Source of the DNA: a bacterium
GTDB taxonomy: Bacteria > Patescibacteriota > Minisyncoccia > UBA6257 > GWB1-50-10
Length of the DNA stretch: 64,000 nucleotides
NCBI GenBank assembly: GCA_002686365.1
Contig: NZBZ01000020.1
Coordinates: forward strand, 55,484 to 119,483
Direction of reading: 5' to 3'
A program made the position numbers and the translations under genes. The notes beneath the pieces were generated by a model, which saw only the letters and a program-made list of their open reading frames with translations, was not told the origin of the DNA and ran no database searches. Numbering within the stretch: position 1 is the stretch's first letter; every line of letters begins with the position of its first letter. Positions 1-64,000 of this stretch are shown here, piece by piece.

Positions 1-258
1 GGATGGCGAGTTTTTGCCGATCCAATGATGATGGAAAGATTTCAGCTAGAGCCCGAACAAGGGAAGGCATTGAGGTATAATATTTTTAATGCGTATTATC
101 TGCCGAATAAAGGAAATGAATCTCTTCCTCTTTCAATGACTCCAGTTAATTCTTTCCGCACAGTATTAAATTACTATTTTGACCAGAATCTTGAGTTTCT
201 CGAAGATATTTTTTATGGCGTTGATTCTCCTGATGGTCCGCCTCGTGTATATTTTTGA
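1..258 (+). CDS. 3' end of a CDS that starts upstream of the window; function unknown
   Basis: Frame 1 is open from nt 1 to the stop at 256-258; no recognisable domain in the 85 visible residues. Confidence 0.45.
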   Translation, partial: GWRVFADPMMMERFQLEPEQGKALRYNIFNAYYLPNKGNESLPLSMTPVNSFRTVLNYYFDQNLEFLEDIFYGVDSPDGPPRVYF

Positions 259-405
259 TTTTTCTAACATCTACTTAAATCCTAAATTCCTTAACAGTTA
301 CAGTTTTTTAAGCACGGGGAAGTAGTCCTAAGGCTTTTATTCGTGCAGTTGATTTCTTCAACAGTATAGTGATAGTATGAAGCCAAAGATATTCTTGCTA
401 AATAT

Positions 406-597
406 ATGAAGTTTTTCCGATCATTGTTTCAGGCATTAAAATTGCGTTTCGGAGTAGGCGAGAGACTCGTGCGCTTTTTATGGGAAAATAAGATGTGGTG
501 GATGATACCAATGGTCGTAGTGCTTATCTTATTTTTCTTGTTAATTATATTCGCGCAAAGTTCTCCGCTCGGACCTTTTATCTACACCTTGTTTTAA
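406..597 (+). CDS. small membrane protein, SxtK/DUF5989-like partner of carbamoyltransferases
   Basis: 63 aa with one TM helix and a C-terminal ...PLGPFIYTLF motif; sits directly upstream of the SxtJ-like ORF and the NodU/CmcH carbamoyltransferase, as in sxtIJK-type modules (recognition from memory). Confidence 0.5.
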   Translation: MKFFRSLFQALKLRFGVGERLVRFLWENKMWWMIPMVVVLILFFLLIIFAQSSPLGPFIYTLF

Positions 598-632
598 GGA
601 GAGGCATTTGTATCATTTGAACAGCTAATTTT

Positions 633-860
633 ATGAAAAAGTTTTTCTCAGCATTATGGAGAGGTTGGATGAGATTTGCTCAGATAGTGGGAGGATTTAT
701 TTCAGGAGTGTTTCTTGTAGTATTCTATTTCACTATTTTCGCACTGGTCGCCATTCCATACAGAATATTCAAAAGATCGTTTTGCATGCCTAGCAGTTCA
801 AACTGGATAATGAAGAAAAAATCCCCAGCCACGCTTAAGGGATTTGAAAATGAGTTTTAA
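633..860 (+). CDS. SxtJ-like small membrane protein
   Basis: 75 aa with two predicted TM helices (FISGVFLVVFYFTIFALVAIPY), lying between the SxtK-like ORF and the carbamoyltransferase. Confidence 0.45.
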   Translation: MKKFFSALWRGWMRFAQIVGGFISGVFLVVFYFTIFALVAIPYRIFKRSFCMPSSSNWIMKKKSPATLKGFENEF

Positions 861-868
861 GATAAGCC

Positions 869-2650
869 ATGAAAATACTTGGACTTTCTTTTTTTTATCA
901 TGATTCTGCAGCAGTGCTGCTGGTGGATGGAGTGCCTGTGGCAATGGCAGAGGAAGAGCGTTTTTCCAGAGTGAAGCATGATTATGAATTTCCATCGCGC
1001 GCAATTGAATTTGTTCTTGGAGAAGGAAAAATTTCTGCAAACGACCTTGATTACGTTGTATTTTATGAAAAGCCATTCATCAAGTTTGACAGGGTATTGA
1101 AAACGCTCCTTGGCACATTTCCATGGGCTCCGCACGTATTCGTAAAAGCTATAAAAAGCTTATTTCTCTCGAAAATCTGGATAAAGGTATTGATTGCAAA
1201 AGAGTTAGGCATTGATCCGCAGAAAATCCTTTTTTCAGAGCACCACCTCTCACATGCTGCAGCGTCATATCTTTCCTCTCCGTATGACAAGGCGGCGATT
1301 CTCAGCGTTGACGGGGTAGGTGAGTGGGCATGTACTGCAATTTCAATAGGCGAAGGAGATTCAATAAGGACTCTTGAAGAAATTCACTTTCCTCATTCTC
1401 TCGGCCTTCTTTACTCTGCATTTACTGCGTTCCTGGGTTTCAAGGTGAATGAGGGAGAATATAAAGTAATGGGAATGGCGCCGTACGGAACGCCAAAATA
1501 TGTAGAAAAAGTAAAAAAACTTATTAAATTTTTTGATGATGGTTCGTATGCGCTCAATCTAGATTACTTCTCGTTTCACAATTCAAATGCACGGACATAC
1601 TCGAAGAAATTCGTGAAGTTGTTCGGCAATCCGCGCAATCCAGAGTCAAAGTTTTTCACAAGAAAATCCGGCTGGCCCTCATACTTTGGGCCAAAGCCGC
1701 AGGGGGAAGAGTTCGAAAAGCTCGCAGATGAACAGGACTATTACGCGGATATTGCAGCCTCTCTTCAGGTAGTTACGGAAGAAGCGCTTATTCGTCTTGC
1801 AAAACGGGCATACGAGCTCACAAAGTACAGCAGGATTTGTATCGGAGGAGGTGTTGGTCTTAATTCTGTTGCGAATTGGAAGATTCTACAAAAAACACCA
1901 TTTGAAGAAGCATGCTTCCATCCTGCGTCAGGTGATTCAGGGGGAGCTTTGGGTGCAGCGCTTTATCTTGATAACGTAATACTGAAAAAAGGAAGAAAAT
2001 ATGTAATGCGTCACGCGTATTATGGAAAAGAATATAAGGAAAAAGAAATTCAGGAATTCATTGTTCAAAAAGGATTAAAAGCGGAACACATTCTGGATGA
2101 AGATGAACTTATAGAAAGGGTAGCAGAGGACATAATCGCCGGAAAAGTAGTGGGCTGGTTCCACGGCAGATTTGAATGGGGTCCGCGCGCGCTTGGGCAC
2201 CGATCTATTCTTGCCGATGCGCGCCGAGATGACATGAAAGACATTGTAAATACAAAGATAAAATTTCGTGAGCCGTATCGTCCCTTCGCGCCGTCAGTGC
2301 TCGCGGAGCACGTGGAGGAATTTTTCGATATTCCCAGCGCATCGAAGCACTATCCCGCTCGTTTCATGCTTTATGTAGTGCCGGTTAAGAAGGAGAAGCA
2401 GGCGCAGATTCCCGCAGTTACTCATGTAGACGGTACGGGGCGTCTGCAGATAGTACACAAAAAAGAAAGCCCTCGCTACTGGAAGCTAATTAACGAATTT
2501 TACAAGAAGACCGGAGTTCCGCTTGTGCTGAACACCTCTTTTAATCTGCGCGGTGAACCAATCGTGACAAGTCCAAAGGATGCCTATAATACGTTTATGA
2601 AGAGTGAAATAGATATATTAGTTTTAGAAAACTATATTATCGTCAAATAA
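869..2650 (+). CDS. carbamoyltransferase, NodU/CmcH/SxtI family
   Basis: 593 aa; N-terminus MKILGLSFFYHDSAAVLLVDG...KHDYEFP is the typical Carbam_trans_N signature, and size and C-terminal domain fit. Confidence 0.9.
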   Translation: MKILGLSFFYHDSAAVLLVDGVPVAMAEEERFSRVKHDYEFPSRAIEFVLGEGKISANDLDYVVFYEKPFIKFDRVLKTLLGTFPWAPHVFVKAIKSLFLSKIWIKVLIAKELGIDPQKILFSEHHLSHAAASYLSSPYDKAAILSVDGVGEWACTAISIGEGDSIRTLEEIHFPHSLGLLYSAFTAFLGFKVNEGEYKVMGMAPYGTPKYVEKVKKLIKFFDDGSYALNLDYFSFHNSNARTYSKKFVKLFGNPRNPESKFFTRKSGWPSYFGPKPQGEEFEKLADEQDYYADIAASLQVVTEEALIRLAKRAYELTKYSRICIGGGVGLNSVANWKILQKTPFEEACFHPASGDSGGALGAALYLDNVILKKGRKYVMRHAYYGKEYKEKEIQEFIVQKGLKAEHILDEDELIERVAEDIIAGKVVGWFHGRFEWGPRALGHRSILADARRDDMKDIVNTKIKFREPYRPFAPSVLAEHVEEFFDIPSASKHYPARFMLYVVPVKKEKQAQIPAVTHVDGTGRLQIVHKKESPRYWKLINEFYKKTGVPLVLNTSFNLRGEPIVTSPKDAYNTFMKSEIDILVLENYIIVK

Positions 2651-2652
2651 CT

Positions 2653-3816
2653 ATGCGAGCAGTATTCATGAAAATTATAGCGATTGCAGGGTCTTTGGCC
2701 GCCGCTCTTCTAATTGTAGAAGCATTGTTGTGGGCTCTCACAAGTTTGTCATTAATTCCATCATATAAAGTTGAACAGGTGCAAAAATTTTATGATGAAA
2801 AGCTTTTGTATCGCATTGAACCGCTTAGCCTTCCGGAGATAGATGAAAATGGATTTAGGAACCCCACAGTTCCTGACGAAGTTGATGTTATAGGCATAGG
2901 CGACTCTATGACATACGGCTACAATGCACTGACGGAAGATTCATGGGTTTATCAGCTTGGCCAAAAGACTGGCCTCTCTGTGTACAATATTTCCATTGGC
3001 GGCGGCGGTCCTCCGCAGTACCTCCTGCTTCTTGATGAAGCGCTAAAACTAAAACCGTCAACTATTATTGTGGGGCTTTATCTCGGAAATGATATTGCAG
3101 GGTCCTGCAGTGTTTTTAGAGAATTAGATTTTTGGAAATCATATGCAGTGGAAAATGAGATAGATATTGATGATTGTGTAAATTCAAACAGTGTATATTG
3201 GGGAACAGGCCCGCAAGTATCATCAGATGCAGCAAGAGATGTATCCGGCAGCTTGCTGGAGACAATTAGGGGGTCGTACACAATTTCTTTTATTAAGAGC
3301 ATTGATCCGGTGAAAAAAATGATATGGTCTTTTAGGGCAAAGAAGCTCCTTACGGAAAGCAGCGACTTTTACCTTATTGAAGACGATGCATTGAATGTAC
3401 TGATTGACTATAGCAAAAGTGATCTTATCGACAGAAAAGAAAAGGCAGTACAAAACGGTTACGAAATTACAAAGATACTATTTAAAGAGATGACTCTTAA
3501 ACTTGGGAAAGATCAGCAACTAGTTGTTGCTATTATCCCAACCAAAGCAGACGTATTCTACGATTTTTTACAAGAAAGAGATCACGATATTCCTAAGGCG
3601 CACGAAGACTCCGTTTTGATGCAAAGGGAACTAACAGCAGATTTTATAGACTACTTTAACGATTTAGGAGTAGATGCTGTAGATGCCAGACCGTTTTATG
3701 AAGAAAAGATATTAAATCAAAACCCGCGTTTATATCAAGAATTCAATCGAGATAACCACCCCACAAAAATTGGATATGAGGCAATTGCCGATTCTCTTAT
3801 GGAATTGTTTCAGTAA
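2653..3816 (+). CDS. SGNH/GDSL-type hydrolase-like protein with N-terminal membrane anchor
   Basis: GIGDSMTYG block (GDS(L)-like) after a TM helix; 387 aa. Confidence 0.5.
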   Translation: MRAVFMKIIAIAGSLAAALLIVEALLWALTSLSLIPSYKVEQVQKFYDEKLLYRIEPLSLPEIDENGFRNPTVPDEVDVIGIGDSMTYGYNALTEDSWVYQLGQKTGLSVYNISIGGGGPPQYLLLLDEALKLKPSTIIVGLYLGNDIAGSCSVFRELDFWKSYAVENEIDIDDCVNSNSVYWGTGPQVSSDAARDVSGSLLETIRGSYTISFIKSIDPVKKMIWSFRAKKLLTESSDFYLIEDDALNVLIDYSKSDLIDRKEKAVQNGYEITKILFKEMTLKLGKDQQLVVAIIPTKADVFYDFLQERDHDIPKAHEDSVLMQRELTADFIDYFNDLGVDAVDARPFYEEKILNQNPRLYQEFNRDNHPTKIGYEAIADSLMELFQ

Positions 3817-3844
3817 ACGACTTCTACGTCGTCATTGTAGGAGT

Positions 3845-4222
3845 TTATGACATCCCTCCTTCTGAAGGGTTGCTTTCACTCAATTTTTGATCCTGTTTCA
3901 AGTTCTGTTTATTGTCGTCTGAAGATGAAGGAGTGCCTCTCCTGCGAAAAAGTCTTTTAATTTTTGCCCACATCAGCTTAATGGTAAAAGATGCTCCCAA
4001 TAAGGTGGCAAGTACAATTTGAATTAAAAAGCTGCCCGTACCCGGATCAATATAGGCATCTGCTGTAAGGGGAACAATTAGAAAGTAGAAAGCAATAAAA
4101 AAAATAGCAAGAATCATATGTTCAAAAGCATACCACGAGTGAGAATGAACGCAACCATAAGATTTGTAAAACTCGTGAGGGTCTATATAATTGAAGGGCA
4201 TAAAAAATTCGCAGGAAAGCAT
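3845..4222 (-). CDS. hypothetical small membrane protein
   Basis: 125-aa ORF with two hydrophobic helices; divergent from the GT2 gene; no homology recognised. Confidence 0.3.
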   Translation of the reverse strand: MLSCEFFMPFNYIDPHEFYKSYGCVHSHSWYAFEHMILAIFFIAFYFLIVPLTADAYIDPGTGSFLIQIVLATLLGASFTIKLMWAKIKRLFRRRGTPSSSDDNKQNLKQDQKLSESNPSEGGMS

Positions 4223-4229
4223 TGTTAAT

Positions 4230-5390
4230 ATGGAACAGAATACTTCTACAAAAAAACCGCTTGTTTCAATCGTTATTACCTTATATAACGGTGAAAAATT
4301 GATATCCTGCGCGCTTGAGTCCGCTCTTAATCAAACATACTCAAATATCGAAGTTGTTGTATTTGATGATGCTTCAACTGACAACACTGAAGCTATAGTA
4401 AGAAAGTACGCTAAGGCAGATCCAAGGGTTGTATATGTAAGAAACGATTCAAATATCGGGTACGCCAGGAGCTTGGCAAAACTTCCGGAGATTGCCAGCG
4501 GAGAATATGCGCAGCTTCTTGGGGCAGATGACTGGATCGCTGATAATTGCGTTGAGACACTTGTCGAATGCATGGAAGATAATCCGAATGCAGCATGCAT
4601 CACTCCGGAGATGATTACCTTGGAAGAGATGCCGGACAATAGATTTCAATTCTTAAACAAATACATTCCCAAGAAAAAGAGACCGTCAAAAAAATTCTAT
4701 ATTCGAAATGTATACAAAACAGAGCTGGGATCAACGCTTACTCCGTATGCTCTTTTTCGAAAAGATGATTTTCTTGAAAGCGCGAGCTTTATAAAAGACG
4801 CTCTAACAAATCCTCCGGTGCCAACGCCTAAAGAGATGCTGGAAGTACATTCCAGAGGACATGCCACAGGAACTCTTTTCCTCTTAAAAGTAATGCACAA
4901 GTATGAATATCTTATATTCACAGATAAAACAGTATATATAAAAACTCAGAACTCAAAAAATAAAACCAAGGCATATAACAGTATTATCGACTGGGTAAGT
5001 GCCGGAAGAATACTCCAGTCATACTATTTTGATAGAATTGGCTATGATTACTTATTCAAGAGTACATACAGAAAGTTTCGAAAGGGTTTACGCCTATTTT
5101 TCAGCGTAGAACCATTCATCTCAATATTTTTTGTATTTATAAAAAGAGGATGTAAGCCGAAATTTTTTGCAGACTTAAAATGGAAGGACATAAAAGCGTA
5201 TTTTGCTGACTATTCTTTCGCGGGGAGAATAATGGCCCTGCTCTATCTGCCAATTCGCCTCGGAATACGAACCATCTCTTTTGGCACAAGGATATTCAGC
5301 GTGCCGAGAACACAGAAAAAAGATGTTTTCAAAGAAGAGTATTTTTTGAACAAAAAAGGGTACTTTAGTGTGCCAAAAATACGCAGTTAG
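4230..5390 (+). CDS. glycosyltransferase family 2 (N-terminal GT-A domain) with long C-terminal extension
   Basis: LVSIVITLYNGEKLISCALESALNQTYSNIEVVVFDDASTDNT is the classic GT2 motif. The track ORF starts at 4191; the internal ATG at 4230 avoids overlapping the divergent ORF. Confidence 0.75.
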   Translation: MEQNTSTKKPLVSIVITLYNGEKLISCALESALNQTYSNIEVVVFDDASTDNTEAIVRKYAKADPRVVYVRNDSNIGYARSLAKLPEIASGEYAQLLGADDWIADNCVETLVECMEDNPNAACITPEMITLEEMPDNRFQFLNKYIPKKKRPSKKFYIRNVYKTELGSTLTPYALFRKDDFLESASFIKDALTNPPVPTPKEMLEVHSRGHATGTLFLLKVMHKYEYLIFTDKTVYIKTQNSKNKTKAYNSIIDWVSAGRILQSYYFDRIGYDYLFKSTYRKFRKGLRLFFSVEPFISIFFVFIKRGCKPKFFADLKWKDIKAYFADYSFAGRIMALLYLPIRLGIRTISFGTRIFSVPRTQKKDVFKEEYFLNKKGYFSVPKIRS

Positions 5391-5431
5391 ATTGACATGC
5401 TTCTCTCCTTCGTTATTATAAAGACCTAATA

Positions 5432-6430
5432 ATGAAAAACAAAAAGGCCTTAATTACGGGAATAACAGGGCAGGACGGCTCATATCTTGCTGAGCTTCTT
5501 TTAGATTTGGGGTATGAGGTGCGCGGCGTTTTTCGTCGTGTAAGTTATTTTAATACCGCTCGTATTGATCATCTATATGAAAATAAGCTATTTGGCATGT
5601 ATTACGCGGATTTAACCGATCCAATCTCTATTACAAGAGCAATAGAGGATTTTAAGCCGGACGAGATATACAATTTAGGCGCAATGAGTTATGTAAAGGT
5701 TTCTTTTGACAAGCCAAGCTATGTGCTGGCAACAAACACCATTGGTCCGCTTTCTATACTTGAGTATATACGCGCCCACGCTCCTAAGACTAAATTCTAT
5801 CAAGCTTCAAGCTCAGAAATGTTTGGCGCCTCAAGAAGCAAGCCCCCGTTTAACGAGCGATCAGAGTTCCGTCCGCAAAGCCCTTATGGCGTTTCAAAAT
5901 TAGCCACCCACCACCTTACAAGAAATTATCGTGAAGGATATAATCTCTTCGCAGCAGCCGGCATCCTATTCAATCACGAAAGTCCAAGAAGGGGAGAGGT
6001 ATTCGTGACGCGGAAAATAACACGCGGAGTCGCTGCCATACTAAAAGGAAAAACCAAGCAACTGGCGTTTGGTAATTTAGACGCTGTAAGAGACTGGGGA
6101 CATTCTAAGGATTATGTAAGGGCAATCCATCTTATTATGCAGCAGGAAGAGCCGGATGAGTACGTGGTTGCCACTGGTGACGCGCACAGTATTCGAGAGG
6201 CCATGGAGTTTTGTTTTAACGAGGTTAATTTAGACTGGAAAAAATACGTAACTATCGACAAAAAGCACTTCCGCCCAAACGAAGTTCCATACTTGAAGGG
6301 GGACTCAAGTAAAATTCGCGCCTTGGGATGGAAGCCGGAGTATGATTGGAAGAGTTTGCTCAGAGAGATGCTGAAGAATGATATAGAAAACTTTGACAAA
6401 AATCCTTCGCAATTCATATCATCTATATAA
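5432..6430 (+). CDS. gmd: GDP-mannose 4,6-dehydratase
   Basis: MKNKKALITGITGQDGSYLAELLLDLGYEVRG... is collinear with Gmd over the full 332 aa. Confidence 0.92.
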   Translation: MKNKKALITGITGQDGSYLAELLLDLGYEVRGVFRRVSYFNTARIDHLYENKLFGMYYADLTDPISITRAIEDFKPDEIYNLGAMSYVKVSFDKPSYVLATNTIGPLSILEYIRAHAPKTKFYQASSSEMFGASRSKPPFNERSEFRPQSPYGVSKLATHHLTRNYREGYNLFAAAGILFNHESPRRGEVFVTRKITRGVAAILKGKTKQLAFGNLDAVRDWGHSKDYVRAIHLIMQQEEPDEYVVATGDAHSIREAMEFCFNEVNLDWKKYVTIDKKHFRPNEVPYLKGDSSKIRALGWKPEYDWKSLLREMLKNDIENFDKNPSQFISSI

Positions 6431-6433
6431 CGC

Positions 6434-6826
6434 ATGAGAACGATCACGGAAAAAGGTAAGGTTATCGCTCTTGTTTTCGATAATAATTTAGAAAAAGATA
6501 CAGTGCCTCTTACTCCGGAGGAGCTTCCTTTGCAGGTTATAGGACTGAATTATCCTAAGGGAAAGGTATGGCCTCTCCATATTCACGAGCCTAAAAAGCG
6601 AGTCACTGAATATGGGCTAGAGGCGTTTTTTATTTTACAGGGCAAGGCGCGAATACAAATTTTTAAAGACGAAAAAGAAACAGCATCATTTGAATTGAAA
6701 AGCTCTGAGGGGGTCATGGTTTTGGACGGAGCGATAAAAATAGAAGTACTTGAAGACTTGAAGGCGTTAGAGTTTAAGAATGGTCCTTTTATAAAAGACA
6801 AAGTCATCCTGCATGAAGCTTCATGA
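6434..6826 (+). CDS. cupin-fold sugar-nucleotide isomerase/epimerase-like protein (FdtA/WxcM/RmlC-like)
   Basis: 130 aa with an HIHE cupin metal/active-site block; it sits between gmd and an SDR reductase. Confidence 0.45.
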   Translation: MRTITEKGKVIALVFDNNLEKDTVPLTPEELPLQVIGLNYPKGKVWPLHIHEPKKRVTEYGLEAFFILQGKARIQIFKDEKETASFELKSSEGVMVLDGAIKIEVLEDLKALEFKNGPFIKDKVILHEAS

Positions 6827-7868
6827 AGAAATAGTTTATGAGGATATAGAGGCGGCATGCAAGGGTATAGACCTTGAGCCTCTAAAAAACTCACGGATAC
6901 TGCTTACCGGCGCGAACGGTTTTTTAGGGTCGTACTTCGCCCACTTATTCAATTACTGCAACGAGAAGAAAAATTTTAACATTCAGTGCGACTGCATTAC
7001 AAAGAGCGAGATTTCTCCGCGCTCCAGAATCTTTCCATTAAAAGAAAAAAAGGGCTTCTCTTTCATAATTAAGGATCTAACAGAATATACTGCCTATGAC
7101 ACGCCGTACGATATTGTTATATACGCGGCAGGCTACGCAGCGCCCAAGAAGTTCTTGGAAGACCCAATCTCTGTCATTGATGTGAATTATATTGGCATAA
7201 AAAGTGTTTTGGAGAATGTTCTTCGTGTAAATCCAAAAGCATCCATAATGTATTTTTCGAGCAGTGAGATATATGGAAGTCCAGAGCCAAAGAACATACC
7301 TACTACTGAAACATACGATGGCAGAGTTTCAATCGTAAACAATCGCGCCTGCTACATGGAATCAAAACGTCTTGCAGAGGTATTGTGCCTAATATACAAA
7401 GATAATCTCAAGGCAGACATAAAAATAGTGCGTCCAGCCCTCACATATGGCCCGGGTCTTAGTTTTGATGATGAGCGGGTTATTGGTCAGTTCATGGGCA
7501 AGGCGTATCAAAATAAAAAGATTGAAATGATTGACGAGGGAAGAGATACACGCGCCTTTTGTTATATCAGAGATGCTCTTCAGGAGCTTCTCCACGTCCT
7601 GCTTTATGGCAGAGATACGATTTACAATATTGGCTCCAGTAAGGAGGAGATAAGCATAAAAGAGCTTGCAGATATAATAGGAGATATAATGGGCGTGCCA
7701 GTAAAAGCCGGGCAGATAAAGGAAGATGCAGTAAAAGGCGCACCAGGAAGAGTATGTCTTGATATGTCGAAAATTGAGAAGGAGTTCAATATTTCACCGC
7801 AAGTAGGCATGAAAGAGGGATTAAAAAGAACAATAGATTGGAATAAGGCGCTTATAAAAGAGGAATAA
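6813..7868 (+). CDS. NAD-dependent epimerase/dehydratase (SDR) family, likely 4-keto-6-deoxy-sugar reductase
   Basis: ILLTGANGFLGSY Rossmann motif, a YxxxK-type catalytic region, 351 aa, immediately after gmd and the cupin. Confidence 0.8.
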   Translation: MKLHEEIVYEDIEAACKGIDLEPLKNSRILLTGANGFLGSYFAHLFNYCNEKKNFNIQCDCITKSEISPRSRIFPLKEKKGFSFIIKDLTEYTAYDTPYDIVIYAAGYAAPKKFLEDPISVIDVNYIGIKSVLENVLRVNPKASIMYFSSSEIYGSPEPKNIPTTETYDGRVSIVNNRACYMESKRLAEVLCLIYKDNLKADIKIVRPALTYGPGLSFDDERVIGQFMGKAYQNKKIEMIDEGRDTRAFCYIRDALQELLHVLLYGRDTIYNIGSSKEEISIKELADIIGDIMGVPVKAGQIKEDAVKGAPGRVCLDMSKIEKEFNISPQVGMKEGLKRTIDWNKALIKEE

Positions 7869-7916
7869 TATAAGAGTAAAAAAATGCGCGATAACCTCGT
7901 TTTATTTTAGGAAACT

Positions 7917-8684
7917 ATGAAACTTATTTGTGTAAATGCGTGGGGAGGGAAGTGTCTTGTCCCGCTAATAAATCTTATTAAGGAGGCAGAGCCGACAACT
8001 GATATATTTTGTTTTCAGGAGGTTTTTCATTCGAACGAATCCCGCACGTTAAATTCTGAATATATATCGAATCTGTATGACAAAATACAGGAAGTACTCT
8101 CTGACTTTCAGGGGTCTTTCTCAGCTCAATTTGATAATTACGACTATGAGAGTCCTGTTGATTTCCCGTTGTCTCATGGTCAGGCAACATTTGTAAGGAA
8201 TACATTCAAGGTGCGTAAAAGCGGAGAAGTATTTGTTTTCGGAGAAAAAAATAAAGTAATAAAAGAAGGGAAAATACGGACTGTGCCTGAAAATGTGCAG
8301 TATGTGAATATATCGCATGGAAACCAGGAGTTTGTTGTCTGCAACATTCACGGCATACCGAATTGGCCAAAAATTGACACTCCAGAAAGAATCAAGCAGT
8401 CAAAAATTATTCTGGATCTTTTACAGACCTTCCCGAACTCGAAAAAAATACTGTGCGGCGATTTTAATCTCTTTCCAGAAACAAAAAGCATACAAATGCT
8501 GGAGGCATCAATGAAAAATCTTATAAAGGAATATAAGATTAAAAAAACCAGAAGCGCATTGTATGAAAGAGATGACAAAATATCTGACTATATATTTGTT
8601 TCTCAGGACGTTACAGTAAAAGACATGCAGGTACTGGATGCGGCTGTATCAGACCACCTTCCTCTGGTTGTAGAGTTTGAATAG
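7917..8684 (+). CDS. endonuclease/exonuclease/phosphatase (EEP) family protein
   Basis: ICFQEV near the N-terminus and SDHLPLVVEF at the C-terminus are hallmark EEP motifs. Confidence 0.65.
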   Translation: MKLICVNAWGGKCLVPLINLIKEAEPTTDIFCFQEVFHSNESRTLNSEYISNLYDKIQEVLSDFQGSFSAQFDNYDYESPVDFPLSHGQATFVRNTFKVRKSGEVFVFGEKNKVIKEGKIRTVPENVQYVNISHGNQEFVVCNIHGIPNWPKIDTPERIKQSKIILDLLQTFPNSKKILCGDFNLFPETKSIQMLEASMKNLIKEYKIKKTRSALYERDDKISDYIFVSQDVTVKDMQVLDAAVSDHLPLVVEFE

Positions 8685-8784
8685 TCCTTTGTTTTGCGAA
8701 AGAAATTCATTCATGGTAGGTTGGTTAGGTTAGTAAAAAACGAAAATATATAAGGCGCAAAGGCGTTTTTTCTAAAAATCGGCT

Positions 8785-9615
8785 TTGTGTAAATTATTCT
8801 GTAGGATGGACTTAGAAAAACTCTCGACACGGGCAAAGTCCGTGAGGAGAAAAATTATAGAGCTGGTATATCAGGCAAAAGCATCTCATGTTGGATGCTC
8901 GCTTTCAGTTACTGATATTTTAGTTGCTTTGTATTTCGAAGTAATGAATATTGATCCAAAGAATCCGAATGATTCAGATAGAGATAGGATGATTTTAAGT
9001 AAGGGACACAGCATTTCCGCGCTCTACGCTGTACTTGCTGCTCGCGGATTTTTTCCAGAAGAGAAGCTTCAGGAGTATGGAAAAGACAACACATCTCTCG
9101 CCAGCCACGGAGTACGCGGAGCTGTTCCGGGAATTGAGGTGAGCACCGGATCAGGCGGCCACGGGCTTTCGCTTGGCGCTGGTATGGCGCTCGCATTAAA
9201 GGGAGCGAAAAGCAATGCGAGAGTATTCGTAGTTTCAGGCGACGGAGAAATGGCTGAGGGGTCAGCATGGGAAGCAATAACTTTTGCCGGCTTCCATGAG
9301 CTTTCAAATATAACGCTTGTAATTGATCACAATAATCTTCAGGACGGACAGGATGGTCTGCGCGCAGAGGAAGTTCTTGATCTTAATCCATTTGCAGATA
9401 AGTTGAGGGCTTTCCACTGGGATGTAGAAGAGATTGACGGACACAATTTCGAGGAGCTCGTTACTGCCATGAATAAAAAGGGAGAGCGTCCGCAGGCGAT
9501 AATCGCAAGCACCAAAAAAGGCAGGGGAGTATCATTTATGGAAGATGAGCCTGAATGGCACGGCAAATCTCCAAGCGAAGAAGAATATACAATGGCTCTG
9601 AAGGAGCTTTCATAA
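8785..9615 (+). CDS. transketolase, N-terminal (ThDP-binding) subunit
   Basis: GHVGCSLSVTDILVALYF..., GHG, and VSGDGEMAEG (GDG ThDP motif); 276 aa split-type subunit. Confidence 0.88.
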   Translation: MCKLFCRMDLEKLSTRAKSVRRKIIELVYQAKASHVGCSLSVTDILVALYFEVMNIDPKNPNDSDRDRMILSKGHSISALYAVLAARGFFPEEKLQEYGKDNTSLASHGVRGAVPGIEVSTGSGGHGLSLGAGMALALKGAKSNARVFVVSGDGEMAEGSAWEAITFAGFHELSNITLVIDHNNLQDGQDGLRAEEVLDLNPFADKLRAFHWDVEEIDGHNFEELVTAMNKKGERPQAIIASTKKGRGVSFMEDEPEWHGKSPSEEEYTMALKELS

Positions 9616-9618
9616 CAT

Positions 9619-10542
9619 ATGCGTCTTTCAACAGTAGAAACAATTTACGAGGCAGCTCTCGAAAATCCAGATATACACTTCATGAGTGGAGATTTGGGGC
9701 ATGTTAAAACAAAAGAGTTTCAAAAGAATCTTCGCGCACAGTATCTCAACGCGGGCATGGCCGAACAGAATATTATCGGTGTTGCAGCAGGACTTGCTCT
9801 TACAGGGAAAAAAGTTTTTGCATACTCAATAGTTCCTTTTATCACCCTTCGTTGTCTCGAGCAGATTAAAGACGACGTGTGTAATCACAATATAGATGTA
9901 ACCGTGATCGGTATTGGCGGCGGGTTTGCTTATGGGAATGCTGGGGCTACTCATTATTCTATTGAAGACATTGCAGCTCTCCGGGCATTACCGAATATGA
10001 AGATTGTCTGTCCAGCAACTCCTTATGAGGCAAAAATGCTGACTAAGGAGGTTATTCGTTTGGGCGGACCAGCTTATATTAGGCTTGGCAGAGGAAAAGA
10101 GCCGAATTTAGAAAAGGAGTATTCTGTTGAATTTGGTAAAGCCGTAGTTGTAAATCTTGGCAATGATGTGACGATTTTCGTTTCAGGGCCGATTATTTCC
10201 GAAGCGCTCCGAGCAGCAGAGATTTTAGAAAAAGAAAATATAAGCACTGAAGTTATTAATATGCATACTATAAAACCGCTTAACGCGGATATTGTTTGTG
10301 ACAGAGCAAAAAAACGAAAAATGCTTTTCACGCTTGAGGAGCATAATGTGATAGGCGGATTAGGAAGCGCTGTTGCGGAAATTGTAAGCAAAATTCGAGA
10401 TCCACGAGCACCGCTCCACTGCTTTGGAGTCCCTGATAAGTGGCCGAAGCTTTTCGGAAGCCAGCAGTATTTAAGAGAGCAGATGGGAATCTCCGGAGAA
10501 CTCGTTGCTGAAAAGATAAAAAAAGAAATAAAAACACTATAG
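9619..10542 (+). CDS. transketolase, C-terminal (pyrimidine-binding) subunit
   Basis: 307 aa; collinear with the C-terminal half of TktA-type enzymes; the gene starts 4 nt after the N-terminal subunit. Confidence 0.88.
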   Translation: MRLSTVETIYEAALENPDIHFMSGDLGHVKTKEFQKNLRAQYLNAGMAEQNIIGVAAGLALTGKKVFAYSIVPFITLRCLEQIKDDVCNHNIDVTVIGIGGGFAYGNAGATHYSIEDIAALRALPNMKIVCPATPYEAKMLTKEVIRLGGPAYIRLGRGKEPNLEKEYSVEFGKAVVVNLGNDVTIFVSGPIISEALRAAEILEKENISTEVINMHTIKPLNADIVCDRAKKRKMLFTLEEHNVIGGLGSAVAEIVSKIRDPRAPLHCFGVPDKWPKLFGSQQYLREQMGISGELVAEKIKKEIKTL

Positions 10543-10705
10543 ATTCTGACGCAGTAACTTGCGGGATAATAAATATAACAATATAATCAATAAATAAGTC
10601 GTACTGTCATAAACCCCATAAATTAGCGGATTAAATCAGTAGATTAAGGTAGATTTTAATCTGCTCGACCCGTACTGACGTTATTCAGGCGGGCTTATAA
10701 ACGAG

Positions 10706-11812
10706 ATGAAAATACAAGATTTCAAAAAAAACTTAAAACCGCTTGATATAGTGATATTTCACGTAGGCGGAGTAGGGGACTATGGTCCGGTCGAGTGTGT
10801 TGTTGATAAATTTGCTCCTCACGTGATTACGGTCTGCTTTGAGGCCAATACATCGGAGAATGATGAGCTTGTTCAAAAAGAGCTTTCTGAGCGCGGAGTT
10901 AGGGCGGTTCTAATGCCTCATGCTGTTGGGGGCACTGTAGAAAGGCGGCCTTTTTACATTAATAAGCATTCAGTAAGCAGCAGTCTATTTCCTCCTTCGC
11001 CGCAGGCTATTGAAGAAAACGTAGTCTATAGCGACGGTGATATTACTTGGGGAGAATTTTGCGAATTAGACCGTACTGTTGAAATGGATGTCACTACTTT
11101 TGATAAGGTTATAAAAGATAATGATATTCCGCCTCCTGATATTGTAAGCCTAGACGCCCAAGGAGCAGAGCTGAGTATTATGAAGGGAGGAAAGGAGCTG
11201 GCAATGCCGAACGTATTGTGCGTAGTTAGCGAAATTGAATTTTGGGAAATCTATGAGGGGCAGGGCATGTTTTGCGAGCAGATGAAGTTTCTTAATGATC
11301 TTGGATTCCGAATCGCGGAGATATTCTGCCCTCAGTACTGGCATCCTGATACAGCTGTAGGCAAAGGATTTCTAACAGTTGGTGAGGCCTTGTTTTTCCG
11401 TGATGCTAATAAGTATTCTGCCAAGTTTAAGAATTCAGATGATAAAACTATTCTCTATGAGGCAATGAAACTTGCCGCCATAGCGTATTCATTCCGGAGA
11501 TTGTCATATGCCTCTATGTTGGTGACGTGGATTCTTGAGAAGTTCGGCGAAGAAGCAAGGACATTATTTTTGGCTAATGAGAGTTACAAGCCGCTTCTAG
11601 GTCTTCAGAAAGCTGTTAAGCGTAATCATAAAAAATATTTGAAGGATGATAAATTTTTCTTTAAGACTGGCTGGCGCAGAAAGGGGCTTGCAAAGCTTGA
11701 GTTTCAGGACGCTATTAAGCCTCTTCTTAAAGGAGGCCCACTGGCTGCTATGCAGTACGCAGAAACTATTCTTCGAGATATATTACGCCATATATTTTGG
11801 TTTAAACGATAA
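10706..11812 (+). CDS. FkbM-family methyltransferase (Methyltransf_21) paralogue 1
   Basis: FEAN...TTFDKV...LDAQGAELSIMKGG pattern; clear paralogue of the next gene. Confidence 0.6.
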   Translation: MKIQDFKKNLKPLDIVIFHVGGVGDYGPVECVVDKFAPHVITVCFEANTSENDELVQKELSERGVRAVLMPHAVGGTVERRPFYINKHSVSSSLFPPSPQAIEENVVYSDGDITWGEFCELDRTVEMDVTTFDKVIKDNDIPPPDIVSLDAQGAELSIMKGGKELAMPNVLCVVSEIEFWEIYEGQGMFCEQMKFLNDLGFRIAEIFCPQYWHPDTAVGKGFLTVGEALFFRDANKYSAKFKNSDDKTILYEAMKLAAIAYSFRRLSYASMLVTWILEKFGEEARTLFLANESYKPLLGLQKAVKRNHKKYLKDDKFFFKTGWRRKGLAKLEFQDAIKPLLKGGPLAAMQYAETILRDILRHIFWFKR

Positions 11813-11831
11813 GCAGTAAGAAGCAATAACA

Positions 11832-12872
11832 ATGGCGACATGCCCGAAATTTACCGAATGCCTTGTCAGTGACAGGGTATTTGCTCAAAATCCTCTATCA
11901 GTAGTTGATGTGGGAGCCCGAGGAGGTCCAGAGCCGCATTGGCTGCACTACAAAGATCAGGTAAAGATCGTTGCTTTTGAGCCTGAAAAGAAAGAGTGTG
12001 AAGCGTTAAATAAAAAACGCGCCTCTTCGCGAATCACATATTATCCTTTCGCTCTTCATAAGGCAGAGGGAACATATGAATTCTATGAGCTAGGCACACC
12101 AGACGGAGCAAGCTTTTATAAAATGAACGAAGAGTTCGTAGAACGGTTTCCTGATGAAATGGATCTTGGCGTGAAAGGTCAAACGCGTGTGCAGGCAACA
12201 ACTCTTGATTCGTTTCTTGCTGAGCACAAAATCCCTAATGTGGATTTTATGAAGATTGATACAGAGGGCGCGGAACTGGATGTATTGGAGGGATCAATAA
12301 AAGCACTTAAGAGTTCAGTACTTGGTATAAGCTGTGAGGTTCTTTTTACTCCATGGAGAAGCAACAAAGTTCTTTTTAGTAATGTAGAACGGTTTTTGTA
12401 TGAGTTGGGGTTTAGGTTATACGATCTTAGTACGCATAAGTATGCCAGAAAATCTTTTCCCGGACCGGAAAGTTCTTGGGGACAGATAATAGTAGGGCAG
12501 GCAATATTTTTCCGGGATCCTATTGAGGAGATAAAAAACAAAACTGCGCTTTTAAATGGATGGGACAAGGATCGTATATATAAGTTAGCAACATTATTTG
12601 AGATTTTTAGATTGCCGGATTGCGCAATAGAACTGCTTCAGTTTGCTAGTAAGGAGGGATTAATAGAGGCCGATGAGAAGGAGAGAGCACTTTATAATGA
12701 TCTTATATCAAAAAGTTATTCAGGCACTACATATGAGAAACATTTCAAAAAGTTAAAAAAGATAAAAAAGAGGGGATATGCAAGTTTTTACGAAATGTTA
12801 AAAGCGCGTGCACGCAAAAGTTTTCTTGCGAAAATAGTACGCAAATTCATTGTTGATCCCCGCCTAAAATAG
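11832..12872 (+). CDS. FkbM-family methyltransferase paralogue 2
   Basis: VVDVGARGG...VAFEPE...TTLDSFL...MKIDTEGAELDVLEGS matches the FkbM-domain consensus. Confidence 0.65.
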   Translation: MATCPKFTECLVSDRVFAQNPLSVVDVGARGGPEPHWLHYKDQVKIVAFEPEKKECEALNKKRASSRITYYPFALHKAEGTYEFYELGTPDGASFYKMNEEFVERFPDEMDLGVKGQTRVQATTLDSFLAEHKIPNVDFMKIDTEGAELDVLEGSIKALKSSVLGISCEVLFTPWRSNKVLFSNVERFLYELGFRLYDLSTHKYARKSFPGPESSWGQIIVGQAIFFRDPIEEIKNKTALLNGWDKDRIYKLATLFEIFRLPDCAIELLQFASKEGLIEADEKERALYNDLISKSYSGTTYEKHFKKLKKIKKRGYASFYEMLKARARKSFLAKIVRKFIVDPRLK

Positions 12873-12900
12873 TTTCAGCAGTGCTTATAAAAATAAAACA

Positions 12901-12922
12901 CCCTCGGGTTTAAAGCCGAGGG
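12901..12922. terminator. bidirectional hairpin terminator between convergent genes
   Basis: CCCTCGG-gtttaaag-CCGAGGG is a perfect 7-bp stem; AAAATAAAA lies on the left flank. Confidence 0.55.
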
Positions 12923-12955
12923 CAGATTGATCATGGAGCTGGTGCTGGAGGCTCC

Positions 12956-13732
12956 TTAGGTGAGCTCAGCGCGCTGGTCTCGCCGGAAGTTAACGTACTG
13001 CCTCCCTAGCGCAGTCTCGATGTAGCGCTCAACATCGTTTTCCCATCCGAGTTCTTCGGCAATCTCCGCTCCCAGCATTCGGAGAAATTTGACGAAGAAC
13101 TGAATGCTTTCAGGATCAACGAGCGAGCGCGCCCACTCCGGAAGCCATGCGTACCACTCCAGATTCCAGAACAGGAACTTAAGAATGGAGTCTCCACTCC
13201 CCATCCGGAAGTCGAACGGGTTACTTGCGCGGTAGAGAGGGACCTCACCCCCCCCATGAGCTGCCCCATCGAATATGTTGCGACACGGCCGCATGAGCCG
13301 ACTCAGCATGTCGGCAATCTGTAACATCTGCTGGAGCTCTGTTCCGAACCCCTCATGGAACCGCTCGCCGTGGTGTACTACAGCCTGAGCAATGCGGTCT
13401 TGAGCCTCGTCATCAAACGGGCTCTTCTCGAGAAGGGTGATGCAGGTGTGATACACAGCGTCTTGCCGCGCTCTCTTGCCAAGAGCTTGGAGTGCATCTT
13501 CATCAGACACAACTCCCCGCTCAATAAGAAGCCTTGCACAGCGATCTGCATTGTGCAGGAGGGCGAGCACGAGGAACTCGTATTTGTCCACCTCATAGGG
13601 TGCGAGAGGGTAGAGCTCGTGGAAGAGGTTCGCGACCGCATTCACATGAGGCCACCCGTGTCCTCCTTCGGCGTAAGCGTAGTAGGGCCCCAGGAGGGTC
13701 CTGAGATGAGATACGAACTCTTCATGCGTCAT
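12956..13732 (-). CDS. hypothetical protein, HD-domain-like; compositionally foreign (GC-rich)
   Basis: The ORF body is about 55-58% GC against about 40% around it. Start set at the internal ATG (MTHEEF...), because the 94 aa upstream in the track ORF come from AT-rich spacer. H...H, LLHNAD and VVHHG blocks suggest an HD-like fold. Confidence 0.45.
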   Translation of the reverse strand: MTHEEFVSHLRTLLGPYYAYAEGGHGWPHVNAVANLFHELYPLAPYEVDKYEFLVLALLHNADRCARLLIERGVVSDEDALQALGKRARQDAVYHTCITLLEKSPFDDEAQDRIAQAVVHHGERFHEGFGTELQQMLQIADMLSRLMRPCRNIFDGAAHGGGEVPLYRASNPFDFRMGSGDSILKFLFWNLEWYAWLPEWARSLVDPESIQFFVKFLRMLGAEIAEELGWENDVERYIETALGRQYVNFRRDQRAELT

Positions 13733-14013
13733 CGTGGATCGTCCTTCCAGTACAGCGTTATGAGACAGAAACAGTTGTGAAATGAACAGTATGCTTATAT
13801 AATGAAATGTGATAAAAGTCAAGATTAGAAAAAAGCATATAAGTGCGAAAAAGCTCAAATAAAAATAAAATACAGCATCTATAAAGCTAATAATCATGCT
13901 AAAATAGCTTATAAACAACAAAAACACAGGAAATATGCTAGTCTTACGTGTACCTTCTTCTATTGAAAATAAGCTAAAAGTTGTTATAGAATGGTACGGG
14001 AAAATATACTCCA

Positions 14014-15003
14014 ATGATTATAACTAGAACACCATTTCGTATATCATTTTTTGGAGGCGGAACCGACCATCCTTCTTGGTACAAGGAGCACGGTGGAGCG
14101 GTTATTTCGACTTCAATAGATAAGTACTGCCATGTAACCTGCAGGCACTTACCGCCTTTTTTTGAGCACAAATCCAGAATCGCATGGTCTAAAATAGAGC
14201 TTGTAAAATCCAGAGAAGAGATTGACCATCCAGTAGTGCGTGCTGCCCTCGAATATCACAATATAGATGATGGAGTTGAAATACACACATTCGCGGATCT
14301 GCCAGCCCGATCTGGCATAGGTTCAAGCTCCTCTTTTACTGTAGGAGTTCTTCACGCACTATCTATCTTTAAGGGAAAAGCAATAGACAAAAAACAGTTA
14401 GCTCTTAGGGCTATACATCTTGAGCAGGATATTTTGAAGGAGAATGTCGGCTCTCAGGATCAGGCTGCAGCAGCTTTTGGGGGATTCAACAAGATAACCT
14501 TTGGAGGATCAGAGGAAATACGAGTAGAGCCAATCTTCTTAGAGCAGGAAAAATTAAATAACTTGAAAAACCACCTCTTACTCTTTTTTACCGGACTGTC
14601 TAGAAAGTCCTCAGAAGTTGCAGGCGAACAGATAAAAAATATACCTAATATAGGAAAGGAGCTCACTGCCATGAGAAAGATGGTAGATGATGCATCCCAT
14701 GTGTTAGGAAAGGGAGATATAAAAGATTTTGGCAAACTGCTTGATGAGTCATGGAAAATAAAAAGAGGATTATCTTCCAAAGTTACGAATCCGCAAGTAG
14801 ATGGAATATATGAGGCAGCAAAAGAGGCAGGCGCGATTGGAGGAAAGGTTTTAGGCGCAGGAGGCGGAGGTTTCATGCTGTTCTTTGTGCCTCCAGAGCA
14901 TCATGAGGCAGTGAAAGCCAAATTAAATAATCTTCCACTTGTTCCTTTTGATTTTGAAGATAGCGGAAGCCACATCATACATCACCGAAAAGAAGACGCC
15001 TAA
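14014..15003 (+). CDS. hddA: D-glycero-alpha-D-manno-heptose 7-phosphate kinase (GHMP kinase)
   Basis: MIITRTPFRISFFGGGTDHPSWYKEHGGAVISTSIDKY... is the typical HddA N-terminus, with a GHMP motif; 329 aa. Confidence 0.8.
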   Translation: MIITRTPFRISFFGGGTDHPSWYKEHGGAVISTSIDKYCHVTCRHLPPFFEHKSRIAWSKIELVKSREEIDHPVVRAALEYHNIDDGVEIHTFADLPARSGIGSSSSFTVGVLHALSIFKGKAIDKKQLALRAIHLEQDILKENVGSQDQAAAAFGGFNKITFGGSEEIRVEPIFLEQEKLNNLKNHLLLFFTGLSRKSSEVAGEQIKNIPNIGKELTAMRKMVDDASHVLGKGDIKDFGKLLDESWKIKRGLSSKVTNPQVDGIYEAAKEAGAIGGKVLGAGGGGFMLFFVPPEHHEAVKAKLNNLPLVPFDFEDSGSHIIHHRKEDA

Positions 15004-15023
15004 CCCGCCTAGTTAGCATATTT

Positions 15024-16310
15024 ATGAAACAGGCTGTATTTCTTGACAGAGACGGAGTAATAAATAAAGAAAAGGGATATATTGCGAGCTCTGATGAGAT
15101 AGAGCTTATTAAGGGTGCTGGAGAAGCCATTGCCCTGCTCTCAAAACTTGGGATGAAGATTGTAGTAGTAACGAACCAGCCGCAAGTTGCAAGGGGTCTT
15201 TGCGATGAAGAGGATGTGAAAGAGATTAATAAAAAGGTAGAAGAACTCGTTGTATCATGCGGAGGAAAGATAGACGCGTTTTACTTTTGTCCGCATCATC
15301 CAGAGAGACACCATCCAGACATTCCAAAAGACAGAATGAAGTACCGAATTAAGTGCAAATGCAGAAAGCCGAATATAGGCATGTTAGAGCAGGCAGCACG
15401 CGATCTAGGCATATCTCCAGAAGGAAACTTTATGATAGGAGACCATCAGAGAGATATACAGGCAGGAAAAAAGTTTGGATGCAGAACTATACTGGTTCAT
15501 GCAGAGCAGAAAAAGGACAGTAAAAAAGAAGATGAAAAAGAAGAGGAGCCAGACTTTGTATGTGAGGATCTTTTGGATGCAGCGCATTTAATCGTCAGTG
15601 TGCAGAAAATGGCAACGCTCATTCTTGCAGGAGGAGAGGGAAGGCGTCTACGCCCGCTTACAGAAACCATGCCAAAGCCAATGGTGCCTATTGTAGGAAA
15701 GCCCGTGCTTGAGCATCTGATAGAGCTGAATAGAAAAGAGGGAATTAAACGAATTATCATTTCAGGAAGCTATATGTTCGACTATATTAAAGAGTACTTT
15801 GGAGATGGAAGCAGATTTGGAGTGAGTATTGAGTATGTAGATGACGGAGAGGAGCCATTGGGATCTGGAGGGCCGTTGAAGAAGTGTGAAGATATCTTGC
15901 CTGAGCATTTTGTTGTAATGAGTGGAGACGCAATTACCAACTTTGCCATTCACGAACTTGTGAATATGCACATGCAGAAAAAGGGAATAGCTACAATTGT
16001 AGTTCGTGAAACAGATCATCCAGAAGACAGCGATATTATTGAGGTTGATGACACAGGAAGGGCCGTGCACTTCTTCAGCAAGCTGGAGAAAGAAAAAAAG
16101 GGAGATATGGGAAATACCGGACTGTTCGTATTTAAAAAAGAAGCGCTTGCATTTGCACCAGAGAAAGGTAACCTTGAGCAGGATTTATTGCGTCCCTTGA
16201 TAGAGAAAGAAAAGGTGTACTGCTACATAAACACAAAATACTATATAAAAGACATTGGAACAAAAGAGAGGTATGAAAAGGCAGAAAAAGATTTTTCATC
16301 CCTCACATAA
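15024..16310 (+). CDS. fusion: D,D-heptose 1,7-bisphosphate phosphatase (HAD, GmhB) + D-glycero-D-manno-heptose 1-phosphate guanylyltransferase (HddC)
   Basis: N-terminus AVFLDRDGVIN... (HAD motif I, GmhB-like), a KE-rich linker, then MATLILAGGEGRRLRPLTETMPKPMVPIVGKP (NTP_transferase). Confidence 0.8.
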   Translation: MKQAVFLDRDGVINKEKGYIASSDEIELIKGAGEAIALLSKLGMKIVVVTNQPQVARGLCDEEDVKEINKKVEELVVSCGGKIDAFYFCPHHPERHHPDIPKDRMKYRIKCKCRKPNIGMLEQAARDLGISPEGNFMIGDHQRDIQAGKKFGCRTILVHAEQKKDSKKEDEKEEEPDFVCEDLLDAAHLIVSVQKMATLILAGGEGRRLRPLTETMPKPMVPIVGKPVLEHLIELNRKEGIKRIIISGSYMFDYIKEYFGDGSRFGVSIEYVDDGEEPLGSGGPLKKCEDILPEHFVVMSGDAITNFAIHELVNMHMQKKGIATIVVRETDHPEDSDIIEVDDTGRAVHFFSKLEKEKKGDMGNTGLFVFKKEALAFAPEKGNLEQDLLRPLIEKEKVYCYINTKYYIKDIGTKERYEKAEKDFSSLT

Positions 16311-16395
16311 CCCCATACACTCAAAAACCGTGCGTGAGGCATTATAATGTTCCCGACTATACGCGTTTGATTTCCATTGTATGTTATGTGAGGGA
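16299..16395. repeat. 95-bp element: 13-bp inverted repeats TCCCTCACATAAC / GTTATGTGAGGGA around a TATAAT-containing core (copy 1)
   Basis: The left arm overlaps the stop codon of the GmhB-HddC gene. The same architecture recurs at 59680-59776. Confidence 0.5.
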
Positions 16396-16474
16396 TTCAT
16401 CCTTAAAAGACTCGCCAGCCAAATAATTGCGTAAAAGCAGTGCCAGTGATAAAATTGCTGCCATGGATACAGAT

Positions 16475-17416
16475 ATGAAAAAACTTACCATTCTTGTAAC
16501 AGGAGGCTTGGGCTCAATCGGTCACGTGCTATGTAAACGTCTTATTAAAGAGGGGCACAGCGTTGTTATTGTGGACGACTTGAGCGTTGGGCATAAGGAA
16601 TTTTTAGAGGATATGCCAAGGGCAAAGCTATATGAATGCAGTGTATCAGACTACAAAAGCCTAAAGAAAGCCTTTAAAGAAAACAATATAGACGCAGTCT
16701 ATCATCTCGCAGCAAGACATTACATTCCATATTGCGAAACCCACCCCAAAGAAACAATGGAGACAAATGTATTTGGAACGCTGAACATTATAACGTTAAT
16801 GAAGGAACACAAGGTTCCGCGTCTCATCTTTGCCTCAACATCATCAGTGTACGAGCCAAGAGAACGTCCGTATAAAGAAGATGATAAGTTCGGGACTGTA
16901 AATATATATGGCGTTTCAAAGCTCGTATGTGAACATGCAATACAGAACTACGGACCTCATTACGATATAACGTACACCATCGCGCGATTCTTTAATGTAT
17001 ATGGTACTGATGACTTAGTGCATCATGTTATTCCAGAGTTAGTACAGCAGGCGCAAAACTCTGATGTAATAAAAGTAGGAAATCTGCATGCAAAGAGAGA
17101 TTTTATTCATGTAGATGATATAGTTGATGCTATTGTGAAGTGCCTAGAAAACGAAAAAGCCCGTAACAATATATATAACATAGGAACAGGAAGAGCGATT
17201 TCAATTCAGGATGTGGTTGATGCTATATGCAAAGCAGCAGGCAAAAAGTTCAAGATTGAGGTAGATGAAAAAAGGAAAAGAAAAGTAGATCCACCTGTAC
17301 TGCTTGCTGATAACTCAAAGATTATAAAAGATCTTGATTGGCATCCGGATAAGGGCTTCTCTTTAGAAAAAATATACGCAGAGACGAAATTTTGGCCGGT
17401 AGATCCCAGATCGTAG
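16475..17416 (+). CDS. NAD-dependent epimerase/dehydratase (SDR) family
   Basis: KKLTILVTGGLGSIGHVL Rossmann motif; start moved to the ATG preceding it. Likely acts on the GDP-heptose or another NDP-sugar. Confidence 0.8.
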   Translation: MKKLTILVTGGLGSIGHVLCKRLIKEGHSVVIVDDLSVGHKEFLEDMPRAKLYECSVSDYKSLKKAFKENNIDAVYHLAARHYIPYCETHPKETMETNVFGTLNIITLMKEHKVPRLIFASTSSVYEPRERPYKEDDKFGTVNIYGVSKLVCEHAIQNYGPHYDITYTIARFFNVYGTDDLVHHVIPELVQQAQNSDVIKVGNLHAKRDFIHVDDIVDAIVKCLENEKARNNIYNIGTGRAISIQDVVDAICKAAGKKFKIEVDEKRKRKVDPPVLLADNSKIIKDLDWHPDKGFSLEKIYAETKFWPVDPRS

Positions 17417-17420
17417 AAGC

Positions 17421-18476
17421 ATGAAAGTACTTTTTCTCACAACGAAACTCAATGATGTAGGAGGCATCCAGCAATACAATCGTATCTTTATAGAAACAGC
17501 AAGAGAACAGGGGCATAAGGTAACAATTGTTGAGAAAATTGGCGGAGGTCTATTCTCCAAATCAATCTTTGCAGCAAAGAGTCTGCTTCAGGGCATGCGT
17601 GGCTGGGATCTTATCTGGTGCGGGCACATTAACTTTTCTCCAGTAGGATATTTTATATGGAAAGTAAAAAAAACTCCTTATGCTATAAGCACTCATGGGC
17701 TTGAGACTTGGGAGTTAAGGGAGAGCCATAAGGAGCCAGTGCGCAATGCAAAGCTCATTACCACAGTAGCTCACTACTCCAAGAAAAAACTGGTTGAACA
17801 GATTCCAGAACTAGAAAACAGAGTTTACATGCTCTATAGCTTTGCCGACGGAATAAAATGGCATATAAAAGAAAAGTCACAGACTCTCGCAAAAAAACTT
17901 AGGTTGGAAGGAAAGAAAGTTATTTTGACTGTAGCTCGCTTATCTAAAGAAGAGGGATATAAGGGATATGATCGAATAATTCAGTCTCTGCCTCGCATAC
18001 AAAAAGATGTGCCGAATACTGCCTACATACTTGTAGGAAAGGGGGATGATGCGCCTAGAGTGAGCAGGCTTGTGGAAGAGATGGGGCTGCAAAAAGACGT
18101 AATCCTCGCAGGATATGTATCTGATGAGGAGCTTATAGACTATTATAATCTCGCAGATGTATTTGCCATGCCCTCAAAGAAAGAAGGGGCTCCAGCAGTA
18201 TTTTTGGAAGCCCTTGCATGCGGCCTGCCTGTTATTGGAGGAAATTGCGACGGATCCAGCACTCCGATAATGGATGGCAAGGTAGGATTTCTAATTGATC
18301 CGGAAAGTATTGATGAGATTACTGAGACGATTGTAAAAATTCTCAAAAAAGAAGTAGAGCCAAAACTTCTTGATGGAGAGTGGCTGAGGCGTGAGATGCT
18401 TGCAAAATTTGGAAAAGATAAATTTGAGGAACGCGTAGGCGAGGTCATGAATTTGGTGCAGGGTGAGGATAAGTGA
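17421..18476 (+). CDS. glycosyltransferase family 4
   Basis: EGAPAVFLEALACGLPVIG is the GT4 E-x7-E type C-terminal motif. Confidence 0.85.
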   Translation: MKVLFLTTKLNDVGGIQQYNRIFIETAREQGHKVTIVEKIGGGLFSKSIFAAKSLLQGMRGWDLIWCGHINFSPVGYFIWKVKKTPYAISTHGLETWELRESHKEPVRNAKLITTVAHYSKKKLVEQIPELENRVYMLYSFADGIKWHIKEKSQTLAKKLRLEGKKVILTVARLSKEEGYKGYDRIIQSLPRIQKDVPNTAYILVGKGDDAPRVSRLVEEMGLQKDVILAGYVSDEELIDYYNLADVFAMPSKKEGAPAVFLEALACGLPVIGGNCDGSSTPIMDGKVGFLIDPESIDEITETIVKILKKEVEPKLLDGEWLRREMLAKFGKDKFEERVGEVMNLVQGEDK

Positions 18477-18491
18477 TATACTGCAAAACGT

Positions 18492-18776
18492 ATGAATCCC
18501 GTTAGAGACAGCCAATTCTACTATGTTTATGTCTTGCGTAGTAAAAATAGTACAATATGGTATACAGGATTTACCGCAGATTTACGGAAGCGCTTTAAGG
18601 AGCACAGCAATGAAAAAATTGGATGGACAAAAAGTAGAAGACCATTTGAATTAATGTATTATGAAGCTTGCAAAAATATCACTGATGCAAGGTCGAGGGA
18701 AAAATATCTAAAATCAGGCATGGGAAAGCGCTATCTGAAAAATAGATTAAAGCGCTTCCTGTCTCTAACGGGATGA
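18492..18776 (+). CDS. GIY-YIG nuclease family protein (stand-alone, UPF0213-like)
   Basis: YVYVLRS...WYTGFTADLRKRFKEH is the GIY-YIG core; 94 aa. Confidence 0.8.
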   Translation: MNPVRDSQFYYVYVLRSKNSTIWYTGFTADLRKRFKEHSNEKIGWTKSRRPFELMYYEACKNITDARSREKYLKSGMGKRYLKNRLKRFLSLTG

Positions 18777-19489
18777 AAAAACTCATTAAACGCATTCTTA
18801 ACTGGGGAAGTCCGGAGAAGTACGTCAGGAAGCTTCATGAAAACAAGAGCTATTTAGACGCCTACGCAGATCATACAGATACTCGCGTTGCTGAAGGGGA
18901 TGTTGAAAAGGCAATTGGAGGGTCATGGGAGGAGATGGGTAAACTTCAGTTTGATTTTTTGGTAAAAAAGGGCTTGGAGCCCCAGCACAAGATGCTTGAT
19001 ATTGGATGCGGAACTCTTAGAGGAGGAAGGCATTTTATTAAACACCTTGGTTCAAAGGGTTACACGGGATTTGATATCTCAGCAAAAGCAATTGAGCACG
19101 GGAAAAAACTTGTTGAAAAAGAGGGCCTTTCAGATAAGAAGCCTGAGCTTCTAATAAGCAAAGATAAGAATCTTAAGTTCAAAGAATTTAATGGAAGAGA
19201 ATTTGATTTCATATTTGCCCAGTCAGTGCTCACGCATCTTCCCCCAGAGAGCATTGAGGAGTTATTTGAGAATATTGGAAATATTATGAATCAGGAATCT
19301 GTTTTCTACTTCACATATTTTGAGGGAGACAGATACGAGCACTTCTCTATTGAGGATTTTAGATATCCATTCAGTCACTTTGAGTCAGTAGCTTGTGATC
19401 ATGGATTTACTATAGAGAACTGCTCTCATGAGTACCAACATAAGATAGGCCAGAAAATGGCAGCAGTGAAAAAGAAGACAGAAGAATAG
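18773..19489 (+). CDS. class I SAM-dependent methyltransferase
   Basis: MLDIGCGTLRGGRHF is motif I (DxGCG). Confidence 0.75.
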   Translation: MKKLIKRILNWGSPEKYVRKLHENKSYLDAYADHTDTRVAEGDVEKAIGGSWEEMGKLQFDFLVKKGLEPQHKMLDIGCGTLRGGRHFIKHLGSKGYTGFDISAKAIEHGKKLVEKEGLSDKKPELLISKDKNLKFKEFNGREFDFIFAQSVLTHLPPESIEELFENIGNIMNQESVFYFTYFEGDRYEHFSIEDFRYPFSHFESVACDHGFTIENCSHEYQHKIGQKMAAVKKKTEE

Positions 19490-19515
19490 GAAGCTCTGTA
19501 CAGAGTTAGTATATA

Positions 19516-19541
19516 AACACGCCGAAGTCTGGCGTGTTTAC
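19516..19541 (+). terminator. rho-independent terminator
   Basis: AAACACGCC-gaagtct-GGCGTGTTT hairpin followed by T-rich sequence. Confidence 0.55.
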
Positions 19542-19563
19542 GTTCTAAGAGGGCTCGTGTAAC

Positions 19564-20856
19564 ATGAAATGCATGGAAAATGCAGCTATAAAAGCAGTAA
19601 CAAAGGGCCCAAAACAGCACTTTTTTGGCTTTCATGACCTCTGCCCGTGGGATGAGGGGGAGAGACATATGCTTGCTATGGAGACGAGTTTTCTGGATAG
19701 AATGCCTACTCCAAAAGACACAGCAGGAATCTGCCTAATAGATCTGGAAAGAGATGTAACAGAAGTACTTGCAGAGACCAGCGCATGGAACTTTCAGCAG
19801 GGCGCGCGCCTTCAGTGGATACCGAATAAACAAGACCACATCATCTACAACGACCGGCGAGACGGCCGGTTTGTTTCGGTAATTTACGACATAAAAAAGA
19901 AAAAAGAAATAAACGTCTTGGAATATCCGATATACGCAGTACATCCGGACGGCACATTCGCCTTGGGATTGGATTTTGCTTGGTTGCTTAAACACGGGGG
20001 GTACGGATACACGTCTGCCATTTCAGTAGAAACTCAAGACGACGGTGAAAGGAGTATCGAGAAAGAGAATGGGATCAGGAAGGTGAATATAAAAACCGGA
20101 GAGTCAAAACTTATTATTTCAACTTACAGCGTGATGCACCTGCAAAACAAACCCGGTAAAGACGAACATCATGTCTTGACGCACGCAACATTTAATCCAA
20201 GCGGCACGAGAATCTGTTTCGTTGATAAGTTTCTCTTGCCAGACGGTGGGTTTATGCAGAGGCCGATAACGGCAAACCCTGACGGAAGCGACCTGTACGT
20301 TCTCCCCGGACACATCTCTCACTTTGACTGGAAGAGCGATACGGAAATCCTTGGGTATGGAAAGTTCAGTCCCAAGGCAATGGCACTGCGGAAGAGGGGA
20401 CTGCTAAAGCACCCTCTTCTGCGCCCGGCACTATATGTTGCAAGAAAGCTCCGCGGAGGAGTAAAGCAGAAGATCGCAGGGCAGAGCTACTTTCTTTTAA
20501 AAGACAAGACTCGAAAGGTAGAACGTATTGCAGTAGGACGCATGACTGAGGACGGACACCCGCAATTTTCTCCTGATAAAAAGTGGATTGTAACTGATAC
20601 GTATCCAGACAAGGAAAATAAAAGAACGCTCATACTTTATAATTGGAATACTGGAGAGAGAATTGACATAGAACGTTTTTTATCGTTACCTGATAGTCTC
20701 CCTGACATTAAGTCTGACTGGAACGTAAGCGGGATGCGCTCAGACCTGCATCCAAGATGGAATAGAAGCGGAACACAAATCTGTTTTGATTCAGTTGATA
20801 AGGAGTCAAAACAGATATATGTCGCAGATGTAGACAGTATTACGCATGGAAAATAA
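19564..20856 (+). CDS. beta-propeller protein (TolB/oligogalacturonate-lyase-like fold), function unknown
   Basis: Repeated ...HP.W..(S/D)G... blades, e.g. LHPRWNRSGTQICFDS; 430 aa; locally higher GC. Confidence 0.4.
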   Translation: MKCMENAAIKAVTKGPKQHFFGFHDLCPWDEGERHMLAMETSFLDRMPTPKDTAGICLIDLERDVTEVLAETSAWNFQQGARLQWIPNKQDHIIYNDRRDGRFVSVIYDIKKKKEINVLEYPIYAVHPDGTFALGLDFAWLLKHGGYGYTSAISVETQDDGERSIEKENGIRKVNIKTGESKLIISTYSVMHLQNKPGKDEHHVLTHATFNPSGTRICFVDKFLLPDGGFMQRPITANPDGSDLYVLPGHISHFDWKSDTEILGYGKFSPKAMALRKRGLLKHPLLRPALYVARKLRGGVKQKIAGQSYFLLKDKTRKVERIAVGRMTEDGHPQFSPDKKWIVTDTYPDKENKRTLILYNWNTGERIDIERFLSLPDSLPDIKSDWNVSGMRSDLHPRWNRSGTQICFDSVDKESKQIYVADVDSITHGK

Positions 20857-21904
20857 TACATACAAAAAAATAGTAGTAGTTGGACCTAATCATCCGGATT
20901 CTCTGCCTAAATGTACCTATATCGCGCTTCAGGATATGGGATATTCAGTATCTCTCGTAGATGATCGCGCAATAATGGGAGGGTCATATGCAAAAGATAT
21001 AGAAAAGAGAGGGAACCCGCGGCGAAGTACATTAATAAAACTTCGTATAAAAGAAGCAAGAATGCAGCTAAGCCCAAAGTATGAAGAAAAAGTATTTCAA
21101 AAAGTTGCAGATAAAGTAATAGAGCATGAGCCAGATCTCGTCATTATTCATAATGGCAGAACTCCGGCGCATACCATAAAGAGAATAAAGGAACGCGCCA
21201 AAGCAAAAGTAATACTGTGGTTTGCAGATCACCCTGCGAATTTGGGAAGACAGTATATGTTTCTGGCTCAGTATGACGCAATGTTTTTTAAGGATAAGTA
21301 CATAGTAGATATGGCGCGACGAATAAATCTGCCGGCATATTATCTGCCGGAGTCTGTAATGCCTAAGTGGCATAAGAAGGTGGAGTTAACAGAAGAAGAA
21401 AAGAAAATATACAGCTGTGAGATAACAACTGCAGGAAATATGTATCCATATCGCGCCCGCATATTTGAGGAGCTTACAAAAGAATTTGATGTGAAGCTCT
21501 GGGGACCGTCAATTCCAAAGTGGCTTTACTCCAAGGCAATACGAAAAGCGCATCAGCACAAAAGCGTGATGGAGCTGGACAAGGCAAAAGCATTTGCAGG
21601 AGCAGATATTGTAGTAAATACTTTTCAGGCTGAGGTACAGGGCGTTAATCTTCGTACATTTGAAGCAGCAGCATGCAGCGCATTTCAAATCTGCGAATAT
21701 AGGAAGGAGCTAGAAGAACTTTTCGAAATAGGGAAGGAGATAGTTGTATTCAAAAATATTGATGAGCTGAAGGAGAAGGTTCGATACTATCTAAAGAATC
21801 CTGAAGAGCGTAAGAATATTGCAGAAGCTGGAATGCGTCGCGCCCAAAGCTACACATATGCGCATCGCATAGAGGAGATATTCCAGACTTTGAAAAATAT
21901 ATGA
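20846..21904 (+). CDS. CgeB-like glycosyltransferase (Glyco_trans_1_2 C-terminal domain)
   Basis: C-terminal ...DIVVNTF...NLRTFEAAACSAFQIC...KNPEERKNIAEAG resembles the CgeB/DUF3880 family. Confidence 0.5.
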   Translation: MENNTYKKIVVVGPNHPDSLPKCTYIALQDMGYSVSLVDDRAIMGGSYAKDIEKRGNPRRSTLIKLRIKEARMQLSPKYEEKVFQKVADKVIEHEPDLVIIHNGRTPAHTIKRIKERAKAKVILWFADHPANLGRQYMFLAQYDAMFFKDKYIVDMARRINLPAYYLPESVMPKWHKKVELTEEEKKIYSCEITTAGNMYPYRARIFEELTKEFDVKLWGPSIPKWLYSKAIRKAHQHKSVMELDKAKAFAGADIVVNTFQAEVQGVNLRTFEAAACSAFQICEYRKELEELFEIGKEIVVFKNIDELKEKVRYYLKNPEERKNIAEAGMRRAQSYTYAHRIEEIFQTLKNI

Positions 21905-24312
21905 CAAGAGAAAAAACCATAAAACACATGCTTCATGAGCTTGAGAAACGCAGAATTAAATACTGCATCCTTCGAAATTATGAAGATTTGGAAGAAGAAG
22001 AGGAGAATGACATAGACATATTAGTAGAGCAGGGAAAAGAGAAGGAGGTTCGAGAGATAACGCAAGATGTTGCAAAAGAAAATGAGTGGAATATTCAGGA
22101 GAGAAACCCGCAAGGCCTGTATTTTATTTTGTATAGATGGAATAAAAAATATTGGGAGAATATCAGGTTTGATATTGTAACAAAGATGGAGATGAAGGGC
22201 GTAGAATATTTGGAAACAAAAGAAGTACTCGAGCGCAGAAAAAAACATAAAAAGGGATTTTATATTCCGGGTTTTGAGCATGAGGCAATTCATCTTATGG
22301 CAAAGGCCCAATTTGGAAATCCTGAAAATAAGGAAAAATATGAAAAAAGAATTCAGGAATTAACTAATAACACGCCATATAAGTTAGATGATGAAATTGA
22401 AAAAAGAATTAAGGCAGGAGCGCGAAAAAATAGCTGGAAGCGGATAAGAAATGGATTGTGGCGCAGAATACGGCCAACTGGAAGTTTTATAGTAATAGCT
22501 GGTCCGGACGGTGTGGGAAAGTCCACAACTGCGGAACACATCACAAAAATATTCAAAACGTTTCATCAGGGAGTAGAGCATATGCACCTTGGTTTCCGGC
22601 CGAATATTCTTCCAGCCCGGAAGGGGGGGCATCAGCAGAATCCAGAGGGAGAGGAGAGTGTGCGGAAGATGCCGGGATGGATACGATTTATCTATCACAC
22701 ATTAGATTACATCCTCGGATATTGGTTTAAGATTCGACCAGCTCTTGCCAGGGGGAAAATTGTAATTGCCGAACGGTACTATTATGGCTTTTTAGTTGAT
22801 CCTCGGGCGCATAAGCGTTATCAGATTCCAGAGTGGCTGCTGCGCACAGTATTTTTTATATGTATTCCAAAGCCAAAAGGATTTCTTCTTCTGACTAATG
22901 ATTCAAAAGAAATTATAAAACGCAGGCAGGAGCATTCTGAAGAAGAAACCGATCGTCAGATAATAGAATACGAAAAATGGGGAAGAAAAGCGCGGTATTT
23001 TTGGAAAATACGCACAGATAAGCCGGCAGATAGTGCAGCAATACAGGCTGTGCGGTATATAAAAGAAACGCATACAGCATGGAAAAAATATGCTCCATAT
23101 CGGCTTGCAGTTCTTGCCTCGCACCCAATACAGTATCAGGCTCCTCTATGGAAGAAGATAGCCGAACACCAGCATATAGACCTTAAGGTTTACTACTGTG
23201 TAGATTGGGGAGTTGAAAAGCCTCAGTATGATCCAAAGTTTTTTAACACTCCATACAAGTGGGACATCCCGCTTCTTGAGGGGTACACATATGAATTTTT
23301 AAAAAACTACTCTCCAAAACCAGGCCCATACTTGGGAGGATGTATTAATCCAAATATTGCTTTCAAGCTTTGGAAGCATAAGTATGACGCAGTTGTAATT
23401 ATGGGTTGGATGGATATTACATTTTGGTTTGCCTATTTGGCAGCGCTTGTTGGACGCACTCCGGTTTTTCTGCGAGCTGTATCATCTTCGTATTTTGATA
23501 AGTATGGAAAACGTTCTAATATTTTGCTCTTTTTGAAAAAAACAGTATTGAGAAATCTATTTCGATATTTTGTTTCAGGATTTCTTGCAATTGGCACAAG
23601 AAACAGAGATTTCTATCTTGAGTATGGAGTTAAGAAAAAAAATATATTTCACTTTCCTTATGCAGTAGACAATAACTTCTTTGCGAAAGAAGCAGAAAAG
23701 CATGAAAAACATCGCGCAAAAATCAGAAAAAAAATGAATATTGATTCAGACGCCGCAGTAATACTATTTGCAGCCAGATTTATACCCCGAAGACATCCAG
23801 AGCATGCGATTAAGGCATTTGAAAAACTTACTGCACACAGCAAGAAGACGAACGCGCATCTTCTAATGGTGGGGGACGGAGAGATGATGGACGAACTTAA
23901 AAAAGAGGTAGAAGAAAAGGAGCTATCAAATGTATGTTTTGTTGGATTTAAAAATCAGAAAGATCTTGTAAAAATGTATTCTATCTCTGATGTATTTGTT
24001 CGCGCAGATGAGACAATTGAGACCGGAGATTGGGGGGCAACTGTAAATGAGGCAATGGCCTGCGGTTTGCCAATAGTCTGTGCTGATGCTGCAGCATCAA
24101 ACGTTGATCTAATACAGAGAGGGAAAAATGGATATGTATACACATTTGGTGATATGGAGGAGTTCGCAGGCAGTATCAGCAAGGTAATTCAGAATAAAAA
24201 GCAGTTAGAATCAATGAAAAGGAAATCAAAAGAAATTATCTCAAAATGGAGTTATAAAGAAGATGTAGAGGGAATACTTGAGGCACTTGGGAATTATCCT
24301 CATAGATACTAG
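21901..24312 (+). CDS. tripartite fusion: N-terminal uncharacterised nucleotidyltransferase-like domain + P-loop (thymidylate-kinase-like) kinase domain + C-terminal GT4 glycosyltransferase
   Basis: Residues 1-150: RIKYCILRNYEDL...DIDILV (NTP_transf_5-like). Middle: IVIAGPDGVGKST Walker A plus an ERYYYG (DRY-like) block. C-terminus: GDGEMMDELKK...NEAMACGLPIV GT4 motifs. Confidence 0.65.
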   Translation: MTREKTIKHMLHELEKRRIKYCILRNYEDLEEEEENDIDILVEQGKEKEVREITQDVAKENEWNIQERNPQGLYFILYRWNKKYWENIRFDIVTKMEMKGVEYLETKEVLERRKKHKKGFYIPGFEHEAIHLMAKAQFGNPENKEKYEKRIQELTNNTPYKLDDEIEKRIKAGARKNSWKRIRNGLWRRIRPTGSFIVIAGPDGVGKSTTAEHITKIFKTFHQGVEHMHLGFRPNILPARKGGHQQNPEGEESVRKMPGWIRFIYHTLDYILGYWFKIRPALARGKIVIAERYYYGFLVDPRAHKRYQIPEWLLRTVFFICIPKPKGFLLLTNDSKEIIKRRQEHSEEETDRQIIEYEKWGRKARYFWKIRTDKPADSAAIQAVRYIKETHTAWKKYAPYRLAVLASHPIQYQAPLWKKIAEHQHIDLKVYYCVDWGVEKPQYDPKFFNTPYKWDIPLLEGYTYEFLKNYSPKPGPYLGGCINPNIAFKLWKHKYDAVVIMGWMDITFWFAYLAALVGRTPVFLRAVSSSYFDKYGKRSNILLFLKKTVLRNLFRYFVSGFLAIGTRNRDFYLEYGVKKKNIFHFPYAVDNNFFAKEAEKHEKHRAKIRKKMNIDSDAAVILFAARFIPRRHPEHAIKAFEKLTAHSKKTNAHLLMVGDGEMMDELKKEVEEKELSNVCFVGFKNQKDLVKMYSISDVFVRADETIETGDWGATVNEAMACGLPIVCADAAASNVDLIQRGKNGYVYTFGDMEEFAGSISKVIQNKKQLESMKRKSKEIISKWSYKEDVEGILEALGNYPHRY

Positions 24313-24357
24313 CCTATTCTTGCCAAAAATGAATATTAGCTGTATTGTAAGTCTATT

Positions 24358-25398
24358 GTGAAACCAGTTAATTTCGCTATCTTAGGATGCGGAAAAATAG
24401 GCGTACGTCACGCGGAAAAGCTCCAAAAAGTAAAAGGAGCTTCTTTAGTTGCGGTCTGTGATAGTGCGAAAGAACGCGCTGATGAGCTGGCTAAAAAATA
24501 TAACATTAAGGCCTATTACGATATTAAAGATTTGATGAAAGATCCAAAAGTGGATTTTGTTAATGTATGCACTCCATCAGGATTTCATCCGGACCATTCC
24601 ATTCAGTCCTTAGACGCGGGCAAAAATGTCCTTTGTGAAAAGCCAATGGCATTTCGTGAAGCTGATGCGCACAATATGATGGAGGTTGCAAAGAAAAACA
24701 ATAAGATGCTTTTTGTAGTAAAGCAGAACCGCCACAATCCTCCGGTAAAGCTCGTCAGTAAATTACTGCAGGAAGGAAAATTTGGTAAACCAATAAAGTG
24801 TGTAGTTAATGTGTTCTGGAATAGAAATGAGGATTATTACAAAAGTGAAAAATGGCGAGGCACGCTAGAGATGGATGGGGGAACACTCTGCTCTCAGGCA
24901 AGCCATTTTGTTGATCTTATGCTCGCATTTTTTGGAGAACCAAAGTCAGTGTATGCGCTCATGGATACAAAAAAGCAGAAAATAGAAGCCGAAGATACAG
25001 GAGTGATTGCAATTGAATTCGCAAATGGCGCCTGCGGCTCATTTAACTACACAACCTGTGTAACACACAAAAATATCGAAGGATCAATTCTTCTTATTGG
25101 AACCGAGGGAACAGTAAAAATTGGAGGCGAATATTTAAACACCATTGAGCAGTTTCAGGTAAACGGCATGGACTCATATGAGTTAGAGAAATCAAACGCA
25201 GGACCTAATGACTATGGAACTTACAAAGGCTCTATGTCGAACCACGATAAAGTTTTCGAGGCAATAGTGGCAAAAGTAAGAGGCGAGGATAAGCACAACG
25301 GAACATTAATTTCCGGCAAGCCAGCTATTGCTACTGTTAGATTTATTGAAAAAACCATTGAGTCCGCAAAAACAGGCCAGAAGATTTATTTTGTATAG
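24358..25398 (+). CDS. Gfo/Idh/MocA family oxidoreductase (NDP-sugar dehydrogenase-like)
   Basis: FAILGCGKIGVRHA Rossmann motif; EKP motif; GTG start. Confidence 0.85.
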   Translation: MKPVNFAILGCGKIGVRHAEKLQKVKGASLVAVCDSAKERADELAKKYNIKAYYDIKDLMKDPKVDFVNVCTPSGFHPDHSIQSLDAGKNVLCEKPMAFREADAHNMMEVAKKNNKMLFVVKQNRHNPPVKLVSKLLQEGKFGKPIKCVVNVFWNRNEDYYKSEKWRGTLEMDGGTLCSQASHFVDLMLAFFGEPKSVYALMDTKKQKIEAEDTGVIAIEFANGACGSFNYTTCVTHKNIEGSILLIGTEGTVKIGGEYLNTIEQFQVNGMDSYELEKSNAGPNDYGTYKGSMSNHDKVFEAIVAKVRGEDKHNGTLISGKPAIATVRFIEKTIESAKTGQKIYFV

Positions 25399-25458
25399 CG
25401 CATGAGTCCCGTTAGAAACAGCTAAATAGAATATGGTGTTTATGCAAACAAGCAAAAT

Positions 25459-26730
25459 ATGCCAAACAATACTAACGACCAAAGAAGGATAGAGCTAGGA
25501 ACAAGAAAAGATAAGCAGACAGTAGTAATAGCAAGAACGCTATCCGATGTAACCAATCTTGTAACACCGGGCACATTCGTTCTCTTTGTAAAAGAGGCTT
25601 GTGAAAAAGACTCCATGCTAATGGTCAGTGAGGCCATACGAAGAGGAGCTATCGGTATACTATTTGAAAAAACCGGTCGACTCGATCATGGCATCGTCGC
25701 CGCTAGCGAACTCGGTGTCCCAATAACATCACTAAATAAGAACATTGAGCAGCTTGATACAGGAGAACTCTACAAGGGGGTGCGCAAGCTTCTCTCAGAG
25801 ATAAAAAATATAGCTGACAGTGCTCCTGCAGAAGAGAATTTTATTCCAACCGTTCATCCTGTGAAAATAAACTTAGGGTTTCCGATAACTCTCAGTAAAT
25901 TTCCCGCACTTTCCAAGTTGGTTGATGGAGTTGCTTTTGCCAGACTCGAGTTCGTCATTACCGAGATCATAAAAGGAGAACATCCCCTTGCCTACATTTC
26001 CCGGACATCGGAAAGGAAGTTTATCTCCTTGCTGGCCGAACAACTTACAATCATCGCTAAAGAATTCTCCGGAAAACCAGTCTGGTTCCGTACAGACGAT
26101 TTCTGCGCTAATCAACTCTTAACATTGATAGGAGGAAAAGAAAGAGAGGTCTTTGAGGCCAATGAGTATCTGGGATGGAGGGGTATACGGAGGTCCCTTG
26201 ACCAGCCATCCTGGATTACACTACAATTCCTCGCCATCAAAGAACTCGTAGACAAGGGATTCGATAATATAGGAATATTTCCCCCTATGACGAGTTCAGT
26301 TGAAGAATATCTACAGTGGATAAAATTAGCGGAGAAAGCCGGGCTGAATTCCAAAATAGTAAAATTCGGCATAATGGTAGAAACTCCCGCTTGCGCTCTT
26401 ACCTTTGAAGACTTTACTCCACATCTAAGTTTCGTAGTTTTCGGCACCAACGACCTAACTCAATTCACTCTAGCTATCGACCGATCCAATCCTCGACTTG
26501 AGAACAAATTCATCGAGAACAGTAAAGCGGTGTTGGCACTCATGAAAAGAGTGATTACAATATGTAAAGAGAATAATATAGAAACAACCGTGGGTGGCCA
26601 AGCGGGGTTTAACGTCGACTTTATAAAGGAGCTCCTCGGCTATGGACTAACCGGCACCTCCGTAACTCCGCGCCCAGCAACCATACAAAAATTTAAGAAA
26701 CTCTTCCAAGAATATGAAAAAAACAATTAA
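25459..26730 (+). CDS. PEP-utilising enzyme family protein (swivel phospho-His domain + PEP/pyruvate-binding TIM barrel), lacking nucleotide-binding domain
   Basis: GRLDHGIVAASELGVP is the mobile His domain. FGTNDLTQFTLAIDRSN is the PEP-utilizers_C signature (GTNDLTQ). Confidence 0.7.
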   Translation: MPNNTNDQRRIELGTRKDKQTVVIARTLSDVTNLVTPGTFVLFVKEACEKDSMLMVSEAIRRGAIGILFEKTGRLDHGIVAASELGVPITSLNKNIEQLDTGELYKGVRKLLSEIKNIADSAPAEENFIPTVHPVKINLGFPITLSKFPALSKLVDGVAFARLEFVITEIIKGEHPLAYISRTSERKFISLLAEQLTIIAKEFSGKPVWFRTDDFCANQLLTLIGGKEREVFEANEYLGWRGIRRSLDQPSWITLQFLAIKELVDKGFDNIGIFPPMTSSVEEYLQWIKLAEKAGLNSKIVKFGIMVETPACALTFEDFTPHLSFVVFGTNDLTQFTLAIDRSNPRLENKFIENSKAVLALMKRVITICKENNIETTVGGQAGFNVDFIKELLGYGLTGTSVTPRPATIQKFKKLFQEYEKNN

Positions 26731-27799
26731 AGGAACAAAAAGAATACTCGTAACCTCTGCGGGTGGATATGCAGCCGTAGGGTTTTGTAATGCGCTTAAA
26801 AGATCAAAAAACCCTTACCATATTGTCTGTACTGACGCCGACCCCCTAAAACTCCCCTTTGCGAGCGGTGACAAAAAGTATCTCGTACCTCCAGCCGGAG
26901 ACAAAAACTACGTCGATGTCTTAAACACCATTATAGAAAAAAACAACATTGAGTTTCTGCACTCTCAGCAAACTAATGAACTTGCTTATATAGAAACTGT
27001 GAGGGATAAGATAAAAACAAAGCTTTTTATCCCGCCTCACCGCTCTTTTGAAATTGCAAACGACAAATTCAAAACCCACCAAGAGCTCTCACGTCACAAG
27101 CTTCCCGTTCCCCAATCCATCTTTGTCGAGGAAAAAAACGACATCGAAAAGGCCTTCAAAACAATTAAAGGCCCACTATGGTTCAGGGCCATCAGGGGCT
27201 CAGGCGGTAAGGGAAGTCTGCTCATCAAAGACAAAAATATTGCAGAAGCCTGGGTCACATATTGGGACGGCTTTAGCAACTTCATGGCCAGCGCTTACTT
27301 GCCAGGGAAAAACTTAGGTTGGGACTGTATCTGGAAAAACGGAGAGCTCCTAGCCAGTTATGGCAAAGAAAGAATTTCCTACGCTCTAGGCAGTAGCAGT
27401 CCTTCCGGAATCTCAGGCACAGCCGGAGTCATACGACCAGTCATAAGAAAAGACATCGATGACCTAGGGAAAAAGACCATTCTCGCGATTGAGAAAAAAC
27501 CTCACGGTGCATACTCCGTTGACTTTAAAGAGGATGCAAACGGAAACCCGCACATCACAGAGATTAACCCGGGAAGATTTCTGACCTCATCCCTAGTCTT
27601 TTTTGCTGAGACCGGGTCCAACCTCCCTGAGCTGCACATAAAAGCCGCCTTTAACGAAGAAAAAGACGAACACTTCAGTTACAGAGAAGATCTCTTTCTG
27701 ATTCGATCCCTTGATCATACGCCTATTATCTTGGACAAGCAGTATTTTAACTCGATTGAAAAACAGATGGGCGAACAGGGCTTTGCCGAACTCACCTAA
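26714..27799 (+). CDS. ATP-grasp domain protein
   Basis: ...PHGAYSVDFKEDANGNPHITEINPGRF is the ATP-grasp C-terminal motif; 361 aa; the start overlaps the upstream PEP-utilising gene by 17 nt. Confidence 0.7.
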   Translation: MKKTIKGTKRILVTSAGGYAAVGFCNALKRSKNPYHIVCTDADPLKLPFASGDKKYLVPPAGDKNYVDVLNTIIEKNNIEFLHSQQTNELAYIETVRDKIKTKLFIPPHRSFEIANDKFKTHQELSRHKLPVPQSIFVEEKNDIEKAFKTIKGPLWFRAIRGSGGKGSLLIKDKNIAEAWVTYWDGFSNFMASAYLPGKNLGWDCIWKNGELLASYGKERISYALGSSSPSGISGTAGVIRPVIRKDIDDLGKKTILAIEKKPHGAYSVDFKEDANGNPHITEINPGRFLTSSLVFFAETGSNLPELHIKAAFNEEKDEHFSYREDLFLIRSLDHTPIILDKQYFNSIEKQMGEQGFAELT

Positions 27800-27811
27800 C
27801 TTCCTAAAACA

Positions 27812-28438
27812 ATGAACATATTTTTCGACTTAGATGGTACACTCATTGATATCTCTGAAAAGTATTTTCAGGTGTATAAGAATTTTATGGAGCAGAAGGC
27901 CATGTCTCCTCTTTCGAAAAAGCAATTTTGGCAAATGGTAAGAAGAGAAGAAAAAAAAGAGAATGTGCTAAAAAAAAGAGACTTGATAGGGGGATACAAG
28001 AAGTTCTTCTTGCAGCATATTGAGAGTGAAGAATACATACGGCATGATCGGCTCTTTGAATATGTGCTGCCTGTATTACAGGGGTTGCGACAGCAAGGGA
28101 GAGAGCTGATGTTAGTAACACTACGAAGAAACCGACATCAAGCGATAAAAGAAATACAGAAGTTGAAAATCAATAAGTACTTCAAGAAAGTATTCATCTG
28201 TTATCCAAGTAAAATCGTTGGAGAAAACTATAGAGTAAAAGCGCGCGCCATACAGGCTATAGCATCAAAGAAAGACGTGATCGTTGGAGACTCAAGGGCA
28301 GATATTATGGCAGGAAAGGAGTTGGGTCTGCAAACAATTGGGGTAACTTCAGGAATCCGTAACTATAATATGATAAGAAAACAAAAACCAAATCACATTG
28401 CCCGCGATATAAGAGCAATAAAAAAATTACATACATAG
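27812..28438 (+). CDS. HAD-superfamily hydrolase (phosphatase)
   Basis: MNIFFDLDGTLID is HAD motif I; GDSRADIMAG is motif III/IV. Confidence 0.8.
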   Translation: MNIFFDLDGTLIDISEKYFQVYKNFMEQKAMSPLSKKQFWQMVRREEKKENVLKKRDLIGGYKKFFLQHIESEEYIRHDRLFEYVLPVLQGLRQQGRELMLVTLRRNRHQAIKEIQKLKINKYFKKVFICYPSKIVGENYRVKARAIQAIASKKDVIVGDSRADIMAGKELGLQTIGVTSGIRNYNMIRKQKPNHIARDIRAIKKLHT

Positions 28439-28441
28439 TAT

Positions 28442-29566
28442 ATGAAGAAAATTCCATTAGTTGACCTACGGGCACAGTATCAGACCATAAAAGAGGAAAT
28501 TGATCAGGCAATCCAGGGCGCAATTCATAATTCAGCGTTTATTGGAGGTAAGTGTGTAGAGTTATTCGAGAACAAGTTCGCGGACTACATGGGCATCAAG
28601 CACTGTATTGGAGTAGGCAATGGAACCGACGCGATCTGGATAACGCTAAAGTGTCTAGGAATAAAGGAAGAAGATGAGGTGATCGTACCGGCAAACTCAT
28701 TCATGGCAACAGCTGAAGCAGTCACCATGGCAGGAGGCAGACCGATATTTATTGACTGTAACGAGTACTTCAATATTGATACGAAAAAAATAAAAGAGGC
28801 TATCACACCACGAACCAAGGCAATTGTCCCAGTGCACCTCTATGGTCAGCCCGCGAACATGGATGAGATAGGTATCATCGCAAAAAAGCACAATCTCTAT
28901 GTGGTGGAAGACGCGGCACAGGCTCATGGAGCAGAATACGCACCTTCCGAAGCCCGAGGGAGGGAGGGTAAAGGAGAGAAGGTTGGATCATCTGGTATCT
29001 GCGCGACATTTAGCTTTTATCCTGCAAAAAATCTGGGCGCATATGGTGATGGGGGAGCAATAGTAACAAATGATGATGAACTTGCAGAAAAGATAAGAAT
29101 GTTCGCAAATCATGGACGAAAGAGTAAGTATGACCATGAATTTGAGGGAACAAACAGCAGGCTTGATAGTCTCCAGGCGGCAATCCTTGATGTAAAGCTA
29201 AAGCATCTGGACAGCTGGATAGAAAAGAAGACTACAATAGCAAAAAGGTATGATGAAAAATTAAAAGACGCAGTGAGCATACCGAAAGTTCTGCCAAACG
29301 TAAAACACGCATACCATCTTTATGTTATACAGACGGATAGGAGGGATGTGCTAAAAGAAAAGCTGGAGAAAGCCGGAGTAGAAACAGGAATCCACTACCC
29401 AACACCTCTTCCGTTTTTAGGGGCGTATAAGAAGTTGAATCATAAGAAAGAAGACTTCCCAGAAGCTTGGAAAATGAAGGATAAGATTTTAAGCATCCCG
29501 ATATATCCGGAACTAACAGAAAAGCAGATTGCGCATATAATAGAGAATATGTTGACAGCGTTCTAA
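28442..29566 (+). CDS. DegT/DnrJ/EryC1/StrS-family PLP-dependent sugar aminotransferase
   Basis: The N-terminal region LVDLRAQYQ...[27 protein letters not shown]... is diagnostic. It contains a roughly 25-aa G/E-rich insertion. Confidence 0.9.
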
Positions 29567-29587
29567 GAAGGGCAGTAAACTGAGCAA

Positions 29588-30436
29588 ATGAAAAAAATTC
29601 ACTATAAACTAAAAAGATTGCATTTATTTGTAAAAGAGCTACGGGAAATGAAGCCCGTTACAGATAAAAAAACCTTTTGGAAATTTATCTGGGCAATTAT
29701 TGTAACAACTCCACAAAACATACAACGGGGAAATGTTAACGCAGCGTTCGATAAAATGATTGGTGAAAAGTGTGTATTTAAGGTTTGCGGCAAAAGTGTC
29801 ATCCTAGACGGAAAATGGCTGGGCTATGCTATGGGATCATATATCAGACCAGATTATTTTTTGCCTCCCCATTTTGTATTAAAGCCGGGAATGACCGTCG
29901 TTGATCTTGGAGCAACAGCAGGAGATTTTGCAATACTGGCAGCGCTTGTATGTGATCGGGTAATCGCAGTCGAAGCCAAGGCAGACTCCGTAGAAGAGAT
30001 GAAAAAGAATGCAGAACTAAATCAATGTTCCGATAAAATTATCGCAATCCATGGTATCGTTGGTCCGAAATCAGGATTTTCTACTGATACTGAAAAAGGA
30101 GGAGAAGGAGAAATATTCAGAAAACATCTTGAAAACAATCCACCTATGCCGCCGCATATTTCTCTAAACGATTTACTTTCTCGATACAACATAGATAAGG
30201 TAGACTTTCTAAAAATGGATATAGAAGGGTCAGAATTTGATCTGTTTTCTCGAGATACAGAATGGCTACCAAAGGTTGATAAAATAGCCGCAGAGGTGCA
30301 CAGTAAATTCGGAGACCTAAATCTATTAGCTGAGCAGTTAAGAAAACACGGATTCGAAGTTTCACTCGTAGTTGATAAGGGGAAAACAACAGTATATGGC
30401 ATAGGCAAGGAGTTGCTATATGCAAGAAGAGTATAA
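29588..30436 (+). CDS. FkbM-family methyltransferase
   Basis: VVDLGATAGDF...AVEA... and FLKMDIEGSEFDLF are FkbM-domain motifs. Confidence 0.75.
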   Translation: MKKIHYKLKRLHLFVKELREMKPVTDKKTFWKFIWAIIVTTPQNIQRGNVNAAFDKMIGEKCVFKVCGKSVILDGKWLGYAMGSYIRPDYFLPPHFVLKPGMTVVDLGATAGDFAILAALVCDRVIAVEAKADSVEEMKKNAELNQCSDKIIAIHGIVGPKSGFSTDTEKGGEGEIFRKHLENNPPMPPHISLNDLLSRYNIDKVDFLKMDIEGSEFDLFSRDTEWLPKVDKIAAEVHSKFGDLNLLAEQLRKHGFEVSLVVDKGKTTVYGIGKELLYARRV

Positions 30437-30438
30437 TC

Positions 30439-31740
30439 ATGGAACTCATTGAACTTCTAACCCAAGGGAAGTATAAAGAATGCCTTTGGGCAAGAGAGAC
30501 GACGAAGGAACAAATAAAAAAGAAGCTCCACTCATGTGGAGCCGTACTTATTCACGGAACAAAAGGAGAACTTACAAAGATTAAAAAAAAGCTAAAGACA
30601 GAAGAAGAAGTTCGTGAGTTCGCGCTGATTGCCGGAACAGAAGAAGCAGTCCGTATTGCAATTCCACTCGGGGCAAAAAGCGTTCAAAAAAGGGGACTTC
30701 AAGAACTAAAGCATTTCAGGGGAAGAGAAAGAAAAAAACGCATCCTCATAAACCTTGCTCTCTTAGGAAGCCTATTAGGGATAGACATTTGGGCGTTTAA
30801 AAAAAGATTTCTTATCATCACAATTCCTGAAATGAGCATTTGGAATGCTACAGCAGGAAAGAAAAATGTAACATCGGCATTTTATAGAACATCGCGAAAA
30901 TTCGTACTTCCGCTTATTGGAGAAGACGGAAACATTCTAGGGTACGCAAAGGCATATCTTCCGGAAAATAGAGAAAGTGGAGAAAACGAAGCAAAAATAC
31001 TCAATCTGATCCGAGAAAAAGATCTCGAAGAATTTTCAGTCCCCAAAGTGCTTCGAGAAACTTCGTGGGGGAGATATATAATTATTACTCTTGGAACAAT
31101 AAACAACATACAGATAAGCAGGACGAGAGAGGAATATCACCTTCACTGGCTGGAAGTACTTATAGAAAAAACAGGGAGAGAGCTTATATTCGAAGAGTCT
31201 CCATACAGCAAAAGGCTGGATCGTGATATACAGGCCATACAGAGCAAGAGAAAAGAAATCAAAAATCTTATATATTTTAAGGAGCGTGCTGTAGAAAAAT
31301 TAAAAGACAAAAGAATGATTTTTAGTCTCAGCATGCGTGAGTTTCCATATTTCCAGATACTCCAAAAGAAAGAAAAAAAATTAGTAATCGACTGGGAACT
31401 AGCGCATTTTGATGCGCCCATTATATTTGATCTCTATAGTCTATTTTTGAGTTCTCCGCCGCACACAAAAGGAGAATATAAGGAGCTCTACAAAAAAAAT
31501 CTACTGAGCATTTTCTTCTCTCCCCAAAAAGCCAACAGAGAGGACATGGATCGCATTGTCAAAAAAATGCACATTGATTTCGAAGATGCATACTGGTTGT
31601 TTTGGTTATTTTTAGTAGACCAATTATTTACTCACCTTTTAACAGGAGCGAAAGAGTCAGAAGATAGGATACTTGAGTTTTTGAGCTTTGCGAGAAAGAA
31701 TGAGAAAGAGCTTCAAAGAACATGGACAGGAAACAAATAA
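30439..31740 (+). CDS. hypothetical protein, possible phosphotransferase (APH/choline-kinase-like) fold
   Basis: LVIDWELAHFDAPIIFDLYSLF resembles the ViDwE catalytic-loop region of APH-type kinases; otherwise unrecognised. Confidence 0.35.
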   Translation: MELIELLTQGKYKECLWARETTKEQIKKKLHSCGAVLIHGTKGELTKIKKKLKTEEEVREFALIAGTEEAVRIAIPLGAKSVQKRGLQELKHFRGRERKKRILINLALLGSLLGIDIWAFKKRFLIITIPEMSIWNATAGKKNVTSAFYRTSRKFVLPLIGEDGNILGYAKAYLPENRESGENEAKILNLIREKDLEEFSVPKVLRETSWGRYIIITLGTINNIQISRTREEYHLHWLEVLIEKTGRELIFEESPYSKRLDRDIQAIQSKRKEIKNLIYFKERAVEKLKDKRMIFSLSMREFPYFQILQKKEKKLVIDWELAHFDAPIIFDLYSLFLSSPPHTKGEYKELYKKNLLSIFFSPQKANREDMDRIVKKMHIDFEDAYWLFWLFLVDQLFTHLLTGAKESEDRILEFLSFARKNEKELQRTWTGNK

Positions 31741-31747
31741 TTGTATT

Positions 31748-32503
31748 ATGAAAAAACTGCAATACATAATATTTCGTATAGTAGGCTATAAAATATCGTT
31801 TCTATTTGGAGACCCCGCAGTATGGGATAGATTTCGCTGGCTGAAGAAAAATATTCAAAAAGGAGAGCGTCGAACACTAGATGCCGGATGCGGATCCGGA
31901 TCTTTCAGCTTTCACGCAGGATATGTAGGCAATGAGGTAGTTGGAGTCTCATTTCAGGAAAAAAATAATGAAACTGCAAGAGTAAGGACGCGCATATGGA
32001 ATATTAAAAATATAACGTTCAAACGGGGAGATTTGAGAGAGCTCGATACTATGAGAGATGAGCTGAAAACATTTGATCAGATAATATGTTTTGAAACAAT
32101 AGAGCATATCAGAAACGACCAGAAACTTATCAAAGACTTGGTAAGCCTTTTAAAGTCTAACGGAAGACTGCTTCTTACAGCTCCATACAAGCATTACAAG
32201 CGTCAGCCCGGAGATAATATTTCAGAAACTGAAGATGGAGGGCATATGCGATGGGGGTACACGCATGAAGAGCTCGCTCATATGCTTGAAAGCGCGGGAT
32301 TAGAAGTTGAGAAAAAAGAATATCTCACAGGCCCAGTGTCTCAGGGGCTTGTATATCTAACGCGAATACTAAGCAGAGTTAATCCAAGGATTGGATGGCT
32401 GATTGTATTTCCACTCAGGATATTTCAAATACTTGATAGAGCTGTTATGAAGATAGTAAAATTTCCGCCATTTACTGTGGCAATAATCGGAAAAAAGAAG
32501 TAA
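31748..32503 (+). CDS. class I SAM-dependent methyltransferase
   Basis: LDAGCGSGSFSF is motif I. Start moved to the ATG after the upstream stop; the track ORF begins at 31688. Confidence 0.75.
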   Translation: MKKLQYIIFRIVGYKISFLFGDPAVWDRFRWLKKNIQKGERRTLDAGCGSGSFSFHAGYVGNEVVGVSFQEKNNETARVRTRIWNIKNITFKRGDLRELDTMRDELKTFDQIICFETIEHIRNDQKLIKDLVSLLKSNGRLLLTAPYKHYKRQPGDNISETEDGGHMRWGYTHEELAHMLESAGLEVEKKEYLTGPVSQGLVYLTRILSRVNPRIGWLIVFPLRIFQILDRAVMKIVKFPPFTVAIIGKKK

Positions 32504-32507
32504 ATAT

Positions 32508-33662
32508 ATGCATATAACAATTTCCGTAGGGGGAAGATTTCACGCATTCGACCTTGCCCGCGAAATGGAGCGCCATGGCTGTTTAGAGCGTCTTATTACC
32601 TCCTATCCAAAATTCGAAACAATAAAATATGGAATTCCAAAAGAGAAGATTCAGTCCATACTCATAAAGGAAATAATTCAAAGAGGATGGAAGAAGCTGC
32701 CAGTGTTTGGGAGGGGATACAATCCATATCTGGTTGCAAATCTTTATGACAAGCTTGCATCACGTAAACTTTCAAAGAGCGATATTGTAGTCGCGTGGTC
32801 CTCTATGGCTCTCAATACGCTAAGAAAAGCAAAAAAGATGGGGGCAAAAGGAGTAGTAGAGCGCGGAAGCTCTCACATTGAGCATCAGCAGGACATACTT
32901 GAAGAAGAGTATAAGAAGTATGGAGCAAAAAGAAAGGAGGCAGCCCATCCTAAAATTATTGAGAAGGAATTGCAGGAGTATGAAGAGGCTGACTATATTA
33001 CAGTCCCGACTAGATTCGCAAAACAGACATTTATTGATAAGGGAATCTCTGGAGAAAAGATTTTTGTAAATCCATACGGAGTTGATACATCATTATTCAA
33101 GCAGATACCAAAAGAGGACGATGTCTTCCGGGTTATATTTGCAGGAGGAATGTCTTTGCGCAAAGGAGTGCACTATCTACTGCAGGCATTTGCAGAGCTT
33201 AATTTGCCGAACTCAGAGCTTCTTCTTATAGGAGGCATGAATGACGAGATGAAGCCCTTCTTCAAAAAGTATGAGGGTAAGTACAAGTATATTGGCCACG
33301 TGCCCCAGCATGAGCTGTACAAGCACTACTCACAGGGATCAGTATTTGGAATTCTATCTATAGAAGAGGGTCTGGCCCTTGTTCAGCCTCAGGCAATGGC
33401 CTGTGGACTGCCGCTAATATGCACGCCAAACACTGGCGGAGAAGAGCTTGTCGAGGATGGAAAGGAGGGATTTATAGTCCCAGTACGAGGAATAGACGCT
33501 GTAAAAGAAAAACTAACTTATCTGTATGAGAATCCTGATAAGCAAAAAGAAATGGGAGAGGCAGCAAAAAAGAAAGTTCAGCATGGATTCACATGGAATG
33601 AGTATGGAGATAGAATGGAGCGCTTCTACAAAAAAGTGTTGAAGGGAGAGAGTATAGAGTAG
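32508..33662 (+). CDS. glycosyltransferase family 4
   Basis: GGEELVEDGKEGFIV and EGLALVQPQAMACGLPLI are GT4 motifs. Confidence 0.85.
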   Translation: MHITISVGGRFHAFDLAREMERHGCLERLITSYPKFETIKYGIPKEKIQSILIKEIIQRGWKKLPVFGRGYNPYLVANLYDKLASRKLSKSDIVVAWSSMALNTLRKAKKMGAKGVVERGSSHIEHQQDILEEEYKKYGAKRKEAAHPKIIEKELQEYEEADYITVPTRFAKQTFIDKGISGEKIFVNPYGVDTSLFKQIPKEDDVFRVIFAGGMSLRKGVHYLLQAFAELNLPNSELLLIGGMNDEMKPFFKKYEGKYKYIGHVPQHELYKHYSQGSVFGILSIEEGLALVQPQAMACGLPLICTPNTGGEELVEDGKEGFIVPVRGIDAVKEKLTYLYENPDKQKEMGEAAKKKVQHGFTWNEYGDRMERFYKKVLKGESIE

Positions 33663-33671
33663 AATAAAAAT

Positions 33672-34847
33672 ATGAGGATTTTACATCTTACACCAACATA
33701 CATTCCTGCATATAGCCACGGAGGCCCTATTACGAGCGTGCATTATTTGAACAAGTGGCTGGTAAAAAAGGGAGTTGATGTAGTGGTCTATACCACAAAC
33801 ATAAATGGGAAAGAAACGCTTGATGTTCCGCTTGGAAAGGAGGTGGATATTGAAGGCGTAAAGGTTTTTTATTTTCCAAGCTCATTTCCGCGGAGCTGGG
33901 AATACTCAAGGGCTTTATATAAAAATCTCAAAGAGAACATTAAAAACTTTGACCTCATTCATATCACTTCTGTATTTTTGGCTGCGTCAAAATTGGGAAG
34001 TGAGTACGCAGTGCGGGCAAAAAAGCCATTCATCATTTCTCCAAGAGGAAGCCTTATGAAAGATCCGGTTGGCATAAAGAGCCCGATTAAAAAACAACTC
34101 TACCTTTCTCTTGTAGAAAAAAAGAATTTAAAAAACGCAGATGCGATTCACTTTACAGCGAGTCAGGAAGAAGAGGAGTACAAGGAGCAAAATCTTCCGC
34201 TTAAAAAATCAGTCATTATTCCAAATGGGATGGATTTAGAAAATAAAGAAAGGAATCTGCGCCCAAATATGTTTCAAGAAAAGTACAATATCCCAGATGA
34301 TAAAAAAATTATTCTTTTCCTAAGCCGCATTGATTGGAAAAAAGGATTAGATACCTTGATACCGGCATTTAGAGAAGTAACAAAGAAAAGAAATGACGTA
34401 GTGCTTGTTATTGCGGGAAATGATGATGGATATCAGAAAAAGGCTGAGCGCCTGATAAAAAAACATAAGATAAAAGAGCAGGTAATATTTACAGGATTTA
34501 TCAAGGGGGATGAAAAGTACGCAGCGCTAAGAGAGAGTAGTATTTTTGTTCTCCCGTCTTACTCGGAAAACTTCGCCATGTCAGCAGTAGAGGCAATGGC
34601 AGAAGAGCTTCCTGTGATAATTACAAAGGGAGTAGGAATTTGGAATGAGGTAAAGAATGCAGCAGCAGGAAAAGTCATTGAAAAAGACAAGAAAAAACTT
34701 ATAGAAGCAATTACACAGATGCTGGACAATGAGGAAGAGGCAAAAAGCATGGGAAGACGCGGAAAAGACCTTGTAGAAAGCACATTCAATATGGAGGCAA
34801 TCGCAGATAGATGGATAGAGGCGTATAAAGGCCTAATTTGCCCATAA
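33672..34847 (+). CDS. glycosyltransferase family 4
   Basis: ENFAMSAVEAMAEELPVII is a GT4 motif; 391 aa. Confidence 0.85.
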   Translation: MRILHLTPTYIPAYSHGGPITSVHYLNKWLVKKGVDVVVYTTNINGKETLDVPLGKEVDIEGVKVFYFPSSFPRSWEYSRALYKNLKENIKNFDLIHITSVFLAASKLGSEYAVRAKKPFIISPRGSLMKDPVGIKSPIKKQLYLSLVEKKNLKNADAIHFTASQEEEEYKEQNLPLKKSVIIPNGMDLENKERNLRPNMFQEKYNIPDDKKIILFLSRIDWKKGLDTLIPAFREVTKKRNDVVLVIAGNDDGYQKKAERLIKKHKIKEQVIFTGFIKGDEKYAALRESSIFVLPSYSENFAMSAVEAMAEELPVIITKGVGIWNEVKNAAAGKVIEKDKKKLIEAITQMLDNEEEAKSMGRRGKDLVESTFNMEAIADRWIEAYKGLICP

Positions 34848-34864
34848 GGGGAATATGAGTTACT

Positions 34865-35692
34865 ATGCCAGAGATGAAAAACGAGGAAACGTCAAATACA
34901 GTGTTAACAGTACTCGTTCTCACATATAACGAAGAAAAGAACCTTGGGACCTGCCTTAAAAGTGTGCAGGATGTTGCTGATGAAATCATTATTGTTGACT
35001 CATTCTCAACTGATACAACTGCTGATGTTGCAAAGATGTATCACGCGAAAGTTGTAACCCATGAGTTCGAGAATCAGGCTGATCAGACAAACTGGGCGCT
35101 TGGAAACGTAGAGATGAAAGGAGATTGGATTCTTAGAATAGATGCAGACGAGTATTTAACAAAAGGGCTGGCAGAAGAAATCAAAAAGACTCTCCCAATA
35201 ACAAAAGAAGAAATTACAGGGTATGAGATGAATAGGCGAGTGCATTTCTTGGGCAAGTGGGTTCGTCACGGCGGCTATTATCCTATTGCGCATCTCCGCC
35301 TATGGAGAAGAGGAAAGGTGCATTATGAGGAGCGTGAGGTAGATGAACATGCAAATCTTCTGGAGGGCAGAGCAGGTAAGTTAAGGAATGACTTTGTAGA
35401 TGACAATAAAAATGGAATTGGGGCGTGGATTGAAAAGCACAATGCCTATGCTGAAAGGGAGGCAAGGGAGGCAGTAAAAGAAAAAACAATAAATAAAAAA
35501 CAGAGCTTTTATTACAAGCTTCCTATGTTTTGGAGAGCGCGTTTCTACTACTGGTATAGAATGATTTTTCGCCTAGGCATCCTTGATAAAAAAGAGGGAC
35601 GCTTATTCCACTACTTACAGGCATACTGGTATAGGATGCTTATAGACGCAAAGCTGTACGAAATGAAAAAACAAAGCAAACACGATTCATAA
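34865..35692 (+). CDS. glycosyltransferase family 2
   Basis: VLVLTYNEEKNLGTCLKSVQDVADEIIIVDSFSTDTT is a GT2 motif. Confidence 0.8.
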   Translation: MPEMKNEETSNTVLTVLVLTYNEEKNLGTCLKSVQDVADEIIIVDSFSTDTTADVAKMYHAKVVTHEFENQADQTNWALGNVEMKGDWILRIDADEYLTKGLAEEIKKTLPITKEEITGYEMNRRVHFLGKWVRHGGYYPIAHLRLWRRGKVHYEEREVDEHANLLEGRAGKLRNDFVDDNKNGIGAWIEKHNAYAEREAREAVKEKTINKKQSFYYKLPMFWRARFYYWYRMIFRLGILDKKEGRLFHYLQAYWYRMLIDAKLYEMKKQSKHDS

Positions 35693-35693
35693 T

Positions 35694-36899
35694 ATGAATA
35701 TCTTAGTAGTCACAGACGCATATCCGCCGGAACTTCGCTCTTCAGCAGAGCTTATGAGAGATCTCGCAGTAGAGCTGCGTAAAGACGGGCACAAGGTATG
35801 GGTCATAACATCAGCTCCAAAAGACGCTGTTGCAGGAGGTATTGCCTTGCAAGCGGGAATAAGTGAGGAGGACGGCGTGATTGTGATTCGCGCAGATATT
35901 CCTCAGCATCACAACGTAGGATTTATTAAAAAAGGAATCTCATGGCTTCGCATGCCCCATCACTTTTGGAAAGAGGTAAAAAAAACATGCAGACACATTG
36001 ACGCTGTAATTGTTCACTCTCCTCCCTTGCCCCTTGCAAAAGTTGCGAAATACGCAAAAAAGAAATATGGAGCAAAATATATTCTGAATGTTCAGGACAT
36101 CTTTCCGCAAAATGCCATTGATTTGGGCGTTCTAAAAAACCCGCTTCTCGTCCGATTCTTTGAGAGGATGGAACAGCGCGCCTACAAAGAGTGTGATGTT
36201 ATTGTCACACCCTCATACGAGCATAAAGAATATTTGGCAAAGGAACGGAATGTCAGAGAAGACAAAGTCCATGTCATTCATCACTGGGTGGATCCAAAGC
36301 CGTTCGCAAAAGCAAAAAATACAGGGAAGTTTCGAAAGCAATTCGGATTGGAAGATAAGTTCATATTCTTTTTTGGGGGCGTTGTAGGTCCTTCGCAGGG
36401 TCTGGACATCTTAATCCATATGGGCAAGCGTCTTAAAAAAGATTATCCAAATATAGTCTTTCTTGTGTGCGGGGATGGTTCAGAAAAAGAACGTCTTGAA
36501 AATATAGTAAATCGAAGCAGGATAGAAAATGTGCGTTTTGAAAAATGGGTGTCAAAAGAAGAATATAGAGAGTTAATAAAAGAAGTTGATGTTGGCGTTA
36601 TCTCACTCGTAGGAAAAAATACCACGCCTGCAGTGCCTGCAAAGCTTATGGGCTATATGGCAGCAGGTATTCCAGCAATAGGATTTCTTCATGAAAAAAG
36701 TGAGGCGCGAAAGATTATAGAAGAGGCAAGATGCGGTCTTGGAACGTTATATGATGATGAAGATGCCTGCTTGGATGCTGTTGTCTCTATGTATAAAAGC
36801 AAGAAAAAACTTCACGAATACGGAGAAAATGCATTAGGATATGTGGAGGAAAATCTCACGCCGGAAAAATCAATAGCTAAGTGGGAGCAGGTACTGTAA
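35694..36899 (+). CDS. glycosyltransferase family 4
   Basis: GT4 architecture with a C-terminal ...PAKLMGYMAAGIPAIG motif. Confidence 0.8.
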   Translation: MNILVVTDAYPPELRSSAELMRDLAVELRKDGHKVWVITSAPKDAVAGGIALQAGISEEDGVIVIRADIPQHHNVGFIKKGISWLRMPHHFWKEVKKTCRHIDAVIVHSPPLPLAKVAKYAKKKYGAKYILNVQDIFPQNAIDLGVLKNPLLVRFFERMEQRAYKECDVIVTPSYEHKEYLAKERNVREDKVHVIHHWVDPKPFAKAKNTGKFRKQFGLEDKFIFFFGGVVGPSQGLDILIHMGKRLKKDYPNIVFLVCGDGSEKERLENIVNRSRIENVRFEKWVSKEEYRELIKEVDVGVISLVGKNTTPAVPAKLMGYMAAGIPAIGFLHEKSEARKIIEEARCGLGTLYDDEDACLDAVVSMYKSKKKLHEYGENALGYVEENLTPEKSIAKWEQVL

Positions 36900-36904
36900 A
36901 AAAT

Positions 36905-37070
36905 ATCAACATCTCGACATCTCGATATCTCAACATCTCGAAATAATAGAAGGAGTCTCGACATCTCGATATCTCAAAATCTCGAAATAATAGAAGGAGT
37001 CTCGATATCTCAATATCTCAAAATCTCGAAATAATAAAAGAAATCTCAACATCTCGATATATCGAAATAA
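36905..37070. repeat. ATCTCGAT-type short tandem repeat array (locus 1), higher-order roughly 50-nt units x3
   Basis: atctcgacatctcgatatctcaacatctcgaaataatagaaggagtctcg recurs three times with variation. Confidence 0.85.
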
Positions 37071-37080
37071 TTAACATTTT

Positions 37081-38199
37081 ATGAAACACATAACATTGGT
37101 ATTTGGAACAAGACCAGAAGCAATAAAACTCGCTCCAGTAATCGAGCGTCTTCGAGCTACTCCTGAAATAAAAACAACTGTCTGCGTATTCCGCCAGCAG
37201 GGAAGCATGCTCAGTCAGACTCTAAAGGCATTAAATATTAAGCCGGACCTTGATTTGAAAATTGAAATAAGCGATCGCACAGTACTCGGAGAACATATTG
37301 GGCTTCTCAAAAAAGGAATCGCAGGAGTCGGATCTGGTTTTGGACTTTTAAAATATCTAAAATTTCTAAAAAAAGAAAAACCAGACCTATTAATAGTTCA
37401 GGGCGACACGTCAACAGCCTATCTTTCTGCGTGGCTTGCATTCCACTTTAAAATAAAAATTGCCCATGTTGAGGCAGGACTACGAACATATGACAAGTAT
37501 GCTCCATTTCCAGAGGAGATGAATCGGCAGCTCTTGGGACGCCTTGCAGATATCCATTTTGCCCCAACTGAAAAAGCAAAAGAAAATCTTCTAAAAGAAG
37601 GAGTTCCAGAAAAAGATGTGCATGTAGTAGGGAACACTGCAATTGACGCGCTTCTTAAAGCTGCTGAAAACATTGAAACTGCAGAATCGCAGGAAAAGAT
37701 GATTCTTGTAACAGCTCACCGCAGGGAAAGTTTTGGTCAGGGGCTAAAAGATATTTGTAAAGCTCTAAAGGAAATTGCAGAAGGCCACAAAGACATCAAA
37801 ATTATCTACCCAGTGCATGCAAACCCCAATGTTTCAAAACCAGTGCAAGAGCTATTAAAAGATGTGCCAAACATAGAACTCACTGATCCAGTAGATTACA
37901 AAGAAATCGTGCGCTTAATGAAGCAGTCATATTTGATTCTCACTGACTCTGGGGGAATTCAGGAAGAAGCCCCGTCTTTAGGCAAGCCGGTTCTTGTAAT
38001 GCGTGAAGAAACAGAGAGGGAGGAGGGAGTGAAAGCTGGCGTAAGCAAACTTGTAGGAACTGATAAAGAAAAGATTATAAGAGAAACTGAAGAGCTCTTA
38101 GAAAACAAAGAGGCGTACGAGCAGATGGCCCGCACTGAAAACCCCTACGGAGACGGTAAGGCGTCAGAGAAAATCGTAGAAGTTCTCTCCAAATCTTAA
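37081..38199 (+). CDS. wecB: UDP-N-acetylglucosamine 2-epimerase (non-hydrolysing)
   Basis: MKHITLVFGTRPEAIKLAPV...HVEAGLRTYDKYAPFPEEMNRQL; collinear with WecB/MnaA. Confidence 0.92.
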   Translation: MKHITLVFGTRPEAIKLAPVIERLRATPEIKTTVCVFRQQGSMLSQTLKALNIKPDLDLKIEISDRTVLGEHIGLLKKGIAGVGSGFGLLKYLKFLKKEKPDLLIVQGDTSTAYLSAWLAFHFKIKIAHVEAGLRTYDKYAPFPEEMNRQLLGRLADIHFAPTEKAKENLLKEGVPEKDVHVVGNTAIDALLKAAENIETAESQEKMILVTAHRRESFGQGLKDICKALKEIAEGHKDIKIIYPVHANPNVSKPVQELLKDVPNIELTDPVDYKEIVRLMKQSYLILTDSGGIQEEAPSLGKPVLVMREETEREEGVKAGVSKLVGTDKEKIIRETEELLENKEAYEQMARTENPYGDGKASEKIVEVLSKS

Positions 38200-38320
38200 C
38201 ATCTCGATATATTGATATCTCGATATCTCGATATTTCTACATCTCAATATAGGTAAGAAATTCCAATATCTCGATATCTCGAAATAGAAAAAGTAAGCTC
38301 GATATATCGATATCTCGAAA
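38200..38320. repeat. ATCTCGAT-type short tandem repeat array (locus 2)
   Basis: catctcgatatattgatatctcgatatctcgatatttc...atctcgatatctcgaaat... Confidence 0.85.
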
Positions 38321-38324
38321 TACA

Positions 38325-38358
38325 CAAAACCGCCACACTACAGAGAATGGCGGTTTTG
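38325..38358. terminator. bidirectional rho-independent terminator
   Basis: AAAACCGCCA-cactacagagaa-TGGCGGTTTT. Confidence 0.7.
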
Positions 38359-38368
38359 TGTATGTTGA

Positions 38369-39499
38369 TTACTTAAAGTAACGCGCAAACTCCTCCTTAG
38401 CCTGCTTGTATCTATTGCCCCAGCCCTTCATTTTTTGCAGCTTCTCCTCAAGGTCAAGCATGATTTTTGCTGAAACAAGAATAGATTCTATAGAATCACC
38501 ATCTCCATTTTCTGCAATTGTCTTTCCAATGGTCTGGTACATAGTCTTATAGCTATTTGTCTTAAATATCCGTTTCTTCCGGATAATTTTGTTATTATCC
38601 TCTGACTGATACTTAATAGCATCTGTTATGCGTATATTTTTATTAGGAACCTTAAGCTCTACAAAGTCTCTTGGTCCAACCCGTGAAGTGCCTTTTTCGC
38701 TAAACGTAGTGGTAAAGCATGCGCCATTCTCAAGCTCTATCCAGACTTCCACTGAACCATCCTGCATGAGTTTAATATCAGAATCCTTAGGCTTTGAAAA
38801 ATCATTGAGATGAAGGAAGTGATCAATCTGATGGCATCCATTTGCAAAAAATGTGCTTCTGGAAATAGGCCAGTTGTACCAGAAGAACTTAGGCTGAACA
38901 AGTTCGTACACAATAGAGTGGTATGAGATTGGATCTCCTTTCTTTATATCCAAATCCTCAAGCGCCATCTTGTTAAATACTCCATAGCGCTTGTGGAATC
39001 CAATAAATAGTTTTCTTCCAACTTTTCGTAATGCCTTTTCTAACTCATCTAAATCTTCGTAATCCATCACAACTGGTTTCTCAACAACAACATATGCTCC
39101 CTGACGCAAAGCATGCAGAGTTGTAGGCACATGAGTATTGTTATAGCTTGCCACAAAATATACATCTGCCTCTTCATTTTCTTTAGGGAAGGGAGATGTA
39201 TCCCATTTTTGAACTTTCCGTGCTCCGGAAATTTGTGTTGGGTCTGCCTCATGAACAGTCTGGATATTCACAAAGGGCTTCATGTAGGGAACAATGTTTA
39301 TTTTCGCGTAATTTCCAAAACCAAATAGAATTCCGCGCTTCTTAGAGCCTTTGCTTTGAATCTCACCCTTAGTTTCAGCAACTGCGCTTGGATTTTTTGC
39401 ATCAATCTGATCTGCCCAATCATTTTCCTTAATCTCTTTTTTCAAATTATCCTCAAGCTCCTTTTGAGTTTCTTGAGAAATCTTCATTCCTGAATACAT
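38369..39499 (-). CDS. Gfo/Idh/MocA family oxidoreductase (C-terminal 376 aa of the 580-aa track ORF)
   Basis: ILFGFGNYAK Rossmann start and VVVEKP motif. The track ORF continues upstream only because the ATCTCGAT repeat has no stop codons in any frame on this strand; start placed at the first ATG after the repeat. Confidence 0.65.
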   Translation of the reverse strand: MYSGMKISQETQKELEDNLKKEIKENDWADQIDAKNPSAVAETKGEIQSKGSKKRGILFGFGNYAKINIVPYMKPFVNIQTVHEADPTQISGARKVQKWDTSPFPKENEEADVYFVASYNNTHVPTTLHALRQGAYVVVEKPVVMDYEDLDELEKALRKVGRKLFIGFHKRYGVFNKMALEDLDIKKGDPISYHSIVYELVQPKFFWYNWPISRSTFFANGCHQIDHFLHLNDFSKPKDSDIKLMQDGSVEVWIELENGACFTTTFSEKGTSRVGPRDFVELKVPNKNIRITDAIKYQSEDNNKIIRKKRIFKTNSYKTMYQTIGKTIAENGDGDSIESILVSAKIMLDLEEKLQKMKGWGNRYKQAKEEFARYFK

Positions 39500-39530
39500 A
39501 CTCCATCCTTTTATCTTCTCCCACCACATA

Positions 39531-39636
39531 TCAACATCTCGATCTTTCGACATCTCAGAATCTCGATATCTCGATATCACAGCATCTTTATGTCCAGAAA
39601 TATTAGTATCTCGATATCTCGATATCTCGATATTTG
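39531..39636. repeat. ATCTCGAT-type short tandem repeat array (locus 3), lying inside the 580-aa minus-strand track ORF
   Basis: ...atctcgatatctcgatatcac...gtatctcgatatctcgatatctcgatattt. Confidence 0.85.
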
Positions 39637-39648
39637 TAAGAGGAGAGT

Positions 39649-40069
39649 ACAAAATAGCATCTTCTTTTAGTTCAGGAATATCAGACTTTTCTAATTGAAA
39701 AATAAGTTCTTCAGGCAGGACAATGCGTTCAGGGAGCGCAGGGTGAAGCGGGGCAATAAGTCCAACAGTATCTCCTGCTTTAAGGGCTCCATTATCCGGT
39801 CCCTCAATAATCTTTCCTATGCCGTATGAAACATACTTCTCATTTCTTCGGCCTTCCCGAAGTCTGGACCATGTTTTCGTAATAAGTCCTTCAAGGCCTA
39901 CAACAGGAAAGTAGTTCCAAAGAAGCCGCAGACTTTTCTGCCTTGTGTGATACACGCCGGAAAGACGCTCAAGGTTCTTAAAAGCAAGAATTTGAACGCG
40001 ATATTCAGTGGGGTTTCTATAATAATCCAGATATCCATCCCTCCACTTTTTGCCGGTTAATATCCTCAT
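39649..40069 (-). CDS. hypothetical protein (N-terminal 140-aa part of the 580-aa track ORF; separate gene or fused domain)
   Basis: ATG MRILTGKK... preceded by a TTG-started ORF; no recognised domain. The boundary with the downstream oxidoreductase is ambiguous because of the stop-free repeat. Coordinates approximate. Confidence 0.3.
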
Positions 40070-40318
40070 ATAAGCACCAAAATTATACCCGCATTTCACT
40101 GATAAAAACAAGCGATATCTCTACATCTCCCACAAAACTACGAGCACAGCGAGTATAGTTTTGTGAGGACCCTGAGCAAAGCGAAGGGTTTCAGTAAAAG
40201 TCCGACATATAAACACTTCTTGCTTGTTACCTTTAGAAGGGCAGTAACGTAGTACTAATGAAGATAAAACAGGTCGACAAATTGACTTCTAAACAGGAAA
40301 AATAATATAATAAAACTA

Positions 40319-41989
40319 ATGAAAAAATACATATTCACCACACTGGTCGCGAGCATACTCATAACACTCCTTGCGAGCACTTCAGTTCGAGCAGAGGAAA
40401 CAGGAAGTGACGCAAGCGCAGTCGACGGAGACTCCTCAAGTGTCACAATAGTCGATGGGGTAGAGTCAGATGATATTAGTGTCGACAAAACAGAGTCAAA
40501 CGACGTTAGTGTTGATGGAAGCTCTCCAACTAAGGATTTCATCTGTACAATGGAGTACGCTCCAGTATGCGGAAAAGACAGCAAAACATACTCAAATGAG
40601 TGCATGGCAAAAGGATCTGGAGTGGAAGTTGCGTATAAAGGGGAGTGTAAGGACATCATAGTAGTGCCTGCGCTCGACGCAACCCAACAGCCAAATCTGA
40701 TAAAGCCGCCTACTCCTAACGAGTCAGGAGCTATAACAGAATCAGTTAAAGACATAAGCATAGACAGGGACAAAGACAAACGAGCTATTAAAATAGAGAA
40801 ACGACTCTTTGTTGCTCCTATCCGAGCAGTAGAAACTACTAAAACAGAAAAAACAAACTGCGGAGTGGAAGGGAGGCTTCTCGGAGAATACAATAGACTG
40901 ATTCTCGAACTTAAGCGGGCAGAGCGGGCAAAACAAGAAGAAAAGCAGAAGGATATAATGCAGCAGATTAGGAAGCTGAAGGAAGAAATAAACAAAGAAA
41001 GAGAGGGGTGCAATATTGTCCGGCCAACTATTATAAGATCGACAACACAATCAAAGCCAGCTCCAGTAACTGCAAAGCCATCAGTAAGGCCTATAAGCGC
41101 AGAGCTGAAAAATATAGAAGTTCTCAGTCTATGCAGGCAGATTCCAGCTTTGGACAGAAAAATTGAATTTTACAAAAATGCATCTGAGGACGCATCCGAG
41201 GAAACAAGCTTCTCTGAAAAAGATATGGAGAAAATAGTGGAAGAGCTTATCGATCGGAAAGAAGCAATCAGAGAGAAGTATGAATGTAAGGAGGTAGTAG
41301 AAATACAAGATGCTGTTGCTATAAGCGCAGATGGAGATTACGAAGGCCCAATCATGAAACCTATCGTGCCAGACTCTGTAAAAGAAATTGGAAGATATTA
41401 CAGGGCGCGCATTGAAGAGGCAACTGAGACAGAAGAGGGAGAGGAGGAAGAGGCTCAAATTGAACGTCTTCGCGAGGTTCGTATAGAAGTGGACGGACTT
41501 GTAAAGAAATTCATCAAGAGCAAAAAAGAAATCAGAATGGAGGATTTGCAGGGAGTTACAGAAACAATAAACATTCAAAAAGGAAGAATTCATGCAGATG
41601 ATGTATCTGTAGAAGCAGAAGGAAAAACAATTCAGCTTTCAGAAAAGATACGCATTAAGCCAATGCGAAGGAGGGTGTTGATTCAGGAGGGGGAGTTGGA
41701 AATAGAAGCGCAGAACATCACAGTTGAAGATGGAGAGATGAAGGTTGGAAAAGGAAAGGCGCCGGTAAAAATTTCAGCAGAATGGGTAGTGCAGAATATT
41801 GAAAAGCCAATACAAAAAATTGAACTAAAAGAAGAGAATAACAAGGCAGTATATAAAATAAAAGTAAGGGAGCAGAAAAAATTCCTCGGCTTCATTCCAA
41901 TGAGAATATCAAAAACACTGAAGGTAGAGGCAGAAGAGGGTGAGCAGATCGCAGAAGAATTCCCTTGGTACTCATTCCTTTTCAGGTAA
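40319..41989 (+). CDS. secreted Kazal-domain protein with long E/K-rich coiled-coil region
   Basis: Signal peptide MKKYIFTTLVASILITLLASTSVRA. CTMEYAPVCGKDSKTYSNECMAKGSGVEVAYKGEC matches Kazal C-x(n)-Y-x-PVCG-x-DG-x-TY-x-N-x-C...C spacing. Confidence 0.7.
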   Translation: MKKYIFTTLVASILITLLASTSVRAEETGSDASAVDGDSSSVTIVDGVESDDISVDKTESNDVSVDGSSPTKDFICTMEYAPVCGKDSKTYSNECMAKGSGVEVAYKGECKDIIVVPALDATQQPNLIKPPTPNESGAITESVKDISIDRDKDKRAIKIEKRLFVAPIRAVETTKTEKTNCGVEGRLLGEYNRLILELKRAERAKQEEKQKDIMQQIRKLKEEINKEREGCNIVRPTIIRSTTQSKPAPVTAKPSVRPISAELKNIEVLSLCRQIPALDRKIEFYKNASEDASEETSFSEKDMEKIVEELIDRKEAIREKYECKEVVEIQDAVAISADGDYEGPIMKPIVPDSVKEIGRYYRARIEEATETEEGEEEEAQIERLREVRIEVDGLVKKFIKSKKEIRMEDLQGVTETINIQKGRIHADDVSVEAEGKTIQLSEKIRIKPMRRRVLIQEGELEIEAQNITVEDGEMKVGKGKAPVKISAEWVVQNIEKPIQKIELKEENNKAVYKIKVREQKKFLGFIPMRISKTLKVEAEEGEQIAEEFPWYSFLFR

Positions 41990-42002
41990 ATCCATAAATC
42001 TC

Positions 42003-42031
42003 AAACACCTCCGCATTGCCGGGGGTGTTTT
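42003..42031 (+). terminator. rho-independent terminator of the Kazal-protein gene
   Basis: AACACCtccgcattgccgggGGTGTTTTG. Confidence 0.5.
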
Positions 42032-42039
42032 GTAAGGGC

Positions 42040-42660
42040 GTATAAATTCTAAGGCGGCAACTCACGGTCACGGTGTTGCCGCCTTCGATCATGCACGAAC
42101 CGCATGATTAAACATAGGTATAGGCTGATTAGGCTGCTCGTGTCGCCTAGTTAGTCCTTGGCCTTCGTTGTGGGCGTAACGATCTCTGCCGCCTCTTTGA
42201 CGGTCGCGTCTCGACGTCTCTCGAGCACGTCTGGTCTAAGCATGAATGTCTCCCATAGGCACGGTGTGCTCCAGAGAGCCATGGAGCGTTATTGCCCATA
42301 ACTCCAAAGAACTAATTTCAGTATAACAAAATATAAAGACGTATATATAACAAGACGGCATTCTCGGTCCCGAATGCCGCCCTATCTAAAATCCGGACAC
42401 GCCGGACTATTGGCGTGTAATTGCGTGCTACCATTTAGCAGCACAGCCCTGTTCGATACCACAGAACTAATTGCAGTATAACGAAGACGTCTATAAATTC
42501 CAAGGCGGCACTGATCCACTGACCAAGATGCCGCCTTACGATTTTGGGTGTGTACAAGGTACCTGCAGAGTATCCCTAGGTCTAGGCACCGAGCGCATTA
42601 AGTGCTGCCGTTTAGCAGCGCAGCTCTGTTCGATACCACAGAACTAATTGCAGTATAACA
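42040..42660. repeat. GC-rich non-coding island with three tandem TATAAATT-promoter-like + GGCGGCA...TGCCGCC hairpin units and two about 60-nt direct repeats (GTGCTRCCRTTTAGCAGC...CCACAGAACTAATTGCAGTATAAC)
   Basis: Hairpins at 42051-42085, 42355-42382 and 42503-42537. Direct repeats at 42424-42490 and 42601-42658, with a partial copy at 42296-42327. GC is about 55% against about 40% in the flanks. Confidence 0.8.
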
Positions 42661-42706
42661 AAAATTAAAGATACTCCAAATATCCCTTGGCAAGTACTGG
42701 GGTTGA
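42661..42706. repeat. 45-bp direct repeat (copy 1) duplicating the 3' end of the downstream GT4 gene
   Basis: aaattaaagatactccaaatatcccttggcaagtactggggttgag versus ttaattaaagatactccaagtatctcttggcaagtactggggttgag at 43165-43208 (41/45 identical). Confidence 0.8.
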
Positions 42707-42802
42707 GTTGACAAAAACTGTATCTAGGTTCAAAGTAGGAACAGCTTAAGCGCGCAACAGGTATCATCCAAGTCAAAGTGCCCGCCAGCAGGAGATCCCA
42801 GC

Positions 42803-43066
42803 ATGACAGAGCCAGTAGGAAGAGGAATTTGTCTTTACGGACATCCAGCGTCCCTGCCTTCAGACAGTGAGATGGAATGGATGGTCCGAAAAGCCGGAGG
42901 ATTGGAACGCGACGAGGTGAACGCTACAACAAGGCCACGGAAGGACGGAATATGGGTCGTCGTGGCCATCATTGGTTCATCGGTGTCAGACGAAAAGTGG
43001 CAGAGAGTCGTGGATGCCGTCTCGGCGATTTCCGTGCCTCTCTCGGCACTTCGACAGGCCTCATAG
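42803..43066 (+). CDS. hypothetical 87-aa ORF inside the GC-rich island (doubtful)
   Basis: ATG ORF with no homology recognised; it lies between the two 45-bp direct repeats. Confidence 0.2.
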   Translation: MTEPVGRGICLYGHPASLPSDSEMEWMVRKAGGLERDEVNATTRPRKDGIWVVVAIIGSSVSDEKWQRVVDAVSAISVPLSALRQAS

Positions 43067-43164
43067 CCCCCGCTACGTACGCCGAGAAGAACGCTATTCT
43101 CCATCGTAACCCGTCTCAAGCTAACCAAAGCAGAGGCGGATTTTTTTCGCTCAGGTTTTCGTTA

Positions 43165-43208
43165 ATTAAAGATACTCCAAGTATCTCTTGGCAAGTACTG
43201 GGGTTGAG
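43165..43208. repeat. 45-bp direct repeat (copy 2), overlapping the last 8 codons and stop of the GT4 gene
   Basis: See copy 1; the sequence encodes ...AKRYLEYL* on the minus strand. Confidence 0.8.
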
Positions 43209-44377
43209 AAGTGCTCCTTTGTGAAAATATACCCCCTCTCTCCCAAAAGACTTCTTCTAGATTTACTTTTGGAGAGCTGGAGAATTGCTTTCTTAATATG
43301 TTCTCTGTCTCCGGGCTTTGTGCAGATGCCGCACTTTGCATGCTTGCATACTAGGTCTGCTGTGACTCCCTCCATCGCAGCAATCACGGGCCTTTTCAAA
43401 GCCATATAATCCAAAACCTTAGTAACATAGACATATTTTAAAAAGTTTTCTCTTCTAAGAGAGACAACACATATATCAGATGCAGAGATATATCCTGCAA
43501 TCTTATCTCTGGGAACAGGATCTAAAAACTCTACATTTCGAATGCCATAGGCCTTTGCCCGATTCATAATGTGTGACTTCTGCCTGCCGTCTCCGATAAA
43601 GGCAAAGTGAACATTCGCGGATTCTTCCTGAAGGCTATATGCAGCATCAAGCAGAGCATCAAAATCATATGCAGGACCATGAGAGCCGCTATAGAGTATC
43701 ACGCACTTATCATCCCACCCCAACTCACTGCGAAGCCTGAACCCATCCTGCGATTTATCTCTGATAAGATCAAACTCAACAGGATTTGGAACAACCCCGA
43801 TAATATCTTCTGGCACTCCTTTTCTTTGTACTAAAAACTGTTTAAATCCCGGAGAGTTCACAACAATCCTTCGAGCCCTCTTATACAAAAATCGTTCAAA
43901 AGAGTAGGCCATTTTAATAAGAAGTCTGTTTTTCATCCTTCCGAGCTCAATAGCCTCATCAGGAAAAAGACCCTGTACTTCGAGCACAAATGGTACACGC
44001 CTAATACGGCTCACAAAATATCCGGCAAATCCCAAAAGAATAGACGGAGAAGAGGCAATAATAACACTCGGCTTTTTTACAAGCAGTCCGGCAATAAGAG
44101 CTGAAATAAAAAACGTGCCATGTGAAAGCACGCGCCCCACAAATGTCCTATACCATATAAACGTACTCCACACCCGAAGAATCTCAGCAGCTCCATCCTT
44201 CTCCCGATAAATAAGTCCGGCTTTAGCGTATCGCTTTCCAGTCATGTAGTTAAACATGCCGGCGATAATAGTCGTATCATATCTGTCCTGTTTCCAGTAC
44301 TTTGAGAATAAATTAAAACGGGATATACCCGCCTCATTTAATCTCGTATAAAACTGATGGAAGACTAAAATTTTCAT
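43166..44377 (-). CDS. glycosyltransferase family 4 (WcaI-like)
   Basis: MKILVFHQFY... start used (the track ORF extends 26 aa further into asnB); C-terminal GT4 domain. Confidence 0.85.
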   Translation of the reverse strand: MKILVFHQFYTRLNEAGISRFNLFSKYWKQDRYDTTIIAGMFNYMTGKRYAKAGLIYREKDGAAEILRVWSTFIWYRTFVGRVLSHGTFFISALIAGLLVKKPSVIIASSPSILLGFAGYFVSRIRRVPFVLEVQGLFPDEAIELGRMKNRLLIKMAYSFERFLYKRARRIVVNSPGFKQFLVQRKGVPEDIIGVVPNPVEFDLIRDKSQDGFRLRSELGWDDKCVILYSGSHGPAYDFDALLDAAYSLQEESANVHFAFIGDGRQKSHIMNRAKAYGIRNVEFLDPVPRDKIAGYISASDICVVSLRRENFLKYVYVTKVLDYMALKRPVIAAMEGVTADLVCKHAKCGICTKPGDREHIKKAILQLSKSKSRRSLLGERGYIFTKEHFSTPVLAKRYLEYL

Positions 44378-44378
44378 A

Positions 44379-46268
44379 TTACGAGAACCAGTAATCGTAC
44401 CACAAAGACAGAGTGATAAGATTCCAAATGCGGAAGGTATGATTTTCTTTTCCACTCTGATGTTCTTTGATAAGACTCTTTATATATTCGTAATCAAAAA
44501 GTTTACGTTCCTTAAGCTTTGAATTGAAAATAATATCTGTAAACTCTTTTGCAGTCTCTCTATTTTTCAGCCACTCAGCAACTGGAGCACCAAATCCCTG
44601 TTTTTTTCTATCGATTATCTCGTCAGGAATGATGCCGCGCACAGCCTGCTTTAGAACATTCTTTGTCTTACTGCCTTTTATTTTTAAGTCCTGCGGAATA
44701 CTCATGGCAAGCTCTACCAGTCGATGGTCAAGAAATGGAACACGCGTCTCAATGGAGTTTGCCATTGCCATCCTATCAACTCGCATAAGAAGAAACTCAG
44801 CAAGACGAATCTTTATATCCACATATGCCATCCGCTTCAGATTATCAGCATTAGGATCTGCAGAATCAATTTCAGCATACAAATCCTGAATAACCTGATA
44901 CGCAGGGTCCTGAGGCATGCGCCTAGCAAAATGAGGAGAGAGTAGCTTATCTTTCATGCTCCCAGAAAAGGCAACAGCATGTCCCCAAAAAGGCTCCTGA
45001 CCAAGCACGAGACGATCCGCATAAATCCGTGAAAATGCAGATTTGGCAAACACTTTGGACATGCGCCGCAGGAAGATAGGCAATCTGCGAGCTATTTTCC
45101 AAAAAGGAAGTAAACGGGCAGCCCGCAGGTATGAGTCATATCCTGCAAAAATCTCATCTGCGCCCTCACCAACTTGCGCAACAATAACGCCATTATCTCG
45201 GGCAAGTTTTGATATAGAGTAGACTAAGAAACAGATATGATCTGCGTTTGGATCATCAGTATGTGCAGAAAACTCAGGTAGAAAGTTTATAAAATCTTCT
45301 CGTCCCACAAGCACCTCATGCTTTTTTGCGCCTAAGAGGTCTGCAATTTTTCGAGAGTGCTTAAACTCATTGTACTGCTCTTTAAAGTCCTTCACTCCAA
45401 TAGAAAATGTTTCTACTGGTTCTCCAAGCGCGCGCGACATGAGCGCAGCATTGGTAGATGAATCAATCCCGCCTGAGAGAAAGCATCCAAAAGGAACATC
45501 TGAAACCATCTGCTTTTTTATTGAATCCTCAAGCAGTAATTTTGTCTCAGACGCATAAGGCTCTTCAGAATGCTTTTCTGTATTAGATGCAGGGTTCCAG
45601 TACTCCTCTGTCTTGAGCTTGCCTGATGAATCAATAGTAAGAGTATGCGCAGAGGGAAGTTTCTGAACTCCTTTGAATAGTGTGTGTGGGGCAGGCATGC
45701 ATCCGAATGTAAGATAATACGAAATATTATTCTCATTAAGCTCTTTTTTGAAATCAGGATGTTTCAGAATGGCCTTAATCTCTGATCCAAAAAGAAATCG
45801 TCCGTTTTCAAAAGAATAATACAGGGGCTTAATGCCAAGCTGGTCCCGCGCTGCAAAAAGAGTCTTTTTCTTCTCGTCCCAGATTACAAAGGCAAACATT
45901 CCATTAAACTTTTTCACGCACTCTGCGCCATACTCTTCGTATGCGTGGATAATTACCTCTGTATCTGACTTAGAGCGAAATGTATGTCCGCGTCTCTCAA
46001 GCTCCTTGCGCAAACTCTGAAAGTTATAAATCTCTCCATTATATGTAATCCAGATTGTCTTATCCTCATTCGTCATTGGCTGGTGTCCAGCCTCTGTTAA
46101 ATCAATAATCGAAAGCCGTCTGTGAGCCAAGCCAACACGTAAATCAGGGGAGATATAAGTACCCTCATCATCAGGTCCTCGGTGCTCTAAAACATCTCTC
46201 ATGGAGATCAGATCCGCTTTTTGCACCTCTTTTTTATTCAAATTATATATACCTGTAATACCACACAT
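44379..46268 (-). CDS. asnB: asparagine synthase (glutamine-hydrolysing) family amidotransferase
   Basis: MCGITGIY... gives the N-terminal Cys nucleophile; SGGIDSS PP-loop motif. Start set at MCGITG; the track ORF is 16 aa longer. Confidence 0.9.
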   Translation of the reverse strand: MCGITGIYNLNKKEVQKADLISMRDVLEHRGPDDEGTYISPDLRVGLAHRRLSIIDLTEAGHQPMTNEDKTIWITYNGEIYNFQSLRKELERRGHTFRSKSDTEVIIHAYEEYGAECVKKFNGMFAFVIWDEKKKTLFAARDQLGIKPLYYSFENGRFLFGSEIKAILKHPDFKKELNENNISYYLTFGCMPAPHTLFKGVQKLPSAHTLTIDSSGKLKTEEYWNPASNTEKHSEEPYASETKLLLEDSIKKQMVSDVPFGCFLSGGIDSSTNAALMSRALGEPVETFSIGVKDFKEQYNEFKHSRKIADLLGAKKHEVLVGREDFINFLPEFSAHTDDPNADHICFLVYSISKLARDNGVIVAQVGEGADEIFAGYDSYLRAARLLPFWKIARRLPIFLRRMSKVFAKSAFSRIYADRLVLGQEPFWGHAVAFSGSMKDKLLSPHFARRMPQDPAYQVIQDLYAEIDSADPNADNLKRMAYVDIKIRLAEFLLMRVDRMAMANSIETRVPFLDHRLVELAMSIPQDLKIKGSKTKNVLKQAVRGIIPDEIIDRKKQGFGAPVAEWLKNRETAKEFTDIIFNSKLKERKLFDYEYIKSLIKEHQSGKENHTFRIWNLITLSLWYDYWFS

Positions 46269-46331
46269 ATTGCCTCTATAGTATGCGTTTTTGCTTGATT
46301 TTTCAAAGATTCTCAATTACTCTATCTCAAT

Positions 46332-47030
46332 ATGAAAGCCGTAATTCTAGCAGGCGGAATGGGAACTAGACTTCGCCCAATTACCTATGAGATTCCTAAG
46401 CCACTTGTGCCAGTAAAGAAAAAGCCAATAATCAATCATCTGATTGATTTCTTTAATAAGCAGGGAGTTGATAAAATCGGTATTCTTGCAAGCAGGAAGC
46501 ACAGAAAGGACTTTAAGAAGTGGAGAAAGGCATGGGAAAAAAGCATACCAAGCGAAAAAATGGAAATGTTCTATGAAGATACGCCGCGAGGCACATTCGG
46601 AGGAATGGAGCTAGTGCGTGAGTGGCTTGGGAATGAGACATTTTTGCTCACAAATGGAGATGAGCTCAAAGACCTTGATTTAAAAAATCTACAGGAATTT
46701 CATGGAAGCCACGAGGGAGTAGGCACAATCTGGCTTGTTGAGGTTCCAAATGCCAATGAGTATGGAGTACCAATATTAGACGGGCACAGAATAATCGAAT
46801 TTCTGGAAAAGCCAAAGAATCCGCCATCTAACTATATAAATTCAGGACTATATGTATTTAATCCAGAAATTTTTGATTATGCGAATTTCTCTAATGAGCA
46901 AATATCAACTGAACGAGACATCTTTCCAAGACTCGCAAAAAAAGGAAAACTTTTTGGCCATAAAGCAGAAGGCCGATGGTATGACTGCGGTAACTTAGAA
47001 CGCTGGGAGAAGGCTATTCGTGAGTGGTAA
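46332..47030 (+). CDS. sugar-phosphate nucleotidyltransferase
   Basis: MKAVILAGGMGTRLRPITYEIPKPLVPV is the NTP_transferase signature. Confidence 0.85.
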   Translation: MKAVILAGGMGTRLRPITYEIPKPLVPVKKKPIINHLIDFFNKQGVDKIGILASRKHRKDFKKWRKAWEKSIPSEKMEMFYEDTPRGTFGGMELVREWLGNETFLLTNGDELKDLDLKNLQEFHGSHEGVGTIWLVEVPNANEYGVPILDGHRIIEFLEKPKNPPSNYINSGLYVFNPEIFDYANFSNEQISTERDIFPRLAKKGKLFGHKAEGRWYDCGNLERWEKAIREW

Positions 47031-47928
47031 GAGTTCGCCTCACACCTTCTTCGAGTTTTATAACAGGCTCCCAATTAAGGAGCTTTTTTGCTTTTGAGGA
47101 ATCAAGAGATATGTGCATAACCTCTCCCTTGCGAAAGGGCGCATAAGTTGGTTCTTTTTTATAGTCAAGCACATCAGCAATTATTTGAAATATCTCTTTA
47201 TCAGAAACCTCCTTGCCCCAGCCAATGTTTGCCACATCATTCTTGCCTTTTGTAAGAGCAAGAAGATTTGCAGAGACAATATCTGAGACGTGAACATAGT
47301 CCCGCGTCTTACTCCCATCTCCAAAAATAGTTGGCTGCTTTCCATCTTGAATGAGTTCGGAGAAGATTGCGACAATTCCAGCCTCGCCTTTTGGATCCTG
47401 ACGAGGCCCATATGCATTCGCATATCGAAAGCCAAAGTAGGTGAATGATCCCATCTTTGCATAAAAACGAATAACATCTTCAGCAAGAGCTTTTGAAAGC
47501 GCATATGGAGAGATAGGGTCTCGGGGAGCAGATTCAGAAACAGGGAGCTTCTTTGGATCTCCATACATTACTCCGCCAGTTGATGCAAAAAGAAGCCGCT
47601 TTACGCCAAATTCATTAGCGCACAAACAGATATTTGTAGTTCCCAAGACATTAGTTTCTATAGTGGGAATAGGATCTCTAAGAGAAGCTCCAACTGCGGC
47701 AATAGCAGCATGGTGATTTACAACTTCAGGCTGTTCCTTTTGAAAAACCTCTCGGAGCGCGTCAAGGTCAAGAATATCAGCCTCATACAGCCGCGCCTTA
47801 GGATTTATATTTTTCTTCGAACCAGTAGAAAGATTATCAATTATAACTACTTCATGACCCGCCTCTATATAGGCATCAACAATATGAGACCCAATGAATC
47901 CTGCCCCGCCTGTAATAAGAATTTTCAT
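47014..47928 (-). CDS. NAD-dependent epimerase/dehydratase (UDP-glucose 4-epimerase-like)
   Basis: MKILITGGAGFIGSHIVDAYIEAGHEVVIIDNLSTG, YAxxK. Confidence 0.88.
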   Translation of the reverse strand: MKILITGGAGFIGSHIVDAYIEAGHEVVIIDNLSTGSKKNINPKARLYEADILDLDALREVFQKEQPEVVNHHAAIAAVGASLRDPIPTIETNVLGTTNICLCANEFGVKRLLFASTGGVMYGDPKKLPVSESAPRDPISPYALSKALAEDVIRFYAKMGSFTYFGFRYANAYGPRQDPKGEAGIVAIFSELIQDGKQPTIFGDGSKTRDYVHVSDIVSANLLALTKGKNDVANIGWGKEVSDKEIFQIIADVLDYKKEPTYAPFRKGEVMHISLDSSKAKKLLNWEPVIKLEEGVRRTLTTHE

Positions 47929-48058
47929 CCCTCACTCTTGGCGCATTGAGACGCCAAATTAGTACTTATTCTTTCGACTTGTGTATTTTTTTGATTCATT
48001 GTTTTGTCTTTATCCCTTTCCTTTACGCAGTTATGCGCCAAGGGCGTAGGGATTCATA

Positions 48059-49558
48059 TTATGAAGATTGAGTGTTTGAATGTGAAGAAGATAAGAAACG
48101 ACGGAATATACTTTGAAACTCTGTTATAACAGGATCGCGCAAAATATAAAGAAAAGCAAAGTAAAACAAGGCAGAAAGAAGAATAACCATTAAAACATGA
48201 AGTCCGGCAAAATAGTAGAGGACGTAGGCAAGTATACCCGGACCAAGAAGCGACGCAATAAAAATCCTCGGAAGGTAACGAAAAGTACGAAACGGCTGAA
48301 GGCGTTTTGCAACATACCAGAGGAAGCCTTGATTAATAAGAAGAGAGAAGAATGTTCCAATTGCTGATCCAGCAGCTCCATACGCTGGAATAAGGAAAAC
48401 ATTAAGTACAACATTCCCGAACGCGCCAACTCCTGCAGATGTAGCAATGATGCGCTGCTTATTATGAACAAATATAAAGTTGAGAATAATTCTGCTAGGA
48501 AAAAGCAAAAGGAGAGAAAAAAGAAGCAGTTGAAGAAAGAGAGAGGAGGAGGCAAAGCCCTGACCATATACAAAAATAAGAAGCGGCCTGGCAAGAACAA
48601 TGCCGCCAACAACAAGCGGGAGAGAAATAGAAAAAAGAAGAATTACAGAACGTTCCATAAGGCGCTCTACTCGATCAGAATCCCCGAGTTTTACAAGACG
48701 GGAGAGAAGGGGAAAGACGCTCACAGCAAGAATATCAGGAAGCACGATAAGCAGAAACACAATTCGCTGAGCCGCCGCATACAATCCGATTTCTTCAGCG
48801 CTTCGCCACCAGCCGAGCATTATCATATCAATATGAAACATAAAGCGGCCAAACACAGTGGTAAGAAACATGGCAGAGGTGGTAAGGAGTATCGGGCGAA
48901 TAAGGTCCTTTTGGAAACATCTAAAGATGCGCGCAAACCAGTTCTTCAAAAGCAGTGTACCAATAAGCGCCCCCACGCCTGCGCCAGCTGCATACGCCAT
49001 AATGAGTGATAAAGGATTTGGCGCAAGAAAGATCGCAAGAAAACCGAATCCAGTGATAGCGAGATTGGTAACGACTGCGGTAAGCGCCTCAAGCTCCATT
49101 CGTTCGGAAAAACGAAAAACCGCAAAGGCCAAACCGCGAAATCCGTCAAAAGCGATAAGGAAAGAGGCAAAGACAAACAGAAGACGAACGCCCACAATGT
49201 GAGAGAAGAGAGGGGCGACAAAAATAACAAGCGCAATCGTCAAAATAAGAAGAACAAGCTGAATAAAAAATGTGACAGAGAAAAACTCGTACCTGCTCTT
49301 TGGTGTTTGGGAGGCGTTCCGTAGAAACACAGAAGAAACTCCCGCGCTCGAAAACATAGTAAAGAAGCCGGCAAGTCCCAGCACATAAGAAAATACACCA
49401 TATCCCTCTGCGCCTAAAATCCGGGCAACATAGATAACAAAAAGCATCCGGATAAGGCGGCCAAAAATCTCTCCAAGGGTCAGCCATGCAACATTTTTCG
49501 CAATAGTTTGCTTTGGGCTCGTATTACGCAAAAAAAATTGTTTCAGCCGAGCAAGCAT
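48059..49558 (-). CDS. polysaccharide biosynthesis flippase (Wzx-like, MOP superfamily)
   Basis: 499 aa with 12-14 predicted TM helices; the N-terminal ...NVAWLTLGEIFGRLIRMLFVIYVARILGAEGYGVF is the typical PF01943 start. Confidence 0.8.
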   Translation of the reverse strand: MLARLKQFFLRNTSPKQTIAKNVAWLTLGEIFGRLIRMLFVIYVARILGAEGYGVFSYVLGLAGFFTMFSSAGVSSVFLRNASQTPKSRYEFFSVTFFIQLVLLILTIALVIFVAPLFSHIVGVRLLFVFASFLIAFDGFRGLAFAVFRFSERMELEALTAVVTNLAITGFGFLAIFLAPNPLSLIMAYAAGAGVGALIGTLLLKNWFARIFRCFQKDLIRPILLTTSAMFLTTVFGRFMFHIDMIMLGWWRSAEEIGLYAAAQRIVFLLIVLPDILAVSVFPLLSRLVKLGDSDRVERLMERSVILLFSISLPLVVGGIVLARPLLIFVYGQGFASSSLFLQLLLFSLLLLFPSRIILNFIFVHNKQRIIATSAGVGAFGNVVLNVFLIPAYGAAGSAIGTFFSLLINQGFLWYVAKRLQPFRTFRYLPRIFIASLLGPGILAYVLYYFAGLHVLMVILLSALFYFAFLYILRDPVITEFQSIFRRFLSSSHSNTQSS

Positions 49559-49560
49559 TT

Positions 49561-50868
49561 TTAAGAAGAAAAGAATACGTACTTAAGTGTCTTTATAATG
49601 ACAATAACATCTATAAAGAATGATCGATGCCGAAGGTAGTACAAGTCGTATGAAAGCTTCTCCCCAGCCTCTTTCAGAGAAGTGCTTGCTCGGTAATTAA
49701 TCTGCGCCCACCCAGTAAGTCCGGGCTTTATAAGATGCCTAAAGTCATAATAAGGAAGCTCTTTATATTTTTCAGCAAGCTCTGAACGCTCCGGTCTTGG
49801 GCCGGTAAAAGAAATATCTCCTCGAGCAATATTAAAAAGCTGAGGAAGCTCATCAAGATGAGTAAATCGTAAAATTTTGCCAACTGGAGTTATGCGCGGA
49901 TCTTTGTCTTCTGTCCAAAGAGGTCCGTCACTTTTATGGTGCATGGTTCGAAACTTGTACAAGTTGAACTTCTTGCTGCCCTTTCCAACCCGAGACTGAA
50001 CATAAACAGCGGGACCTCTGGAACTAATACTTACAAGCATCCAAATAAGAAGAATAATAGGAGAAAAAATTAGAATAAGAAAAACACTAAGTACAAAATC
50101 AGCAATTCGTTTTGCAAAATCATACAGCCGTCTTCGGGAAGAAAGAAGCTGCTGCGCCCACTCCTCATCAACGTCCTGAAGTGAAACCTTCTCAAATATA
50201 GATCCATAAAAATCCTGAAATGGAACAAAGGAAATCTTAGAAAGGGAAGGAAGCTTAAGAGAGGAAAGAAGAGAGGAGGTATGAGCAATTCCAGGCCCAA
50301 GCACAATAAGATCTATCTTCTTATTTTGCATTTTGCGAAAAGACGCAGAAGAGGGGTCTTGTATATGAGACTCTGCTCTATATCCAACTTGAGGATTTTT
50401 CTTAATATACAGGAGGAGCCTGGAAAGAGAGCCAGACTCTCCGAGAAAAACAACTCGGACCTGACCAAAAGAAAGAAGGCGAATTGAGAAAAGCCGCCAC
50501 ACATACAAGAGAACAAAAGAAATAATTCCAAAGAGAATTAGGTTTGTCTTAGGAGTAAGAGAGAAAAAAGGACCAAAGAGATAAAAGATAAGAATTGAAA
50601 GTCCAAAGCTGATTGACACTGCAAGAATAAGATTTCGAAGGAAGAGTTTTTTCATCCGAAGAGAACGAAGCTTATATAAATCATTCATAAGAAATACAAA
50701 AAGCCAAACAAGAAAGACAAGAGAAAACGGCACAATGTGAGATTGAATACGAAGGGAAAAAGAAGAAGGCTCGTAACGGATTATGAGCATCAAAAAAAGA
50801 GAGATGTAGAGGATAAAAACATCTCCAATCACAAGATCGAATCTATTTATATACTGCATAATAGTCAA
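49561..50868 (-). CDS. polyprenyl-phosphate sugar transferase (bacterial sugar transferase / WbaP-type initiating enzyme)
   Basis: C-terminal KRIADFVLSVFLILIFSPIILLIWMLVSISSRGPAVYVQSRVGKGSKKFNLYKFRTM...DELPQLFN is the PF02397 signature; N-terminal TM bundle. Confidence 0.88.
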   Translation of the reverse strand: MTIMQYINRFDLVIGDVFILYISLFLMLIIRYEPSSFSLRIQSHIVPFSLVFLVWLFVFLMNDLYKLRSLRMKKLFLRNLILAVSISFGLSILIFYLFGPFFSLTPKTNLILFGIISFVLLYVWRLFSIRLLSFGQVRVVFLGESGSLSRLLLYIKKNPQVGYRAESHIQDPSSASFRKMQNKKIDLIVLGPGIAHTSSLLSSLKLPSLSKISFVPFQDFYGSIFEKVSLQDVDEEWAQQLLSSRRRLYDFAKRIADFVLSVFLILIFSPIILLIWMLVSISSRGPAVYVQSRVGKGSKKFNLYKFRTMHHKSDGPLWTEDKDPRITPVGKILRFTHLDELPQLFNIARGDISFTGPRPERSELAEKYKELPYYDFRHLIKPGLTGWAQINYRASTSLKEAGEKLSYDLYYLRHRSFFIDVIVIIKTLKYVFFSS

Positions 50869-50942
50869 AAAATAATAGGATATTCATAATATCCTATAAT
50901 AAGGTTGACCTTTGTAGGTATATTACATAAGATAAAGATTAA

Positions 50943-51665
50943 ATGGAAGAACAGGCAAAAAAAGGGAAAAATATTCTTTTGCCAGCAAGCATCTTAATCG
51001 CGGGGGTACTTATTGCCGGATCTGTAATATACAGCACAGGGAAGGGCTCCATTGAAAAAGAAAAGCTCACGGGAACACTTTTGCAGGAACCATCGCCCGA
51101 AAACGTTAAAGATGTGAATAAAAAAGATCACATCCGGGGAAATCCAAATGCAAAAGTTGTAATCATTGAATTTTCAGATCTTGAATGTCCGTTCTGTCAG
51201 AGATTTCATGAGACAATGAAGCAGGCAGTAGATGAGTTCGGGGATGAGGTAGCATGGGTATTCCGACACCTTCCTCTAGAAATGCACTCAAAGGCAAAAA
51301 GAGAGGCAGAGGCAAGTGAGTGCGCAGCAGAACTCGGCGGGAATGACGCATTTTGGAAATACGTAGACAGAGTATTTGAAATCTCTCCGTTAAATAATGG
51401 ATTAGACCTTAATCTCCTGCCTCAAATTGCAGAAGATATCGGGCTGAATAAAGAAAAATTTGAGTCTTGTCTGGAAGGAGGAAAGCAGGCCGACAAGGTA
51501 GAGGAAGATATTGAAGACGCGGTTGCCTCGGGCGGACGCGGAACACCATACTCAGTTATCATCACGAAAAACGGCGAGAAATTCTCCATCCCGGGAGCAC
51601 TTCCGTTCGAAGATCCTGTGCGGCAGGATGTAAAGACGATTATTCAGGCTGCTCTAGAAAATTAA
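50943..51665 (+). CDS. DsbA-like thioredoxin-fold thiol:disulfide oxidoreductase with N-terminal TM anchor
   Basis: FSDLECPFCQRFHE contains the CPFC active site. Confidence 0.7.
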   Translation: MEEQAKKGKNILLPASILIAGVLIAGSVIYSTGKGSIEKEKLTGTLLQEPSPENVKDVNKKDHIRGNPNAKVVIIEFSDLECPFCQRFHETMKQAVDEFGDEVAWVFRHLPLEMHSKAKREAEASECAAELGGNDAFWKYVDRVFEISPLNNGLDLNLLPQIAEDIGLNKEKFESCLEGGKQADKVEEDIEDAVASGGRGTPYSVIITKNGEKFSIPGALPFEDPVRQDVKTIIQAALEN

Positions 51666-51680
51666 TTTTTATCTGCTAAT

Positions 51681-51845
51681 GTGAAGTGGCACCATTGGAC
51701 AATACTTGGGCTGGGGATTTGGCTCGTTGCCTCCCCTTGGATTTTAGGATTTGCAAAAGTAAACCTTGCAATGTGGAACGTGGTCGTGGTAGGAGTAATT
51801 ATAGGATTGCTCGCACTATGGAACATGATTCCGCCTGAAGAATAA
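51681..51845 (+). CDS. SPW-repeat small membrane protein
   Basis: 54-aa GTG-started ORF VKWHHWTILGLGIWLVASPWILGF...; an SPW motif between two hydrophobic helices. Confidence 0.45.
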   Translation: MKWHHWTILGLGIWLVASPWILGFAKVNLAMWNVVVVGVIIGLLALWNMIPPEE

Positions 51846-51849
51846 AAGC

Positions 51850-52134
51850 ATGGATACAAAAATCTACACAGCCCCGCACTGCACGCACTGCAAAAGAGCA
51901 AGGAAATTTCTAGACATGAATAAAATTCAGTTTACAGAAGTAAATGTCATGGAAGACGAAAAGGGCTACAGAGAAATGGTAGAAAAAACGCATCAATCAG
52001 GAGTACCTGTGCTAGAATTAAAAAATGATATACATGTAGGGTTTAATCAGGAAATATTTGCAGAAGTATTAGGAATAAAAAAAAGAAGTTTATTAAGCCG
52101 ATTAAAAGGTCGACTAAAGCCAAAAGAAATATAG
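51850..52134 (+). CDS. glutaredoxin-like protein (NrdH/YruB-type)
   Basis: [17 protein letters not shown] gives a CxxC motif in a thioredoxin fold; 94 aa. Confidence 0.7.
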
Positions 52135-52140
52135 AAACAT

Positions 52141-52383
52141 ATGGACGATCAACCAACACCTACACCAGGAGGCGACGAAGGAGCACCTACACCAGGTGCA
52201 CCTATGCCGGGAGCACCAGGAGCACCTACACCAGGAGCACCTACACCAGGAGCACCTGAAGCACCAGGAGCACCAGGCGCACCTATGCCAGGAGCACCTG
52301 AAGCACCAGGAGCACCAACTCCTCCTGCAGAAGAAGGAGGAGCACCAGGAGGCGACCAGTCGACTCCCGGAGCCCCTGCGTAA
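52141..52383 (+). CDS. Pro/Gly/Ala-rich low-complexity ORF built from 9/18-nt tandem repeats
   Basis: (GAPxP)n peptide; the DNA is GGAGCACCWRNNCCA-type tandem repeats; a terminator follows directly. Confidence 0.35.
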
Positions 52384-52406
52384 GTCAGAAATCGAAATTA
52401 AAAAAA

Positions 52407-52440
52407 GAGACCTTGCTAAGGCAACGGTCTCTTTTTTGTT
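52407..52440 (+). terminator. rho-independent terminator
   Basis: AGAGACC-ttgctaaggcaac-GGTCTCT then TTTTTGTT. Confidence 0.7.
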
Positions 52441-52477
52441 GCAAGAGATGAGATTATCAGGGTAGAATAGGAAGGCT

Positions 52478-53404
52478 ATGGAATACGATCTTATTATATT
52501 AGGAGGCGGCCCAGCCGGAGCAGCAGCAGCAGTATATGCAGGAAGAAAAAAACTTAAGACTCTTCTCATCACAGACTCATTCGGAGGCCAGTCTATTGTC
52601 TCGGATGATATCCACAACTGGATAGGAGATAAAAATATCTCGGGTTTTGATTTAGCTAAGAAGCTTGAGGAGCATGTAAAAACGCAAAAAGAGGATGTAG
52701 AAATTCAAACAGGCCTAGCAGAAAAGATAGAGAAAAAAGATAAGACATTTACAGTAACAACGAAAAAAGGAGATTCTTACAAAGCAAAAGCAATATTCCT
52801 TGCTATTGGAAGCAGAAGAAGAAAGCTGGAAATATTGGGAGAGAAAGAGTTTGAAGGAAAGGGAGTTTTTTACTGTTCAACTTGTGATGCGCCGCTTATG
52901 AAAGGAATGGATGCCGCAGTAGTAGGCGGAGGAAATTCAGCGCTCGAAGGAGTTGTGGACCTAATGTCATACGCAAAGAAAATATATCTTATTCACAGAA
53001 GAGATGAGTTTCGCGGAGATCCAGTAACGCAGGAGGCTGTAGAGAAAAGCGAAAAAGTAGAAAAGATTTTAAACTCAAGCGTGGTAGAAATAAAGGGAGA
53101 TAAAATGGTAACAAGTATAGTCTACGAAAATTTAGAAACAAAAGAAAAAAAGGAATTAAAACTAAATGGCGTCTTTGTTGAAATCGGAGCAATCCCAAAT
53201 AGCGACATTGTTAAAAATCTTGTAGAAACAAACGAGCGTGGAGAGGTGGTTGTGGATCACAAAACGCAAAGGACTTCAGTGTTAGGAATATGGGCAGCAG
53301 GGGATGTTACAGACGTGATGTATAAACAGAATAATATTTCTGCAGGAGATGGAGTAAAGGCAATATTAAATATCAATGATTACTTATGTAAAGAGTGTGA
53401 GTAG
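52478..53404 (+). CDS. trxB: thioredoxin-disulfide reductase
   Basis: [20 protein letters not shown] (FAD motif) and CSTCDAPL (redox CxxC). Confidence 0.85.
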
Positions 53405-53413
53405 TAAAAGAGT

Positions 53414-53647
53414 ATGGAGGATATGTTATTCAAGGGTATTGGGGTAATAGGGCTTGTACTGATTACTATAGGGATAATAGTGGGAAGACGGAAAACACAG
53501 AGCTTTCTTTTTATTATAGGAGGTCTTTGTTTAGGAGCTTACAGTATTTATATAAGAGATGTCATATTCATAATCCTACAGATAGTATTTACTCTCGTAG
53601 CTATTTATGAATTTATAAAACTTCAGTTTGGGGCGCATAAAAAATAA
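53414..53647 (+). CDS. hypothetical small membrane protein
   Basis: 77 aa with two hydrophobic helices. Confidence 0.35.
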   Translation: MEDMLFKGIGVIGLVLITIGIIVGRRKTQSFLFIIGGLCLGAYSIYIRDVIFIILQIVFTLVAIYEFIKLQFGAHKK

Positions 53648-53649
53648 AA

Positions 53650-53672
53650 TGAGCCAGCGGCCGGATTTGAAC
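53650..53672 (-). other. tRNA 3' fragment (T-loop + T-stem 3' strand + acceptor 3' strand CGCTGGC + discriminator)
   Basis: Minus strand TTCAAATCCGGCCGCTGGCTCA; the acceptor strand is exactly complementary to the GCCAGCG 5' fragment at 53836-53855. Confidence 0.5.
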
Positions 53673-53684
53673 ATTTATTACTTG

Positions 53685-53757
53685 AGCCACCTCCCGGATT
53701 TGAACCGGGGACCTTCACTTTACGAAAGTGCTGCTCTACCAACTGAGCTAAGGTGGC
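53685..53757 (-). tRNA. tRNA-Arg (anticodon ACG)
   Basis: GCCACCTTAGCTCAGTTGGTAGAGCAGCACTTTCGTAAAGTGAAGGTCCCCGGTTCAAATCCGGGAGGTGGCT folds as a cloverleaf with 7-bp acceptor, D and T arms and anticodon loop TTCGTAA; CCA is not encoded. Confidence 0.85.
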
Positions 53758-53835
53758 ATTGCTCTTCCGGGGCGAGCCCCGATATACTAAAATCACTGTA
53801 GCTCGCCCGTTGAAAGCAAAATCGTTTGCTTTCAA

Positions 53836-53855
53836 CCCAACTGAGCTACGCTGGC
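53836..53855 (-). other. tRNA 5' fragment (acceptor 5' strand GCCAGCG + D-arm start TAGCTCAGTTGGG)
   Basis: Minus strand GCCAGCGTAGCTCAGTTGGG, then a perfect 11-bp hairpin instead of the rest of the D-arm. It is preceded by a leader homologous to the tRNA-Arg leader (GGCTCRCCCYGGAAGAGCARTGCC). Confidence 0.5.
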
Positions 53856-53929
53856 ACTGCTCTTCCAGGGTGAGCCTCGAAAGTAACACCTCCATACTAA
53901 TCAAGAAAACATAATAGGTAAAGCATATT

Positions 53930-54625
53930 ATGCCTTCATACAATTCAAATATCGCATATATAACAATATCCGCAGGAGCAGGAGGAGACGATGCTAAGGA
54001 TTGGGCAAAGATGCTTTTTCGTATGTATCAGAAATATGCAGATAAGAAAAATTGGAAGAAGCGCCTTATTAATGAAAATACTGTAGAGATAAAAGGCGAG
54101 AACGCATATAAACGTCTAAAAGACGAGTCAGGCGTTCATCGTCTTGTGCGCATCTCTCCATTTGACTCAAAGCGCTTGCGCCACACCTCGTTTGCCCTCG
54201 TAGAAGTACTTCCGGAAGTCGAAGGCATAGAAGCAGGTATTCCACAGGAAGATCTAAAGGTAGAATTTTTCCGCTCGAGCGCTCCAGGAGGACAGAACGT
54301 AAATAAGGTAGAAACCGCAGTAAGAGCAATACATCTTCCCACGGGATTGAAAGCAGGCGCGCAAACAGAACGTTCTCAATCAGCAAACAGAGAACGCGCA
54401 GTAAAACTCTTAAAAGCAAAGCTCGCAAAGCTTCTCGAAGAACGTAAGGAAAAAGAAATCAGCAATCTTAGAGTAAAGGTGGAGCCGGATTGGGGGCATG
54501 AGATTCGTTCATACGTTTTACATCCGTACAAGATGGTAAAAGATCACGAGACAAAAAAGAAAAGCGGAAAGGTGGAGGAATTTTTGGGTGGAGATATTGA
54601 CATTTTGTTCAAAAAGAAAAAGTAA
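53930..54625 (+). CDS. peptide chain release factor 2-like protein lacking domain 1
   Basis: ISAGAGGDDAKDWAKMLFRMY..., HRLVRISPFDSKRLRHTSF (SPF motif, RF2-type) and GGQNVNK; 231 aa against about 365 for full RF2. A stop codon lies 4 codons upstream in frame and tRNA genes occupy the upstream DNA. Confidence 0.8.
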   Translation: MPSYNSNIAYITISAGAGGDDAKDWAKMLFRMYQKYADKKNWKKRLINENTVEIKGENAYKRLKDESGVHRLVRISPFDSKRLRHTSFALVEVLPEVEGIEAGIPQEDLKVEFFRSSAPGGQNVNKVETAVRAIHLPTGLKAGAQTERSQSANRERAVKLLKAKLAKLLEERKEKEISNLRVKVEPDWGHEIRSYVLHPYKMVKDHETKKKSGKVEEFLGGDIDILFKKKK

Positions 54626-54853
54626 TTTTCTTTTTGAGCACAAAATGTACAACCCCCCATTTTTATTCATTAACAAAATCACAAGCGTATCCACACGTAG
54701 AATGTAATAGAGATATAAACAAACTGTATAATAAGGAATGAAAAAAAGGGGGGTGCTGAATGTTCCGGTTAATCGTTTCGTTCTTGAGGAACATTCGCAT
54801 ATTGAAGAAGAAATAAAGAAGAGTACAATAAATATCAACGAATAAAAATAGTC

Positions 54854-55516
54854 ATGATTTCATTTCAGAAAGTTACCAAAACCTACAATCACAAACTTCA
54901 CGCTCTAGAAAAGGCAAGTTTTAAAATACAACCAAACGAGTTTGTCATGCTCGTAGGAAAGTCAGGAGCAGGAAAGTCCACCATACTTAAACTCTTAATC
55001 GGAGAAGAAAAGCCAACCTCAGGAAAAATCCTTTTCAACTCTCTTGAGGTAAATAAGCTGAAACCCGGAGACATGCCCGACTTGCGCCGTCAGATAGGAG
55101 TCATCTTTCAGGATTTTCGGCTTTTGGAGCAGAAAACAGCGCAGGAAAACGTCGCATTTGCGCTAGAAGTTGAAGGAAGGCCGCAAAGAGAAATAGAGGA
55201 GCTAGTTCCTCAGGTGCTCGATATGGTGGGAATAAAAGACAAGGCAAATAACTTTCCAAGAGAACTTTCAGGAGGAGAGAAGCAGAGAGTCGCAATTGCG
55301 CGAGCAATGATTAATCGTCCAAAAGTTCTTATTGCTGATGAGCCAACAGGAAATCTTGACCACCATAACTCAAGTGAGGTAATCAAGCTTCTTATAAAAA
55401 TTAATGAACTTGGAAGTACAGTAATACTTGCAACACACGACAAGGACGTTGTTGATACTCTTGATCAGAGAAGAATCACTCTTGATAAGGGAAGAATTAT
55501 AAAAGACGAAGCGTAA
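54854..55516 (+). CDS. ftsE: cell-division ABC ATPase FtsE
   Basis: LVGKSGAGKST Walker A, LSGGEKQRVAIARA signature, 220 aa. Confidence 0.9.
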   Translation: MISFQKVTKTYNHKLHALEKASFKIQPNEFVMLVGKSGAGKSTILKLLIGEEKPTSGKILFNSLEVNKLKPGDMPDLRRQIGVIFQDFRLLEQKTAQENVAFALEVEGRPQREIEELVPQVLDMVGIKDKANNFPRELSGGEKQRVAIARAMINRPKVLIADEPTGNLDHHNSSEVIKLLIKINELGSTVILATHDKDVVDTLDQRRITLDKGRIIKDEA

Positions 55517-55520
55517 AAAT

Positions 55521-56429
55521 ATGTTCGTATCACTATCTCGCATAATCAAATACGGTGTTCAGAGTTTCTTGAGGAATGGATGGCTTTCAGTGTCTACAAT
55601 AAGCATCATGATTCTTACCTTAATGGTTTTCGAGGGTCTTATAATATTTAACTTCGTAGGAAGACAGTCTATTGAATCAATAAAAGAAAAGGTAGACATT
55701 AGTGTCTATTTCAAAAGCAATGTTCCTGAGGACTCCATATTAAGTGTGAAGCGTTCTCTGGAAAGTCTGGAAGAGGTGAAGGGAGTAAACTATATCTCCC
55801 GCGAGGATGCGCTAGAGGAGTTCAAGAAGCGGCACGCAGATGATGAAACGATTGTGCAGACTCTAGACGAGTTAGATGACAACCCGCTTCTTGCCTCTTT
55901 AGATATCAAAGCAGAAGAGCTTAGTCAGTATGAAACAATTGCCTCATATCTTGAAACTCCATCTCTCCAAGATATTATTGAAAAGGTAACCTTTACACAA
56001 AATAAATTAGTCATCGAGCGGCTTTCCTCTCTTGTGCGGACATTTAACAGAGGAATGGTGCTGTTAACAATATTCCTCGGCATTCTAGCCATTGTAGTAA
56101 CATTTAACACAGTTCGTCTCGCCATCTTTTCAAATAGAGAGCAGATTGGCATCATGCGTCTCGTGGGCGCGTCAAACAATTTTATCAAGGGGCCATTCTT
56201 TGTAGAGGGAATTATCTACGGAATCACCTCTGCAATTGTAAGTTTCCTTATACTTATTCCAATTATTATTATTACTTCTCCTTATATCACGAGATTCGTA
56301 CACGAAATAAATCTAACCTCCTATCTTACAGACAACTTAGGTAAGCTTATATTTTATCAACTCGCCGCTGCTCTCATACTTTCAATCCTTTCAAGCGCAT
56401 TCGCAATCAGAAGATATTTGAGGAAGTAG
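55521..56429 (+). CDS. ftsX: cell-division permease-like protein FtsX
   Basis: 4-TM topology with a large periplasmic loop, 302 aa, directly after ftsE. Confidence 0.85.
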   Translation: MFVSLSRIIKYGVQSFLRNGWLSVSTISIMILTLMVFEGLIIFNFVGRQSIESIKEKVDISVYFKSNVPEDSILSVKRSLESLEEVKGVNYISREDALEEFKKRHADDETIVQTLDELDDNPLLASLDIKAEELSQYETIASYLETPSLQDIIEKVTFTQNKLVIERLSSLVRTFNRGMVLLTIFLGILAIVVTFNTVRLAIFSNREQIGIMRLVGASNNFIKGPFFVEGIIYGITSAIVSFLILIPIIIITSPYITRFVHEINLTSYLTDNLGKLIFYQLAAALILSILSSAFAIRRYLRK

Positions 56430-56436
56430 AAAATAA

Positions 56437-56466
56437 AAACCCCCGCTAATAGGCGGGGGTTTTTAG
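56437..56466. terminator. bidirectional rho-independent terminator
   Basis: AAAAACCCCCGC-taata-GGCGGGGGTTTTTA. Confidence 0.75.
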
Positions 56467-56468
56467 TG

Positions 56469-56539
56469 CTGCCAGGCTAGGATTCGAACCTAGGTACCAT
56501 GCTCCAGAGGCATGTGTCCTACCACTAGACGACCTGGCA
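56469..56539 (-). tRNA. tRNA-Gln (anticodon CTG)
   Basis: TGCCAGGTCGTCTAGTGGTAGGACACATGCCTCTGGAGCATGGTACCTAGGTTCGAATCCTAGCCTGGCA; U1:A72 pair typical of tRNA-Gln; anticodon loop CTCTGGA. Confidence 0.85.
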
Positions 56540-56587
56540 ATTTTCGTATCTTTTACAATACTTGTTTTCGTAGTTTTTTCAATTCTA

Positions 56588-57442
56588 TTACACCTCTCGT
56601 ATCTGTTTTCCTTCCACCTGGATTTTTTTCAAAACCAATTTTCCGTCCCGCACCTCACTTTTCAAAATCTTCACACGTTTATTCTTTGGCAAATTTAAAA
56701 GAGAAGAATCGTCTGTTTGAGTCCACGTGCCCGGCTCAGGATTCAAGGCTCTTATCATTCGGTCAATTTGTTCTGCTTTTTCTTTATCTCCATCCAGGGC
56801 AGCGCGTAAGTCATTACAAGGAATCTCTGCATCTGCCGAAGAGAACTTTTTTGTGAGAGTTGCATTTTTATGTTTCTGCTCTTTTGGTGTAATTTTTCCT
56901 TCCATAAATTTCGGCAATGTTTCAATAAGCATGTCCGCGCCAAGTTCGGCCAATTTATCACTAAGACTTGTGTACGTTTCATTAGAAATTAGAAATTGGA
57001 AATTGGAAATTTTGAGTATTGGCCCATGATCCATCTTCTCATCCATAAGCATAAGTGAAACTCCGGTCTTGTCGCCTCCATCCAGAATTGCGCTCTGAAT
57101 CGGCGTTGGCCCGCGATGCTTTGGCAAGAGGGAGGGATGGACATTTACTGAGCCCAAACGTGAAACATCCAAAACTTCCTTTGAAATCAGCTTTCCATAT
57201 GCTGCAACAACGAAAAAGTCATACTCCGCGTCAAAAAGAGAAGCATCAAGATCTTCGGGCTGAATGAGGGGTATGCCAAGTCGCGCTGCAGTATTTTTTA
57301 CAGGAGGAGCTGTCATAGTCTGCTTTCTCCCAGCCGGCTTATCAGGATTGGTAACCACAAGATCCGGCTTCATGTTGGCCTGAATCAGTTTATCAAGAAT
57401 AGTCGCGGCAAAGTCCGGTGTTCCGAAAAAAATGTATTTCAT
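56588..57442 (-). CDS. fmt: methionyl-tRNA formyltransferase
   Basis: MKYIFFGTPDFAATILDKL...; formyl-transferase N domain. Confidence 0.88.
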   Translation of the reverse strand: MKYIFFGTPDFAATILDKLIQANMKPDLVVTNPDKPAGRKQTMTAPPVKNTAARLGIPLIQPEDLDASLFDAEYDFFVVAAYGKLISKEVLDVSRLGSVNVHPSLLPKHRGPTPIQSAILDGGDKTGVSLMLMDEKMDHGPILKISNFQFLISNETYTSLSDKLAELGADMLIETLPKFMEGKITPKEQKHKNATLTKKFSSADAEIPCNDLRAALDGDKEKAEQIDRMIRALNPEPGTWTQTDDSSLLNLPKNKRVKILKSEVRDGKLVLKKIQVEGKQIREV

Positions 57443-57444
57443 AA

Positions 57445-57957
57445 TTACACAACAGGAGAATCCTTAGAAGGCTCCTCTTCTTTATGAAGATTTTTTGCTT
57501 TATCAATAAATAGCTCTCCATTAAGATGATCAATTTCATGCTGAAACACACGGGCAAGAAGTCCCCACGCCTTAATCTTCAATTTCTTTCCATAAGGGGA
57601 AAGGCCGGAAAGGGTAATATTTCGAGGGCGTAAAACATCTCCAAACCACTTAGGAATGCTAAGACATCCTTCTGTTAGGGACGACTTCTCCTCGGACGTT
57701 TTTACAATCTTCGGATTTATCACAGTGTAAAACTTCTTCTGCCCCTCCTTATTCGGAACTTCCGCAATAAAAAGCCGTTTAGAAACTCCAACCTGATTTG
57801 CTGAAAGACCTACGCCATGTACTTTTCGCATAGTTTTTCGCATATCTCGAATAAGCTGCTGAAGTTTTTTGTTGTCTTCCAAATCAAAATCCAGAGGAGA
57901 AACTGCGGTCCGCAAAAACTTATCATCAGACTTTTTCTTATTAGTGATAATTTTCAT
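57445..57957 (-). CDS. def: peptide deformylase
   Basis: GVGLSANQVG, EGCLSIP and HEIDHLNG are the three deformylase motifs. Confidence 0.92.
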   Translation of the reverse strand: MKIITNKKKSDDKFLRTAVSPLDFDLEDNKKLQQLIRDMRKTMRKVHGVGLSANQVGVSKRLFIAEVPNKEGQKKFYTVINPKIVKTSEEKSSLTEGCLSIPKWFGDVLRPRNITLSGLSPYGKKLKIKAWGLLARVFQHEIDHLNGELFIDKAKNLHKEEEPSKDSPVV

Positions 57958-57958
57958 T

Positions 57959-58270
57959 TTATTTCTTAGTAATTTTTCCTTCCTGCTTCTGCTTTTGAAA
58001 CACTCGCATAAAGTACGCCCCCCTATTTTTTATTCCCTGCCGCTCTGAAATGTCTTTTGCAAGGGTCAAAAGTGCCCGAGAATCATACTCTTTGGCAAGT
58101 TTGATGTAAAGCGATATATGGCCTTCATCGCCTAAAATCTTAGCAATTTCAAGCCCAATAAGCTGAAACGACTTATATACTCTGCTCTCTGCTTTGCGTT
58201 CCTTCAGAAGCTCAATATAGTTTTTGTCTTTTGGAACCTTCTTCATGGAAATATGTACGTTTGCTTTCAT
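57959..58270 (-). CDS. hypothetical protein
   Basis: Start placed at MKANVHISMKK...; the track ORF's N-terminal 51 aa overlap the divergent ctpA start. Confidence 0.4.
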   Translation of the reverse strand: MKANVHISMKKVPKDKNYIELLKERKAESRVYKSFQLIGLEIAKILGDEGHISLYIKLAKEYDSRALLTLAKDISERQGIKNRGAYFMRVFQKQKQEGKITKK

Positions 58271-58346
58271 TGTAAAGTGAGATAAGAAGCAAATCAACGA
58301 AAAGCCGCATTGCAAATATTCCTGTATCTGATTTAATGAAAAGAAC

Positions 58347-59675
58347 GTGCGCGAAAAAACTCTACTTAAAGAAACAATGGGAAGTATAAAAAAACACAAA
58401 TGGGGAATAATAAGCTCGCTCATTGTAGCGGCAGCGCTTTTTTATGGAGGGTTTCAGTTAGGAGCAGTTCAGTCTCCTCCTGCTGCGCAGGAGCCTCAAG
58501 TTGAAGTCTCTTCAGACGGCCCGCTGGGAGTAAGCTCCACACTTCTTTGGGACGCAATAGATATTGTTAAGAACAAGTATATTCATATAGATGATGTAAA
58601 AGACGAAGACTTTCTTTATGGAACAATCAGGGGCGCTGTAAATGCATTAGGAGATCCATATACGACATTTCTAAATCCAAGCGATGCAAAAAAATTTGAT
58701 GAGGACATACGGGGAAACTTTGGTGGAATAGGAGCAGAAATCGGAAAACGAGACGGACAGCTTATTGTCGTATCGCCGTTAAAAGATAATCCAGCAGAAC
58801 GTGTTGGATTGAAGGCAGGAGACATTATCGTAAAAGTTGATGATACCCTCATGGCAGACTTCACAGTAGAAGAGGCTGTAAAGATTATTCGAGGGGAGGA
58901 GGGAACAGTAGTAACGCTTCTTATCATGCGAGAGGAATGGAATGAGGCAAAAGAATTTGAGATAACAAGAGCAACAGTCATAATACCTACGCTCGAATGG
59001 GAAATGATTGCCAGCCCCGGACAAGAGGACAAAAATATTGTCTATATCCAGCTTTACACATTCAATGCAAACGCATCCTCACTCTTTCGCGACGCAGTAA
59101 CTGAAGCACTCTTTTCAGGCACAAAAGGAGTTATACTCGATCTGAGAAATAATTCCGGAGGCTTCCTTGATGTTGCGATAAATCTTGCAGGATGGTTTAT
59201 AGACAAGGGCGATACAGTAACTGAAGAAAGATTCCGTTCCGGAGAATCCAGAGCTCTAGTGGCGAGGGGGAATGCAGCCCTTCGTAACTTACCAGTTGTA
59301 GTCTTGGTAAATGGCGGGTCTGCCTCAGCATCAGAGATTCTCGCAGGAGCTTTGCGCGATCTTCGGGGAGCAAAACTTGTAGGAGAAAAAACATTTGGGA
59401 AGGGATCTGTGCAGGAGCTGGAAACGCTAAAAGACGGATCCACGCTGAAAATCTCGACAGCTGAATGGCTTACACCAGCAGGGCATTCTATAGATAAAGA
59501 AGGGCTGGAGCCGGATATAGAAGTAGCGCTTGAGGAGCCCGCAGAGGGAGAAGAGTTTGAAGATGCGCAGTTAAAGAAAGCGATTGAGGTAATTACGCCA
59601 ATGTTAGGACAGGCAGCGCCGCCGCCGCTTGTTATTGAATACGTTGATCTGCGAAGCGCAACCTCATCAGAGTAA
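58347..59675 (+). CDS. carboxy-terminal processing protease (S41 peptidase with PDZ domain)
   Basis: GIGAEIGKRDGQLIVVSPLKDNPAERVGLKAGDIIVKVDD (PDZ) and VVVLVNGGSASASEILAGAL (S41). The true start may be the ATG at 58377. Confidence 0.85.
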   Translation: MREKTLLKETMGSIKKHKWGIISSLIVAAALFYGGFQLGAVQSPPAAQEPQVEVSSDGPLGVSSTLLWDAIDIVKNKYIHIDDVKDEDFLYGTIRGAVNALGDPYTTFLNPSDAKKFDEDIRGNFGGIGAEIGKRDGQLIVVSPLKDNPAERVGLKAGDIIVKVDDTLMADFTVEEAVKIIRGEEGTVVTLLIMREEWNEAKEFEITRATVIIPTLEWEMIASPGQEDKNIVYIQLYTFNANASSLFRDAVTEALFSGTKGVILDLRNNSGGFLDVAINLAGWFIDKGDTVTEERFRSGESRALVARGNAALRNLPVVVLVNGGSASASEILAGALRDLRGAKLVGEKTFGKGSVQELETLKDGSTLKISTAEWLTPAGHSIDKEGLEPDIEVALEEPAEGEEFEDAQLKKAIEVITPMLGQAAPPPLVIEYVDLRSATSSE

Positions 59676-59679
59676 TGAA

Positions 59680-59776
59680 TCCCTCACATAACATACAATG
59701 GAAGTTACACACATATTGTCGAGAGCTTTATAATATCGAGCGCACAATTTTAGGTGCGTAGGGTTTATGTGAGGGA
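59680..59776. repeat. 95-bp element: inverted repeats TCCCTCACATAAC / GTTTATGTGAGGGA around a TATAAT-containing core (copy 2); the right arm supplies the RBS of rplI
   Basis: Same arms and spacing as 16299-16395; the core holds TTTATAAT. Confidence 0.5.
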
Positions 59777-60216
59777 TGAAAGTAATACTACTACAAGACG
59801 TAAAGGGCACAGGAAAGGCGCGTGATATAAAAGACGTATCTGACGGGCATGCCCGCAACTTTTTGATTCCAAGGGGTCTTGCAGAAGCTGCAACAAAAGA
59901 AAAAAGAGTAAAAGCAGAAGAAGAAAAAGAAGCAGAAGAAAAAGCACTCAAGAAGAGTACTGAAGAGAAGCATGGAAAGGTAAAGGAAATTGAAAAAGAA
60001 AATCTGGAATTTTTATTAAAGGCTGAAGAGGGCGGGGAGCCGTTCGGATCAGTAACATCACATGACATAGAGACTGCGCTTGAGAAAAAAGGATATGAGG
60101 GAGTAAAAATAAAACAAGAGAAGCCGATTAAGACATTTGGAAAGCATGAAATCGAATTTAATATGGGCAGTGGAGTAAAAGGAAGGCTGAAGATCGAAGT
60201 GAAGGCTGAAGAATAA
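59776..60216 (+). CDS. rplI: 50S ribosomal protein L9
   Basis: [36 protein letters not shown]. Confidence 0.92.
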
Positions 60217-60255
60217 ACCCCTCACTCTTGCGCGGCAAGGGTAAGGGACAAGCAA

Positions 60256-60283
60256 TAAAGTCCCGTTAGCGGGACTTTATTGT
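60256..60283. terminator. bidirectional terminator between rplI and rpmA
   Basis: AAAGTCCCG-ttag-CGGGACTTTATTG. Confidence 0.7.
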
Positions 60284-60544
60284 TACAAACTTTTTAGATG
60301 CTCGAGATCCGTCAAATCGGGCCTTCCGTCTAGTCTGGAATTGAACAGTACCATCCTTTAGGGCGTAAAGAGTATCGTCTGATCCTCGTTTAACATTTTC
60401 ACCTGCATGGAATTTTGTGCCGCGCTGACGAATAATAATCTCACCAGCCCGAACCTTCTGCCCTCCAAACAGCTTTACTCCAAGCCGTTTTGATTCAGAG
60501 TCTCGTCCGAGTTTTGTAGATCCTTTTGCTTTTGTATGCGCCAT
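60266..60544 (-). CDS. rpmA: 50S ribosomal protein L27
   Basis: [31 protein letters not shown]. Confidence 0.92.
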
Positions 60545-60589
60545 AATTCTACGAATTTTGGAGAGGGGCGATCAAAATTCGTTAAGAAT

Positions 60590-60694
60590 TATGAGCGTCC
60601 CGATGCAATGTGGAGCATTGCAGAGGGACTTTCGAACGCACTCTCCAAAACTATGAGCACCCTGATGTAATGCAACGCATTACAGAAGGGATGC
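60590..60694. repeat. two tandem copies of an about 43-nt hairpin-containing motif (TATGAGCRYCCYGATGYAATG...CATTRCAGARGGA) upstream of rpmA
   Basis: Copy 1 at 60590-60632 with hairpin GCAATGtggagCATTGC; copy 2 at 60652-60694 with GTAATGcaacGCATTAC. Confidence 0.6.
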
Positions 60695-60802
60695 AGTTTG
60701 TATTTTTAAGCTTTTAAATTCTACCAGAATCGAAACATCTGTCAACAAGCTGTTACTCGCTTCCCATTACTCGTTATTTTGTAACCTGATATAATATAGA
60801 AC

Positions 60803-61399
60803 ATGATGAGTGAACAGACAAAAATAGCAATATTTTCAGGAATTATTATTGGAATAATAATAACTGTAGGCGTGATAGCAGTGATAAATAGAGAAGAGAT
60901 TTTTCCAACTGAAAATCAGGAACAGGAAGAGGCGTCAGAGCAGATAGTAGAAGACCCCAATGCACTCCCCACAGTAGATGGAGGAACACGTGAGCGCATA
61001 CAGGAAATTATTGAAACTCCAGAACCGGGAAGTACAGCAGAAGAAGACATAGCAATTCCTCGATACGCAGCGCCAGCCGGCAAAAAAGGAGAATCAGCGC
61101 TTCGAACATTTGATATTAAGGTAGAGTCGAATGCATTTATTCCCTCTACAATAGTCGTAGATGAGAAGGATTTAGTAAAACTGGAGATAACTGCACAAGA
61201 CGCTGATTATGACATCTTCTTTCCCGATCTTGGAGTCTTCAAGGAGCTCCCGCAGGGGAAACTTGTAAAACTTCAAATTCAGGCCTATCCATTTGGAAAG
61301 TATCAGTTTTTCTGTAAGAACGCATGTGATGAGGAGGTGAAGGGAACTCTGATAGCTAATGAAATAGAAGTAGGAGAAACAGACACAGTATTAGAATAA
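60803..61399 (+). CDS. membrane-anchored cupredoxin-like domain protein (metal ligands incomplete)
   Basis: N-terminal TM helix, acidic linker, then ...FIPSTIVVDEKDLVKLEITAQDADYDIFFPDLG...YQFFCKNACDE, a cupredoxin-like beta-sandwich pattern. Confidence 0.45.
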   Translation: MMSEQTKIAIFSGIIIGIIITVGVIAVINREEIFPTENQEQEEASEQIVEDPNALPTVDGGTRERIQEIIETPEPGSTAEEDIAIPRYAAPAGKKGESALRTFDIKVESNAFIPSTIVVDEKDLVKLEITAQDADYDIFFPDLGVFKELPQGKLVKLQIQAYPFGKYQFFCKNACDEEVKGTLIANEIEVGETDTVLE

Positions 61400-61406
61400 C
61401 GAAAAC

Positions 61407-61574
61407 GTGATTCGCGCATTTTTTAACTGGATAAAAGAACGCAAAGAGTGGGTTCTTTTTTTTACAATATTTGGGCTCCTCCTTCTTTTAAGTTTTAGCG
61501 CCGGCTTTCTGATTGGCAAACAGGAGCTCTCTCCGATTATTATTGAAAAGAATTCAAGCAGTACCACGCCCTAG
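61407..61574 (+). CDS. possible 55-aa small membrane protein (GTG start)
   Basis: VIRAFFNWIKERKEWVLFFTIFGLLLLLSFSAGFLIGKQ...; below the 60-aa track cut-off. Confidence 0.25.
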   Translation: MIRAFFNWIKERKEWVLFFTIFGLLLLLSFSAGFLIGKQELSPIIIEKNSSSTTP

Positions 61575-61620
61575 ATTATTTCAAATACATTATTCTAAAG
61601 ATGTTTGCTATAATGAACAC

Positions 61621-62163
61621 ATGACACCGCGTCAAAAAATTACGCTTATTGTTTCAGTGGTTGTTGTTCTTGCGCTTGTAATCGTAGGCAGTCTCGCAAG
61701 AAGAGGTGAAGAAGCAGAACCAGAGCCGGAAATAGGAAATGGAACAGAAAAAGTAGTACTGCAGGATGAAAAGAACATTGACGCGCCTGAAGTAATAGAA
61801 AAAGAAAAAATATTTACTCCAGAAATACCTAAATTCGTTACGCCAACTAAACCAAAAAAAGAATCTCCTGCAAATGAAAAAATGGGAATCAGTTTCGGGT
61901 TATATGAAATTAAAGTAGATAAAAATGGATTTACGCCCAACAGCATCGCTGTAAATAAAGGAGACATTATAGATCTGAAAATTCAGGCAGTTGATGATGA
62001 CTATGATTTTGTAATTCTATATTACGGAGCATATATCTTGATAGAGAAGGGGACCACTGGGACATTAAGCTTTGGAGCAACTGATACAGGAACAATTATG
62101 TTCACATGCCGCGATCTGTGCCCGAACGAGGGAAAGAAAGGAGAGTTTATCGTTATTCCATAA
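61621..62163 (+). CDS. membrane-anchored cupredoxin-like domain protein, paralogue of 60803-61399
   Basis: Start set at MTPRQKITLIV (TATAAT at 61607-61612, 8 nt upstream). C-terminal ...IAVNKGDIIDLKIQAVDDDYDFVI...IMFTCRDLCPNEG is paralogous to the upstream gene. Confidence 0.45.
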   Translation: MTPRQKITLIVSVVVVLALVIVGSLARRGEEAEPEPEIGNGTEKVVLQDEKNIDAPEVIEKEKIFTPEIPKFVTPTKPKKESPANEKMGISFGLYEIKVDKNGFTPNSIAVNKGDIIDLKIQAVDDDYDFVILYYGAYILIEKGTTGTLSFGATDTGTIMFTCRDLCPNEGKKGEFIVIP

Positions 62164-62265
62164 ATATCAATATGTAGAAATATCGACATATCGAGATATC
62201 AAAATATCAAAATATCAACATATCGAAATATCAATATATCAACATATCGATACATCGAAATATAA
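62164..62265. repeat. ATCTCGAT-type short tandem repeat array (locus 5, opposite orientation: ATATCGARATATC)
   Basis: atatcgacatatcgagatatcaaaatatcaaaatatcaacatatcgaaatatcaatatatcaacatatcgatacatcgaaat. Confidence 0.85.
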
Positions 62266-62267
62266 AA

Positions 62268-62744
62268 ATGGTTTCAATAGAAAAATTCGAAGATTTAATA
62301 TGTTGGAAAAAATCAAGAGAGTTAGCAAATTTCATATATGATATAACGGACAAATCAGAGTGGAAGGATTTCGACTTGAGAAGGCAAATTCGAAGAGCAG
62401 CAACTTCTCCAATGTCAAACATTGCAGAGGGATTCGACAGAGGCACAAGAAACGAGTTTGTTGACGCGCTGTTTATCGCAAAAGGAGAAGCCGGAGAAGT
62501 AAGAAGTCAGCTATATATCGCATATGATAGAAAGTTTATAAACGAAGAAATGTTAAAAAGAGGACAAGGGCTCACCGATGAGTGCTCAAGACTGATTCAA
62601 AGCTTCACTCACAAAGTAAAAGGAGGTTCTAGGAGGGGATTACAGTTCAAGCAAGTAAAGAAGCCAGACCAAATAACAACATTGTTTAAAAAAGAATTTC
62701 CAGATGCCTATAAAGAAATGAACAAAAACAGACAGGATATATAA
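62268..62744 (+). CDS. four-helix-bundle protein (23S rRNA intervening-sequence protein family, TIGR02436/PF05635-like)
   Basis: ICWKKSRELANFIYDIT...LRRQIRRAATSPMSNIAEGFDRGTRNEFVDALFIAKGEAGEVRSQLYIA matches the family consensus (...QIRRAA.SI.SNIAEG..R.....F...L.IA.GS..E...QL). Confidence 0.8.
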   Translation: MVSIEKFEDLICWKKSRELANFIYDITDKSEWKDFDLRRQIRRAATSPMSNIAEGFDRGTRNEFVDALFIAKGEAGEVRSQLYIAYDRKFINEEMLKRGQGLTDECSRLIQSFTHKVKGGSRRGLQFKQVKKPDQITTLFKKEFPDAYKEMNKNRQDI

Positions 62745-62754
62745 TAAAAATAGC

Positions 62755-62825
62755 AAAATATCGATATATCGATATATCGATATATCGACATATGAATATG
62801 TCAAAATATCGAAATATCAACATAT
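62755..62825. repeat. ATCTCGAT-type short tandem repeat array (locus 6)
   Basis: aaaatatcgatatatcgatatatcgatatatcgacatatgaatatgtcaaaatatcgaaatatcaacatat. Confidence 0.85.
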
Positions 62826-62837
62826 AGGCATAGAAAA

Positions 62838-64000
62838 ATGAAACGCAATATACACACAAGAGTACTAATGCTAAGCGCAGCAGCACTTCTTGCTGTAGTT
62901 GGAATACAAGTGCAAGCTGCCTTCCAAGGGCCTCCTGCAGGAATAAATCCTCCAAATGGAGGAGGATTGTTTGGCCTAGATCCAAATAGAAATATAGAAT
63001 TTTTTGATATTCAGACCGAGAGCGCAAACGCAACGCCGGAAACTCAGCGTGCAGATGGCACAAAATGGGGGAGAATCTTCATGATAACCTCCAGCAGTAA
63101 CCCAGGCATAGGATTGAAAAATCTTACATCCGGAAAGAGATACATTTTAAGTGCTGAAAACGACGGCCAACTTGCTATCTGGGATGATACTGCAGGAGCA
63201 ATTAGGCTGCATATTGAAAGCAACGGCAACATAGGAATCGGGAGTACGAATACTGCGATAGATGTACTGCATGTTTTTGGAAATGCCAAGGCAGAAGAAT
63301 TTAGAGGAAGAATCTCCGCAGGATATGTAACTGGCGGCGTCGTATTCGGCTCCCTTACTACGCAAGTATCAGCCTATGCGTTTCCAACTGCAGTAGGAGT
63401 TGGAACAACTTCTGCAGGAGGAATACAGGCAGACGCATTGTATGTTGCCGGCAATGTAGGCATAGGAACAAAAGACCCTCAAGATAAGATTGATATTCGG
63501 GGGGCAGCAGGAGGAGGAATCACAATCGAAGGAACAGCGCCAGGCATCCGTTTTGGCACAGATGCTGCTCTTGGGTATGCAACCCTAGATAATCACTATT
63601 CTACAAATGCAACCCCTGGAGACATAGTACTGCGGGCAGACACTGATGATGATGTAATTTTCACATCAGGATCAAGAGCTGCGCAGCTCATAGTAAAAGG
63701 AGATACAGGAAATATAGGAATTGGCATGGCAAGTCCAGGAGCAAAGCTTGTAGTTCGAGCTAATTCAGGCATAGATGATGGTATTCATGTACAAAATAAT
63801 GGAGGCACAAATGTTGCAACACTGCAGGCAGAAAATATAGATTCAGGATTTTTAAGATTATATGACGGTCCGACACAGAATGTTTTAATGAGTGGAGAAA
63901 CTGGCGGAGTGAGTTTTATAAATTCCGGAAGAGTAGGCATAGGCACTACAGCTCCAGTAACAAAACTTGAGGTTGCAGGAGACATTGTAGGAGACACATT
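62838..64000 (+). CDS. secreted repeat protein with tail-fibre-like G-N-[IV]-G-I-G-[TS] repeats; 5' part, continues beyond the window
   Basis: The ATG at 62838 gives the signal peptide MKRNIHTRVLMLSAAALLAVVGIQVQA. The frame stays open to nt 64000, with repeated ...GNIGIGSTNTAIDVLHV..., ...GNVGIGTKDP..., ...GNIGIGMASPGAKLVV... and ...GRVGIGTTAPVTKLEV... blocks. Absent from the track because no stop is reached. Confidence 0.55.
   Translation, partial: MKRNIHTRVLMLSAAALLAVVGIQVQAAFQGPPAGINPPNGGGLFGLDPNRNIEFFDIQTESANATPETQRADGTKWGRIFMITSSSNPGIGLKNLTSGKRYILSAENDGQLAIWDDTAGAIRLHIESNGNIGIGSTNTAIDVLHVFGNAKAEEFRGRISAGYVTGGVVFGSLTTQVSAYAFPTAVGVGTTSAGGIQADALYVAGNVGIGTKDPQDKIDIRGAAGGGITIEGTAPGIRFGTDAALGYATLDNHYSTNATPGDIVLRADTDDDVIFTSGSRAAQLIVKGDTGNIGIGMASPGAKLVVRANSGIDDGIHVQNNGGTNVATLQAENIDSGFLRLYDGPTQNVLMSGETGGVSFINSGRVGIGTTAPVTKLEVAGDIVGDT

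Follow-up and report, generated by a model that had tools for sequence, protein, structure and literature searches.

The window (the whole 64-kb stretch of DNA that was analyzed) holds, on the minus strand at 53876 to 53650, a complete tRNA gene situated between the two ends of another one. Read 5' to 3', the order is leader 1, a 5' tRNA piece, hairpin 1, the hairpin 2 region, leader 2, and the intact tRNA, continuing with a spacer of 12 to 13 nt, an outer 3' piece, the dinucleotide CA, and a T-rich run. The individual features are as follows.

53856 to 53876, minus strand: leader 1, GGCTCACCCTGGAAGAGCAGT, located by pattern match, directly 5' of the outer 5' piece.
53836 to 53855, minus strand: outer 5' piece, GCCAGCGTAGCTCAGTTGGG, 20 nt, designated allele A, a member of repeat family D1.
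53809 to 53836, minus strand: hairpin 1, GTTGAAAGCAAA-CGAT-TTTGCTTTCAAC, a perfect 12-bp stem with a 4-nt loop (inverted repeat I2).
53770 to 53808, minus strand: hairpin 2, formed by GGGCGAGC at 53808 to 53801 and GCTCGCCC at 53777 to 53770 (inverted repeat I1).
53758 to 53778, minus strand: leader 2, GGCTCGCCCCGGAAGAGCAAT, located by pattern match, directly 5' of the intact tRNA.
53684 to 53757, minus strand: intact tRNA-Thr(CGT) with acceptor strands GCCACCT/AGGTGGC, assigned by ARAGORN, Rfam RF00005, and its cloverleaf.
53672 to 53683, minus strand: short spacer, AAGTAATAAATG, read from the sequence, between the 3' end of the inner tRNA and the outer 3' piece.
53650 to 53671, minus strand: outer 3' piece, TTCAAATCCGGCCGCTGGCT(CA), 20 nt plus CA, allele A, repeat family D2.
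53639 to 53649, minus strand: T-rich run, TTTTATTTTTT, read from the sequence, 3' of the outer 3' piece.

Two assemblies, the window and the independent L081, agree base for base on this locus, and a third (L082) is identical to the window from within the inner tRNA up to RF2. An assembly artifact was thereby ruled out. The neighboring open reading frames encode TrxB, a 77-aa membrane protein, and RF2, the last of which is short at 231 aa. The host is a marine (Tara) member of the Parcubacteria/Patescibacteria. A repeat finder recovered both inverted repeats along with two families of direct repeats, one of 44 nt (86% identity) and one of 23 nt (87%). The tRNA pieces at 53855 to 53836 and 53671 to 53650, the 8-bp stem, and the paired leaders of the preliminary description were all present; its 11-bp hairpin was perfect, as claimed, but is 12 bp long (53809 to 53820 with 53825 to 53836).

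The intact gene at 53757 to 53684 was identified as tRNA-Thr with anticodon CGT by ARAGORN and Rfam alike (RF00005, 66.8 bits, E = 2.4e-12) and is presumably the functional gene. It had been described as tRNA-Arg(ACG), but this takes the anticodon from the wrong strand, where CGT appears in reverse complement as ACG. Consensus promoter and terminator scans called nothing in either nested locus, that of the window or that of the relative L083 described below, and a promoter is therefore not claimed; the T-rich run possibly marks the end of the tRNA transcript. A tmRNA or two-piece tmRNA was considered and rejected, as ARAGORN reported none and the acceptor stem is not tmRNA-like.

The outer 5' piece comprises an acceptor strand (GCCAGCG), TA, the 5' strand of a D-stem (GCTC), and a D-loop (AGTTGG(G)), within which it breaks off at G18/G19 (53836/53837). 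The right-hand piece starts at the T-loop (TTCAAAT, from 53671) and continues through the 3' strand of the T-stem (CCGGC), the acceptor strand CGCTGGC, and a discriminator T, followed by CA. Both resemble the inner tRNA, with 17/20 positions identical to its first 20 nt for the 5' piece and 20/23 identical to its 3' end for the 3' piece (family D2). The acceptor strands of the outer pieces had been reported as exactly complementary, which they are at 7/7 positions (53855 to 53849 against the 3' piece), and the match is more than chance. Acceptor positions 5 and 7 are where the outer 5' strand departs from the inner tRNA; in the outer 3' strand it is precisely their two pairing partners that depart, each to the base that keeps the pair. 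For pieces that were independently mutated copies of the inner gene, the chance of such compensation was estimated at ∼1/189. Because the acceptor differences are exactly compensatory, both pieces are parts of one former, once-intact tRNA-Thr allele distinct from the inner one. The fit of the 3' acceptor strand to the outer 5' piece also means that the inner 3' end was not the source of the 3' piece by att-type duplication, a possibility that the preliminary description had allowed. Since the 7/7 complementarity is still intact, the event in the window is argued to be recent.

The body of the outer tRNA is absent, amounting to ∼34 nt that would include the 3' strand of the D-stem, the anticodon arm, the variable loop, and the 5' strand of the T-stem. 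With these parts missing, no decoding tRNA can be rebuilt, and in tests of in silico joined and edited constructs the joined outer pieces (42 nt) gave no tRNA. The outer ends are therefore best explained as pseudogene relics rather than as exons or halves of a joined tRNA. When introns were allowed, ARAGORN did return tRNA-Thr(TGT) on a construct lacking the leader, inner tRNA, and spacer. To make this call, the program has to place an intron of 30 nt within the anticodon and to accept a D-stem of 3 bp and a T-stem of 4 bp, and the call was rejected as spurious, given the two artificial excisions and the many degrees of freedom. An outer gene that is complete but degenerate, with two insertions, was likewise discarded: its supposed T-stem 5' strand (CCCCGG) is part of the leader repeat, and its supposed anticodon arm is unpaired.

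RF2 was used as the handle for finding related loci. Five more distant relatives (L001, L084, L092, L103, and L188) each have just one tRNA-Thr(CGT), of ordinary form and encoded on the strand of RF2. Their RF2 is 71 to 73% identical to that of the window in L092, L084, and L188 and 61% identical in L001, while that of L103 falls in the same 90%-identity cluster as the RF2 of L083. The tRNA lies directly upstream of RF2 in L001, L084, L092, and L188, with a 378-aa ORF intervening in L103, and downstream of trxB in L084, L092, L103, and L188. Judged from this distribution, the single ordinary arrangement is ancestral, and because all five relatives show it on the strand of RF2, the inverted, nested state is derived. 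The preliminary description had foreseen that an ordinary tRNA in related genomes would mark the outer copy as a decayed pseudogene; such a tRNA was found in all five, and this supports the relic status of the outer pieces. No tRNA adjoins RF2 in L088, L098/L099, L100, L101, L102, or L189, which are uninformative.

The closest relative found, L083 from Hainich groundwater (RF2 83% identical), also has the tRNA region inverted, and its nest has three layers. The outermost is an orphan 5' piece, GCCACCTTAGCTCAGCTGGG, which has no 3' partner downstream, as would be expected of a relic. Together with hairpin 1 (arms CCGAAAGCAAA/TTTGCTTTCGG), the GGGCGAGC...GCTCGCCC stem, and the leader, it forms a module that L083 shares with the window. 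The second layer, tRNA #2, is a tRNA-Thr(CGT) with acceptor GCCAACG, interrupted between G18 and G19 of the D-loop by an insert of 167 nt with perfect 20-bp terminal inverted repeats and no coding capacity. Inside this insert lies the intact tRNA #3, again tRNA-Thr(CGT), with acceptor GCCGGTG; in the predicted fold, a helix of 20 to 21 bp encloses it. In silico removal of the insert restores a perfect tRNA-Thr(CGT) cloverleaf, so that joined exons give a complete cloverleaf for tRNA #2 of L083 but not for the window.

Every layer whose anticodon survives reads Thr(CGT), and each insert thus replaces the function that it destroys. The nested alleles are divergent. Alleles #2 and #3 of L083 are 73% identical to each other, whereas allele #3 shares 89% identity with those of L188 and L001, and the inner tRNA of the window is 85% identical to the allele of L092. 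With nested alleles this divergent and their nearest relatives in other lineages, incoming DNA is favored over local duplication. The earlier suggestion of a tRNA gene disrupted by a duplicated tRNA unit is accordingly retained as to the disruption, which is the reading preferred here, and abandoned as to the local duplicate, in place of which a divergent allele is found.

The two leaders in the window are identical at 18/21 positions, and the leader pattern was matched twice in the window (53876 to 53856 and 53778 to 53758) against 0.00 matches expected from shuffled sequences, which bears out the homology claimed previously. A homologous leader of 22 nt precedes the ordinary tRNA-Thr of L092, and the leader travels with the gene; another precedes the tRNA-Thr(GGT) of L094. 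The first eight bases of leader 2 pair with GGGCGAGC. Hairpin 1 starts at the break point of the outer 5' piece, and hairpin 2 has an A+T-rich loop of 23 nt containing a −10-like TAGTAT. In L083, the stem of hairpin 2 is identical and its loop contains TATAAT, while hairpin 1 is kept, with C-G in place of U-A at two of its pairs. The 57-nt two-hairpin module is absent from the five relatives with the ordinary gene. A loop-loop interaction of CGAT/TGAT in hairpin 1 with ATCG/ATCA in hairpin 2 covaries, but it lies at an indel boundary and was set aside as too weak.

The degree of conservation of this region was unexpected for a scar. Between the window and L083, the block of ∼100 nt made up of the 5' piece, hairpin 1, hairpin 2, and leader is ∼82 to 84% identical, whereas the 4-fold synonymous sites of RF2 are 27% identical, that is, saturated, and the RF2-proximal spacer is not alignable. 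Vertical, neutral inheritance of the module is therefore implausible, as a neutral relic passed on in this way should have decayed, and the conservation falls outside a simple scar picture. Two explanations are left: selection acting on the module, whether as a cis element or as a cassette's functional end, and a recent exchange between lineages.

A candidate agent was found beside the tRNA in two of the relatives. In L084, trxB and the tRNA are separated by a free-standing ORF of 149 aa whose stop codon falls within the tRNA; it was identified as an HNH endonuclease by PHROG 1271 (E = 7e-17), although Pfam at its default cutoff did not recognize it. L103 retains a 39-aa C-terminal HNH remnant at the same position (85% identity, E = 6e-16). 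Among the phage homologues, 18/29 loci examined have the HNH gene within a tRNA array, whose strand it shares; in 10 of those 18, representing about five independent groups, tRNA-Thr is the nearest upstream tRNA, and in a T5-like Klebsiella phage the homologue lies a few tens of bases past tRNA-Thr. No endonuclease, integrase, or transposase was detectable in or beside the window locus, and tblastn of the L084 protein against the window gave nothing significant (best E-value, 0.39). L083 lacks the HNH gene too. Because neither nested locus holds such a gene, a role for the enzyme at these loci is one that we infer.

These observations are probably best accounted for by a break at the DNA level in a resident tRNA-Thr gene, which was largely replaced by a block carrying a foreign tRNA-Thr(CGT), its ends being left behind as relics. 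Allele A would have been broken in the D-loop at G18/G19 and its nucleotides ∼20 to 53 swapped for a block of ∼164 nt, in which the two-hairpin module (57 nt) and a leader precede a complete foreign tRNA-Thr(CGT) and a trailer of 13 nt follows it. The outcome would be a single working gene, the tRNA-Thr(CGT) at 53757 to 53684 with its own 21-nt leader, and the outer ends would probably be transcribed only within the leader and trailer of the inner tRNA. The three layers of L083 suggest that the process is recurrent at the trxB - tRNA-Thr(CGT) - RF2 site in one clade of Parcubacteria, with small cassettes that bring their own replacement tRNA-Thr(CGT) landing in the D-loop of the resident gene. 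As each cassette would land in the resident D-loop, successive events would yield nested, Russian-doll genes. Double-strand breakage and recombinational repair at the tRNA gene are the likely driver, and the tRNA-array-associated HNH homing endonuclease adjoining this tRNA in relatives may be the agent. In T-even phages, SegB cleaves inside tRNA genes and drives recombination-dependent duplications via short homologies (PMC13096335). Several points weigh against this account. Besides the conservation of the module and the lack of a detectable mobility gene at the window locus, the cassette is single-copy in the 64-kb window and was not found in viral contigs or JGI metagenomes; a specificity for G18/G19 is read from only three junctions in the two known nested loci; and while the insert of L083 is precise, the event in the window would require, in addition, the loss of 34 nt from the target.

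A more specific form of the same account is put forward tentatively. A cassette of ∼160 nt without a protein gene, mobilized in trans, may target G18/G19 in the D-loop of tRNA-Thr(CGT) in Parcubacteria and deliver a replacement tRNA with its leader. If this is correct, the replacement tRNA would let the host survive each hit, repeated hits would build the nested "matryoshka" tRNA genes, the two-hairpin module (in L083, the 20-bp inverted repeats) would be a recognition or recombination structure, and the mobilizer could be, for example, the tRNA-array-associated HNH endonuclease of the relatives' locus. No further copy of the cassette was found in the 64-kb window, the other fetched loci, viral contigs, or JGI metagenomes. 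A scan of the JGI metagenomes with the leader-plus-tRNA pattern gave four matches, of which L094 alone was relevant; its tRNA-Thr(GGT) has a similar leader but is not nested. Scans of viral contigs for hairpin 1, the hairpin/stem junction, and the L083 inverted repeat returned nothing relevant, and the 56 matches of a short-pattern viral-contig scan were all due to chance, with no tRNA context.

An unlikely but serious alternative is local rearrangement without any cassette or endonuclease, in which tandem tRNA-Thr paralogues underwent unequal crossing-over, slippage, or deletions between the shared tRNA blocks TAGCTCAGTTGG and GGTTCAAATCC, leaving the 5' end of one copy and the 3' end of another on either side of the survivor. 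Both break points do adjoin the tRNA blocks of highest conservation, the homology of the leaders is what tandem copies would show, and the window has no mobility gene. Against this, the relatives have only one tRNA-Thr(CGT) at the site, and the nested alleles diverge as much as alleles of different genera. The order of a 5' end of allele A, a full gene, and a 3' end of allele A would require at least three copies and two deletions, and a simple tandem array offers no source for the unique 57-nt module. Nor does slippage yield a precise insertion with 20-bp inverted repeats such as that of L083.

Unlikely to a similar degree, and likewise a serious alternative, is the proposal that the 5' piece and the two-hairpin module form a selected, functional cis element, with only the 3' piece an incidental relic. 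Such an element could serve the tRNA-Thr gene as a structured leader, as a promoter or insulator, or as a signal for processing or recombination. The conservation of the module while the synonymous sites of RF2 are saturated is what this proposal would predict, but recent lateral exchange accounts for the similarity equally well. Similarly, the window and L083 have all 21/21 predicted pairs in common, two of which differ in both bases and still pair, but with two sequences the covariation test has no power, and 118/500 shuffles did as well. The TAGTAT/TATAAT in the loop of hairpin 2 is at the right distance for a transcript start at the conserved leader, although the scans called no promoter or terminator consensus. 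In addition, the module matched no Rfam family, and the five relatives with the ordinary gene do without it. The proposal is partly compatible with the replacement of allele A by incoming DNA, taken as the source of the module.

Very little probability was given to events at the RNA level, in which the inner tRNA would be excised as an intervening sequence, or the outer pieces ligated or paired as a split tRNA. The outer acceptor strands do pair at 7/7 positions, also in the minimum-free-energy fold that had been proposed as a check; tRNA #2 of L083 is complete, and the 20- to 21-bp helix of its insert could hold the halves together. In the window, the lack of the anticodon arm and of half of the D and T arms largely refutes this reading, whether as a tRNA gene with a large intervening sequence or as split halves pairing in trans, both of which the preliminary description had entertained. 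The breaks lie outside the anticodon loop, and a check with ARAGORN allowing introns, proposed with those readings, matched only the edited construct described above, with its two artificial excisions. Rfam models gave no Intron_gpI or other ribozyme match in the window at the gathering threshold and no group I core or other ribozyme match at E ≤ 10 within 53550 to 54000. By inspection, no bulge-helix-bulge motif is present at the junctions of the window or of L083; both L083 junctions lie outside the unbroken helix of 20 bp, and the 4-nt segments needed for a central helix lack complementarity. An insertion at G18/G19 would furthermore disrupt the D-loop/T-loop elbow, the outermost 5' piece of L083 has no 3' partner, and since the outer and inner genes share their anticodon, nothing would be gained by joining.

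Least probable of all, with hardly any chance, are attL/attR-type tRNA fragments of a since-deleted island or prophage with an integrase: a 5' piece is present as well as a 3' piece and is broken in the D-loop, which is not known as an integrase sublocation, the 3' piece is no copy of the inner 3' end but fits the outer 5' piece, the pieces lie only 12 to 13 nt and 57 nt from the intact gene, and no integrase occurs in the neighborhood. The right-hand break does fall at the T-loop, a known crossover zone of integrases (Williams 2002). Partial tRNA copies beside an intact tRNA are, moreover, the usual signature of an integrated element (PMC9897764).

The literature searches turned up no account of one tRNA nested within another in bacteria or CPR. 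The nearest known category is that of tRNA gene fragments left by incoming DNA, where partial tRNA genes flank integrated genetic elements as duplicates of the att site (van der Gulik et al. 2023, PMC9897764). Like those, the present pieces are nonfunctional, lie beside an intact gene of the same isotype, and would stem from a DNA-level event in which the incoming DNA makes good the function it interrupted. They differ in that fragments of both ends, 5' and 3', enclose a complete gene in a span of less than 230 nt, the allele of the fragments is not that of the intact gene, one break is in the D-loop, and the insert is ∼160 nt without an integrase. When membership in the att class was examined, the 3' piece was found not to be a direct repeat of the adjacent intact end, and no integrase-bearing element lies between repeats. 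The abutting HNH gene of the relatives recalls the homing endonucleases of phage tRNA clusters (T4/T6 SegB, PMC13096335; T5-like HNH), but the window and L083 have no endonuclease gene, and SegB is a GIY-YIG rather than an HNH enzyme and yields tandem amplification, not nesting.

Among disrupted tRNAs, the noncanonical bulge-helix-bulge introns and the split and permuted tRNAs of archaea and algae (PMC3218864, PMC3978253) also have interruptions outside the anticodon loop, including in the D-arm, and the interrupted gene of L083 is otherwise complete. Here, however, the host is bacterial, the outer gene of the window lacks essential parts, and the insert holds a whole tRNA gene with the same anticodon. 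Bacterial group I introns likewise place an intervening sequence in a bacterial tRNA gene, but in the anticodon loop and with a catalytic core detectable by the Rfam model (10.1101/2020.01.27.920355); here, one break falls within the D-loop and the other ahead of the T-loop, and no core was found. With its perfect 20-bp terminal inverted repeats and lack of coding capacity, the 167-nt insert of L083 is reminiscent of MITEs. Unlike these, it contains a tRNA gene and turned up in no further copies, and a target site duplication is doubtful, a 2-nt TG being possible but implying an abnormal D-loop; the insert of the window has a terminal hairpin and no inverted repeats at its two ends. What distinguishes the present variant is a complete tRNA of the same anticodon in the D-loop of its homologue, on an insert of ∼160 nt without a protein gene, in a recurrent and layered form.

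Bacterial tRNA fragments are usually read as the footprints of large, integrase-bearing islands. The locus described here is a compact alternative to these: an entire tRNA gene lodged in the D-loop of a homologue, an arrangement that recurs in layers in a related genome. At such loci, standard tRNA finders output the inner gene alone, and intron-tolerant settings may give spurious "intron-containing" calls on the relics. If the cassette model is true, it would define a new class of self-compensating microelement, and homing endonucleases, which have been studied in phage tRNA clusters, would be tied to the turnover of tRNA genes in the reduced genomes of CPR bacteria.

The release factor gene beside the tRNA locus was found to encode a short RF2 without the ~125-aa N-terminal domain 1 present in ordinary RF2:

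window 53930-54625, + strand, RF2 gene (231 aa; SPF and GGQ motifs; Pfam PCRF and RF-1 domains)

As judged from its homologues, this short form is a lineage trait rather than a truncation due to the tRNA locus, because the 120 best of 4129 RF2 homologues (E<=1e-60), mostly from Patescibacteria, were all 221 to 278 aa in length.

Among relatives with a single ordinary tRNA-Thr(CGT), an HNH endonuclease gene was observed at the tRNA in L084, and a remnant occupied the same position in L103:

L084 2485-2934, + strand, free-standing HNH endonuclease gene abutting the 5' end of tRNA-Thr(CGT)
L103 1409-1525, + strand, 39-aa remnant of an HNH endonuclease gene

Phage homologues of the L084 gene were frequently sited in tRNA arrays, some of them directly after tRNA-Thr. 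The array adjoining one such homologue, at the phage locus L163, also contained an interrupted tRNA-like gene:

L163 2404-2520, + strand, tRNA-like gene with acceptor strands GGAGATG/CATCTCC

This gene, the anticodon of which is probably CAT, was interrupted in its anticodon region by about 43 inserted nt and was not found by ARAGORN run without introns.

Selfish-looking small ORFs were also present in the syntenic ftsE-ftsX region of two relatives, L084 and L088, the latter an RF2-homologue locus with no tRNA next to RF2:

L084 5457-5699, - strand, GIY-YIG domain ORF after ftsX
L088 4529-4906, + strand, 23S_rRNA_IVP-family ORF between ftsE and ftsX

Two further small ORFs were noted in the window:

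53414-53647, + strand, 77-aa membrane ORF with a weak YgjV-like Pfam match (E=0.004)
52141-52383, + strand, putative 80-aa ORF composed almost entirely of Pro/Gly/Ala/Thr repeats (PGAPTPGAP...)

The membrane ORF, located between trxB and the tRNA locus, was confined to the window's lineage and may have arrived together with the inverted tRNA block. The putative repeat ORF was overlapped by ORFs in other frames.

Further features next to tRNA-Thr genes were observed at the locus of a relative with 61% RF2 identity, L001, and on an unrelated metagenome contig, L094:

L001 3468-3840, + strand, RNase P RNA gene (Rfam RF00010, 118.5 bits)
L094 120-221, + strand, tRNA-Thr(GGT) with the 5' leader GGCTTCGGAAGGGCGAT

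In L001, the RNase P RNA gene lay directly upstream of tRNA-Thr(CGT), which ended at the ATG of RF2. Since the L094 leader resembled those of the window, the GGAAGRGC leader motif may be more widespread among the tRNA-Thr genes of this group.

The independent assembly L082 was found to begin exactly within the D-arm of the inner tRNA, with its position 1 corresponding to window ~53733. This break is consistent with assemblers failing on the repeated tRNA 5' segment, and nested tRNA loci may therefore be under-represented in metagenome assemblies.
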